A stretch of DNA of 62,790 nt, the filler included, from Rhabdomonas costata (taxonomy: Eukaryota): the NCBI GenBank assembly GCA_019059605.1. It is 48 parts of 48 records of this genome, joined end to end, with 100 filler letters (N's around TTAATTAATTAA, not from the genome) between each part and the next. Parts side by side here need not be neighbours in the genome. Positions count along the whole stretch, not along the records: positions 48,483 to 49,690 come from JAHMHO010023501.1; 47 more parts are not named here. One strand, written 5' to 3'. The notes under the pieces are model-generated. The model was not told the origin of the DNA and searched no databases. It saw only the letters and a program-made list of their open reading frames with translations. How positions within the stretch are numbered: position 1 is the stretch's first letter; each line of letters starts with the position of its first letter. Positions 1 to 62,790 of this stretch are shown here, in pieces. The translations under genes and the position numbers were made by a program.

Positions 1-586
1 ATGGCGCAGGTCCCCATGAGACATTCTACCATCAAGGTTTCGGACTCAATATTTAGTGTATGTGGGGGACTCGAGCTTGGAGCGAAAATTGCCCTAAAAC
101 AGGGCAAAAACTGGCAAAAATGGGTCAAAAATAGGGCAAGAACAGTCGAAAATAAAGGGGGAAACATGACCCAGAGGTCGTTGCGAGTGAAAGTTGACTA
201 TTTTCAAAACTCTTCATGAGATCCCATCATAACAGGAGGGAAACGGGAACGGGTGAGGTTTTGTGTGCGAGAATTCATTTTCCATTTTTTTCCACAGTGA
301 TGGTACCTTTTATATCGAGTTTTGTAAAAACGTAAAGCTGGGGGGGAAGAAGAAAGACCAAACCAACCAATAACCAATCGAAATCTAAAAATCAAAGGGT
401 CCCGTTTTATGTATCCCACATGGCCCTCAAAAGCCACTGAAAGCCGAAGCTGTGGTCTGGATACAGTACCCGCACGCCTTGTCCTGTCTGGCTTTTATCT
501 TCTGGAACCCCAACATGGCAACCGTCAGAGCTTTTCGAAGAGATCCTTCGCTGCGGGGGGGGGCATCCCACAGAAAAGATGAGCAC

Positions 587-734
587 CTGTGGCTAGGATC
601 CCAAGGCCACCAGCGTTGGATACCGCCGCTACCAGCCGAGGCACAGAGATCCAGCTCATCCCAGGGAGCACCACGGGGTGGGTGATGCCCAGCAGAGTGG
701 TGAGGCGAGTCTTCAGAACGCGGCTTTGGGCCAT
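587..734 (-). CDS. Nitronate monooxygenase / FabK-like FMN oxidoreductase, first exon
   Basis: MAQSRVLKTRLTTLLGITHPVVLPGMSWISVPRLVAAVSNAGGLGILATG matches the family N-terminal motif (T.LLGI.HP...GM...LVAAVSNAGGLG). Ends at donor ACAG|GTGCTC. Confidence 0.9.
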
Positions 735-1211
735 TGCTGACAGGATCGGTGAGAAGGGCAGTGAAAGACACACAAGTTGACAAGCCAAAGTCCTTCACCC
801 AAAAAACAGAGGAATTCGAGAGTGAGACCGTCACAGCAAGCGAAACCACAATGATGGGAGAGCACACAAAGAGCAAAGATTTCGATTCATAATTTCCATT
901 ATCGTCAAGTGACACCGTTGAAGCTACCGGAAAATTGGAATGCCGGTACAACTGCATTGCTCACAGCTATCAATTAAAGTAAGCAAATGTTCGCGCATTA
1001 CGTCCATTACGTTCCATGTTCCATGTTTGCATCGCCCTCTAAAATCTCCTGGCAGCCTTTTATCGGAATCACAGGAGACATGTGCCTATGTTTCGACTGT
1101 CTTCTGCCGGTAATCGTGGCCCTCACAACTCCCGTTTGGAGCGAGATAAAAAGATAAGCAGAGGCCCTTATCTGACACAACACAATTTAACCTAAGAGTG
1201 GAAAAACGGAC

Positions 1212-1311
1212 NNNNNNNNNNNNNNNNNNNNNNNNNNNNNNNNNNNNNNNNNNNNTTAATTAATTAANNNNNNNNNNNNNNNNNNNNNNNNNNNNNNNNN
1301 NNNNNNNNNNN
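1212..1311. other. Artificial contig linker N44-TTAATTAATTAA-N44 (first of 47; recurs about every 1.31 kb, last at 61481-61580)
   Basis: Identical 100-nt spacer with a six-frame stop palindrome. The contigs between spacers are almost all 1208-1216 nt, as expected for size-sorted concatenation. Confidence 0.99.
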
Positions 1312-2948
1312 TTGTTTTTTGTGCTCCGTCAGCATGAATGTGTGAACCGGTTGCACACGGACTGCAATTCTGAGTGCGTCGATAATAAGGGCATTGCCTT
1401 GCGCTGTGCTTTCGGATTTGGCCGCCGTTTTGCATGCACTTATTATCGACGCACTCAGAATTGCAGTCCGTGTGCAACCGGTTCACACATTCATGCTGAC
1501 GGAGCACAAAGAACATAGAGACTCCCGGCAAGTACGAGAGTTTCCCAGTGTGACCTCGGCCGGAGCAGTGGTTCTATCTCTCTTTTGGCTACAGGCTCAA
1601 ACCTGATCAAAAAACAAAAGGGCCGGAGGGTAGTCATTGATGGGCTCACTTTTTGTTTGTTTGTTGTTAAAAGAATGTTTTTTATTGCTATTGCGTGGCA
1701 TATGTTATAGGTTTTAGGTTTGAGAGGTGGCAGTGTTCCTGAGTTGAGTTGACTGTTCGGTTTTTGCCTCTTCGTTTGCGGACCATGAAGAGGGACCTCC
1801 GTCCTTTGAACGGAATGCATGCGTCGGATCAGGTGGAAATAGCATCGCACCATACTTACAGCAGTGGGCGAACTCCGTGGAGACGGGTTTTTCTGTTTCG
1901 GCAGACGCCCCAGTTGATCGGGGCAACACTTCCTCATGCATTTCCCTGGCTACCCTTGAGAAGGTGACGTTCGGCCCATACTCGGAGACTTTTCTGGCTT
2001 TCTTCGGGATTACCGCCGCGCAAGCCTCTGAAATTGGTTTGTGGCACCAATCTTTTTTCGACCCGTCCTGCTGGCTGGCTGGCTGTCACCTGTCAAGCGC
2101 GTCCGGATAGATACTGCCAATGTAATCACTCAGTGGATCAAATTGTCTACATCACGACGCTTTTTACTTTTGTTGTCACGTGCAAGTTCGGTGTTGCGGT
2201 GAAATCTCTTTCTGCTTATTTTTCCCGTTGAATTGATATATGAGAGCAACCACTTTTGTGACCACGCGGCCACCTTGCGAAATCCAAGAAGAAAGGGGGC
2301 GGGGTACTTCATTGCAGTCGAGATTTGAATCTCACAGGTGACCGCCTGATCCTGCACATGGAGCCTTCGGTGGGGCCTGCTTAACATGCTTAGGGTCGAG
2401 TCCAGGAGTACTTCATGCTAGCACCGGAGTGAGCCGGAATGCTTGTGTTTGCTCAAGCTTGCACAAGCGTAGAATGAGGTGTACTTGGTCTTGGTCTTGG
2501 AATAGGCTTGGAATAGGCTCCANNNNNNNNNNNNNNNNNNNNNNNNNNNNNNNNNNNNNNNNNNNNTTAATTAATTAANNNNNNNNNNNNNNNNNNNNNN
2601 NNNNNNNNNNNNNNNNNNNNNNGTTGTGTTGTTCCCCATGTTTTGCGTTTGGGAAGAGAGCAACAAGACCTAGGCCGGCTTCGTCTTTGCCCGTATACTT
2701 TCTGTAATCCTGAGAAGGGTTCAAAAATATTGTCCGCTTCGCTGTAAATGTGAGAACGGTTCCTAAAGGTGACTTGGAGGGGAAAGAAATATGAAGAAAT
2801 TTGAGCTGAAATGGGCATTTACTTCCCAGCTTTGTGTGGGTGCTTGGCTGGTTCAACAACCTTTTTGGTTGGATGTCCAAAATTCTCACTTCTAATCTCA
2901 ATAATCTGAAGCGGGTCATAATATATCTTTACCGGACCCCTCGCACAG

Positions 2949-3193
2949 ATGTGGGTAGCGCTGTCCCTGCTTGGGATTGTCGGGGCCTTCTCATGGGGCC
3001 CCCTGGAGACCATCCTTGCAGACAGCGTGGAGACCGGCCGCCGCAGCGCCATCTACACCGCCCGCACAGTACTGGGGCTCGGCAGCGGGTGTCTTGGGCC
3101 CCTGCTGGCCGTGGTGCTGTTCGGAAGCCGGGAGAACCAGTGGAGCCTGGAGGAGTGCCGCTTCGTGCTGATGATTGCCCTGGTGCCGCTGGG
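2949..3193 (+). CDS. MFS transporter, internal exon
   Basis: Acceptor CGCACAG at 2948. Hydrophobic helices with ETILADSVETGRRS and GPLL motifs. Donor GG|GTGTGC. Confidence 0.75.
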
Positions 3194-3941
3194 GTGTGCC
3201 TGCCAACCTCTCACCAGCAACTGAAACGGGGCTTGGACTTGTCTGTGTGGCAGTGCCTCCTGTTCGCCCTGCTCCCATTTTTTCTGCGTCACCACATTTT
3301 GAGCCGCCCCCCCCCGACAAGAAAGGTTTTGTTGATACGTAGCTTGCACCTTGTGTGCAGTCCTCTCTCGTTCTTGAGAGACGCCTGCCGTGTCGTTGAT
3401 GTTTGCTTGGTGCTTATTTCTGTAATTTTCCGTGCCGTGTCACATTGTGGTTGGTACCCTTGTTGATCTGCCATTTTGCCGTGCGGGCACCTGTCAGCTG
3501 CTTGCTTCCTTCGGTTAGCTCTGGGGCTCTCAATCAGCCCTGAGAAAAAACACACGTGTTTTCGTCATTGAAGATATCATTACACATATTTATAGTGAAC
3601 TGCAGCCCACAAGTGAAGCACATGGAAAAATGAAGTCTGCTGAGCAACCTTAAGCAGTGTTGTTTTCGCACTTTTTATTGGACTGAGGGTTTTCAGAAGC
3701 TCCTGTCTGTGGAGGCACCATCTTCTCGAGGACCACCCGCAGGAACCGTCCAATTCGGGAGGCTCCGACACTTCTCAAGCTTAATTCTTCGCAGATTACA
3801 ATGGCCAACGTGCAATTTGCTCCCACACCAAAANNNNNNNNNNNNNNNNNNNNNNNNNNNNNNNNNNNNNNNNNNNNTTAATTAATTAANNNNNNNNNNN
3901 NNNNNNNNNNNNNNNNNNNNNNNNNNNNNNNNNGGGTTTTG

Positions 3942-4041
3942 TTGCCCCCCATTGAGGCCCCGGAGGTCGTCGGACAGGCCTCGGTGCGGTCCGTGCTCAC
4001 CGCGGGCAGGAAGTCCATTGCCATCTGCCAGCTCACCACAG
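3942..4041 (+). CDS. Translation initiation factor IF-2 (organellar type), C-terminal domain, partial exon
   Basis: Frame not in the ORF track: LPPIEAPEVVGQASVRSVLTAGRKSIAICQLTTG resembles IF2 domain IV (EEV.G.A.V..VF.....IAGC.V..G). Donor ACAG|GTCTGC. Confidence 0.6.
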
Positions 4042-4923
4042 GTCTGCGGTTTTGGCTGTTTTGATGGTCGCCTTGCCCTCGCCTCAGGCGCCGGAATAAA
4101 GAACAAGAGAAAGATAAGCCAAAGTTTCTTTAATTTTTTTTATCGTTTCATCCATCAAACTTGGATGAATGGATGTCTATGTGACTTCCTGGACTGGGCT
4201 GAAGCCAGAACTGGAGCCCGAGCCGGAACCAGACACATCGATGGCACAACTTGAGCTGGAGTGGAGGGTGGTGGTCAAATTTGGTGGAATGGAAGAACGC
4301 TTCGATAAGTTGATTGCCAAGTCTAGGACTCATGCCTGGGCCTTTTTTTAATAGGCCTTTTCAATTTAGTCGCATTTCCCAGGGTTTGAGTGATAACCTC
4401 GCAGTCCTGCGGCCAGGCCTGCGTAGCGTACTCAAGAGGTGAGTCCAGGTTGTCATGCTAATACGTACACAAACGGGCTCGTTTGGAGCTAGCGTTCAGG
4501 AGTTGGGCCTTATTACTGACCTTTATCGGGCCAGGTAGCTCTGCATATCATAAATGTGAGCTATCACCCCTGCTTGCTTGCCCAACGGACAGCACAAGGG
4601 CATTGAACGCTTGCCCAAAAGTGGATAAGCCCTTCTTCAAAATAAAAACATGAAGTGACTTTCAATTGAGACAGTGTTTGTGCATTTGGTGGTCAGTTGG
4701 AGATTGATCGCAGAGGAACGGTCGAGAGGAAAATCCTAATCAATCGTGAATGTGCACCCGCACATCATCCATACACACATGTACCATTGAGTTGCATGCG
4801 TGCCACTTCTCCGTGTCGCACAATTTCGCATAAGTGCGGGTGCACGTTTGAATGCGAGGGCAGTTCGATTTAGTGCAATAAATTATGGTGTCAGCTTTTG
4901 ATTAGTGTCCAAATTTGTCATGT

Positions 4924-5017
4924 CTTCTGCCTTCTGCCTTCTGCCTTCTGCCTTCTGCCTTCTGCCTTCTGCCTTCTGCCTTCTGCCTTCTGCCTTCTGC
5001 CTTCTACCTTCTGCCTT
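4924..5017. repeat. (CTTCTGC)n heptamer tandem repeat, about 13 units
   Basis: Directly visible. Confidence 0.95.
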
Positions 5018-6552
5018 GCCTTACCTTTTTGAGCCCTGCCCTGTACTTTTGGCTTGGCTTGTAGCCTGCCGATTGCGGAGATCGCAAATGTTCTTGCCGG
5101 CCAATGTGGGGAGGCGTTTGGAGGTGTAGCGCTTCAATCTCCCTNNNNNNNNNNNNNNNNNNNNNNNNNNNNNNNNNNNNNNNNNNNNTTAATTAATTAA
5201 NNNNNNNNNNNNNNNNNNNNNNNNNNNNNNNNNNNNNNNNNNNNGTGTTGGGTGTGGTTGGTGGTGGGGGGATGGGCACGGGGAAGTGCCAGGGACTCTG
5301 GAGAGCGGAGGAATTTCCACCAGTGCCGGAGGTACACTCTGAGTGTGGGTGTGGGTGGGTTGGAAGCGCGGGTGCACGGCACAGAGGAACCGTTGGGGGT
5401 GACTTTTGGTTAACGTTTGACGCCCCTCTTCCAAAATGGTCTCCAGAACGTCTGCAAAAAGGGAAAGGTCACCCGTGCACGAATTTCTTTGCACGCGTGT
5501 GTGTATCGAGTTGTAGCATGTCAGTGTAAATTAAGTGTGGGGGTGGAAAAGGGTTGCACGGGCGAACGACAGAGAAGCGCCAGATAAAGGAAATGCAAGG
5601 CAACAGGTCCCCCAAAAACTCACACGCACTATCGCACTGCATCCACCACTCCCCCATCTCTGTTTTTACCACTCTTCTTTCACAGGGAGGCCGATGTCGT
5701 GAAAGGGGATCCCGTGGGCCTTTTCTGGGGGCTTCGAGGTCTGCGCAGCAAAGGAAGCAAAAAAAGGGGGGAAGAGAATGGATACGCTCGCTAATGCCCG
5801 TGCGTGTGTGTGCACCTTACTGAAGACGTCTCTAGAAGTCTTTCTTTATTTTTCTCTGCGACTAGAACAGTGTGTGGGTGTGTACTTCCACGTTTGTGTC
5901 TGTGGCGTTGTCTCGGTCCCCACCTGAACCCAGGGCGCGTGGGTTTGCGTGCAGGCGATCCGATACTGGGCGCAGCACCACAGAGATATGCTTGGCCTGC
6001 TGGTACTTCTGCTGGTACCTCCATCCGCCCTCGTAAAGGACGGGAGGGGGGTTATCTCAACCAGAAGCCTCGAGGTCATTGTGTATTGTTGGGAGCGGGA
6101 TTGCACCACATGTGATCTATAAGCTCGGTATACACTCCTGGAAGCGCCCATCACACGGCCTCGAGCCGACTCTTCTTACAGCAGCTCCTCCCGCTGGGTG
6201 CAGCAGGAAGGGTGGTCTTCGCCGCCCGTTTCCTCGTTTTGAATTAGACCAGCCCACGGTGGTCAAAGCAAAGGAGCTGTCAGCGAAGTAGCCGCCGTGT
6301 CGTGTGAGCATCGATGTGGGGCTGGGTTGTGCGAAGTGGCGACTTTAGCATCTCAAAGACGAAAACCGACAGGCACGTCCCCAGTGATGGATATAATGGG
6401 TGCAAATAATTCTGCTCTTTTCAGGATGCACATAATTTCTTCCTTTCTACTTNNNNNNNNNNNNNNNNNNNNNNNNNNNNNNNNNNNNNNNNNNNNTTAA
6501 TTAATTAANNNNNNNNNNNNNNNNNNNNNNNNNNNNNNNNNNNNNNNNNNNN

Positions 6553-7474
6553 GTGTGGTGGGTTCTTGGACACGCGGTGCACTTCAAACGCTGGGTGGAG
6601 GAGGTTCCTGTTCAGTGGGATGCCCGCGCTGTTCTCCACTGCGCCTTCCAGGGAGCATTGCTCCTCGCCGCTCATAAAGAGCCAATGTCTAAGGGTGCTG
6701 CACCCTTTTTGCTATTTGATGAAGGAGCGACCCATTTCTAGACCAACTACCTGTGCATAGGCAAATCCGCCTGGCCATGTCCCGTCGCCTCAGCCCTTGT
6801 ACCCGCTGTCTGCTAATTCCTTGGAATCGGACGTTTGGCGGCAGTAGCGACCCGACGATGAAGAGAGCTCTTCTCAGACTCGCCGGGTGGACCACCATAT
6901 ACGGCCACAACACCAAGTGACACCGCTGCCGGTTCAAAAAAAAAAAGGAGTTCGAAAACATAGGGTCAGGTTTTGTCGAACACCCTGGATTTCCTTTGCT
7001 TGGGTCACATCATTTGGCGTAGATGTGTGTCTGACCTTGCATCTTGACTGACAAATTTGTGTTACAAAAATGCGCGGTTTTTGTTCTCCTGTTTTCCTCG
7101 TTGCACAGCTTTCTGACGAAGTACAGCGTGGAGTCCTCCCTGGGGATTGTACTCAACCCCAGCTTGGCTACCTTGGAGGTTCCTCAAGCGCTTCTGCGGA
7201 GGTTCTACCTTTCAAAACATGAGTCGTTTGCTCTTTCATCACCTCCGAAACTGCACTGACCATGTGCTCTTTCAGGTTCTTCCAGAACACGGAGCCGTTT
7301 CTGATTCTTCCCGCCGTTGCCCGGGCGCGGCGCAGGCTTCCTTCGGGCTCCACCGTTGCTCTGCTGGTGTGCTCGGACGCCGGTGCAGAGGATGTGTTTC
7401 GCGGCTTTGTCCTGGCCTCCCACCTCGCTCGTGCGCTGCGACAAGGAAGTGCGGGTGCTCTGGATCTCAGCAAG
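6553..7474 (+). CDS. RUS1/DUF647-like protein, several exons (about 6553-6694, an unresolved exon near 6761, 7109-7201, 7276-7474)
   Basis: Spliced FLTKYSVESSLGIVLNPSLATL...RRFFQNTEPFLILP...ALLVCSDAGAEDVFRGFVLA resembles the RUS-family C-terminus. GHVPSP occurs near 6773. GT-AG intron 7202-7275 restores the frame. Confidence 0.5.
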
Positions 7475-10400
7475 GTGTCAGCTTTTGCTGGTTTGTTGCA
7501 CATATCTTGCGCAAACGTTGTTCGCGATGGGGAGGTGTTGTGAACTTTTTTCCGGGATTCTAAGATTCCGGACCCGGCCTTGCAAGCATGTGTCTTTTGT
7601 GTTGAGGATATGATTGGAAGATATGAGAAGCGGATGCCTTCATTTGTTTTTTCCTTGCCGTTGGTCGGGTTTATTTGGAGTTTGGGTTCACCAAGGATCC
7701 CTCCCCTTGGCTTAGTTTCAGGCTGCGCTGGAGCTATCCGAGGTTTCGGTGGCCGCGGAGTTCNNNNNNNNNNNNNNNNNNNNNNNNNNNNNNNNNNNNN
7801 NNNNNNNTTAATTAATTAANNNNNNNNNNNNNNNNNNNNNNNNNNNNNNNNNNNNNNNNNNNNGCGTTGGAGTGTGAATGCACAGTTGTGGCAAGGCGCC
7901 AGCTCCGCACCCGGATTGGTGCACGTAAAGTTTCGGTGTGTCAATCCCAACAGCTTGCACACATGTGGTGCGGTATCGGAACCGCGATGGTTGACGTCCT
8001 GCCAGTTTTTTGGAAGCTTTGTTGTGGCCCGGTATACTTACGCGGTCTGATATAAAAACCTTTTCAGCACTTTTCGCTCGGATCCCATTCTAAAATGGTA
8101 ATTCCTTCGGGAGGTGGAAAAGATACACAACCTTATGGAGAATGATATACAATTTTTGACTTCTGAAGAAGAGTCCACGCGGTGCGTGGCCAATCGCGAT
8201 GTTGAAGTGGAAGTGCTGCTGCTGTGTAGCTGCATATAGAGACCATCAAGAAGGCGACAACATGAACAATGAAGCAGCGAGATGGTAATGTGTGAGGCAT
8301 AAATTCGGCAAGCTGTGTACTCAAGCTTCGTGGACCAGGATGGTGGAAGGGATGGTTAGTAGCAAGAAAAGAACTACAGAGTGTGTTTCGTGGTTTGGAG
8401 GCAGAATATATTGCCAGTGCATGCACTCACCATCAGTGTGAACCAACCCACCGGCGAAGAGAAACCTGAAGGTGGGGAATGACATAGCAGATACGGAGAG
8501 CAAATTGAGAACACATAATTTGAGAGGAAGCTTCCAGATTCCAGATTCCGAAAGCAACTCAGCAGCACAGAGTGAGTATAAATCAGCACGGCGATGGCGC
8601 GGGATGTTAAGAGGATTTACAGAATTGGGTTTTGACATAGATGTTGTAAATGAGGCTGCAAAACGGTAAAAAAAAGTTCACCGCATGTTTTCTCAGCATT
8701 TTAGCAGCCAATGTTTCCATAAGAATGCGTAGAAGGATATGATCGCGGTGTTTTTTGCTAATGTTTTCTCGCTCCAGATTTCGTGGATGTGTTCCCATGG
8801 CCACCCACTTTGGTCACCATTTTCCCGGAAGCAGAGACACAAGCCATCAAGGTGGTCAAGGACTGGTGGTGAACCACACCTGCATGGGCACCGTAGGCCG
8901 TCTGATGTCCGTCATGGTAAAGTGAATTACTCGAACTGGCATCAGCGGCGTATGGACTCCGCGCCAAAAATAATTCAGTTCCTTTTCAACGGCAACGGTA
9001 ACAGTTCACGGCCTTCGGTGGCAACGAAGCACAGAGATACTTCCCTCTATTAGAATCCAAGGTTACACAACACANNNNNNNNNNNNNNNNNNNNNNNNNN
9101 NNNNNNNNNNNNNNNNNNTTAATTAATTAANNNNNNNNNNNNNNNNNNNNNNNNNNNNNNNNNNNNNNNNNNNNGTGGTGTGTTTATACAAGGGTGTCTT
9201 CCTGCGCAAGGGGAGCAGCACCAGGCGGTCACGTAGAAACTGCGACGGTTCTACTCCGAAGTTGTGGGGCCCAAGGAAACGGCGTTCCGCTTCGACAGCT
9301 TCCGTGACACACTTCTTGTGCTTTGTGCTTTGTGCTGGCACACTGCTCTGATCCTTTCATCCCTTTGATCTTCGCGCACGTCTGCGAGTGTTCGCACGTG
9401 ATATGGATCAGGCACATGAACCTACCGCGCATTTGACACTTTGCACAGTGGTTGTCGTGTGCAGCTTTGTTTCGCAGAGAAAGTCCACTTGCATGCGCAC
9501 TTGGGTGAGACGAAAGAGCGACCACCACCACGAAAAAAGAGACATTAGGTTTTGCACACCTTTGCTTACGGCCCGTTTCACCTGGAAAGACCGGCTGGTC
9601 ATTAACCTTGATTAACCTTCATTACCATTAGACTGACTGAACGCAAACACGCCTTTTACGCAAGTTCAGAACCCCACAGAAGCCCACTCACCCTCACCGA
9701 TGCCCTGCTCTGAAGTGGCTTCTCTGAAGTGCTATCTTCCCTCAAAGTCTCTTCCCCCAGTTCGCTGCCCCTCTGCTTTCGGTCCCTAGTCAATCTTTCC
9801 ATCTTTCCACTTCCCATCTTTTCTGCATTGCACTGTGCTTAGAGTCTCTTCCTTCCTGCTACTTTCGGATGTTCTGGCGCCTCACTGTTTTCTTTTGCGC
9901 GGTGAAGACTGAACAGTGAACAAGTGCTGTTGTTCAACGGCCCTTGCTCTTGAACTATTTGTGTTTGTTTTCCTGCGCCAGTTTTTTCCTTTTACTGTTC
10001 AGTGTGACTGTACGCATTGTGTTTGCTCTCATTTCTGTTGGTTTGTACAGAACTTACGTCGTGTTCGAAGAACTTGCACCAGTACTTGAAGCGTATGGGA
10101 CGCAGCACCAAAAAAACACTCTGCAAGAAGGAACAAATTTTCTATTTAGAACTGTACATAGTGATCTTTGCTTTGTTTCATCGTTTGCACCGGTTTGAAG
10201 TTCTCTTTTCTTCATGTTTTGTTTATCCCTCTATAATCTCTCCCGTGTATGGCCTAAAACTATTGTAGATTTCTTTCTTTCTATTTTGCAAATCTACTTT
10301 GCTCTTTTGCAAAATAGAAAGAAAGAAATCTACAATAGTTTTAGGCCATACACGGGAGAGATTATAGAGGGATAAACAACACAAANNNNNNNNNNNNNNN

Positions 10401-12145
10401 NNNNNNNNNNNNNNNNNNNNNNNNNNNNNTTAATTAATTAANNNNNNNNNNNNNNNNNNNNNNNNNNNNNNNNNNNNNNNNNNNNGTCTCCCGGTGTTCT
10501 CTTTTTCTTCTTCTCACCTCGCTTGCTTTGCCGAAGCCTGCACGGTGCTGACCCTTGTCTTCTTGGGTGACGTGATGTTTATTTGTTTCAAAAAAAATGT
10601 CCAGCATATCGTTCCCATACCGCCAAAAAGCTGACCCCAAGGAGAGCGGTCAATTGATGCTTATTTGTTTCAAAAAACCTCACAAGTTACACATTCCTCA
10701 TATACATACGCTCTCTGCCTCCCTGCCCTGGGCATAGATTATCTTCTGTCTGACGCTCCGAGTTTCCCATTGCAATGACTGTGCGTTGTGAGCATTCTTT
10801 TCCACTCCCTGCGCTAACTGAAGTTTCAATTGAAACTGCAACATTTTACTCCCCTTCTCTCTTCCGTCCTCTCATACGCATGTTGTCAACTTCCTCCAAA
10901 TTCTCCTCCACCTTTGTGCGGCACCCCCTGTAAAGGGATTTCAGCCCCAAATCTTTCATTTGTGAACACTAAAACAAAGATCTGTGCACGGAAGGGAAGG
11001 GAAGGAAATGGCCTGAATGCATGCCCTGGGTAACCATGCATGCCGTGGTTTATGGATGCCGTGGAAGCGCAAGGGGTGCACAAAATTCTCCAACAAAAAT
11101 ACCCGCTTTCTTAGCTTTGGACATTCATACAAAGGGTAAGTTGCTCAGACACCCAAAACTTCGCCAGTTTCACTGTCCTAATTTTTTTTACGGAAATCGC
11201 AGAAATCCCCACCCACTTTCCACCAATGTCGTTCTTCTAGGCGTTTTTGTTCCCACACCCTCGATCTTACACACTCTTTCCCCCGTTTCCTCTTCTTGCT
11301 CCTCTGAGAGAGCTCTCCTGAGAGAGTTCCCCAAAACCTTTGGTGTTACTCCTTCATCCCAACTCTCTACTATTTTCTTGATGTTCCACTACTCCTTTTT
11401 CAATTTTTTTACGATGGACTTCAGCAGCTCTCCTCTTGCCTTGCTCACTTGTTAACTTGATGACTTCTTTCAAAAACAAAACTTGTCCTTTTCTCTTCTC
11501 GGTTGATGGTCCTTGTGCTCCTTTCTACACCATTCCACCTGCTTTTTACATAGTGCACTCTTGGGACTCGCCCTGCAATGGACGTTGTGAATTCGCAGAA
11601 ATCAGAACAGAAATGACTTATTAACGAATCAATTAACGAATCAAGCACTATTAAGAATATTATTACATTATTTTATTTGTTTCTGCAAACAACAAANNNN
11701 NNNNNNNNNNNNNNNNNNNNNNNNNNNNNNNNNNNNNNNNTTAATTAATTAANNNNNNNNNNNNNNNNNNNNNNNNNNNNNNNNNNNNNNNNNNNNTGTG
11801 TGTTGGCATCGGATTGGGCCCAAGTGCTTCGGTTTAGAGCTAGAGGGGTTTTTTCGGGTCATTTTGGGCCCTTTTTTCTGCCTTTTTGGTCCTCCAGCGT
11901 GGAAGGGCCATTTTGCCCTTTGTAGGCGTGCAGGCTGAGCTTAAGCTTCAGGTCGGGGCTGTTAGCCTTCGGAAGCGTAGACCTCAGAATTGCTTCTTGC
12001 TGGCATCAAAATGAGCCTCGGCTAGCCTTCCTTCTTGCCTCAAAAAGAGAAATACTTGCTAGTCTGCACTCGCGCGGCGGTTGTTTTTTTATAGCTGTTT
12101 TTGCTGTATGGCGTGGGTTGCGCGCACATGGGTGGGTTGCTGCAG

Positions 12146-12483
12146 ACCTTATGCTGGGCACCATCGGGGACCAAGTCCGCATAGACACAGCTATCATCTC
12201 CGAGGCACTGACCACGACCCTGCAGGTGCGACCTCCCATTCTGTCCGTTTTCCCCTTTTTTTCGCTCGGTCCAGTTCCTGCTCCAGTTCGTATAGCGCAA
12301 ACCTCGTGCTCTGTAGGTGTGTGTGTGTGTTTATATTGTCGCGCTCAGGTGGCCAGGCTGTCGGTGCGGTACCAGGCCAGCTTGCTGGTCACCCGGGAGG
12401 CCTTCATGATTCTCAACATCGAGGGCATCACGGCGCGCTTCCTGGGAGAGTCTGGGGTGCAGGGGCTGCACATCCACCCCCAG
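12146..12483 (+). CDS. Class III adenylyl/guanylyl cyclase-like domain, degenerate; exons 12146-12225 and 12349-12483
   Basis: DLMLGTIGDQVRIDTAIISEALTTTLQ|VARLSVRYQASLLVTREAF...RFLGESGVQG aligns with the cyclase consensus MLGTIG...R.D.TVISDAVNLASRLE.L...Y...ILIS...RFL..V.VKG. Confidence 0.75.
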
Positions 12484-14790
12484 GCATGGCCTTGACATCT
12501 CTTTTGTTGGGACAGTGTAAGGAGTGGTTGAGAGGCAATTGATCGTCAGTTTTCAGGAGTAATATGGTGCTTCGCTCAGGCCATGGCGACGGCTGCTAGT
12601 TGCGGGTCGTCACCTTAATCCAGTGTCGGATCGGGGAGAAAACTGCCCACGTTAGGCGGGGCAAACGCCCAACAAATGCCCTGACCTGGTCTCCGCTGGT
12701 TAGTTGGCAGTGTTCTCGCTCAGTGTGGGTCGGCACTTGTAAAGTAGTGTTTGTGTGGAGGGTACCGAGTACCAGAGCCCCAGTGGTACCCGGCATAACT
12801 GTCCAAAACCCCAAAAATAGTAAGTGATCTGACAGTCAATACCTAGGATCTTGGCTCAAGACATCCGGAGTAATCCGGTTCTATTGGAATAGTTCCTCCG
12901 CCTCGTAACCCCCTACAAAAACTTCTGTTGGAATCCAGGGAACACGTGCATCGCCTTCTAACCAGTGGTACTCGGGTACCAACGATGCCGGGTACTCCCC
13001 CCCACCCNNNNNNNNNNNNNNNNNNNNNNNNNNNNNNNNNNNNNNNNNNNNTTAATTAATTAANNNNNNNNNNNNNNNNNNNNNNNNNNNNNNNNNNNNN
13101 NNNNNNNGGGGGTGTTTTTGGTTTCAAACCGATTCCGTGCGATGCGGGTTAGTGTGAACTCTGACCCCGATCTCCGGACTTCATTGGACATGCTATTCCC
13201 TCCACCTCTCCCTACGCAGGTCGCGGTGTTGCGTATCGTGTGCTCCCTATTAACTCCCCTTGCAGAGAAAACCTTGCACTGCATGCAAAAGGGTCAATGT
13301 ACCCAGTCTGGAAGGGGAGACCGGTGGCGGAGTGGGGAATTATTGCTCCCATCTCCCCACAGGAACGACCTCGTTCTCTCTTTCTATCACTGGTTTCGTT
13401 TGCTCCGGCAAGCTGGGGGGTTCAGGGTGGCTGGTGTTATCCTCAGTTACTTCTCAGTCACTCAGTCCTCACTTCCGTTTCTCGTTTCCCTATTCGTGGC
13501 CAGTGATGCTCTCGATGCGCGCATGCCGCGCTCTGTATACCTTCGGCAGCTCCATGCGGAAAGGCTCAAGGGATAAGTAGCCGTGCCAGTCACATACACG
13601 GCATCCCAAACTAATTCCATTGATGTGATGGTTTCAATAATTTGTTGCAAAGTCAAAGCAGATGCGGAGCACTCTTCGATTTCGTGTGCAGAGGCCGGTG
13701 GATTGAGGAATCGTCTCCGCTCATAACAATTGGGAAGAGTGAATTCTCACAGTCATCTTGTTCCCTCTCGAACCTGCAGGGAGCTTCACAGACAACATAC
13801 TTGGCTTTCGCTTTCTCCGTCACTCACAACCACCCACGCGACATCCCATATACTAGAAGCTGAGAGTCAGCTCAACGGGAACAAAGCTACTCATACCTAA
13901 AGCACAAAGGTGGGTGAGTCAACACCCCGCTCGAAGATCTCGCTGAGAGGGGACACAGCGAGCTGTGAGAGACATATTATAGTGCCTGTCACAGTCCATC
14001 GAAACGAAAACCATGAGAGGCATACACGGGTTGGAAAACCAAAACGCACTGCAGATGCGCAGTCAGTTGGATCACTGCCAAAACACACACTCGGGTGTCG
14101 CGGCAATGTTTCAATTCACGGCAACAACATTGACTGCACAAGGACTGGCTGTGGTTTTCGGACTGTTAAACGTTCAGCACTGTTAGACGGCACTGCTGCA
14201 CGGCTTTTTATGGACTACTAAAATTGTTGCTGCAGAGCTTTGGAAGAAGGTGGGACAGGTGTGAGTATTTCAGGGACGGAGGACGGCGCCGCGGCGGCCC
14301 GGACCAGTCCTCAAAACANNNNNNNNNNNNNNNNNNNNNNNNNNNNNNNNNNNNNNNNNNNNTTAATTAATTAANNNNNNNNNNNNNNNNNNNNNNNNNN
14401 NNNNNNNNNNNNNNNNNNTTGGGGTACCGCCGTTGATGGGTGTCCATGTTCCTCCTCAGTGATTGTATGAAGCGGGTATATGCTTTGCACGCTGCCATAC
14501 CTTTTCACTATTTGCGCAGTCTTGCAGGCTCGCTTTCGTTTGAATAATGCAAAAAAGAGCGGGGGGAGGGGGGGACGTGGGATAACCAGAAGCTCCGCAC
14601 ATTTTGGTCACAGGAGAGGAATTCTGGGCATGCATACGGGAACGAGCGTATTGAAGTCGGGAATATGGGAGGAAGCGACGATTGGTGTCTACCTCGGTGT
14701 ACTTTTGTGGGAAGCCCGCTGGATGCAGAAAGACCTCCATAACAGCGATGCTTTGTGCACGTAGTGTGCTTTTATCTATGCATGTGTGCC

Positions 14791-14881
14791 TGTGTGTGTG
14801 TGTGTGTGTGTGTTGCAGACGAGTGGGACTGGGCTTGTATGTGTGCGTTTGCGTTCTGACGTGTGTGTGTGTGTGTGTGTG
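14791..14881. repeat. Two (TG)n microsatellites
   Basis: Directly visible at 14791-14812 and 14861-14881. Confidence 0.9.
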
Positions 14882-16433
14882 CGTTGTGGTTGTGTGTTTG
14901 TACGACCGCAAGTGGAGAGAGAGTGAGATTGTGTGCTGACTGAGAGGACGGCAGGCTTTGCGAGGTGGTTCTTCCTCGCGTCACTCCTCTCCGTTCGCAC
15001 TCGTTTGTCCCCCCCGTTTTTCTGAAGCTGAGCTGAAGGCGTGCCGCTCCCATGGGGTGTGGATATACGGTGAACACGAGACTTTCCTTTCCCTTTCCGG
15101 GGACGCTGGCGCCCTCGATCCCTTTCTTCGACACCCCACTCCCCTGCGCGTGCTCTGCTGTGGAAGCGGTTTCCGTGAGGCTTTGGCTCGAGGGTACCGC
15201 TGCCCGCGTGCCTTGCAGGCGAGTTGTATACAGTGCCGTCTACTTCCACCCCTCTTTCTGTACGTACGTATGCTGCACATTTTTGTGTGCATTTGAAGAA
15301 GACTCTCAAAAAGCATAAAAGATAGCTCTGTCATTTGCATGGTCGAGCTTCGTTTTGGTTTTGTACTTCTGTATTTGCCTTCTGACCTTGCGCTCATGTA
15401 TTATGGGGGGACCCACCATTGATCCATGATACTTCTTCGTTTGATCGCAGCATCGCTGCCTTTCTTCTTTGGTGGGACATCCCCCCTCCTCAGGTCATTT
15501 TGCATTTCTCTGGTTCTCTCTGCTTTTCTCTGCTGTGGAGCTTCTTGCCTTGTTCGTGTTCTGAGTGGGGTTTCTCGCCATTCTATGTCAACCCCAGAAG
15601 CCTGTATATTTGGAATGAAAACAACAAAANNNNNNNNNNNNNNNNNNNNNNNNNNNNNNNNNNNNNNNNNNNNTTAATTAATTAANNNNNNNNNNNNNNN
15701 NNNNNNNNNNNNNNNNNNNNNNNNNNNNNGGGACACCGGTCGTTTCAGCCCCGCCCAGTGATGTGTTCCCCTTGGGTGGTTCCTTTTATAAGGCGGCTTC
15801 AAGCTCCGCAGTGGAGGGATTCTCGAGGGCACCCACAACCTAAGCAAAATCCCCAGAAACCCTCACTGTCTTTCTTGAAGCAGGAGTCCAAGCAAGTGGC
15901 TCGTGGCCCCCAGAGCACACAAGAACGCAATGCTCTCTTTCGAAGAGATGTATTTTCTGTAGAAATTTCAACTTTCTTTGATGGCTTGCCGCGTGGTTTC
16001 GGCTGTTTCTTTTCCTTTGGGTCACCCTTCTTTTTAGGCTCTCATTTGGTTTTGGTGGAGGAATATGAGATACAAACTCTTGGCTGGTGTTCATGCATTT
16101 GTATCAGCTAGCATGTTCTTATTGATAATATCTAGTGGGCTTGCATTCACCTTTCAACTTTACCATCAAAATTGCATGTCATAAGATATTGACAATTTGA
16201 ACTTGTGGAGAATTTGCGACGTAGTGTTCAAATGTCTCTAGCACGACTGTCAAAAAGGGATAAGACAAATACATAAAACCCATTTTGAGGCTCGGTAATC
16301 TTGTAACTGTAATATGATGATGATGATAACTGTGAGATGATATGACAAAAATTACCGACGGTTTTACGTTTTATGTTGTTTTAAAAAACCAACCGTTGGG
16401 TGTCACACTTACTTTTATCCACATAAGCCCTAT

Positions 16434-16845
16434 ATGGATAGCGCATTATTTCTTTTAAAGGACGATCTGACAACATTTGTTCAACCTGATGAACAACTCA
16501 GAGATACTACTTATAAATTTGTTTATTATAGTGCGTTGCCAAATTACGGCACACAAGGTTTTATAATTACAGATACAGATAATGCAAATACTCCAATCCC
16601 AGATTATGTAAATGCAGTCGTTTTTGTTGGATCTTTCTCCAGCATTCCCTTTTTCAGTGTCTGGAGTATATAAAAATGGTCAAACGTTTCGTATAGTGGA
16701 TAAAAACGGGGCAATGGGTAACAATAGTATCGTATTGTGTAAAGGTAGTAATAATAGAATTGAAGGACTTGACACAAAAACATACAATACACCATGGTTG
16801 TGCCGTGAATTTATGTGTATTGGGGATGGATTAAATGGAAATTTA
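16434..16845 (+). pseudogene. AT-rich intronless ORF with one frameshift (about 16650); virus fibre/baseplate-like beta-sandwich protein
   Basis: Two overlapping frames join to ...NGQTFRIVDKNGAMGNNSIVL...RIEGLDT, resembling the G..h.I.D..G...NN.T.....IDG motif of phage/virus fibre proteins. Base composition is unlike the host exons. Confidence 0.45.
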
Positions 16846-17208
16846 CGGCACAACCATGGTGTATTGTATGTTTTTGTGTCAAGTCCTTCAATTCTATTAT
16901 TACTACCTTTACACAATACGATACTATTGTTACCCACCANNNNNNNNNNNNNNNNNNNNNNNNNNNNNNNNNNNNNNNNNNNNTTAATTAATTAANNNNN
17001 NNNNNNNNNNNNNNNNNNNNNNNNNNNNNNNNNNNNNNNGGGTGTGGGGGCGCATCAGAATACCCCCTTTCAGGGTTGCAGCGAGTAGGCAAGACGGGAC
17101 CAACCAACTCAAACAAAAGCAAAAACAAAACACAGCCTCCACATGTCAACAGCCTGCGGCGCACATAAATTACAGGCATACTCACACATACACATTCAGA
17201 AACACATG

Positions 17209-17330
<122 letters not shown>

Positions 17331-17343
17331 CAACACAACACAG

Positions 17344-17630
17344 GCTGGTGCAAGCACTGCCACCGCTTCCAGAACCTCCAAGTCCACCACACCGTCACCG
17401 CGCTTCCTCCGGTGCTCGTGCTGAACCTCAACCAGACGGAGGAGCTCCTGCAGCTCCATCTCCACCAGGAGGGAGGGGTTGCCGGAAACACAAACTCCCC
17501 ATCTGAGGCTGTGCTGTGGGGTCGAGGGGCCGCCGACCCCACGGCCTCGCCGGGGGCTGCAGATCCCTCGCTGCTGTCCGGCACCGGAGGAGCCGAGCCC
17601 GCATGGGGGCTCTTGAGGGGTCGCCGGCAG
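17344..17630 (+). CDS. PAN2: PAN2 poly(A) ribonuclease UCH-like domain exon (alternative: a USP-family deubiquitinase)
   Basis: GWCKHCHRFQNLQVHHTVTALPPVLVLNL matches the PAN2 pattern (A/G)WC..C..YQ......I..LP.VL.IN. The 3' boundary is uncertain (candidate CAG|GCACCC). Confidence 0.65.
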
Positions 17631-19793
17631 GCACCCCCCATGAAGTGTGTCGGGGGAAGGGGTGTGGGTTTCATCCCTCGCAGCAACCGCGGAGCTGGGG
17701 ATCCTCATATTTTCTTGCTCGCAACATACGAAAAGAATGTATACCGCGCAGCACGCCCCCTTCCCCTGTATGTAGCACCACCCGGCACTTCTTTCTTTCC
17801 TCTTCTCAGTCGCGCTTGCCACCCTGATCGTCACACTTCACCCTACCCCCTGCTCCTTTTCTGTTTTTGCATCGCCCATCCTCCCAGCCCCGATTTTCAC
17901 GCAACAATTGCCACCCGTCAAGCCGCCCTGCGAAGAAGTGCCTATTTTCCCTTGCCCTTCCCTTCCCTTTGCCAATCTCTACTGCTCCGGTGTGCTTTTG
18001 TGTCCACGTCGCCGCAACAGTCGTGCAAACCATTGCTGCCAAAAAGAACCCGAATAAACGCGAGAAAACCTGATAAATAACGCTGAGACCTCAGGGGCCT
18101 CTCAGCCGAACTTTTGTCCATAACCCACTGTAGACGCCTCGGAATGCACATTCCACAGCCGCACATGCAACGGAAGCACAGACAGCTTCACCAACACACC
18201 AAGCATTATCAAGAACGCCACACACGACACTTCCACTGCACCCAATCCACACNNNNNNNNNNNNNNNNNNNNNNNNNNNNNNNNNNNNNNNNNNNNTTAA
18301 TTAATTAANNNNNNNNNNNNNNNNNNNNNNNNNNNNNNNNNNNNNNNNNNNNTGTTTGTGCGTTGGCCCGGGCGTAGTGCCCCGGCGCTGGCCCTCAATC
18401 AACTGACTTCGATCTGCTTTTTTGTGTTTGTGCGCTGGCCCGGGCGGTGTGCCCCGGCAATGGATTTTTTATGGGTTGAAGGCGCTTCATGGCTGGCCTG
18501 TCTGTAGGTTTGCATGCCACCTGCTGGTTGTTGTATGGCGCGCGTCATGTCAAAAGTGAGAGTTACAGCCGAAGCGACAATTCTGCAAAAACTGAACCTC
18601 ACTGGCGAGATGTGATGACCCTCATCAGGTCCTTTTAATCTCCAAAAAAGGCTGAAATATTCCTGAAACATCCCATAAAGTCGCGCACCGTTAGAGAAAA
18701 CCATCCCACCGAAAAAACCACTGGTTCTGTGCCAGGAAGTTGCCGAAGAGCGCTTTCGAAGGAAACTTTCGTTTGATGTAAATGTCAAAGACCAGGTCGG
18801 GACACAATCAGAATAGTGCATACATTACTCAACAAACAAACAAAAGAAAAAATGCATTTTAAGACTGCATCTTGCTTACGCCCTGGAAAACAAATACAGA
18901 CCTGGAAACATGGTAATTATGTCTCTATATCGCCTTTTCAGTGCGCCGTTTGCAAAGATATCTGCTCCTAATACCAAAGCACGCTCTTCCTAGGAAATAT
19001 CACTGTAAGTTGAAATCGCCTCCTTTAGATTCCATCTCAAAAGACTCTCCCTTTTAAGGTGGCGTGGGGCAATATCGGACTTCAAAGTGAGACCTAATGA
19101 CACAGTGGAGTCGATTTTGATGCATTGGCGATAACTTTAGAGGAAGTCCTCACCGAACGGGGCAGTGTCGGGAGTGTCTTGGAAGTTGCAGGTGTGCACT
19201 CCTTCTTCTCGGAGGCGACATACCAGTTTTTCGCCACGCACTCTTATCACTGATATTTTCAAATTCTCTGCCTTTGTGGCAGCATTTTTCGTGTGTATTC
19301 TGTCTATATTCCCACCCATATCGATGGCCGTGCCATTCACACTCCATTTTTGCTGATCGTCGTGCGTCGCTTTGAACCAGGCCTCAGATTGATTTGCAGG
19401 TCGCGTGCTGCTTCCCATATTATACGAGTGCACATGAATGCTTACCCTACTGCAAAAGGAAGTATTCGGTGTTGGTGGATGTAATCAAAGCATGTGGAGT
19501 TGCAAAAGGGCACGTGTTAGTGGTTGCTGCTGTACAATAGACTTTGATTACATCCAACAACACNNNNNNNNNNNNNNNNNNNNNNNNNNNNNNNNNNNNN
19601 NNNNNNNTTAATTAATTAANNNNNNNNNNNNNNNNNNNNNNNNNNNNNNNNNNNNNNNNNNNNTTGTTTGGGGGTTTTGGGTATAGGGGTAGGTTGGTAT
19701 ACTATGATGCATCTGGCTATATATAGGGCTACAGGGCTCTCCGAGGCTCAAATACTACAAAAAAGTTCCACTGGAGAAAAGAATTGTGCAGAC

Positions 19794-20446
19794 CATCGAG
19801 TAGCACTCGCCGACACCCATCGCTCCCATCAAAATAGCCGTGGAGACCCGGAGGACCTGTAAAGACGGGGCAACCCAAAACCGAGTCATATAACTGAACG
19901 GCAACGAGTACCCGAACCTCATATGATGCAGTGTCCGGGCCCAGACGCACTTTTTTTGGAGGCGATTCCAGCCTAATTCGCATTGCACCCAAGAAGCGAG
20001 GCAAGGCAGACAGACAGAACTTTGAAAGTGATCGAGGAACTGCATGCAGGCAAGCGACGGTGCGGAGGAGGGAATGGCCAAAGACCAGCATTGTCATTGT
20101 TGGAATGGCAGATATCATCTTCTCTTAGAAGCTTCCTGTTCTCTTCTTTCAACCACTGCAAAAGGAACGATGTGGCAACCCCCTGCAGTCTCCTTCTCGC
20201 CTGTGGCATCATCAAACACCCGAAGTGAGGCAACCCAACCGTCATCCTCACCTACCTACCACCTACTCTGCTCTCTCAAACCCCCAACAGAAAGAGTCCA
20301 CTGCCCAGGATGCACGAGAAGGCACGTGCACCTCAGCAAAGTCTGCCTCGCGGGAGGAGATCAGCTGCCCCCCGTACCACAGCGAGAGGGAAAACGCCCC
20401 GAAGATCAGGAACTGCGAGAACCCAAAGGCCAGGCCTCCGGTGATC
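19794..20446 (-). CDS. ABCB/P-glycoprotein (MDR) transporter, TMD exons 20446-20332 and 19856-19794
   Basis: ITGGLAFGFSQFLIFGAFSLSLWYGGQLISSREADFAE|VLRVSTAILMGAMGVGECYSM. GT-AG intron 19857-20331 joins the exons in frame. Confidence 0.9.
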
Positions 20447-20974
20447 CTGGAAAGACGTCGAGAGAGAGGGGGGGGGAGGCGCAACTCCTGATGCCCTGAG
20501 ACGTGAACCAGGCAATCCAGAGATTTCATTTGAAAGACCACAAATACAGGAGGCCACAGACCTCAGAAAGCGAACACAGCAGTAATCCTAACCCACAACA
20601 TTCCAAAGTTGCTATTCCTGCAACACACAGCAGGACAGAGACAATGCTCAGTTTCTCGAATGCGTACGCAACGGTTATTCTTCATGCGTCCTATTCTCTG
20701 CCAAAGACATCAAAGATAAAAGACCTTCACGAAACAGACATCTCTCCCACGGCATTCAAAAAATCAGCGTGCACCTGACACTGTGCGTTGCGTACAGTCC
20801 GTAAGCTCTCGCATGTGTAACCTCCACCGGGCTCAAAGGGAAGCTAAGAAGTTACTCGAGAGGACCCCACACAANNNNNNNNNNNNNNNNNNNNNNNNNN
20901 NNNNNNNNNNNNNNNNNNTTAATTAATTAANNNNNNNNNNNNNNNNNNNNNNNNNNNNNNNNNNNNNNNNNNNN

Positions 20975-21447
20975 CTGGGGTGGGCCTGGGCCTGCAGCCG
21001 CGGCAGCAGCAGCTGGGTGAGGTAGAAGTGCCCAAAGTGGTTCGTCCCGATCTGGCTCTCAAACCCCTGCACGGTGTACCCCAGGGGGCACGCCATCACT
21101 CCGGCGTTCAGCACCAAAAAGTCGATCCTGGGCTCCGACTGCAGCAGGTCCTCCGCAAAGGACTGCACCTGTCGCAGGTCAGCCAGGTCCAGCCGCTTCA
21201 CCACGACCTGGGCATCAGGGACGGCATACCCCGATGCCCCGTTGACCCGGATCGAGGTGTCCAGGGCCTGCACCCCGGCCTCCACGCTGCGGCTGCACAG
21301 CACGACACGGGCCCCGGCCAGGGCAAGGGCCTTGACCGTCTCCGCGCCGATCCCGGAGTTGCCCCCCGTGACCACCGCGGTCTTCCCGGTGAGGTTCACA
21401 CCGAAAAACTCGATGACCTCCTTCGCGGTGGTCTTCTTTCCCAGCAT
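20975..21447 (-). CDS. Short-chain dehydrogenase/reductase, retinol dehydrogenase/WWOX-like, N-terminal part
   Basis: TGGNSGIG Rossmann motif, LDLADL, LNAGVM and FESQIGTNHFGHF. Truncated by the contig end. Confidence 0.95.
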
Positions 21448-21885
21448 TGTTTTTGTGTGCTTCTCTTTGCTATTTGCTGCTAACGTCCAGTTCAAAGAAC
21501 AGAGACTGCAGAGGGCTGTGAGACCCGCAGACGTAGCTCCTAGGTCCTGCTGACAGGCTCTTGGTGCAGGCTTGCTTTGAAGGTAATGCATCAAGTCTAA
21601 TCTGCGAGCTTCTTCTTCTACATAACACAAATACCCCGCAAATTGAAAACCTCACCTCCTCTCTCTAATCAGAAACGAAACGACTTCGGCAATTGAAGAA
21701 GGGATCAAAATAGTAGTGGGGTAGCCCCTCCACCCGAAAGACTCATGAAAACACCTCTGACGAATAGGTCTGCCCAAAACCTCTTACACGTCAGCACATT
21801 CACTATCCTATCCAAAATAGGAAGTGGCTAGGCTTCTGGTAGCTCCATACCGCTTCGAAATAGGAATGAACTTCGACGCGACCTT

Positions 21886-21950
21886 CACACACACGCGCAC
21901 ACGCACACACACACACGCACACGCACACGCACACGCACACACACACACAC
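21886..21950. repeat. (CA)n/(CACGCA)n microsatellite
   Basis: Directly visible. Confidence 0.9.
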
Positions 21951-22495
21951 GTACACCACACGAGACTACTTCGAACCTTTCTCACGGAAACAATCGAGTG
22001 AACGAGTATGCCGCTGGCATACCATCATACGCTGGAAAGATCGTTCCTGCTGGCCCATGCGGACACATCCACACGACTGGCAGAGAGAGAGAGAGTTGTG
22101 CTTGGTTAAGTCGGGAAAGAACTCAATGGACATTGGAAGGCCACGCCCTTGCCGAGTCCTTGGGGACGTCACGTTCACAGCTCCACCNNNNNNNNNNNNN
22201 NNNNNNNNNNNNNNNNNNNNNNNNNNNNNNNTTAATTAATTAANNNNNNNNNNNNNNNNNNNNNNNNNNNNNNNNNNNNNNNNNNNNATATCGGGTTGCA
22301 TCTTCTTCATTGATGTTGCCGGTCACAAATTTAATGCTCGGGATTATGGTTTTTCTAGTGCCACAAAAAAAAGGTGCCGGCGATTGCAGTAGGCGCAGTT
22401 GGGGGAAAGGAGTGCATACATACTCCCCAGAGCCATCGAAACCACAGCGTTGGAAGCAAGGGGCTGGGCACCCCACAGGGGCCTCCATAATTCAC

Positions 22496-22609
22496 CGACG
22501 GAAAGCCGTGCGCACTTCGCACGACGCGGACCACTCTAAGCGGGGTCCCAGCTGCACCGCCATCAGGAGGCTCCCCGGGGAGAAGGCGTCGATAGAACTC
22601 CGCAACATT
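22496..22609 (-). CDS. Probable internal exon, unknown protein
   Basis: GC-rich 114-nt block between CTCAG| and |GTGAAT, open frame NVAEFYRRLLPGEPP...HGFPS. Confidence 0.4.
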
Positions 22610-24567
22610 CTGAGCAAATAACATATGCGGGGAAGCACCAGACCTGTGGTGAAATTCAATAATTTTGACTTTGGCATTTTTCGACCACTGAAATACTGCT
22701 GGCAGGAAAGACGCTGCATCGCAGTTAGCAAATGCAAAAACTATTCTTATTAAGCACAGTTAACAGAAGTCGTTTTACCCTATATTGTGCGCAGTGTGCC
22801 TTTTTTTCGCACGCATCATGTTTCCGATGTAGCCTGCTATTTCAATCACAACGCGCACACAGCAAGTGGCCACATCCTAATGACTTCGAACACCGAATCG
22901 GAAACCGAAATGAAATACTGCGGTTGTTGCGGATTGTCACCGAATGAATACTGCTATAATCAGTCTGACTAACGCCGGAGCACTCACAACATTCTATGAA
23001 AAACAGCAGAGCACCGTTCAGCACAAAGAAAAACGGGACAGTGCATCGCTGCAAACCTCGACACAGCCGTGACGGTACACCTCATCAGCGGTGCCCTGGA
23101 AAAGAAAAACTCGTGCATGCTGAAGATTCTCCAGCGGGTCAATTTCACCTGTCGCAGAGTTTGGACAAGACATCGGTTACAACGCGCTGGTTGTCTAAGC
23201 TCAGACAGCGTGAGGTTTTCCTTCAGCAAAACGCAGCGTCATGTGACTGTTCGAATTCCTACTTCTAAAGAATAAGGTTATCAAGCCAAGCACGCGCACG
23301 CACATGCAATAGCATAACAGTCTCTTACAACGGAAGAAGTGGACAGGGTGGGCGCAAAACCTTTCCGCGCTTTCTCAGCAGCATATTCCAAAAGGGTAGT
23401 CACATTGATCAAGCCCGGCTTAGTCTTGCACCTGAAGGGTGTGAAAACCAACAGATAATTTATAACTGAAGTCCTGGGAACGCTCCAAAACAACCACCNN
23501 NNNNNNNNNNNNNNNNNNNNNNNNNNNNNNNNNNNNNNNNNNTTAATTAATTAANNNNNNNNNNNNNNNNNNNNNNNNNNNNNNNNNNNNNNNNNNNNTT
23601 TTGGTTTTATATTCCTCTGCCCGCCTGTCATTGATTATGGATATGGGGCCTCGTCCAAGCAGCAAGAAATCAGACGAACCCGGCAACGCTTGAATTTGCC
23701 CCTCCCATCGATTGTGCTTGAGAGGCCCGTCTTACCATCAGACAAGTTGAGAATATGTGTGCAATAGTCGTAACCCAAAAGACCCAAAAAGAATGCTCGA
23801 TGTGGTCCTGTGATCGGTCTATAGTCGCACTGTGGGCCCCTTATTTCGGGGTATTGTCCCAATATTTTTTGGGATGCTTTTCGCACCGCTGCACGGGTAT
23901 GACAATCATGACTCCGTGTAAATTTCTTTATGTCCATCTACAGGCACTGGCTCAGTCAGAGATCCCCACTGACTGTACGAATTTTCACCAGTTTTTGAAA
24001 CCTTGAAAAATTTTACCAATTTCTGCGAATTTTTATGAGTCGAGAAATTGAAGAAAAACAAATTTTACGTATTGTAAAGCTAGTAACACCCCGAAACTGA
24101 GAATTTAGTGTGACATTTTGAAGAGAAGTCTTTTTAGGCTATATGATGTGATGTGCGGTGGTTAAAAACTCTCAGTTTACAGTGTTGCTTGAAAAAGTAT
24201 AATACTTTCCAGTGCTGTGTGTCCCCGTAACCAGTATTGGGCTCCTGTAATTTGTGTGTGCTGGAACACATCACCTTGGGTAGTGCAGGGCAGAGCTGTG
24301 AAAAAATATGAATTTCTACAGTAAGAGTAAACAGAATGAAATCCGAATTTAGCGAAATTAAACTATCTCCCCACCGAAAAATTCGTATTTCACGATTCTT
24401 TTTTTTGCGGATTTTTACAGACCATTTTACAAACCCTTAAACCTAAAAAAGATGTTTGGATCGCGAAGAATGGAAGAATGGATCTCTCCGCTGCTCTGGG
24501 GCAAGAAGTGATACAACTTCGAAACTACTGTGTACATTGTTGCATTGCTGGCCTTCGTTTTGTGCAG

Positions 24568-24684
24568 GAAACTATCGCAGACACGAAGCAGATTTGCGAT
24601 GCCGTAGAAAACAAAAGATTTGCGCTGCGGGTGCGACTTGCTGAGCTTCGCTTCCAGCTGGACCTGTTGCAGCCCATTATTCAG
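24568..24684 (+). CDS. Coiled-coil exon, unknown protein
   Basis: TTTTGTGCAG| acceptor; ETIADTKQICDAVENKRFALRVRLAELRFQLDLLQPIIQ; candidate CAG|GCATCC donor. Confidence 0.5.
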
Positions 24685-26415
24685 GCATCCCACTCCCCGA
24701 AGGCCCACATTCACATTTCCTGAACTCTTTGAAAGAAAAGGTGCTGCTTCCCAAAAATTAAGAGATGACCGGCGGCAGGCTTTTTGCAGCGGGCGGCCAC
24801 CACCCACCCNNNNNNNNNNNNNNNNNNNNNNNNNNNNNNNNNNNNNNNNNNNNTTAATTAATTAANNNNNNNNNNNNNNNNNNNNNNNNNNNNNNNNNNN
24901 NNNNNNNNNGTGTTGGTGGTTGGACTGGGATGGATCAAAAGTACGGCTTGCAAGCACGTATAGACCCGCCAAATTTCCCACCTACAAACATTTACAACGG
25001 CACTGGGATTCCACCCAGGGCGAGCCAGTTTCAGGTCCTGGAACGTCCGTGGTACTTTTGATCCATCCCAGTCCAATCATCAATCCTTACCACTCTGTAC
25101 ATTGCATTCCAGATTACCCCGCACAGCCTTGGGCCTCGGGACACGTGCCCTGTGAATAGTCGGACGCGGGCCGCTCTGCACCGCTCGACACTTTTTCCCC
25201 GATGTGAGGAGGGAATGCGTGGGAATGCGTAGGTTGGCTCCACCTCTTCGTCCTGGAACATGTCCCCAATGGCGGCATCTTGCTGCTCTTCGCCATCTCC
25301 AGTGGTGCCCCTCGCCACCGAGAGCCTCACAGTGGCCGAAAACGAAGGTGACGGAAACGGCGGCGTTCCCCAGGATGCTTCTGTTTTAGTCTAAGCCACC
25401 TCCGCTGATCTGACAGGGCCAGCACTTTCTTTCCGCCAAAATAATCTGCGCTAAGAAATCTGCTTTGAGGGAGAGGTTCTCCTTCAACCCATGGACAAAC
25501 CCCAACTTTTCACTGATACGGCATTGCTGTGCTCTTTGCTACACTTTGTTCCTGTGCCGTGGACCCCGATCTCTGCTCTTCCTTCTATGAAGGACTTGTT
25601 AATAAGTTATGTTTGCGTACTGAACACTTTGGTGGCCCCGTGAGGGGTTCCACTGCCTTTTTCTTTGACTACATTGCTTGTTTTACAACAGTTCGTTGGA
25701 CTTTCAGTACAGTGGACGATTTTGCATAAGATCTCAAAAAATCTTTCCGCTTTCGCCATCCACCAGCCGCACATTTTTGTGGAGAAACTGCCGTTGCCGC
25801 TGGTCTCGAGGTTTCGAGCCCTTCACCCACAAACCGATTAGATATTAACATTGCATTTTTTATGGTGGCTGAGGGTAATTAAATCCACGTCTTGGTACAT
25901 GCAAAAGGGGAACAAAATGGGGCAAGGACGTTCATAGGTCAACCAAACTTAACTCAGCCAAAAGTAGTCCTCCAAGGTTCCGTTCCAGAAGCGCAAAATG
26001 AAGTTCTTTTGGCTGAGTTAAGTTTGGTTGACCTATGAACGTCCTTGCCCCCTTTTGTTCCCCTTTTGCATGTACCAAAACGTGGATTTAATTACCCCCA
26101 CANNNNNNNNNNNNNNNNNNNNNNNNNNNNNNNNNNNNNNNNNNNNTTAATTAATTAANNNNNNNNNNNNNNNNNNNNNNNNNNNNNNNNNNNNNNNNNN
26201 NNGTCTCTTTTGTGGGGGGGGGGAGATGTGAAACGCACATGAACTGTGACCCTCTTGTGTTTGGATTATCAGGCTGGATTAGATAAAAAGACCCAGTTAG
26301 AACCCTTTCATTGGCTCTCGAAGACAAGGTACGGTGCAGGCGATTGGAAACAAAGGGCGAGAAGGAGAAAATTGGGCGAAGGCCCTGTATGGATGGGAGA
26401 GATGGGTATCAGCAC

Positions 26416-27374
26416 CTACGACGGCCATCATCACCATCACGGCAACTACGGCAGTCATTGGGATCCCAAGCCCGTAGCCCACCGCGAAGTATACTGCGGA
26501 GGACCGGTAGCTCGCGGTGGACTCATCGCACACCAGGCTGTGGGGACATGCGCGTGTGCGAGATGCGTCCGTGCAGCGTGAGGGTGCATCCGAAGCACTC
26601 TCCAAGCCTCGTGCATTCCGTGGAAGTCTTGCCGACATATCAGATGCCGCCGAGATGCTGGCATCAAACCAAGACAGCAACGAAGGGGTCGCTCCCTTCC
26701 TGTTAGGTTGCTCGTGTTTGCAATATCTGGGACGGTGCATCTTTCGTCAGAACGAAGAACAAAAATGACAAGCAGCTAGATGGCTCTTGCAACAGACATC
26801 GTCGGTCCAGCGGTCCAGCGATGAGGGATCGGCATGGTCCACACTTAAGAAGAAGGCAGGGGTATCATATACTGACTAACACTCTGTAAGGTACGCTAGT
26901 GCGACTTTTTCGCGAGAGTGCTGGTGCTTTTTTTTTAGCGATCTGACTAGTGTTTTTTTCTTGCGGCCCAGAGTAGCACCAACCCTCTACGCTCGACCAG
27001 TCTACTTATACGGCGCGCTGGCCTCTCTTCACCTCTTCTTCTCCCTGGGATCCTCTGGATATTTTATTCGTACCAAGAAGACCCCATTCATGGGACACGA
27101 CTTCGGGATGCTTTTGTATCTTTATCTGCTCTCTATCGCCTTCGTAGATCTTGTCAAGGCTTCCGTGCTTCTTGAATTTGAGCTGCTGCTCAACAGCTGG
27201 CTACACAAGCACACACGCCAACACACAAGACAAGGACCGCATGTCGACGGATAGGTAGGAGATTGTGGTGTTGGGGGTAATCGTCAGGGAACGGCAGGTC
27301 ACCATCTTCGCACAGTACTCCAGCAAAGTAGGGTAGATCAGGAACAGCACGATCACAATGCTAGCCACAAAGAT
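26416..27374 (-). CDS. Multi-pass membrane protein of the protist 'YPT...C...YL..D....C...YxxGIP' type; exons 27374-27238 and 26537-26416
   Basis: IFVASIVIVLFLIYPTLLEYCAKMVTCRSL...YLSVDMR|LVCDESTASY...GYGLGIP. A 700-nt GT-AG intron joins the exons in frame. Confidence 0.8.
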
Positions 27375-30273
27375 CTGCACACAGCACGCGGGAAGTTCGA
27401 TGCCCCAAACCCCNNNNNNNNNNNNNNNNNNNNNNNNNNNNNNNNNNNNNNNNNNNNTTAATTAATTAANNNNNNNNNNNNNNNNNNNNNNNNNNNNNNN
27501 NNNNNNNNNNNNNTTTTGTGTGGAAACTAGTTAAGAGTGATGATGGCAGCGGCCAAATAGAGGTGCCATCCCACCTAAAAAAAAACCCAGCCCCCCCCCC
27601 CCTTCATGCGCCATTCCAAGGTTGAGGTGGGCGAGATCGTTGCTGCAACACCCTCTCCAGGCACAACTGAAACATCTGTACATCTCTCGCTGGGGGGGGG
27701 GGACGTGTTAGGAGTTTTCAATGGAGCTGAGGAAGGTCACCGAGAAAGAGCCCTACATCCGCTCCACCTCCGTTATGGTCTCTGGAGTCCTCGTGGACAA
27801 CATCACAATCTGGCTGTTTGCGCTGGGTTTCTGAGGAGGCGGGCGTGCTGCTTGCCTGCCTGCGTGCCTCCATACCGCCCTCAATGTCCCCGCTTTGCCG
27901 TGCGGTCGTCCCTGTTCAACGCCATGCGCGTTTCGACCTGACAACGCTAGCCGTTATGTGCTCGCGGTAATTACTGGTTGTTTCTGAGTGAAGCTCTCTT
28001 CCGCCAAAGGGCTGGAAATAGGATCCCGTTACCCCCACCTATTCCCGCTTTCTAGTTTAAAAAACGTCAAGCTGGTGGCTGGGATGTCGTACCGGGGTTT
28101 GAGGAATATGTTTATTCAAAAAAATGAATATGGAAAATATCGATTTTAAATCATCAGCGGAGTAACACGGTCTCGAGATAAATGCCCCGCTGGCGCAGAC
28201 ACGCCATGGCTCGGAGGGAAAGCGTCCACCGCAGTCTTCATGGTCGCCTGTGGTACTGCATGGTTTGCACTGGAGTGTGGTACACTTTGCCTTAATTATT
28301 CTCCGGAAAAGAAAGGCCTGGATCGAAAGATCTGGGGAACGTGGCAGCAATACTCCATAATAAATCCAAAATTCCGCAGAAATTTCAGGTAGGAAGCAGA
28401 TGCATGAGGTCGAGCTGAGATGTGTAACACGGGCAGCTTTGGAACTGTACAATAATAATAATGCTTGTTATTTTTTAATGAATGGTAAGAAGATCAACAA
28501 CAAACCGTCATTCTGCAACAAAAGCTTTCCGCTTGTTCAGCAGCGACCTGTGTGTGTTTTGGACTTTTTGCGTTGCCTTATGCTTTTTCCCTCCAATTTG
28601 TGGCGCCGCCAGTAGGCTTCTTGGGTTTTTACTCTGTGCTTTTGTTTGTCATTGCGGCCAGACCCTTTAATGGCCACACGCGCAAATAAACAAAAACAGA
28701 CTTTTCCCACTGTAATAAAACCCACCACANNNNNNNNNNNNNNNNNNNNNNNNNNNNNNNNNNNNNNNNNNNNTTAATTAATTAANNNNNNNNNNNNNNN
28801 NNNNNNNNNNNNNNNNNNNNNNNNNNNNNGGGTTTTGGGTGGGTGGCCGAGGGCCTCTTTTTTCTTCGTTCTGCATCTAGAGGAGGCATGCGAGGTACCG
28901 AGCATGACGACGTCAGTAGGAAACTAGCTGATGCGAGTTACCGACCATAGAGGAACGTAGCTAGTCCAACGAGGGGGTGACGACCAGTGAACATGAGACA
29001 AGAACATCGTGAGAGTCGAATGTGAAACGGTAACATAATCAACAGAACGTATGCAAGGAACATGAGAAACTGGAGCGAGTGCTACGAGCGAGTGTGGAGA
29101 ATGTGACCCAGTGAAAGTAACCGCGAAGCGGTGGAGTAAACAATGGCATCAATACGTGACATATAGAAAGGTTCTTCTTCTTTGAGTGAGTGTAACCGTG
29201 CTTATGCCGGTGGAACGAACTATGAGTGAGCGTAACTATCGTCAGGTGGTGGGGCAAACCATCTTCCAACATCCCTTCTGAGTTGAAGGAACAGGAAGAA
29301 CAGGAGACGTAAGGCCTAGTGTGACGAGTGTGAAGACTGATACGCCATATCTTATATTGGCATCTCACGTCATGTTACGCTAGCATCAAGGGCGCATCAA
29401 CCCACCACACGAATTAAATCCCACAACACTGCACAACATACCAAACCCCACACACCCACACCAACAGTACACTACAAGCACACAGACACAGACACAGAGA
29501 GTATGGTTGAGAGACATAGAGCAAGTTTGATGGAAAGAATGGTTGATGGAGAGCATGGTTGATACGCACGAGACCTCGATGCCCACTTGGGAGTGCAAAG
29601 CCGGATAGGATATAACCTTCACTAGAACCACCAACAGAGACACAACACCGCCCATGCACACATAGAGAAGCAAGATGGGAGACCAAGCACCGAAGGCAAC
29701 GAGCAACAAAACCAAAGTCAAGCACACCATTCACACCTACGTACTCCGCCGAACCCATCACACCACCCACCAACTGAACCACCAATCACAGCCCAAGGTT
29801 TCGGAAGCGTGTCCTACGCCTAATCATAAGAGGAATCCAACACCAAGCACACACGACACCGACACCAAACCACTGCAAGTCCACCACCAGTCTCAAGAAC
29901 CACACCGCACAAAAGAAGAACACACCTTCAAAGAGCATCAGCCACACCAAACACACATCAGTACACGCACGATCCAACGAAGTCCCCACCAAGCCGACAT
30001 CAACCACACCCGTCGCCACAAAGCTCAGCACCAAAACAAANNNNNNNNNNNNNNNNNNNNNNNNNNNNNNNNNNNNNNNNNNNNTTAATTAATTAANNNN
30101 NNNNNNNNNNNNNNNNNNNNNNNNNNNNNNNNNNNNNNNNGTGGTGTGGGTAGGCTGTAACGAGATACAGAATTATTGCCCATTTTAAGCCCCTTTCTAT
30201 TTCGAGTTTTGTCATTTCTTTTCATCTTTTCGCAAGTATGCTATGGCATCAGCATTTCCTTTACCTTGTCCAG

Positions 30274-31212
30274 ATTGTCACTGTGGAGAAATCCATTGTG
30301 GTGGAGGTCGAGAAGGAGATCCCCGTGGAGGTGACCATTGAGAGTGTCATCACCAGAGAAGTCCCCGTGCACATCTCCCACACCGTTACCGTGGAGAGGG
30401 TCGTAGAGAGAGTGGTAGAAATCCCCGCGGAACCTATCGAAGCCCCGGAACGTATCGTCGAAGACTCAGTTACCGTCGACCGCACCATTGAGGTTCCCGT
30501 CGAGAAGATCGTGGAGATTTCCGTCCCGACAACCATCGACCGTACCGTCGAGGTCACAGTGGTGGAGACAGTGGAGGTTCCAGTCACTGTGGAAGTGGAG
30601 AAGACGATCACCAGACAGGTGGAGAAGGTTGTTCCCGTCGAGGTGGAGAAGCTCGTCACGGTCACTGTGGAGACCCCTGTTACCGTCACCGTAGAGGTGA
30701 CCACGGAGAGGATCGTCGAGAAGGAGGTTACCGTGGAGCGGACCGTGGAAGTCCCCACCACTGTGGAGCGCACGGTCGAGGTGCCGGTCGAGAAGATCGT
30801 GGAGAAGACCGTGACTGTTGAGAAGACCGTTGAACGCCCGGTTGAGCGCGTGGTGGAGCGTACCATTGAAGTTCCCGTTGATCGGGTTGTCGAGGTGCCG
30901 GTGGAGAAAGTCATCGAGCGCCTGATCGAGGTCCCTATGGAGCGGACCGTGGAAATTCCAGTGGAGAGGCAGACGACGGTAACCGTGGAAGTCCCAGTGG
31001 ACCGCGTTGTGGAGCGATTCATTGAGGTTCCCGTGGACCGAGTGGTGGAGGTCCCTGTGGAGCGGGTCGTGGTGCGGACGGTGGAGGTCCCTGTGGAGAA
31101 GATTATTGAGAGGCTGGTGGAGGTCCCGGTGGAAGTGGAGAAGGTTGTGGATAGAGTTGTCGAGAAGATTGTGGAGGTGCCGTTCCCGGTTACTGTGGAG
31201 AAGATCGTGGAG
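30274..31212 (+). CDS. Articulin/epiplasmin-like pellicle protein with VPV repeats (one 939-nt exon)
   Basis: Dozens of VEVPVE(K/R)(I/V)VE repeats; acceptor CTTGTCCAG| and donor GAG|GTGTCT. Confidence 0.9.
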
Positions 31213-33474
31213 GTGTCTTTTCTCTTTTCTCCTTCGGAGAGTGGTGGATGGATCGTTTTCCAAAGCTTCACGTTCAGTTGTCTGCCTCTCACCACCCTTC
31301 CTTGAAATTTGCGAACTGAACTGAACTGAGCTTGAAAAACGATCCAACCANNNNNNNNNNNNNNNNNNNNNNNNNNNNNNNNNNNNNNNNNNNNTTAATT
31401 AATTAANNNNNNNNNNNNNNNNNNNNNNNNNNNNNNNNNNNNNNNNNNNNCTTGTTTTCCTCTTTTGGAGGAAATTACAGTGCGGATGTGGTTGAGAGGA
31501 GATAAAAAGTTGCAATTAAAACCACCGCCAATGTGGCATAAATTGCTTTCGTTTGTTGTAGGAAATGAACTTGAGTGTGTGGCGTAACAACAGGATGTAA
31601 ATCAAGCTTGGAGAATTTTGGATTGAGAATTTACGCAGCCTGAGAGTGTGTATGTGCAGCAGCAGAAGTACCTTCGGAACTGAGCCATAGAGGTGGTGGC
31701 GGAGCATTTAATATCATTTCTTTCTTGAGAGTGAGCTGGATATTTATTTCTTTGTTGTTTCTTTTCAGGCAGTTCTGGCAAAGAAGAGGATACCCAGAGG
31801 AGTTCTTCATCTCATAGAAGGCTTTATGCGGTGAAGGTTTGTGGGGTTTTGTGGATGTTGGAGGCGAGAGCGTGGTGTCGTAGTGGGTGTGTCAGTGTGT
31901 AAGAGCTGATCAAGTGTGCTGACTAAATACTCAAGCTTTAAGTGTGTGGAGGTCGAGCAGCGTGGCTTGGTGTGGGAAGAGTGCAGCTGAGCGATGCTTT
32001 GCAAGAGACCATCAAGCTATCAAGCAGTTTCATATCAGAGAGTGGAGTTTTGGAGATGCAAGTGTTTTGCTGTGGAGAAGGCATTAAGCAAGAGTTAGAA
32101 CTCTCTGCAATCACTTGGGTTTTCACCCCATGATTCTGATTAATCAATCGCAATGGTTCTTCCAACTGCACCAGCAAGTTTACCGCCACAATGGGCTATC
32201 TTGGAGCTGTGACCACAAGTGGTTTGGCAGTACCGTTGCCATCTATTTGACTGGACCGGTGCCACTCTGTGTGGCTGTCTGCGTCCATTAGACAGTATCT
32301 ATTGGTCTACGTTTTTTCCTACACACTGACCGCGTCACACCTGCTTAACATCGCCCATTGAAGCTGGAATGAAGAATCCAGCGCTCACATATCCGAGTTA
32401 CTCATCACTATTAATAGTGTAATTTCCAGAAGTTTGAGCTCTACAACCGTTTGCTTACCATCCGGCTTCTCAAATGTTTCTTGTTACATACGTTCTGTTT
32501 GATGTTTACTGTTTACACGTGGACCTGTAAAGTGCCTAAGTGAATAGTAAGAAATTATCACCTTCGATTAAAACATTACCTCAGATCTCGTGCAATCTTT
32601 TATTACACACCGTATGCATGATGCTAATCTGATAATGTTGTTTTCACTTCCAACAACCCCCNNNNNNNNNNNNNNNNNNNNNNNNNNNNNNNNNNNNNNN
32701 NNNNNTTAATTAATTAANNNNNNNNNNNNNNNNNNNNNNNNNNNNNNNNNNNNNNNNNNNNGTTGGTGGTTGAGGATCCTTACGTTGCGAGCGTATCAGT
32801 CCACATGCCCAGTTCCTTCGGAAACGTCCACTCCTTCCCGGTCGCACCGAATATCGGACGTTAACATTCACGCTGCATGGGAAGGAGTGGACGTTTCCGA
32901 AGGAACTGGGCATGTGGACTGATACGCTCGCAACGTAAGGATCCTCAGCCACAATCCAACATGACCATTCATTGAAGAAGAATATCGCAGCTGCTGCGAG
33001 CCCACAGTGGTGACTTGACTTACCAGCAATAGGGGATCAGATCCCTCCCAGACACCCAGAGACGAAATCAAAGTAATGAAAAGTAAGCCGTCGACGAAAG
33101 CGTGGCAAAGCCTTGCCTGGTTTTAAATCGACGCACACCAATTGACTGACGTTGAGCTCCGCAAACTGCGCCGAGGCGTCCAGCAGCAGCAGCACGAGCT
33201 TGAACTCGCACACCACTGCCAGCCAGTGACCTGAGCCATGGGGTAATTACGTACAGTAAGAGCAGCAACACGTCACGGAAGCCGGAAACTTGGTCCGCTG
33301 CAACAATCCAAACCCTTGGTTTGCTCACAATACAACCTCTCTCCATACACATCCAACAGGACACGCGTGCAACTCATGCACAAAACGCAAAAAGACGTAA
33401 TTTTGATGAAAACAAAAAGGAGACATTTAAAATTCAAAATCCATGGGAGAGCCTGAGAGAGGCCCGCCGCATAC

Positions 33475-33616
33475 CTCGAATGTTACAGCTCCCCAGCCCA
33501 CTGGCGGGGCGGGTGCTATTGAGCTGATGGCTCCAGCAGATCACATCATTGTCGTAAAACTGCAGAGCCCGGACGTCCCCCAGCTTGCTCGCGGCTGCCG
33601 TGGCCACAGAACCCTC
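33475..33616 (-). CDS. Probable internal exon, unknown protein
   Basis: TTTCTACAG|EGSVATAAASKLGDVRALQFYDNDVICWSHQ...|GTATGC. Confidence 0.5.
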
Positions 33617-36600
33617 CTGTAGAAAGAACCCAGCACCGGAAGAGCGGCTGCTGACGGTTCGCGCCAAACGAATGGGGTCGAATAAAAACCAAATCACCCA
33701 GTCAACAGGGTCAAAGCCACTGCTATTAAATATGCACAATTAATCTTATACTTTATTGAGAATAAAAACTCTAACCTAGTTTTATAATCAATGGCTGGCA
33801 AATATTATACTACACAGAAGCTCAAAAAAGGGCAATTAAAAATATTTTTATAAATTAAAAGCTGAAGGACGAACACGAAATCACGGTTCTAAAGAAAGAA
33901 AATGTGAAAGGCACTATATCGCAAATACTTATACTTTTATAAAGAAATTATTTCAAGAAGAAAAAACACACNNNNNNNNNNNNNNNNNNNNNNNNNNNNN
34001 NNNNNNNNNNNNNNNTTAATTAATTAANNNNNNNNNNNNNNNNNNNNNNNNNNNNNNNNNNNNNNNNNNNNTCAGCCTTCCAATCCAGACCACTCACACT
34101 GTCCTACTCCACACACACCCCTCACGCAGATACCACACGCCACAACCCAACAACGTCAACATTTGCACCAATCCAGTCACAATTTAAACAGACAATACTC
34201 TCCGATCCAAACCACTGACAATCACCACTGACACCCACGCCACTCCAACATTCATGCCAACACCACCCACCAATCCCATACCCCAGACAACGATCCAACA
34301 ACCCCACCACTGAACACGCACACAGAATCACTGCATCAAAACCCAAATGTCAATCCCACATCCACCCTACATTCCAATCACAATTCCAGACCCAACCATT
34401 CACCTCACATACCATACGCTATAACTCTCATACTGAAACATCTACCGTATACAAGTTAAATAACCCGAAGTCCAATAACAAACCCATACACTAGAATACA
34501 AGAAGAACACGCGCAAAAAAACCAAAGGCTACCACAGACACCCGAACTGTCAACCAGGCACCAGTCCGCGCACACACCCACACATGAAGGTCAATTCCTT
34601 TCCCAGTGCTGCACTAACACATACGCGCATGACCCAAACGATATAAACACTAGATGCAAAGCCTAAGAAACCATCCCACACACCAACACCAAATGCATAC
34701 GTGCAAACACCCAATACCCATGCAAGTCATAACACAACATAACACAACACACCATCCCCATTCAAATCCCCAATCTAATACCGCAAAGCGCGCAGTACAG
34801 CATACACGACACAGAACCAATAGAACAACAAAAACTCGAAACGCGAAAACACGGGTAAACCTTTTTCACACAAAAAAAATCCAAAAGTGCACCACCAATG
34901 GACTCTATTTGCATCTAACACACCAATATATGCCATTTTAAATCCAATTTCTATCGTACTGAAATACAAAGATCCATGATACCCTACCACAAGAAATGCC
35001 GCACATCCGACCTACCTGGCATACCCAACAATATTATTGGGAGAAAAATGACGCAGGATAAAATAAGCCTAAAAAACACTAAACAAAAATACCCGCTTTC
35101 GCCCTTTTATTTTTATCGGTGATCTACTCAGTATCAATGTATCATATAATATACCATTACAAAGTGATGAGAAAAAACCAGAAAACCACCAGAAATGATG
35201 TGTGAGAAAGACGTCCAATGACAACCTACCACAACTCCCAGATTGTTGTGGGGCCACTTGTGTATCTGCCTGTCCTATTTTNNNNNNNNNNNNNNNNNNN
35301 NNNNNNNNNNNNNNNNNNNNNNNNNTTAATTAATTAANNNNNNNNNNNNNNNNNNNNNNNNNNNNNNNNNNNNNNNNNNNNGGGTTGGGGCATCGATGCC
35401 GCTGTCCTCTTCACTCATCTGCCTAAAGTTCCCTGGGTATCCGGAACTGGAGGAGGAAGAGGAGGAGGTGGTGGTGGTGGCCGTTCTTGAAGCTGAGCTT
35501 CGAGTCTGACGCCTGAAGGCGGACCTTTCGGTGTGTGCAATTTTGTGTCCGTCGACGTCTGTTGCAGCAACTCTCTGCATGTGTCCCATCTCTATGCTCT
35601 CCAGAACCTCGCCTGTAGGAAGAGATAAGAGTGTGGCGAAAGGAGTGTTGAGTCTGACATGCTCATTGAATCCCACAAGGTATTCAGCTAGGGAATCATC
35701 CGAGGTCGGACCTTCGATGGCCACAGGGTCCGCCTGGTACTTGTGGATGGCAGGGGCATGTTGGGGCGCGTGTTCTTGGTTGTGAAATTCTGCTCGCTCA
35801 GCACACGAAAGCTCCTCTCCTTCAAACTGCGCGGTGTTTTTTCTTTGGCTTCAGAGTTCTTCCTGCGCTGGAAAATTGCTCCTGTGGTGCGGGAGACGCG
35901 TGAAGTTACTCTGTGAGACAGCTCTTCGATTGTCACGACGGTTTCGTGGTCGCGGTCCATGCACCGCCGCTGGATCTACCGGAATTTCTGACGTTGTACG
36001 TGTAGTTGTTAGTAATGAGGTATGCGAGAAGGTCGCCAACCCGCTCCTTTGTGAATCCATTCCCAGAGAAATTAAAACCGCACGCGATCAACCGGATCTG
36101 ATTTGGCGGTTCACCTTCAACGTTTAGGGGACGGTTCACGCTGTTTGTGCTCAAAGGCTTCCCGGATGGATTCCTTGACGTTTTTTATCATCGTTGTGAA
36201 AGGAAAGGATGTGCACATGGTGCAGACGTTTGCCGTCTTCTGCCCATGCCATGGACTTTATATTTTGAGGTTCTCACCATTCGTGTGAAAGCTCTGACAC
36301 TGTCTGTCCACAAAACGCTTTGATGCACTCATCCAATTGGCGCTGCTTGTCCTTTTCCTTGAGGGTTTTCTACACTGCCTGCAGCAGGCGAACGAGGCTC
36401 TTGTGGGATGCCGAGGTGGACCAGTCTTGCGCTCTTTGCCGGGCTTTGCGGGTTTGAATCTGGTTCCCGCAATAAATCGTAACTTCTTCTTTGTCATATT
36501 CCAAATGCCGTAGTTGTACACCACGCCATTTGGAATATGACAAAGAAGAAGTTACGATTTATTGCGGGAACCAGATTCAAACCCGCCAACCNNNNNNNNN

Positions 36601-36691
36601 NNNNNNNNNNNNNNNNNNNNNNNNNNNNNNNNNNNTTAATTAATTAANNNNNNNNNNNNNNNNNNNNNNNNNNNNNNNNNNNNNNNNNNNN

Positions 36692-37245
36692 TTGTTTGGG
36701 TACCCCCCGCGGGAGTTTCGCTGGAAGTAGCCATGGGATCCTTGGTTGCGCGGCGGGCAGGGGGTGATGGACCAGTGCAGGGTGTTGCAACGGTTGCACG
36801 GGTAAGGTGGTGGTTGGCGGGTGTCGTACTCTCGGCCGCTCCGAGAAACGTATGTGTACTGCTCCGAGGAGTCGGAGGAGCGCAGCGATGGGTGAGGGAG
36901 GTCCTGGGGATGGGGCGTCTGCGTGTCCTGCGCAGTAAGAACGCGCCCGCGCAGCTCCCCGTAGCACTGGTTGAAGAGGGCCGCGTCGTCCTCGGAGACC
37001 GTCTCTCCGAAGCTGTGCTGGAGGAGACGGGCATATAGGCGATCCGCATCGGGGAGATAGGGGTGGACGAGGAGGAGCTGCAGGGCTTCGGCAGTGGGAG
37101 CCTCGGGAAGCGTGGGTGTGGGAGTCCCAAGGGTGAGGGCTTCGAAGCGCTCCTGCAGGTGTTGCTGCTGCTCTTGCAAGCGTTGGACAGAGGCCATGAG
37201 CGGCCCGAAGAGCTGCTGCGCCCAAGCAGGTGGGGGTTCAGACAT
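36692..37245 (-). mobile_element. Gag-like ORF with N-terminal coiled coil and a C-x2-C-x3-H-x5-C Zn knuckle; probable retrotransposon
   Basis: Intronless ORF of at least 184 aa containing YVSRSGREYDTRQPPPYPCNRCNTLHWSITPC. Truncated by the contig end. Confidence 0.55.
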
Positions 37246-38002
37246 TGCAAGGAGGACAATAGAAGGGGTGATGCGAAAGATATAAAGTGACCTGAGAGAG
37301 AGGGCGGTGAAACTTCAGTTCTTTTTATTTTCCTCGATGACCCGGCAAAAGCATCCATCCTTTCGTTTCTTGGGTGCTTCGCCGATTTCCTGTGACCCTC
37401 TTGGACAACATCACCCCATGTGGCAGCCATAAGACGTCTTCGGTTGCTGTCTGCGGCAGATGCTTCACTGTGCATCCATTAGCGTTGTTGCCTTTCCATG
37501 GCTTGCCCCCCTCGATTGACTTGAGCGCTGTGGCTTGTAATGTCAACGACAACTTGGGTTTGGTTAGGCCGGTGTCGAAATGCGCTCTGGAAGGAGCTGA
37601 AATTTCAGTGAAAAAGATGCAAAAGGAACAGCGATATATACGTCGTGGTTCTCCTTTTTTACTCCACCTGTCCTCCAACAATTACCAACTTCTCATACTC
37701 TCTCTCTCTTTTCACATCCTATCACCCGTGAGTTCGATCGGGTTCACTTTCCGGTGAACTGCTGTGAACAAACTTTTTGAGACCAAGTTTTCTGAGTAGA
37801 TAGATGTTCCCATCTGCTGCTGTTCTGCAGAGCTCTCTGGAAAGTCCCAAGCCCATCCACCGCCCCCCCGACCGCATCACCACAACCCCAAACCACCCAA
37901 CCNNNNNNNNNNNNNNNNNNNNNNNNNNNNNNNNNNNNNNNNNNNNTTAATTAATTAANNNNNNNNNNNNNNNNNNNNNNNNNNNNNNNNNNNNNNNNNN
38001 NN

Positions 38003-38889
38003 CGCGGCACAGGGCGTTGCCGTCGGAGTGGGCCACAATGGTGCCCAGGGTGGCGTGGGTGAGGGCACTCAAGGGGTTGAACACCGCGCTGCCCCACAGC
38101 TTTAGCCTGTCAGTCGTCCCCCCGTCCCCCTACCTGCACGGTCTCAACGACAGGCTGACTCAGCATCGCATGTACAGGCGCCTCGCCTCGGACAGCCCTC
38201 ATTTGAGACTGCTCCTTTGGGTTGGATTTGTGTTCTTGTACACTTTCAAATCTCAAATAGGCGGAATTAGTCCCGCCTTTGCGGACACACTCCTGTAAAA
38301 CTTTTTGCTACTCCAGCTTCCGCCTGTAGCTTGCAAAAGCACTGGCTGTTTTAGCAACACGTTTTTCCAGAGAGGGGTTTTTGGCAGGAGCTAATTCCCC
38401 AAGGAAGAGTAATCGCAAGCATTTACAGAGCCGGGTTAAATGAGTGTCCCTTTCTTCAGTAAAACAACAGCAAAGTACCAAGCACCCTGGTGACGTGCAG
38501 CAAAATGGAGCTGCGAGGAAAGAGATGTCATCAAATCTTTCTGGAAATCCTCGAAATGAACTAAATTCCCCCGAATCTCAGCCACCGCTCCCACCAGATA
38601 CGATATGAAAAACGTGTGATATGATAAGTGTGCGTAAAGTGTCAGTTACGTGAACAAGCACTTAGCTCACCCATGGCAACCCAAGCGGCAAAAAATCAGT
38701 CACAACAGAGCCATCCAAATGCCTACACACCAGACTTCTGAGCGGATGTTCTCCGTGGCCGGGGCCTTGAGCCCAGCCTTCTGCATCGCCGCCGCCAGGG
38801 CCTGCACACGTGCCGAGGGGGGCCCCACCGACACCTCGCCATTCCGCTCAGGGGCCAGTGAGGCCACAATACCACAAGGAAGCAAAGGA
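38003..38889 (-). CDS. panE: 2-dehydropantoate 2-reductase (ketopantoate reductase, ApbA/PanE family); exons about 38889-38731 and 38106-38003
   Basis: SARVQALAAAMQKAGLKAPATENIRSEVW|LKLWGSAVFNPLSALTHATLGTI. GT-AG intron 38107-38730 splits the Trp codon in frame. Confidence 0.85.
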
Positions 38890-40622
38890 CTACCGGCTTT
38901 CCAACGCAGCTCCTCGCGGACTTGATATAAAGGGCTGCCATTGCAGAAGGAAGGGTGGTGAGAAAAGTGACGTTTCCGAAGGGAAGATGTTTCCAACGAA
39001 CATAACACAACGCCTTGTACGACCCGCGGAATGTATGCAACGACGCATCAGGTGTGACAAGCCCAACGGTTCAACCAACTTCATGTTAAGATGTGCTGAT
39101 GCCAACGATGGTGCCAAATGTTAAGCTGTGAAAGAGGCAAGCCAGCAACACTTACCAGAAGGGCACCCCGTTTTGCAGCGGGACCAGCATTGTCTCGGGA
39201 CCTGCAACCCACNNNNNNNNNNNNNNNNNNNNNNNNNNNNNNNNNNNNNNNNNNNNTTAATTAATTAANNNNNNNNNNNNNNNNNNNNNNNNNNNNNNNN
39301 NNNNNNNNNNNNGCACCCTTTGGGATAAAAATGGGATAAAATATGAAAACTCGCGGTAATGGCAGTATGCTCCCCCCCCCTATATTTTCCGTCGAAGGTT
39401 TTTGTTGAAGATGGTCGTTAATACACGCTCTGCGGCTTGCCTCGACAGCTATGCAAATGTATGTCAGGTCTGCAAATGAAGGTCATTTTGGTCTGGGTGG
39501 GCAAACGAAGGTCATTTTGGTTGGAGGTCGATCGCCCCTCTGCTCAGTGACTTCGGAGGCCCCGATCAGCGCTTTTGGTGGGCTTTCTGTCAGGAAACGA
39601 TCCCTTACTCCAAGCGGCGAAGTTGGCAGGAAGTTTCGTAGAGAAAGACAGGATGGGGGTGGACTTAGACCTCGTCGCTGTGTGCATGAAGGGTGTTCTG
39701 TGCGGAAAAGGGGCAAGAGGTCGTTTACCTCCTGCCGAACCTGTCCGTGCTACTTCGACTGTGACATTGTGCAGTGGTAACGCCGTGTTTCCTTCCAGAG
39801 TTTTAATGCATTTTGTATACAGGGGTGTCAGCCCTATCGCGATTGCAGACATTGCGCTGGGATGGGGGGAATCAGCTGCTCAGTTTGCGCTGTTGATGAT
39901 TAATGATTGATTGATGATCAAAGAGGTTGGTCGATATTCATGACGTGACCTGCATCATCAGTCGGAACGCCACCACGTCCCAAGGACGTGAACCCGCCCA
40001 ACCCGCCCAACCCGCACGCTCACGAAATCAGGAGGCGGGAACCGCGGACCTGTTGATAATGCTCTCGCCAGAGGATCGTCCCGACAAAGCAGAGGGGTTG
40101 GAAAGGCTGCACTTGCAGTATTGTGGTATTAAGAATCTTTGCGTGCATTCTTACGCACACACTGGCGACTCTCTCTGACTGACATCCTCAGTGATATTCC
40201 CGCGTGACTTTTTTCCAGACAACCACTGTATTTCTGATCCCTCTCTTTGTTCGCTGCTTGCTTTTCGGAATTTTCTTATCTCCTCCCTTCCCAAGTTTCC
40301 TTTGGATGCACCGAAGTTCAGCATGACATCGGGCTCTCCGGCTGGACCCTCCAGCCCCTTCTCGCTGGAACTTTCCCTGCCACGGCACTGCCAAATCAGG
40401 GACAATGGCGGAAGGAAGACCTCACGGAGGGACCCAGGATCCGCTGCAGGGGAAGAGGCGGATCCTTTGGTCACCTTGGACCTTATCGCGGGCCAAGCGG
40501 TTGGACGGAATACCCCACAACCNNNNNNNNNNNNNNNNNNNNNNNNNNNNNNNNNNNNNNNNNNNNTTAATTAATTAANNNNNNNNNNNNNNNNNNNNNN
40601 NNNNNNNNNNNNNNNNNNNNNN

Positions 40623-40859
40623 CACCACAAGGCGAACGTCAACCAGGCTAGAAAGAATGGCGATACGCCTCTGATTGTGGCTTCGTACTTCGGGCATGCG
40701 GAGGTAGTAAACTTGCTGCTTGGGTCTGGTGCTTGTGTCGAGGCGAGAGATGAGTATGGCATCACGGCGTTGGAGTGGGCTCGGCGCAAAGAGCACACAG
40801 CTGTGGAGGAGGCATTTCTTTCTTATCCGAAGGACCGTGCAAGCTCGCCGCCACTTTGA
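40623..40859 (+). CDS. Ankyrin-repeat protein, C-terminus
   Basis: ANVNQARKNGDTPLIVASYFGHAEVVNLLLGSGACVEARDEYGITALEWA, then stop. Confidence 0.93.
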   Translation, partial: HHKANVNQARKNGDTPLIVASYFGHAEVVNLLLGSGACVEARDEYGITALEWARRKEHTAVEEAFLSYPKDRASSPPL

Positions 40860-42120
40860 GAAGGGCACATAGAGGACCGTGCTGCTTTGTAGGCCCAATG
40901 CATTTCTTGTTGTTGGTCGTACCATTGGATGAGGGACCTGTGTTTCCTGAACCTTTCTTTCCCTCGCATTGCATATGTAGACCTGACGATTACATATCTC
41001 CAGTGGCCTTTTGTTGCCGTTTTTCCAAATGGGAGACCTTGGGGAACCTGATCTAGCGTTGCTTGTATCGAAAAGCTCCACTGCCATGTGTGAAAAGCGC
41101 GAGAAGAGCCCAAGGTTTTGTAGTTTGCCTTCCCAAAAAAGCGATTCGTGTCACCTGCATTTAAAGGTTTGTAGCAGAATTTGGGATACTGATATCCACC
41201 TGTACTGTACTTGCCGTTCTACCCATCATTTCCGCATTTGACCCAGTTTCTGTGACACTCACAAGCCTTCAGAACGTGATGGGGGCCCAAGAGATTTGAT
41301 ATGCTGTTTCTACCCAATGAGAACATTGGAGCACATCCCGCAAATGATTACCTGTCTTATGCTCCTAATGAACCAAGTTGAGGAAAAGAAACCGATGGTG
41401 TGGTGTAGGGTGCAATGCATTGTACTTCTCACCTCTGTTGGGTTGTTTGCATTTTTTGACAGTTCAAACGCCAAATTAAACACTGAATATTTCTATTCTC
41501 ACATCAGGATTGTCATCCGGAAGTTTGGAATTGCGAAAAATACGTTGAAACGTTCCCCACCGTCATGCACCTGTCATCTTATATAGCGACAGTGACTGTA
41601 TGGTCCACCGATGATGCCTTGCCGTTTTGGTTTCCCTAATGTAAAACTCGACTGGCAAATGATGAACGGCGAAGCCCTACTGAGGATCTTGCCAAAGCTG
41701 TTGCCAAAGCCCAGGCGCCATTGTCGGGGGAAGTGGAGGATTTTTTTTTGAAACGCTTCCTGGTAGCCAAACTTTATCGGGAGAAAACAGGACCTGACAA
41801 GCGTTTGTACGCGAGAGGGTGAATTATTGTCNNNNNNNNNNNNNNNNNNNNNNNNNNNNNNNNNNNNNNNNNNNNTTAATTAATTAANNNNNNNNNNNNN
41901 NNNNNNNNNNNNNNNNNNNNNNNNNNNNNNNCAGTGTTCACATGATTCGCATTTTCAGCTCTGGGCGACGCTTAAGGCATGACAGGACAACGTGAGTGGG
42001 ATTGCGGGCAAAAAAAAGAGCTTCCAGCACACACGGGCCCCTAAGTCAAACAAGAAATCGCAGAACGCTAAGGTAGTGCCCAATCCCCAAAGTTTTTTTC
42101 CAGCAGAAAAGCAGACACAC

Positions 42121-42859
42121 CGTTGAGTACACTTTCGGCAACTACGTTCATCGTCGCGACAAGCACTGCTCTGGTGTCATTGCTGAGACTGCCATTCTGC
42201 AGCCCTTGGGCAATGGCAGTCTCCGCCTGAATGAGTTTGGGGGTGGGGGTGGGAGGACATCTCGAACATAGCAGAAGGGACCATATTGCAACGGGGCCTT
42301 CATTTTGGGTTTGGGCTGCTTGGTGCGTGGGCAGAGCAACTTTATACTCAAGATGCGCACAAGTAAGGACATCATTGCTCCGGGGACGAAAAAGGCGCCA
42401 ACTGGAGCTCACCAGCCCATTCGTTGCCATCGGGTTCGGTTGAAACACACCAAGGGCAACGGTGAAAACAGGCCCAGTGTCATGGGCGAGGGTTGGCTGT
42501 CGCTCGACGCACACAGAAAAAAAAACAATGGCAGAAAGAATGGCACTCTCTCCCCCTCCATTCCCCAAACCGCCGCCAGCCCAGAGCTTGCGATCTTGTC
42601 CACGTCCCGGGAGCTCACGGCGGTTTGGAGCTGGTCCACCGCGGCGCTGACGTCCGCGCTGGTAAGGGCGACGGCGAACACAGCTACTGTGGCGAGGGCA
42701 GAGGCCGAGCCTCCGGAGGAGGAGCGGACCACAACCTGAAAGGTGACGTTAGCGGCGGAGCCTGCGGGGAGCGTAAGGACCGGAGCAGTGGTGTAGGCGA
42801 CGGGGCTTGCAGAGGATGGTCCCAAGGGGATGTAGGTGCCCAGCAGGCTGTCCAGGCGG
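42121..42859 (-). CDS. REJ/PKD-like large surface protein; exons 42859-42571 and 42226-42121
   Basis: LTLPAGSAANVTFQVVVRSSSGGSASALATVAV followed by helices is typical of the end of a REJ domain. Phase-0 GT-AG join. Confidence 0.6.
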
Positions 42860-43367
42860 CTGTGGAAGAAAACGGAACATTTCCATCGCACCGCAATGTT
42901 GGTAATCGACAAAAGTCTTGGGATAGAGCGGCAGGGGTAGTGGTGACACCTCCGGAGGGGAAGAACAAGAACACGCCGAGACATCGGAGATTGTCCATAC
43001 CGACCACAGCGGAGACAGGTCTTCGTTGAATCAGACGAAGGACATAGGATATGGTCAGTAGAACAAAAGGAGAGGAGGTGGGCAAATCAAAGGAGGACGA
43101 TTTCGGTGCGATGGAAATGTTCCGTTTTCTTCCACAACCACNNNNNNNNNNNNNNNNNNNNNNNNNNNNNNNNNNNNNNNNNNNNTTAATTAATTAANNN
43201 NNNNNNNNNNNNNNNNNNNNNNNNNNNNNNNNNNNNNNNNNTGTGTGTGGGTTCTGTTGCTCTGTTCGCTGGACTTGCTGTAGTGGTGTCGTTGTCGTAG
43301 TCGCTAGGGTTGTTGTGTGCTGTGCTTGTTGCTGGATTCTGAATGTTGGTGTCTCAGGGGCCTGTCT

Positions 43368-43420
<53 letters not shown>

Positions 43421-43452
43421 CCTGATGCTACTGTGTGTGTGTGTGTGTGTGT
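43368..43452. repeat. (CTGTTG)n hexamer repeat plus (TG)n
   Basis: Directly visible. Confidence 0.9.
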
Positions 43453-44739
43453 CGGTTCCTGTTAGTGCTTGTTGTGTGCTTCCTTGGTGTCTCGAGCGTT
43501 GGTTGTAAGGGTGTCGATGTCAAGCTGAGTGAGTGTGGATGCTGACGATGCGTGGATCTTGCGTTGTTGGCTCCTGTGTTGGTGATTCCTGTGTTGTTGT
43601 GCGTATGTTGACTCCGATGCCTTTCTGCTTCCTGTGTTTCTGTCTCCATGCCTTCTGCTTCAACCATGCTCTCTACCAGCACTGTGTGTGTGTTCCTGAT
43701 GCCTTGATGCCTTCTGTGTTTGTTGAAATGTGGAATTCTGACGCTCCTGTTGACCTTGCTGCTGTTTACGTGACCACTGCTTCATAAGTGCTTTTGTGTC
43801 GAAATGATGGTGTTGGTGTTTCTGATGTTGAGGAAGGGTTTCTGTGAAAAGTGCAAAGTGATGTTGGCATTCCAACAAGGTTTCCTGGAGAGTAGGGGTT
43901 CATGTCTTTCGCCTTCCACTTCGGATGGCTCCTTGAATGGAATATTCGCTGTGGCCCGCTCGGAGGTAGCACGCGATAGGACGTGAGAGTGCGTAGTGAC
44001 ACGTATAGAAAATGGTGGTGACCGGAACCGTGCTTATGCCGGTTGAACGAACCATGGATGCGGCCCAGGGTCCCACGTGCTTCAGTGGCCTTACATGTTT
44101 GGCAAAGATGGAACTGTTCTCTGTTGCCTGTTGCGCCAGCAAACGAGACAAGGAAATCTTGTGGCAGTAATTGGAGGACAAATGGAAGAAACACCCTGTG
44201 CACACCAGGCTATAAAGACGCGAATGCACTCCCCAATTTTCCCACAGACACGAAGAAGGAACATTCAAGTGTTGACTGTCTGTTAGTATCAGAAACAGTT
44301 TGCCTAGCAAATACAACTGCAGATGATATCTACATGCGCAACTGCGCAAGAACATCACCAGACCGACCTCTGTCTCCCAAGCAAACTGCGGATAAACTAC
44401 AAGGGTACAATGCTGGGAAAAGGGTGAGTGCGATGAAAGAGCCCCAAAAACCNNNNNNNNNNNNNNNNNNNNNNNNNNNNNNNNNNNNNNNNNNNNTTAA
44501 TTAATTAANNNNNNNNNNNNNNNNNNNNNNNNNNNNNNNNNNNNNNNNNNNNGTTTGTGGTTGCTGCGTTGCAGTATCTTTCCTCTTCATCTCCTCTCTG
44601 TCCCAAGGCAAGATACTGCAACGCAGCAACCACAAAGACAGACTGAAAACCACAGGAAACACAATGAAACAGAATGGAAGGCCACTTCCAAGCGGGTGGT
44701 GGTGGTGCAACGGGAAGGGGTGTGCAGCCTGTAACATGC

Positions 44740-45113
44740 CTCGTAGACTTTCTTCATCAACTCCTTCCACTGCTTGTCCACAGTGCTGAAGGTCTTGGAG
44801 TCCTGCGGCCACTGCCGGGTGATCTCCGGGCTGTTGAAGATGGACTCCAGGTACATCCAGTTCCGCTGGAACTGTGCGAAAAAGGGTGAGCATTTCGCAT
44901 TGCATCTGAATGAACAGGAAAGTACTCAACAACCTAATCTCGCCTCCAACGACAAGGATGACAACAATATGCAGTGAAAGAAAAAACACCAGCAAGGGAG
45001 GCAAATAAAAAGTGAAGCTAAGAACCTCCAGCCACTTGTCCAGGGTCTCATTCATGTACCGGATGTCGCGGTCCCACTGCTCGGTGCGGGTGCGAAGCCC
45101 ACCCGTGCAGAAC
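44740..45113 (-). CDS. Axonemal dynein heavy chain, DHC_N2 region; exons 45113-45026 and 44871-44740
   Basis: [58 protein letters not shown], the hallmark Q..W.YLE.IF motif. GT-AG intron 44872-45025. Confidence 0.95.
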
Positions 45114-47817
45114 CTGAGCCGAGCCCACCGCCCACCAGCATGTTCAAAGCCGAGCTGATCGCTGACGGAACCTGGGTCGCTCGTCAACAGCCCCCCTCCA
45201 TTCGTGCACCACTTATCGGCAGAACCTTCTCCGTAGAATGCTTCCTAACCCTGTAACTAGGTGGGTGCTGTCATCTGGCCAACAAAACGAAATACGCGCG
45301 AAGCAAGAGCTTGGGTCAGTTGAAAGAGGTTGCCTGTTTGGGTTGGAGGACGAGAAGGTTGGGGATAAGAACCCCCAAAAGCTTTGGAACCGTGTGTGAG
45401 CGTCAGACCCGGGTTTGGGTGCCCCCGCGTGATGCGTCAAAAGACGAAGCTACACACATACACACCGAGAGGACACCACGGTGGAGATAATCACCCCGGA
45501 GTCCTCCAGCTGAGTGATCACATCATCTACCGCGCCCAGGACGTACACGTCCTAGAAGCCCAGGGGTGGGGGGTGGGGGAGGGCATCGCGCGGAGACGAG
45601 TTGTACACACAAACAGATCTCTCTTAAATTTTTTTTGTTGCCGATTCCACAGAGGTTGTAACCTTGCAACATGCCTCCCCCCTTTTCGTGCACTCTTCCA
45701 GCTGTCCCCCCAGGCAGTTTGTAGGGTTTCGGGGTTTGCCAGGTAAATCACCAGAGGTGCCGNNNNNNNNNNNNNNNNNNNNNNNNNNNNNNNNNNNNNN
45801 NNNNNNTTAATTAATTAANNNNNNNNNNNNNNNNNNNNNNNNNNNNNNNNNNNNNNNNNNNNTGTAGGAAAGGATTGATGCATTGGCTCGTCCTCTTTAG
45901 GTTTTCCATTGCCTCCTCCGGATTTGTCTGGGGCTTTACTTGATCCCTTCCTTGACTTGGGGGACGAACTTGGGCCTGCAAGGAGATCCCTGATAGCCAG
46001 AAGCTCCCTCCACCGCCCCTGGCACGCCAGGCGTCGCATCCACACTTATCACATTTGTGAGACTATTGACATGGTTCAGACTAAACCAACCTTTGATAAC
46101 TTCAACAAGAGGCAGAGGTGGTGTTACGAAGTACGCCACTCGGTATGGATGCGACCCACACGCATCTTACGAACACACCCGCATTATATATTATGCAAAC
46201 CTGCCCAACGCCATGAAAGTCAAGGCACCCATCCTATCCCAGTGGCTGTGTCAAACAAACTGTCATACGGAATGGGCTTTTTGGGGTATTGGGTAACAAA
46301 TCACCGGCTTCCTAAAAAAGGTCCCATTGAGACGCGGTGTTCTGCCAGCACTGCCTCCAAAAGGAGCCCACCACGGATGCCTCCGGGGGCCCTCCTCTCC
46401 AGGTCCAGTCTAGTCACGTTTTTTGTGTCATTTTTGGTGCTTTCGGTTGCTCTGAACATCGGTCCCTATTTTTAAGGACGTTTTTCCCGAAACTCAGAGC
46501 GTATCGACACAGGACTAGATTCCAACGTGATTCATGTGCCGCAAAAACGGGCGCAAATACCATTGACTGACTCAGAGGGGATGTTGCGTTGCTGTCGTGT
46601 ACGAACCCTTACCCTTTCTTTCGTGTCCAGGAGTTCAGTGTTCGAACAACAGGAAAACTATGCTGGTCCATCACATTAACATTAATTCGCACCCTGAACC
46701 TAGCGGATCCATTCCAGCTCTTCCCTGTAACTTTTACCTAGTTGGCCTCTTCCGGGTTCTTTGTTGCTTTGCTTCCAGTCAAGTGTATATAGGCAGGCAA
46801 GCAGGTTTCGTGTCCCACTTGTCGAAAGACATTGACGGCAAATCCCCCCCATACCAATCCTGCGTTGTTGCTTACGGTTCGGATGCCACTCGGCTGTACT
46901 TTATTACAGAAAGGCGAAAGGTCGTTAATGGTGCGCGCCTGAATTGGGGCCGCGAGGACGGGTGACTCATGCCTGGATACGCGAGTGCTGCAGCGAGGTC
47001 ACAGCATATAGCATGACCTACATCTTACATCAACATTTTGCATACACCACCAAACGGCACCCATCCACGACGNNNNNNNNNNNNNNNNNNNNNNNNNNNN
47101 NNNNNNNNNNNNNNNNTTAATTAATTAANNNNNNNNNNNNNNNNNNNNNNNNNNNNNNNNNNNNNNNNNNNNGGTGGTGTTTTACCCTGCACACTGCACA
47201 CAGTTACCCACTCACAAAGAAATCCCCACTGCTGCTGGGCCTAGGTTCTTGGCAAACCTCAATGGCACAAAAAACCGCGGTTCTGAGGAACTCCAATCCT
47301 CTGCGGTCACCCAGAGTGCTGAAAGCTCGTTATTCGCTCGTCCTCTCTGTTTTGTGCTTCTGGCCTGCCTGTTTTTTCTTTGTCTCATGTTTCAGTAATG
47401 ATTTGATTCTTTCCTTAATCGCATTCAAGGCCGCGCATATGCTATGTGCTGTGTTTAAGTTAATTTACTATGTGCGGATGAATACTGATCGTGATCAATT
47501 GATACTCCAACAATATGCATATGTCGTCCAACACGGAGTGCCTCACGTCTCCAATTCAGTCAAAAATTACACACATCACGTCAACACAAGGATGTGCGGA
47601 CGATGCAGGGGAATGCGATGTCTCGAACGCCTCTAAAAGCAGAAGACAATCCTTGACACCCTGTTCCCCCACAAATCCTTTAAGTACCATTTGTTCGCAG
47701 CTACGATTTCTTTGTGAGTGGGTAACTGTGTGCAGTGTGCAGGGTAAAACACCACAATAAGATTCTTCAACGGAGCCTGCATGGATGAAACGAGGGTGGG
47801 GTGAGAAGGAGGCAGAC

Positions 47818-48382
47818 CTGCCACACAGCTCCCGCTCTGAGCCCAGGCCCCGCTCGAGGTGCAGCTCAGCGTGCCCCCGCTCGTGAACCCTGGGGCGCAC
47901 CCAAATGTGCAGCTCTGCCCATAGGTTGTGCCGGAAGCGCAGTTCAGCGAGTTGGCGTTGGAGGGAAGCCCGGGGTAACCGCAGTTGATGGCTGAGACAA
48001 GGGTGGTGGTGGTGGTGGGGTTACTCAATGGGAGAACCCACAGAGAGAGCAAACCGCGTGGCAAGTCAGAAAAGAATTAGAGCACTTGCATGTGGGGTAA
48101 GAGTATGCAGCTGTTGTAACAAAAAACCCGCGGAAGACAAACTTTCGTCGTTCCCTATCGGACACCACTACTACGGGGAGACTGCCACGCCTATCAATCC
48201 TGCCCGACTTCAAGGCATGAAGATGCTGAGCAGTAGAAGAGCGCCCAGGGGCGAGCGAATTCACACACAAATACCCCACAAACACAGAGACAGACAGAGT
48301 CACCTTGACAGGCGCCGCTCTGGCTCCAGGTGCCGTTCCAGGCGCAGCTCAGCGTGCCCCCGCCGGTGTACCCACTGGCACA
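47818..48382 (-). CDS. Tandem Sushi/CCP-domain protein; exons 48382-48304 (partial) and 47991-47818
   Basis: CASGYTGGGTLSCAWNGTWSQSGACQ and INCGYPGLPSNA...CASGTTYGQSCTFGCAPGFTSGGTLSCTSSGAWAQSGSCV. Confidence 0.85.
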
Positions 48383-48980
48383 NNNNNNNNNNNNNNNNNN
48401 NNNNNNNNNNNNNNNNNNNNNNNNNNTTAATTAATTAANNNNNNNNNNNNNNNNNNNNNNNNNNNNNNNNNNNNNNNNNNNNGTTTTGGGGTACCCCCCA
48501 CTCCACTGGACAGTACTCCTACCTTACGTCTCGCTGAACGCTCGCCTTCACCCTCTCTTGAAGGCGAACTCATCCTTCCTGAACCTCGTGAACCCTCCCC
48601 ACCAAGTTCGTACTCCTCGGACGATTCCTCCCCCATTGGAGGGAACTGGATCCTACTACCATCCCTCAAACTTCTCCTGAGGATGTGCTCCGATGGGTGC
48701 GTCATTCCAGCCGAATCTCCCCATCAGACTACGAGGATGACGCATTTGCCTCAACTATTGCACCTGTCAAAATTTTTGAACCAACCGTGCCGTTGCCGCG
48801 AGTACTTAACCAACATAGTCACCACCGACTCCACCACATCATTCTTCGAGGCAGTGTTGTTTCCGACCCCTAATAGACGTGCTTGCCCCAAGATGTCATA
48901 CCGACGAGGATGAGTTGCCTCGTGACTGCCCTGAACTTCTACCGCGCACCCCTGGTCGCACCCCGTGTCCGGCCTTTGCG

Positions 48981-49428
48981 ATGACCGAAGATGTGATGTT
49001 ATGCCCTTCCGTTTTCAAAGCCATATGCCAGAATTTTGATGTACATCCCCTTATAGACCTTTTCGCATCAGCGGAACATCACCAATTACCATTTTACATC
49101 ACCACAGACGTGAGTGATCCAGATGCGTTGGCATGTAATGCTTTTGTTTTTTTGGGACCCAGACTATCAGCTGTATGCTAACCCACCCTGGTCCCTCCTG
49201 GACCATGTAGTCACCCACATTTGCCACGATAGATCCAGAGTATTGTTGGTAACCCCGAACTGGCCCGAAGAACCCTGGCGCCCCATCCTAGACCGTATCA
49301 CCGTTCAACGTCAAGAATGGACCCAACCCCTATACCTTTCACCTCATAAACGTTTACGCCCCGCACCTAAATGGAATACATTGTTCTCTCTAGTAGACGG
49401 CTCTTTGTGCGACCTTTCCTTTTCTTAA
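48981..49428 (+). mobile_element. Dam-like DNA N6-adenine methyltransferase domain of retroelement type, with one frameshift at about 49147-49153
   Basis: EDVML...IDLFAS (49056-49070), NAF, YANPPW (NPPW 49180-49191) and LLVTPNWPEEPW. Intronless. Confidence 0.8.
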
Positions 49429-49790
49429 TTTCTGTCATTTTCAGGCGGCCTCTGAGAAACCCTCCCCGACTACGAGGAGTTTGCTCCGAGGAACGTGACG
49501 ACCCGAACCCCTTGGCCTTCGGCGTTGGGGTTGTTTACTTTTTCCTCTTTCTTTCGTCCTCTCATTGCTTTTCCTTTCTCCGCTCTTTAACGTTCCTGAT
49601 AACCTACCGCATCATCACATCCATTACCCTTCATCCACCCAGGTGCAATGACCGGTAAACACAAACCACACCACCCAAAACCCCCAAAAANNNNNNNNNN
49701 NNNNNNNNNNNNNNNNNNNNNNNNNNNNNNNNNNTTAATTAATTAANNNNNNNNNNNNNNNNNNNNNNNNNNNNNNNNNNNNNNNNNNNN

Positions 49791-49901
49791 GTTCGCCAGA
49801 TGAGCGCTGCTGCGAGCAAGACGCTGCAGCGTCTGGAGGGTCAAGTTGGGGAGGTTGTTGGCCGAGTGACGGAGCTAACGGAGCAGTGCGTTCGGCTTGA
49901 G
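49791..49901 (+). CDS. Coiled-coil exon, unknown protein
   Basis: VRQMSAAASKTLQRLEGQVGEVVGRVTELTEQCVRLE|GTAGAT. Confidence 0.45.
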
Positions 49902-52900
49902 GTAGATGTGTTCTTTTTTAATGCTTTTTTTATTAGATTGTTTTATCCACGATGTTGAGTTTGTCTGGAATATATCGGGTGGGGTGGGATTGTTGGTGGC
50001 GGTTTTTTTTTTGGCTTGCTGAAACGTGTATTTTGCGGAGATTCGTTTCGGTCTGTTGCCCGATTTCTATAGTTTGGCAGAAAATGCTTCCTGATTTTTT
50101 CAGCGGCGGCGCGAAGCGGGGCCCGGTACTTGCGGAGAGTTACCCGTATGGAAACTCGCATCGTTACTCAACTCCACAAAACCTTCAGTTGGGATCCAGG
50201 GACACCTGCATCGCTACCTAACTATGTATGATCGGATCCTGCGAGGGTCTTGCAGCGGTCCGTAGAATAGCCTCAAATGGTTGGTCCCCACAACGGATCT
50301 AAAGTCAGAGGACGGGGTGGGGCAGCGCCCTGGTGCTTTGTCTCCAAGATGCTTCACGCGTCCCCACGCGCTAACTTTTTTGTGTTGGGAATGCAATGCC
50401 CTAGTTTCTTAGTTTCCGGGTGTACCTAGGCTTATCATTTTGCCTCCAGTTTTGTTTTCTATCCTTTAATATGACAATGCTGGAAATGAAAGGACAATAT
50501 TTGGTTTACTCGGTGCTCCCTTTTCCTCCTCGTCAATATATAGGCCAACAAGGCGCAGGTTCCGATGGGACAACACACCAAACTTCAAAGAACAGTGCTA
50601 TCGAACCCTGAGCAGTGCAAGGTATTTGTCACCGGATCCGCGCCGGGGGCGATGCCTGCTGTGTGCTGGGCTGCTGGCCATGGCGACGGAGCAGCTGCTG
50701 GCGAGGTGCTGCAGGCAGGGCTCTGGCAGCAGCACAGGAAGAGCGGACGCCCGAAGCCCTCCCACAAGCCCTTCAGGGGTGGCCCTCGCTGTTCGCTCCC
50801 GTCGTTCTCAAAGAGAAGAGATCTCGCTGCGTTGGGGAGGCGCACTGGAAATTCCTTCTCCTGAGGTAATCTTGGGAAGGTGTGGCATGCTTATTCTTTT
50901 CTATTCTATTCGTTTCACTGCTAATTTCCTTTCTCACACACTCGGCCAGATGCCTTAACTTGGGTACGCCACATGTTTTCCGCTGTTTTGTTTGTGTTNN
51001 NNNNNNNNNNNNNNNNNNNNNNNNNNNNNNNNNNNNNNNNNNTTAATTAATTAANNNNNNNNNNNNNNNNNNNNNNNNNNNNNNNNNNNNNNNNNNNNCA
51101 GAAAAAAACGGGCATCACCTACCGCTTCACGGGCCAGGGCCTCATTGAGCGCCATATCTTTGGCGGCTAGTTCCGCCCCGCTGACCCGGAGATCCTGCTG
51201 CAGCTTCGCCGCAATGCACGGGGAGCTCTGGATGATGAATGAGAGGAAGATACGCTCGAAGAAAGAGAGGGAGGGAGGGAGAGTCTGTGAGTTACACATG
51301 TTTCCCGAGGATTCGAGGACGTTTTCAAATGGCATACGACACACACTTCCCACCACTACTACTATGGTGTACCTCATGCGTGGACAGGGAGGGAGATGCA
51401 AGTGCCGCCTGAGACTATACTCGACTCTTAGAAGGGGTGAGGGGTCACGCGTGCCATAGGAATAACCCTAATGAAAAGCCCCCCCCCTCGTAATAAAGAC
51501 TTGTTTTTTTTGTGGAGAGACTCCGGTGCCTCCTGATCCTTTGCACAGTCCCTCCCCTGCAGGCAGGGCACACCACACGAAGGTCGTCGCAGCAGAGCGA
51601 GAAAATGGAGCGGTCTTGGGACCCGCTCAGATCTTCTGAGTGCTGCAAAACGAAATGCACAAATACATAAGGCAAAGAAACCGACACATCAGGGGCGTGG
51701 CAAAACACACACACACACACACAAACACTCACTCACTCACTCACTCACAGGCATAAACAATTCATCAGCTGGAGGATCGGGGTGCTTACGGTGTGACAGA
51801 TGTCAAGGGTTCCTTTTTTTGCCACACCCAAAAGGCCTCGAAAAAAAGGGCCCAAACAGGGACGTGGCTCTAGGGCAGCTATATTTCGAAGCCCTCCGGC
51901 CCACTACGCGACCCACTTGAAGTACTTCTGGCCTCCGCCCTCAGGTTAGCGGAACGAGCGCCGGCCGAAAACCAAGTTCAGTCTGCATTCCTGCAGAGTG
52001 CATCCCGGGTTCTTGCAAATATAAAAACCTAAAGGTCCTCAAGAAAGGAGGTAAACATGCACCCTTCAAGATGCCATGGGCGCCAAACGACCTGCCTAGC
52101 TCAGGTTAGGATGTCGTCAGGTCCTGACATACGGCGCCACACACTTCGGCTCGGTACGAACGAGTAGACAGCATTGGCAAAGGTCTGAGAGGAAGCGAAG
52201 ATGGCCGGGATGAGGTGAGGTGGGTGGGCGGTGGCCAACCGCTTGACCGGCGTGGGCCACCCCCGCCCGGGTGGCCTGGAGCTCCCTCTGCAGTTTCGCC
52301 GCACACACNNNNNNNNNNNNNNNNNNNNNNNNNNNNNNNNNNNNNNNNNNNNTTAATTAATTAANNNNNNNNNNNNNNNNNNNNNNNNNNNNNNNNNNNN
52401 NNNNNNNNGTGGTAAACAGAGTGCCTCGTACTTTACATGCAAAGTGGGTATGCGTAAAATTGGTATGCGTCTCATTTCTCTTTAGCTGATAATGGATGTG
52501 ATGAACGCTCCCACACTGGAGTTGAATGCTCCACCTCTGGAAGGGATTGCTTCCTTGAAGTCTGTGCATGGTCACTTGCTTCTGGGTAGGAGGATTTGGA
52601 GGCTGGTCCACTGTTAGATTCAAGGATTTACAGTCCCATTGGTTGTTTTACTTGCAGGGGGGCATTGTACATCTACCGGACGGATGCGTCTTTCCAGACT
52701 GAAAAGGACTGCCGTAGGTGTCATCTGCTTTATGAAAGACAAGACGTACACACTGAAAAAGGTGTCGACCACCAAGGAGCACTCCCCTGCTTTTCGGTTT
52801 CCTTTTCTCACGCGGACCTTTTGGTCACTTGAACCAACCTACAGGCTGGCTTGTTTTAAATTTTGGTACTGCATTAGACCAAAACTAAAGGGATCTAATT

Positions 52901-54206
52901 GGAAACCCCCCTTTGGCAGACCAAAACTCCCATCCACAGAAAAATACCGGATTTTACCAGAAAACTGAAGAGGAACTGCAGAATTTTTCTCATTTTTTGA
53001 TGCACCTTTGCTTTCCTTTTCCAAGATTTTACAAATTCTTATCCCGTCGCTCTATTCCCGCATTTTTCCAATCCGAAGAGGCACCCTGGTTACAGTGCGT
53101 TTTTTGGTTCCTTCCAACGTTTTTGTTTTGGATTGGGAAGGAGTGATTTTCAACTAAATTTCTATAAAAAAACCAGGACAGTATTTTTAAATCCCGTAAG
53201 TATCACTAAACCGGGCCTTGAGCCCAGGGCGCGGTGGTGGATGCCGATCAATCTTACCTGGTAGCAGACGTTTGGTACCCAGCATGTGTAACGGCTCAGG
53301 ACACGTAGGAGAGCCTTCGAGTGGATGAAAAAGATAAAGAACACTTTGGTGTTCGCGGTCGTGAGAAATTTCAGAATGATTTTCGACGGAGTAGAGAGAT
53401 TGGTAGATATACGAGTTTTGAGTGGAATGGTTGACGAGCTAAAGATTGGAAGTTCAGCGCTTGAGTTGAGAAGAGAGGAGAGCGTTGTTGCCGCAAGAGC
53501 AGAGATAAATTCTGTTGGTGAGATGAGACTTCAGAAAAGCTCAAGAGTTGATGAAGTAGTGGTGCATTTGGATAAAACCATTGGAGGAAGTCACGGAAGA
53601 TATATGGGAGCAGTTGAATNNNNNNNNNNNNNNNNNNNNNNNNNNNNNNNNNNNNNNNNNNNNTTAATTAATTAANNNNNNNNNNNNNNNNNNNNNNNNN
53701 NNNNNNNNNNNNNNNNNNNTTTTTTTGGCTCCCCATGCCCTCATCTAGCACCGAGATCGTAAGAATTTGATGTCCTCGACGGGCACCTTCTTAGTATTTA
53801 TACCACACAGTTTGCGATCACCACTTCAGTTGAGGGAGGAAAAAAAGAGCCACATGTGTGTGTCCTAGTTTTTTCAAAATGGCGAAACTGCAGAAGTGAA
53901 ATCAATGTGAGCAGGATTCCCGTTGCTCTCGCTGCGAGGAAAGAGGTCATGCATAGGAGTTGACTTGCCAACAGGACTTTCCGAACTTACAGATCATCAC
54001 AGGGTTCAGCAAAAAGCGAAAAAAAAAAGCGTCTTTGGTACTCCACTAGTTCAGGTGGGCAACATATCAGATATCATATATTGCGTGTAATGGGTGTGCT
54101 GTTACCCACGCATTTTTCTAAATGGGTGGAAAACAATGGAACGCTGCTGCAGAGAAAGAGAAAGGGCACAAACGGCCCACAGAAAAAAACAGAAGCGACG
54201 CCGCAC

Positions 54207-54783
54207 CATGTAGTTGATCTTCCCGGTGTTCTCCGGGTCCACAGCCGCCAGGAGCTCCGCGGCCTCGTCGGGGCTGAGCTTGTCCGAGCCATACGTCGTC
54301 AGCGCATGCTCCAAAACCCCCGTGCTGACGCAGCCCGGGGGGACGTTGTCCGTCTCGAAGACCTTGAAGGCGGCCTTGAGCTGCTCTGGGGTGTAGTCTG
54401 CTTGCACCCGGCGAGACATCACCGTGACGAATTCTGTGTGAAAAAGCACCGTACGGGCAAACAAGAAGGAAACGTTAAAAAAACTTACAGGCTTTGCTTG
54501 TCATTTTTTTTATAGAATTTTTTCGATCACGCAACGTCATGGTTACGCTTGCAGCGAGCAAGTTCGCAAGGGTTTCTTTCAATCTTCAAATGTCCAAAAA
54601 TTGTTTCTAGTGCAAACAGCCGAATCGAAGAGACCAACAACCGTTGAAATCAATGTCTCCACTTCCATCGGCGTCAACTTCCTTCATCATGGCCTGCAGC
54701 TCCTCCTCCGTGGGATCGCGACGGAGCCGTTGCAGCAGACCGCGCAGGGGCTCGGGCAGCGACCCGCCATCCCTCCCCGCCAT
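54207..54783 (-). CDS. Calmodulin-like EF-hand protein resembling outer-arm dynein 18-kDa light chain LC4; exons about 54783-54642 and 54433-54207
   Basis: PTEEELQAMMKEVDADGSGDIDFN|EFVTVMSRRVQADYTPEQLKAAFKVFE...ALTTYGSDKLS...VDPENTGKINY. GT-AG intron 54434-54641. The 5' limit is uncertain. Confidence 0.8.
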
Positions 54784-57700
54784 GTCCTCACAAATCCACA
54801 ATCGCACACTCTCAGTGGCTGACCCCTCTCCTTCGGTTATTAATGATAAAGAAGCCCTTGGAAGCCACCAAACGACGCCGGAGAATGTCGAAGGAGGTGT
54901 CACGGGCACCCGCACGGTTACAACCAACANNNNNNNNNNNNNNNNNNNNNNNNNNNNNNNNNNNNNNNNNNNNTTAATTAATTAANNNNNNNNNNNNNNN
55001 NNNNNNNNNNNNNNNNNNNNNNNNNNNNNGGTGGTGGGTGCCGCGGGTGCCGGGGTTGCGGAGGCTGTCGCGGGTGCGGGGGCTGCCACCACCCCAAAGA
55101 AAGCGCCGAGTCCACGGAGAAGGTACGTTCCTTCGCAATCCCTGGGTCCTTTTTGCGTGCGGAGCGCTCCCCTTCTCCAGACCTCTCGTCAGTTGGTATA
55201 TTAGTGATGGGGTTCTACCGCGTTGATATGGCTGCAGCCCTGTCTCTCACACAGCCTCTCCGATGGCTCCACTATAAATGGTTCCTTCCGCTTCTTGCTA
55301 GTTGTCCACAACTGCGAAGGAAGGCCGAGCTGTCCTTTGCATTGCAAGGCTAGCCAAACTGCGCAAAATGTACACAAAAAGTCTTTGTTGGGATTGGATG
55401 CAGCTCGACCAACACTTCAGACTCCCTTATCCAAGTGAATGGTCATGCAGTCGCTGCCCATCCTCACTGTCTTGAACGCTTGTCACCTTCGAACACTTGT
55501 CCGGGAAAGCACAATCCCCTGAAACAATCAGCACATAATTCCCGACCACGGGAAGCCGTGGGAACCCCACAGGTAACAGTTTGTGATAGCGAGAAGACAC
55601 TCCGAGACGATGTCTGTGGCGAGTAGGAGAGGGTTCCCTCCAGCACTACACGAGGAGACAGCGCGGGGTAGGTATGTGTGTCACTTACAGCTGGCAAGGC
55701 GCGTTAATTGTCGATAGCGAGCAGGTGAAGACGGTGAGACGGCAGAGCAAAGGTTAACCCATGTCTCCTGCTGGATCAGGGCAGCAACTTGGGGCAGCGC
55801 GCTGGTTGGTGTCGTGGACGCGCTCGAACGTTGGCCACTGATGCAGGGGTGGGGGTGGTACCAAAAAAGATATAAATAAGTGGCATTACTTCGGCAGTGT
55901 ACCCAAAAAAAGGGTAGGTTCCCCCGCCCCCTGGGAAGGCTTCCTAACCCCATTAAACGCATCCTGAAGGCCCTAACCCCCTGCAAGACGAATACGAAGT
56001 CAGTCTACTGGAAATAACCGTCACGAATATGTTCAAGGATCGAGGAATCATGACCATGTAACCCTTTCTTCTTTCTGCCCACCTCAGTCTCGTTCGCCTC
56101 AATTGCCTTGTCTCTTCCGCCGAGAATATCCACAGCTGCGTCTTGCTGATTAAGAACACACTGTCGGTACCTCGCAGACCACGCAGATACCACCCAGATG
56201 AGTGTCCAAGCATCTGGAAGCATCTGGGTAGCTCTAACANNNNNNNNNNNNNNNNNNNNNNNNNNNNNNNNNNNNNNNNNNNNTTAATTAATTAANNNNN
56301 NNNNNNNNNNNNNNNNNNNNNNNNNNNNNNNNNNNNNNNTGTGGTGGGGGTTTTCTTTCCTGAATGCGCGTACAAATCTTTTCTCAAATCGGAGTGAAGC
56401 GTCAACAACCATCCCACAGCCTATCTGCAAAAGTGTGCTCTGGCGCAAACAATGGGTGAATGGGGTGGATGGACGCACCTCGCACAAGGCCGTATACCAT
56501 CAGCAGACTGGAGGGAACCAGCACCGCCCCCAGAAGCTGCCGAGAGCCGTTTGAGGAGGAGGGACCAGAGCTCAACAGCCGAAGCAGCTGCCGGGTTGGA
56601 GCCCGTAGGCCCTCCTCCACCCACTGCGCTCCCCCACCCAGCACCTTCATTGCTCGGAGAGAGTGCCGGAGGGAGATGCGAAAAAAAAACGCAGGCAAGA
56701 TCAAATCACGACAGACACATCTAAAGGGAGGTGTGCGAGATAATATGGGCCCCAATGTCCACGTAACTTGCCCAAACTCAGCACAACTCCAGCGCTGCAA
56801 AGTAATCTAGAATAGTGCGATGTTGATACGGCACAGACAGCTTGGGAAACATTGTGCAACTCTCAGCGTGAACGATGTGGGTGCATGTGTTTGCGTGTGT
56901 GATGACAATAGTTGGCGAACCTATGAGTGGAATCCTGACGGCCTATCTAGCAAGCAACTGGACAAGGATACAGTTCGGAATCTCCGGCCCTAACGCCCTG
57001 AACGAGCAAATGTTTAGTGTCTATCCCAAGCTCCAACTGGCCATCAAAAGCAAATTACAGGAACGATTTCTCACGAAGTGAGTTGCAACCAACACCAGGG
57101 CATTGCACAGCAACACACACACACACACAAGCACAAACACACGCAGACGGGAAAACTAGTTCGCGGGTTCTGTCAGTTAGGAGGCAATCCCAATTCCGCG
57201 GTGGGTTGCCCACCAGACCCACCCCAGTGATTGGCTGTTCCTGGGGACAGCGGAAGCCGATGCTCACGGCAGACAAAGTGCAGCACGACCTCAGCCAAAA
57301 CCGCATCGACCCACCGGACGAGGTGAAGGTTGTCCTTGTAGTGCGTCGGCCATACCGAAAGTGAGGCATGAAAGATGTCCACAGACGGGAACCCATGGGC
57401 GCCCATGACATGCCTGCGAAAAAACAATACCCCAGAGGTCAAGCACTCTGTGCAATCCTTGGCGAAAGCAAAGGCACTCATTCCCGGTAAGTTACGCAGT
57501 CTGACGTAAAGCAGAACCCAGACCGCAACACACCGCACGACCAACAAAANNNNNNNNNNNNNNNNNNNNNNNNNNNNNNNNNNNNNNNNNNNNTTAATTA
57601 ATTAANNNNNNNNNNNNNNNNNNNNNNNNNNNNNNNNNNNNNNNNNNNNGTTTTGGGGCGTTTTGTTGGAGCTAATCAATTTCGTTAATTGGCATTCACT

Positions 57701-59533
57701 GTTTATTGTTCATTCTTCCAAGCTTGTTCATTCCATTCTTGTTTGGTTACACAACTGCCAGTGCTTTTGCTACATAGGTCTGAGCAGCTGATCTCGAACC
57801 AGATTTCTTATGCAAGAGGAGTGAACTGCGGAGTATTACATTGTGTATTATATATTGTCCGCATGCGCGACACTCTCACTCGCGCTGATTGCCTCCTGGG
57901 GCTTCATGCCCTTACACACCTTCCGTGGCAGTTCTTACTCATCTTTCATCTAGTGCCCACTCTCATGATCTGCATGCAGCTCGGTTTCCTTCCGGTACGA
58001 ATTCCTGTCCATCTAAGTCACGGTATCAACTCGGAGAAGCCGGATGCCCGTGGACTTACAGGACACCTCCTTCAAAATGAGCTCTGCGTTACCCAAGAGA
58101 GCAATAAAGGAGTTGTTCATGGCACTTTTATTGGGCCTGGGTCGTTTACAGCTCTAGTTGGCCATCAATATGCAGGGTTATGCAGTTCATGCATGGATCC
58201 GCCTCACGTCAGTGGCCCTGGGATATCCATTTTAATTATAGAAAAGCCTGTGAGTATATATGCATGTCACCCACATCAAGACCGTTGACCTGACGGATTG
58301 TAAGCGAGATGGAGGCCGTAGACTTACGTAACTGAAAGTCCTTTGTCTTATGTTGGGCACCTATTTTGACGTTGACACCTAGGTCCTAGGCAGGAATCCC
58401 TGGGCACGTAATGCACGAACTTAGGCCCAAATGGTTTTTGCATCGTCCTCCAACACGCAACCTTCTTCTCTCGGATATGGCGTCCGTGCCCACGCGTTAC
58501 ATTATTACTTGCCTACCTTCCGTCCGCAAACCAGCCGTATGTGACAATTTTTCTTCCTTAGTTTCACCAATTTTGTGTTGCGTTGGAACTACAAACCGCC
58601 GGAAAATGCTGTTATCTGTTGTCCCCAAAAACTTTTCAATTGAAATGTTGGGCCGCTCTTGAAAAGCAAAGTTGGCACACAAAGGCCCAAAATTTCTGCA
58701 AACTCCACCACTCTTCGGTCCAATCTTATGGCATACTTTGGGTTGAGGCCGCCTCCGGCCAACATTTAGAAGAGGAACCATGAAAGCGCAAAGCGCCTGA
58801 GCGGCAACCCTACGGAGGCAGAATGTTGCCGCTTCGTTCGTCCGAAATAACCAAAAACCNNNNNNNNNNNNNNNNNNNNNNNNNNNNNNNNNNNNNNNNN
58901 NNNTTAATTAATTAANNNNNNNNNNNNNNNNNNNNNNNNNNNNNNNNNNNNNNNNNNNNGTGGTGGGTGTGTTTGGGTTTGTGTGTATACAGTTGGCACG
59001 CGTCAGATGAGGTTTGTCTCGCTGTCGTTTGGTTTTTGAGCATCTGCAGGATGCTCGTGAGTGCATCGTGGGTTACCTCTGATGTGCAGTTCAAGCGTAT
59101 GCTAGCCGGATTGCGGTGCCGCAGTCGGCATATTTTAATCGGGTTTACTTGTGGCTCATTCAACTACCGGGGAGGAAAAATTATTTGGGTCATTGGTCAT
59201 GTCGGCCACGCAGTGGAGCGTAGAAAGTCTTTGAACTGGGGCTGCTTACTCTAATGGTGAACTGGAGTTGTGTGAGAGATAAGTGTGTATATATAGTCGA
59301 TAGTGTGCATATATATTGTCGATAGAAGAAAACCTGTGCGCCCGTGTATTGAACCCCATGGAACAACCTTCCTCGCCTCTATAGTAAACAAGAAAGCGTC
59401 CCTGAATGTTTCGAGGGCGGGATGAAACTTTGACCACAAATGGGCTCGTGGTCAGCAGGGTTGAGGTCTGTGAGACACCTTGTGCTCTGTGAGACACCTT
59501 CCGATAGGCAAGCGGGTAGGAGTGCTGGGCAGG

Positions 59534-59573
59534 GAGTGAGTGAGTGAGTGAGTGAGTGAGTGAGTGAGTGAGT
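59534..59573. repeat. (GAGT)10 microsatellite
   Basis: Directly visible; its complement (ACTC)n occurs at about 51726-51746. Confidence 0.95.
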
Positions 59574-60271
59574 GAATGTATGTGTGAGTTGTTTGGAGAT
59601 TCGACGTCCGCCGTACCTGCGAATACCATTCAATTCAAACCACTCGAGAGACTAAACTACGGAAAGAGCTGTGCTGGGTCAGCTTATGGGCTTATGGGCT
59701 CTCTTAAATTTCAGGTCATACGGATTGATAGATTATTGGATTGTACAAGAATTGGCTGCCGGAGAAGAATTTTCGTTTGGGACGACATGTCTTCAGTTGA
59801 CTGCAGCCTGAAAAGGCGGTCTGGTGTTTTCAGTTCGTCGGGGTTTGCCTGGGCAGAGATGCTTCAGGCAAGATTTGAGGAACCCTGGCTTTACCTTTAT
59901 GTTCTCAGGATACTGCTTTTTGTCGTCGTGTCTCTTCTATTCGTTCTATCTTGTCCTTCCCCCCTGAAGATTTGCCGCTTCTTTTCCCCACAACATTTTA
60001 CTCATTTTACTCGGTCCTGTGAGGGTGCAGGTGGTTTGCTACGGTGAGCAAGCTGCTTCGTGCCCCTCCTGTTACGGAAGGAGGGGCATACATAGAACGG
60101 TCAGTCCTTTTTGCCTGCAAAACCTTCACGTACACATATGGCAACCACGACTGCAGTGAAAACGACGCCGNNNNNNNNNNNNNNNNNNNNNNNNNNNNNN
60201 NNNNNNNNNNNNNNTTAATTAATTAANNNNNNNNNNNNNNNNNNNNNNNNNNNNNNNNNNNNNNNNNNNNG

Positions 60272-61073
60272 CTTAAGGAGTACCGCAAGTATGCGTGGGG
60301 CGGCAGCGGACGTCTGCTTTCTTCGAGCTCACGTAGGTATTTGGAGTTACCCCCTCGATAGGGTTGTGTGTGTCAGGTCGATTCCTCCTCTCTCAGTCTG
60401 AACCGAAGCTGAACGCAGCACATCCCCAACATTCCGCGCTTGATTGCAGGTACATGCCGGAGTCCCTGTTCACGAAGGAGGACACCGAGGAGACCCCCCG
60501 GGATGTCCCAAGCTCTCCCGCCAACGCCAACGCCAACGCCCCCGGCACCACCCCACGCAAGCGCAGCCAGCGACAAAGCGGCGCGGGGAAGGGGCTGTAC
60601 CGCACCGCCTCATCCTCCTCTGGGGAGGAAGTGTGCGTGCCCCGTAATAGTCACTCCACGGAGAGCAAGGTATTGCCTGCGCACTTGTTGGTACAGGATG
60701 CTTTCGAGCTTTGTTCGAGGCGCGTTAATGGGTTATTGGTTTGGCAAATGGTTTTGGTACACGAGGCCCACTTTCAGTTTCACGTTTCTGAGGTGTTAAG
60801 AAACAGTTCGGAAGTGAAGATGTTGTGATGGAGAATTCTCTGGTAAATTGGACCAGTGGGTTTTCACGCAGGCGTCATCATCTAGAGCGACCACAGAGAG
60901 GCTTCTTTTGTGAGGGGTGGAATGCGCAGGAGTCCAATCGTTCATCCAGAAAGCAGTCGCGGGGCCCTATGGTGGGCACAGACCGCAACTCCCGCCGCCT
61001 GGCCACGGTGGCTTCGGTCGACCTCACGGGGTTCGAGAAGGTCGCTGGAAACCCTGAGGAGGTCGTCGTGCTG
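60272..61073 (+). CDS. Receptor-type class III adenylyl/guanylyl cyclase-like protein; exons 60272-60288, 60450-60669 and 60930-about 61073
   Basis: Spliced LKEYRK|YMPESLF (signalling-helix-like), a low-complexity linker, then RRLATVASVDLTGFEKV, matching the first cyclase strand T.LF.DI.GF. Both introns are GT-AG and in phase. Confidence 0.65.
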
Positions 61074-61731
61074 GCACCATCTCGCACTGTCGCGAAGGGG
61101 AGAGAAGGAGAGGCTTCCTTCTGGTCAACTTCACAATCTCATAATCCGAACCTTTCACGCCGACCCATCGTGTGATGCTCACCCGCTCGAAACAACAGTT
61201 ACGGTGGGGGAGCTAGACATGTCGGCGTGACTTCAAGTCTAAGTAAGGTACGTTTCTAGAGAGGGAAGTTCCTTCTTCCTTTCCCACTGCGATGGATTTT
61301 GTACGTGCGCAGCTGCTGCAGTGGCACCACCGAACGTGGCCTTTCTGAATCATTGTTTTTATGTGCATGGCTGGTTTCCATCGTTGAAGGACCAATGCCC
61401 TCTCTTCTGGCTATCTGCTCAAACCTGGTGACAAAACGCCCGCAGAGGAGTCACCACGTTGATGATGGGCCCCACAACCCNNNNNNNNNNNNNNNNNNNN
61501 NNNNNNNNNNNNNNNNNNNNNNNNTTAATTAATTAANNNNNNNNNNNNNNNNNNNNNNNNNNNNNNNNNNNNNNNNNNNNTGTGTCGGTGCAGGTCCGCC
61601 CAGACCCGCTTCTCGAACTCCGGAGGAAGTTCCGTGCCGTGGGCCCCCTTTTGAGAAGAGGCAGCCGTACGGGAAGGAGTGAGTGGCGGCGTCAGGTGAG
61701 ACGGACTCTGGACTAGTTAGGTCAGAGAAAG

Positions 61732-61781
61732 CCTAACCTTAACCTTAACTCTTACCCAAAACCGAACCCGAACCCGAACCC
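61732..61781. repeat. Degenerate telomere-like hexamer run (CCTAAC/CTTAAC/CCGAAC)
   Basis: About 8 variant units related to CCCTAA. Confidence 0.55.
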
Positions 61782-62300
61782 AGGAATGAAGGGTTCATGA
61801 ATCCCCACAAGAATTGCAGATCGCGCCTCACTTTTTTATCGATGCGATTTCCGCAGGGGATCTAAGAACGACGGGAAGCTATATACGGGGAATCAAAACA
61901 AAACATGCCTAGATGGTAAGCCTTGAGCCGGAGGTGAATAGAACAACAGAATAGCAATTGATCGGCCGATGACTGGCGGGTGAACGTATGACGCAAGCTG
62001 CACGTTGCCCAGGACCCACTAACTCCAAGATCCAAGAAAGTGGTTATGCCTGAAACAGGGTCTTAATGTCTTGATGTAGTGCTCTGTAAACGTTGGGAAG
62101 CTATGCATAGAACAGTTGTGCCCAAGGCGCCAGTGATCGGGCGAAACAATAGTACGGGCGGCTAACTATCACTGCTGTGAGTCGCAACCTGAGTTCAACT
62201 GCAGTATTGCAGTTGAGCGTGTTATCCCGTGACCGAAGGTGCACGTTGCCCCAACAGCAGGCCTCCCAAACAAAGCCACAAAAAAGGAGGAGAGGTATGC

Positions 62301-62654
62301 CTGGAAAAGGATCTTGATGGCATCCCCAAAGTAGATCTTCCCCTCGTGCACGGGGATCCGCTTGGCATGGTCCTCCAGATGGGGTAGCACGCGCAGTCCC
62401 CGGCGGCGGGACATGCTCCGGGCGGAGCGGTTGTGCACGCTGCTGGTGCGGGATTCACGGCGGTCGGCCTCGCCCTCGGCGTCCTTCTGGAGTTTCCGGT
62501 CCAGGTCTGTGACGAGCTCCATGAACACGGAGGCCTCCAACCACATCTCCCCCTTGGTATCGCGGCGGGCCCACAGCACGCAGAAGCTGTCGATGTAGGC
62601 CTCCATGATAGCGATCTGGGTCTCCTTGCTGAGCATGGTGTTGAAGCTCTCCAC
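62301..62654 (-). CDS. Voltage-gated Ca2+/Na+ channel alpha subunit, post-S6 EF-hand-like C-terminal exon
   Basis: VESFN...IDSFCVLWARRDTKGEMWL...FMELVTDL...RIPVHEGKIYFGDAIKIL matches F...W...D......I....L..L and IP...G.+HF.D.L. Acceptor TGTCAG|; candidate donor CAG|GCATAC. Confidence 0.7.
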
Positions 62655-62790
62655 CTGACAGGGATGAAAGGGAGAGTACTGACATACTGCAGGGGCACTC
62701 CGTCGCTCGTTCAACGGTCTACGGTCAGCTCCTTCTTCAGAAAGGCCGACTGCGAATCTTCCTCACAACAAACCCAAACACACCCACCAC

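Follow-up and report, generated by a model that had tools for sequence, protein, structure and literature searches.

The window, a stretch of 62,790 nucleotides from Rhabdomonas costata (GCA_019059605.1), comprises 48 contigs of about 1.2 kb that are joined via artificial N/TTAATTAATTAA/N spacers. One of them (G000:C23501, 48483-49690, about 1.2 kb; JAHMHO010023501.1) carries a methyltransferase-like (MTase) domain that is preceded by a linker and followed by a spacer and the beginning of a further open reading frame (Table 1). Its sequence identifies this copy as the decayed, truncated 3′ end of the pol gene of a Ty3/gypsy LTR retrotransposon. Elsewhere in the window, there are exon-like fragments (44587-44925, 54102-54500, and 54607-54981 on the minus strand; 40575-40859 on the plus strand), which we take to resemble dynein heavy chain, EF-hand proteins, and an ankyrin repeat. 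A candidate ORF start at 53292-53619 (+) resembles the N-terminal part of the pol or gag regions of the G-rich elements in style.

Table 1. Features of the contig under study and of the large 3′ ORF of related families.
Feature	Position	Strand	Basis
Distal Pro/Ser/acidic linker between integrase SH3 tail and methyltransferase	48483..48980	+	Overlap with L033 and L161; frames
N6-adenine methyltransferase-like domain, N-terminal half (DLFAS 49056-49070, NAF 49137-49145)	48981..49152	+	Motifs; in-frame fusion in relatives
Frameshift in T-rich run	49145..49152	+	Pairwise comparison with read-through copy L002
Methyltransferase, C-terminal half (NPPW 49180-49191, TPNW 49252-49263); Pol stop codon 49426-49428	49150..49428	+	
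Internal 3′ spacer with pyrimidine tracts and GAGGAAC...CGAACC motif (49488-49509); no LTR start	49429..49647	+	
Low-complexity Pro/Thr/Ser-rich ORF (putative), beginning only; cut by contig end	49648..49690	+	
Large 3′ ORF	L064:581-3184 (G000:C818); also L175, L180, L193, L027, L008, L069		

All motifs by which an earlier note had recognized a Dam-like domain are present on the plus strand where they had been placed. When the bases of the contig were shuffled 2000 times, D.FA and NPP[WFY] occurred together on one strand only 5 times, so the motif set is unlikely to be due to chance. The domain is not intact, because DLFAS and NAF are out of frame with NPPW, the break falling into the T-rich run near 49145-49152. 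A sister copy that is 96% identical to the copy in the window (L002) has one open frame across the break; the frameshift represents either decay after insertion or a homopolymer error of the assembly. Two further frame changes, near 48635 and 48815, are found in the linker when it is read against L033 and L074, and the ATG at 48981 probably lies within Pol and does not serve as a start codon. The alleged lack of introns in an intron-dense genome and the proposed edges of the linker correspond to the ends of contigs of about 1.2 kb.

Overlapping copies in the same genome connect the linker to an integrase. In a G-rich family, a 329-aa open frame on L103 leads from the SH3 tail of an integrase (PF24626, E 3.9e-13) into an acidic linker and overlaps L082, whose 273-aa open frame continues from the linker into the MTase. 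In a C-rich family, L139 spans the end of the integrase core, the SH3 domain, and the beginning of the linker, and the combination of linker and MTase is found on L071, L063, and L151. The subfamily represented in the window can be tiled in the same direction: its linker is 95.7% identical to L033 over 322 nt, L033 overlaps with L161 (87% over 470 nt), and L161 starts with the last part of an integrase SH3 tail (matching L139 with E 3.5e-6); no single contig of this subfamily extends undeleted from integrase to MTase. The order RT-RNase H-integrase is present on L073, and RNase H-integrase-SH3 on L223; the integrase-MTase junction of L073 was taken as a deletion product and not as primary evidence.

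A census of the regions upstream of the MTase covered 240 distinct fetched stretches, of which 73 contained the domain and 22 had at least 500 nt of upstream sequence. An integrase core or SH3 domain was located upstream on the same strand in 9 of the 22, a biased rate given that the stretches were chosen partly through SH3 searches. One of the remaining stretches had an RNase H and another a 3′ ORF, which are both read as deletion or recombination junctions, and 11 had no recognizable test domain. The sole contig that leads from RNase H to the MTase (L032) joins a Ty3-type RNase H to the middle of the linker. There are also deletion derivatives in which the same linker or MTase end is joined to a protease (L036, L221) or an RT (L201). 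The RT of L201, which is fused to an MTase end of the type in the window, is 70% identical to that of a public relative (P0006, see below) but only 26% and 20% identical to those of two DIRS-type elements.

Internal deletions were encountered on L036, L221, L163, L169, L040, L201, L032, and L073; they fuse the linker or MTase directly to an LTR, a protease, an RT, or an RNase H. Several of the protease-to-linker derivatives have similar junctions, which suggests amplified non-autonomous families. A loose search for tyrosine recombinases in the genome (seven candidates) yielded two matches, which is a lower bound; both look bacterial and lack an MTase. Phage_integrase had no match in the 148 ORFs scanned among the 256 listed. 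The bacterial look of the tyrosine recombinase contigs (L241, L242) suggests some bacterial contamination in the assembly.

Intact relatives of the element are present in public data. A profile search recovered 107 longer proteins among 8000 scored candidates, and the best 11 of them have the MTase at the C terminus. Both P0006 (1763 aa, 52% identical) and P0009 (1688 aa) have the domain order protease-RT-RNase H-DDE integrase-SH3-linker-MTase, and P0127 has the same order as P0006 from the RT onward. Partial relatives of the integrase-MTase type are P0001, P0004, P0122, L206, L210, and L212. The integrase of the intact relatives consists of H2C2, DDE core, and SH3; their linkers, of 264-487 aa, have a high content of Pro and Asp/Glu, and the MTase is terminal, with the protein ending within about 13 aa. 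In P0008, L066, L210, and L217, Pol extends by about 60-140 low-complexity residues beyond the MTase, and in L066, NPP is replaced by TPP. The suspicion that the domain is carried by a retrotransposon whose architecture differs from that of DIRS elements is therefore borne out by the succession integrase-SH3-linker-MTase in overlapping copies and public relatives, and the DDE integrase lies beyond the linker both in the tiling within the genome and in the intact proteins.

The chromodomain of chromoviruses is located behind the SH3 tail of the integrase. No chromodomain was detected in any of the six intact or near-intact Pol proteins of the C-terminal type (P0001, P0004, P0006, P0009, P0122, and P0127), and the 19 proteins scanned gave no match to Chromo or DNA_methylase (DNMT) at E ≤ 0.1; the scanned flanking ORFs were likewise without a match to chromodomain or DNMT. 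A different arrangement is found in P0042 (1504 aa), an intact Pol of the Ty3/gypsy type whose Dam domain lies between RNase H and integrase and represents a separate capture. This placement agrees with a lineage described in the text of a preprint (Fernandez-Moreno et al., bioRxiv 10.64898/2026.05.21.726589). A quick maximum-likelihood tree was computed for 65 domains (9 from this genome, 17 of the C-terminal type, P0042, and 38 hand-picked representatives labeled DIRS-type by inference from RT and Dam without integrase); in it, the domains from this genome and those of the C-terminal type form one branch of 26 that is separated from the 39 others (SH-aLRT 98.6).

A whole element is represented by L214, which comprises gag (Retrotrans_gag, E 1.3e-8; zf-CCHC; Ty3_capsid), a pol frame of 1980 codons that ends in the MTase, and about 2.1 kb of 3′ sequence, along with a purine tract, a TG...CA stretch (about 490 bp), and a primer site. 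A tblastn search for the gag of the subfamily in the window gave no match. The element on L214 is repeated in tandem with 100% identity, each unit having a single LTR-like stretch, probably through assembly collapse; the contigs are too short for two flanking LTRs with a target-site duplication. The sequence TGGTAGCAGAGG, a tRNA primer-binding site, presumably that for initiator-Met, follows the CA-ending sequence in both L214 and L040, the latter carrying a linker of the type in the window, and has 215 matches in the genome versus 15 for the reversed control. On L259 (G000:C4003:308-445), L250, and others, the primer-binding site is tandemly repeated after the LTR end with a spacing of 55-85 nt.

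The proposed LTR start near 49495 had to be abandoned. The GAGGAAC...CGAACC motif, which starts 59 nt past the stop codon, lies in internal 3′ sequence: the region 49430-49690 matches eight contigs, and none of the eight has a boundary at the motif or continues to a primer site or gag. The region directly follows the MTase in five of them and follows an RT via a deletion into the MTase in another; the other two are short, one being a local duplication. Compared with what precedes 30 of the 215 primer sites, the region gave no real match (best 14 nt, E 0.08), and the LTR-like repeat of L040 and L252, which is tied to the subfamily in the window, is unrelated to the proposed LTR start. In a sister family, the LTR begins about 1.3 kb after the MTase, and in L214, the distance is about 2.1 kb.

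The spacer is followed by CAG and, 5 nt later, by the ATG at 49648, which opens the predicted Pro/Thr/Ser ORF; this ORF continues on L002, L004, L005, and L199. In G-rich families, a large ORF is located a few hundred bases past the MTase. It has 868 open codons on L064, where it runs on past the stop, and the full product is probably longer than 1000 aa. This large 3′ ORF has 106 genomic matches and encodes a helical core, about 400 aa long, that is conserved; its 25 relatives in public data are short and unnamed. Searches for a Pfam family, an Atlas match, and a match among proteins of near length were blank, which proves neither novelty nor absence; the structure model is of low confidence (pLDDT 52.6), and its best fold match (Z 5.5) is uninformative. 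Metagenomic relatives (L206, L208, L209, and L213) have ORFs of 170-340 aa immediately after the MTase. The downstream ORFs of the different families are mostly unalignable, and in the metagenomic set only those of L206 and L208 align with each other.

The assignment of the domain to Dam-like N6-adenine methyltransferases is corroborated by its predicted structure. At the level of sequence profiles, the assignment held only in part: the two broken halves in the window had no Pfam match in four frames, whereas open sister copies match Dam (PF05869) weakly, with that of L002 (E 0.016) under the cut-off. In the clade of the C-terminal type, matches to Pfam Dam range from E 8e-5 to 0.07 and are below the curated cut-off, and among 48 aligned members, 40 match Dam and 13 match PCIF1_WW at E ≤ 1. 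Sequence-profile searches of the PDB (queries A1 and A4) gave chance-level matches only and no methyltransferase. The AlphaFold2 model of L002, computed from 15 natural copies, has a pLDDT of 86.9 and a pTM of 0.85, and the fold that it predicts is that of an N6-adenine methyltransferase. Its best match among solved structures is PCIF1/CAPAM (Foldseek E 5.7e-6; VIA Z 11.6, rmsd 2.7, 134 residues), which occupies the top five positions of the Foldseek search of the PDB and the top position in VIA. The next VIA matches are rRNA adenine methyltransferases, with Z up to 9.8, and then the Dam enzymes of T4 (Z 8.6) and E. coli (Z 8.1). Among predicted viral structures, phage MTases of the DNA N6-adenine type are the best matches (E 7.9e-9 for an unnamed protein; 1.3e-8 to 1.5e-6 for named ones), and viral PCIF1-like proteins (1.6e-6) rank behind them. 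NPPW is retained in 62 of 65 close relatives and in 93 of 132 distant ones (groups split by score per column), and DLFA is also strongly conserved in the clade of the C-terminal type, more so than in DIRS-type relatives.

The genome contains five close DNA matches and at least 150 matches at the protein level (150 of 300 candidates scored). They fall into several families that share 41-63% identity with L002, with one outlier at 29%. Twelve open copies give 66 pairs. Most of the pairs between families are synonymously saturated; the nine unsaturated ones have a dN/dS of 0.07-0.23, whereas seven within-family pairs with few changes range from 0.23 to 2.4. This is the pattern of a domain that is under purifying selection in active elements, as seen between families, followed by neutral decay of the inserted copies. 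Decayed copies aligned to L033, L002, L103, L139, L013, L141, and L173 have C>A and G>T transversions at least as often as transitions (for L141, C>A 0.081 vs. C>T 0.038), and the CpG excess is small; the transversion excess could reflect an unusual mutation spectrum or DNA damage during library preparation. Three MT-A70 exon matches are located on two contigs of the host and are not assignable to AMT1; one of them looks METTL3-like.

Dam-carrying Ty3/gypsy elements have been described recently. The preprint text (bioRxiv 10.64898/2026.05.21.726589) reports five lineages of such DAM-LTRs, including ichthyosporean and Euglena groups, whose copies have more 6mA than other LTR elements; it also states that Dam domains expressed in E. 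coli produced no 6mA and treats a host AMT1 as an association of DAM-LTRs and not as their definition. By its sequence, the element in the window is a DAM-LTR: an integrase-encoding LTR element with a Dam-like domain and a retained NPP motif. It shares with the DAM-LTRs of the preprint text the Ty3/gypsy Pol, the DIRS-related Dam-like domain with NPP motif, the many copies, and the orphan decayed remnants. It differs in that the domain is the last in Pol, following integrase, SH3, and a linker of 264-487 aa, and in that neither chromodomain nor DNMT was detected. The main text of the preprint gives no explicit C-terminal placement and does not mention the extra 3′ ORFs of the families described here, but either this placement or this genome could already be included in its Fig. 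2b and supplementary tables. Literature searches listed no description of DAM-LTRs besides this preprint. The earlier view of an unusual element was right as regards an architecture other than DIRS but overstated its novelty, as DAM-LTRs are already the subject of a preprint of May 2026.

DIRS1-like elements have a homologous domain with the motifs DLFAS...NAF...NPPW...P.W (profile E 1e-21 to 1e-4) but carry it directly after RNase H and encode a tyrosine recombinase, whereas the elements described here have a protease, a DDE integrase with SH3 tail, a tRNA primer site, and an RT that shares little identity with its DIRS-type counterparts. EpiLTRs, which the preprint text characterizes by chromodomain, DAM, and DNMT (bioRxiv 10.64898/2026.05.21.726589), are also LTR elements with a Dam domain, but like chromoviruses they differ from the polyproteins scanned here, in which searches revealed neither chromodomain nor DNMT. 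PCIF1/CAPAM and phage Dam (PF05869) share the compact N6-adenine MTase fold and the NPP(W/F/Y) motif; at 12-20% identity, they are stand-alone or WW-fused proteins and not parts of a Pol polyprotein.

A conventional origin of the locus is hard to reconcile with these data. The domain might belong to an ordinary DIRS element (RT-RNase H-MT-YR) or to DIRS pieces nested by chance in gypsy copies, as the domain family is DIRS-derived, most of the distant matches are proteins with RT and Dam but no integrase, and chimeric contigs are common in the genome (e.g., L067, L071, L073, and L081). However, the DIRS order is largely refuted by the integrase, SH3, and linker between RNase H and MTase. Uninterrupted integrase-MTase frames in many independent public sequences, the separate branch of 26 domains in the quick tree, and the two tyrosine-recombinase matches of a loose search, both bacterial-looking, against at least 150 MTase matches all argue in the same direction, which renders an origin from DIRS elements very improbable. 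Contamination with a bacterial or phage Dam gene would fit the severe fragmentation of the assembly and the presence of bacterial-looking contigs (L241 and L242) but is refuted by copy number and context: at least 150 diverged and often broken copies are linked to retrotransposon domains, the GC content of the contig (0.51) lies within the range of the contigs of the window (0.39-0.57), and the closest relatives are Pol proteins of LTR elements. We consider the chances of a contaminant practically nil, and even the two explanations combined are highly improbable.

Explanations that retain the Ty3/gypsy architecture but assign another role to the domain deserve more weight. It might be a non-catalytic or weakly catalytic binding module in the slot of the chromodomain, tethering the integration complex to chromatin that is adenine-methylated or otherwise open. 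Its C-terminal position on a long, flexible linker and the absence of a chromodomain from all six Pol proteins are compatible with such a role, as are the lack of activity in E. coli in the preprint and a passage in Iyer et al. 2016 (PMC4738411) that calls DIRS domains "likely inactive", and the 6mA enrichment of DAM-LTRs could stem from the choice of insertion sites. The strong conservation of NPPW and DLFA, which exceeds that in DIRS-type relatives, the full MTase-like fold of the model, and the variable position of the domain (as in P0042) count against a tether, which we regard as unlikely. An element of the same architecture might also encode a PCIF1-like adenosine methyltransferase that acts on RNA, be it the element transcript, the A next to its cap, or the primer tRNA. 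This would account for the negative DNA assay and is in line with the ranking of PCIF1/CAPAM and rRNA adenine methyltransferases among solved structures, the PCIF1_WW matches, and the assignment of DIRS domains to the PCIF1 clade (probably PCIF1-derived and likely inactive) in the respective passage of Iyer et al. By contrast, predicted phage DNA N6-adenine MTases outscore the viral PCIF1-like proteins, Dam is the far more frequent Pfam match, the PDB ranking mirrors which relatives have solved structures, and the domain of 140 aa lacks the rest of PCIF1 (chains of 482-494 aa). An RNA substrate is a possibility that we also rate as unlikely, and slightly more doubtful than a tether.

That the MTase ends a Ty3/gypsy Pol behind integrase and linker is very nearly certain, and we assign a probability of about 0.5 to the reading that combines this architecture with a DNA-6mA-writing mechanism, the writer function being the part for which the odds are roughly even. 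As a part of Pol, the MTase would be packaged in the particle and reach the new cDNA or RNA:DNA hybrid along with the integrase. There, it would most likely use SAM to form N6-methyladenine on the element's own DNA. New insertions would thereby start in a transcription-permissive state, which a host maintenance enzyme could keep, as in the model of the preprint. This sequence of delivery with Pol, 6mA deposition, and host maintenance has about an equal chance of being right or wrong; the absence of 6mA upon expression in E. coli reported in the preprint text and the fact that the nearest solved structure is the RNA enzyme PCIF1 speak against a 6mA writer. More tentatively, and with a lower likelihood, the elements may form a distinct, widespread, chromodomain-less Ty3/gypsy lineage with an MTase-fold domain in the slot of the integrase tail whose role is other than DNA 6mA writing, perhaps PCIF1-like methylation of the element's own RNA or the reading of adenine-methylated chromatin for integration; several families also have 3′ ORFs of their own, among them one for a conserved protein (at least about 900 aa) without known family or fold, which may cooperate with the domain. 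If so, the E. coli assay would have failed because the domain does not write 6mA on DNA.

The copy in the window adds little by itself because it is dead and truncated. P0006, P0009, P0127, and L214, in which the motif is fully kept, are intact natural test cases. They bear on a conflict over the origin and substrate of the domain, which the preprint text places with phage Dam and DNA (bioRxiv 10.64898/2026.05.21.726589) and the passage in Iyer et al. with PCIF1 and RNA or inactivity (PMC4738411). Elements of the DAM-LTR kind are a recent addition to the Ty3/gypsy retrotransposons, in which the transposon may place an epigenetic mark on itself.
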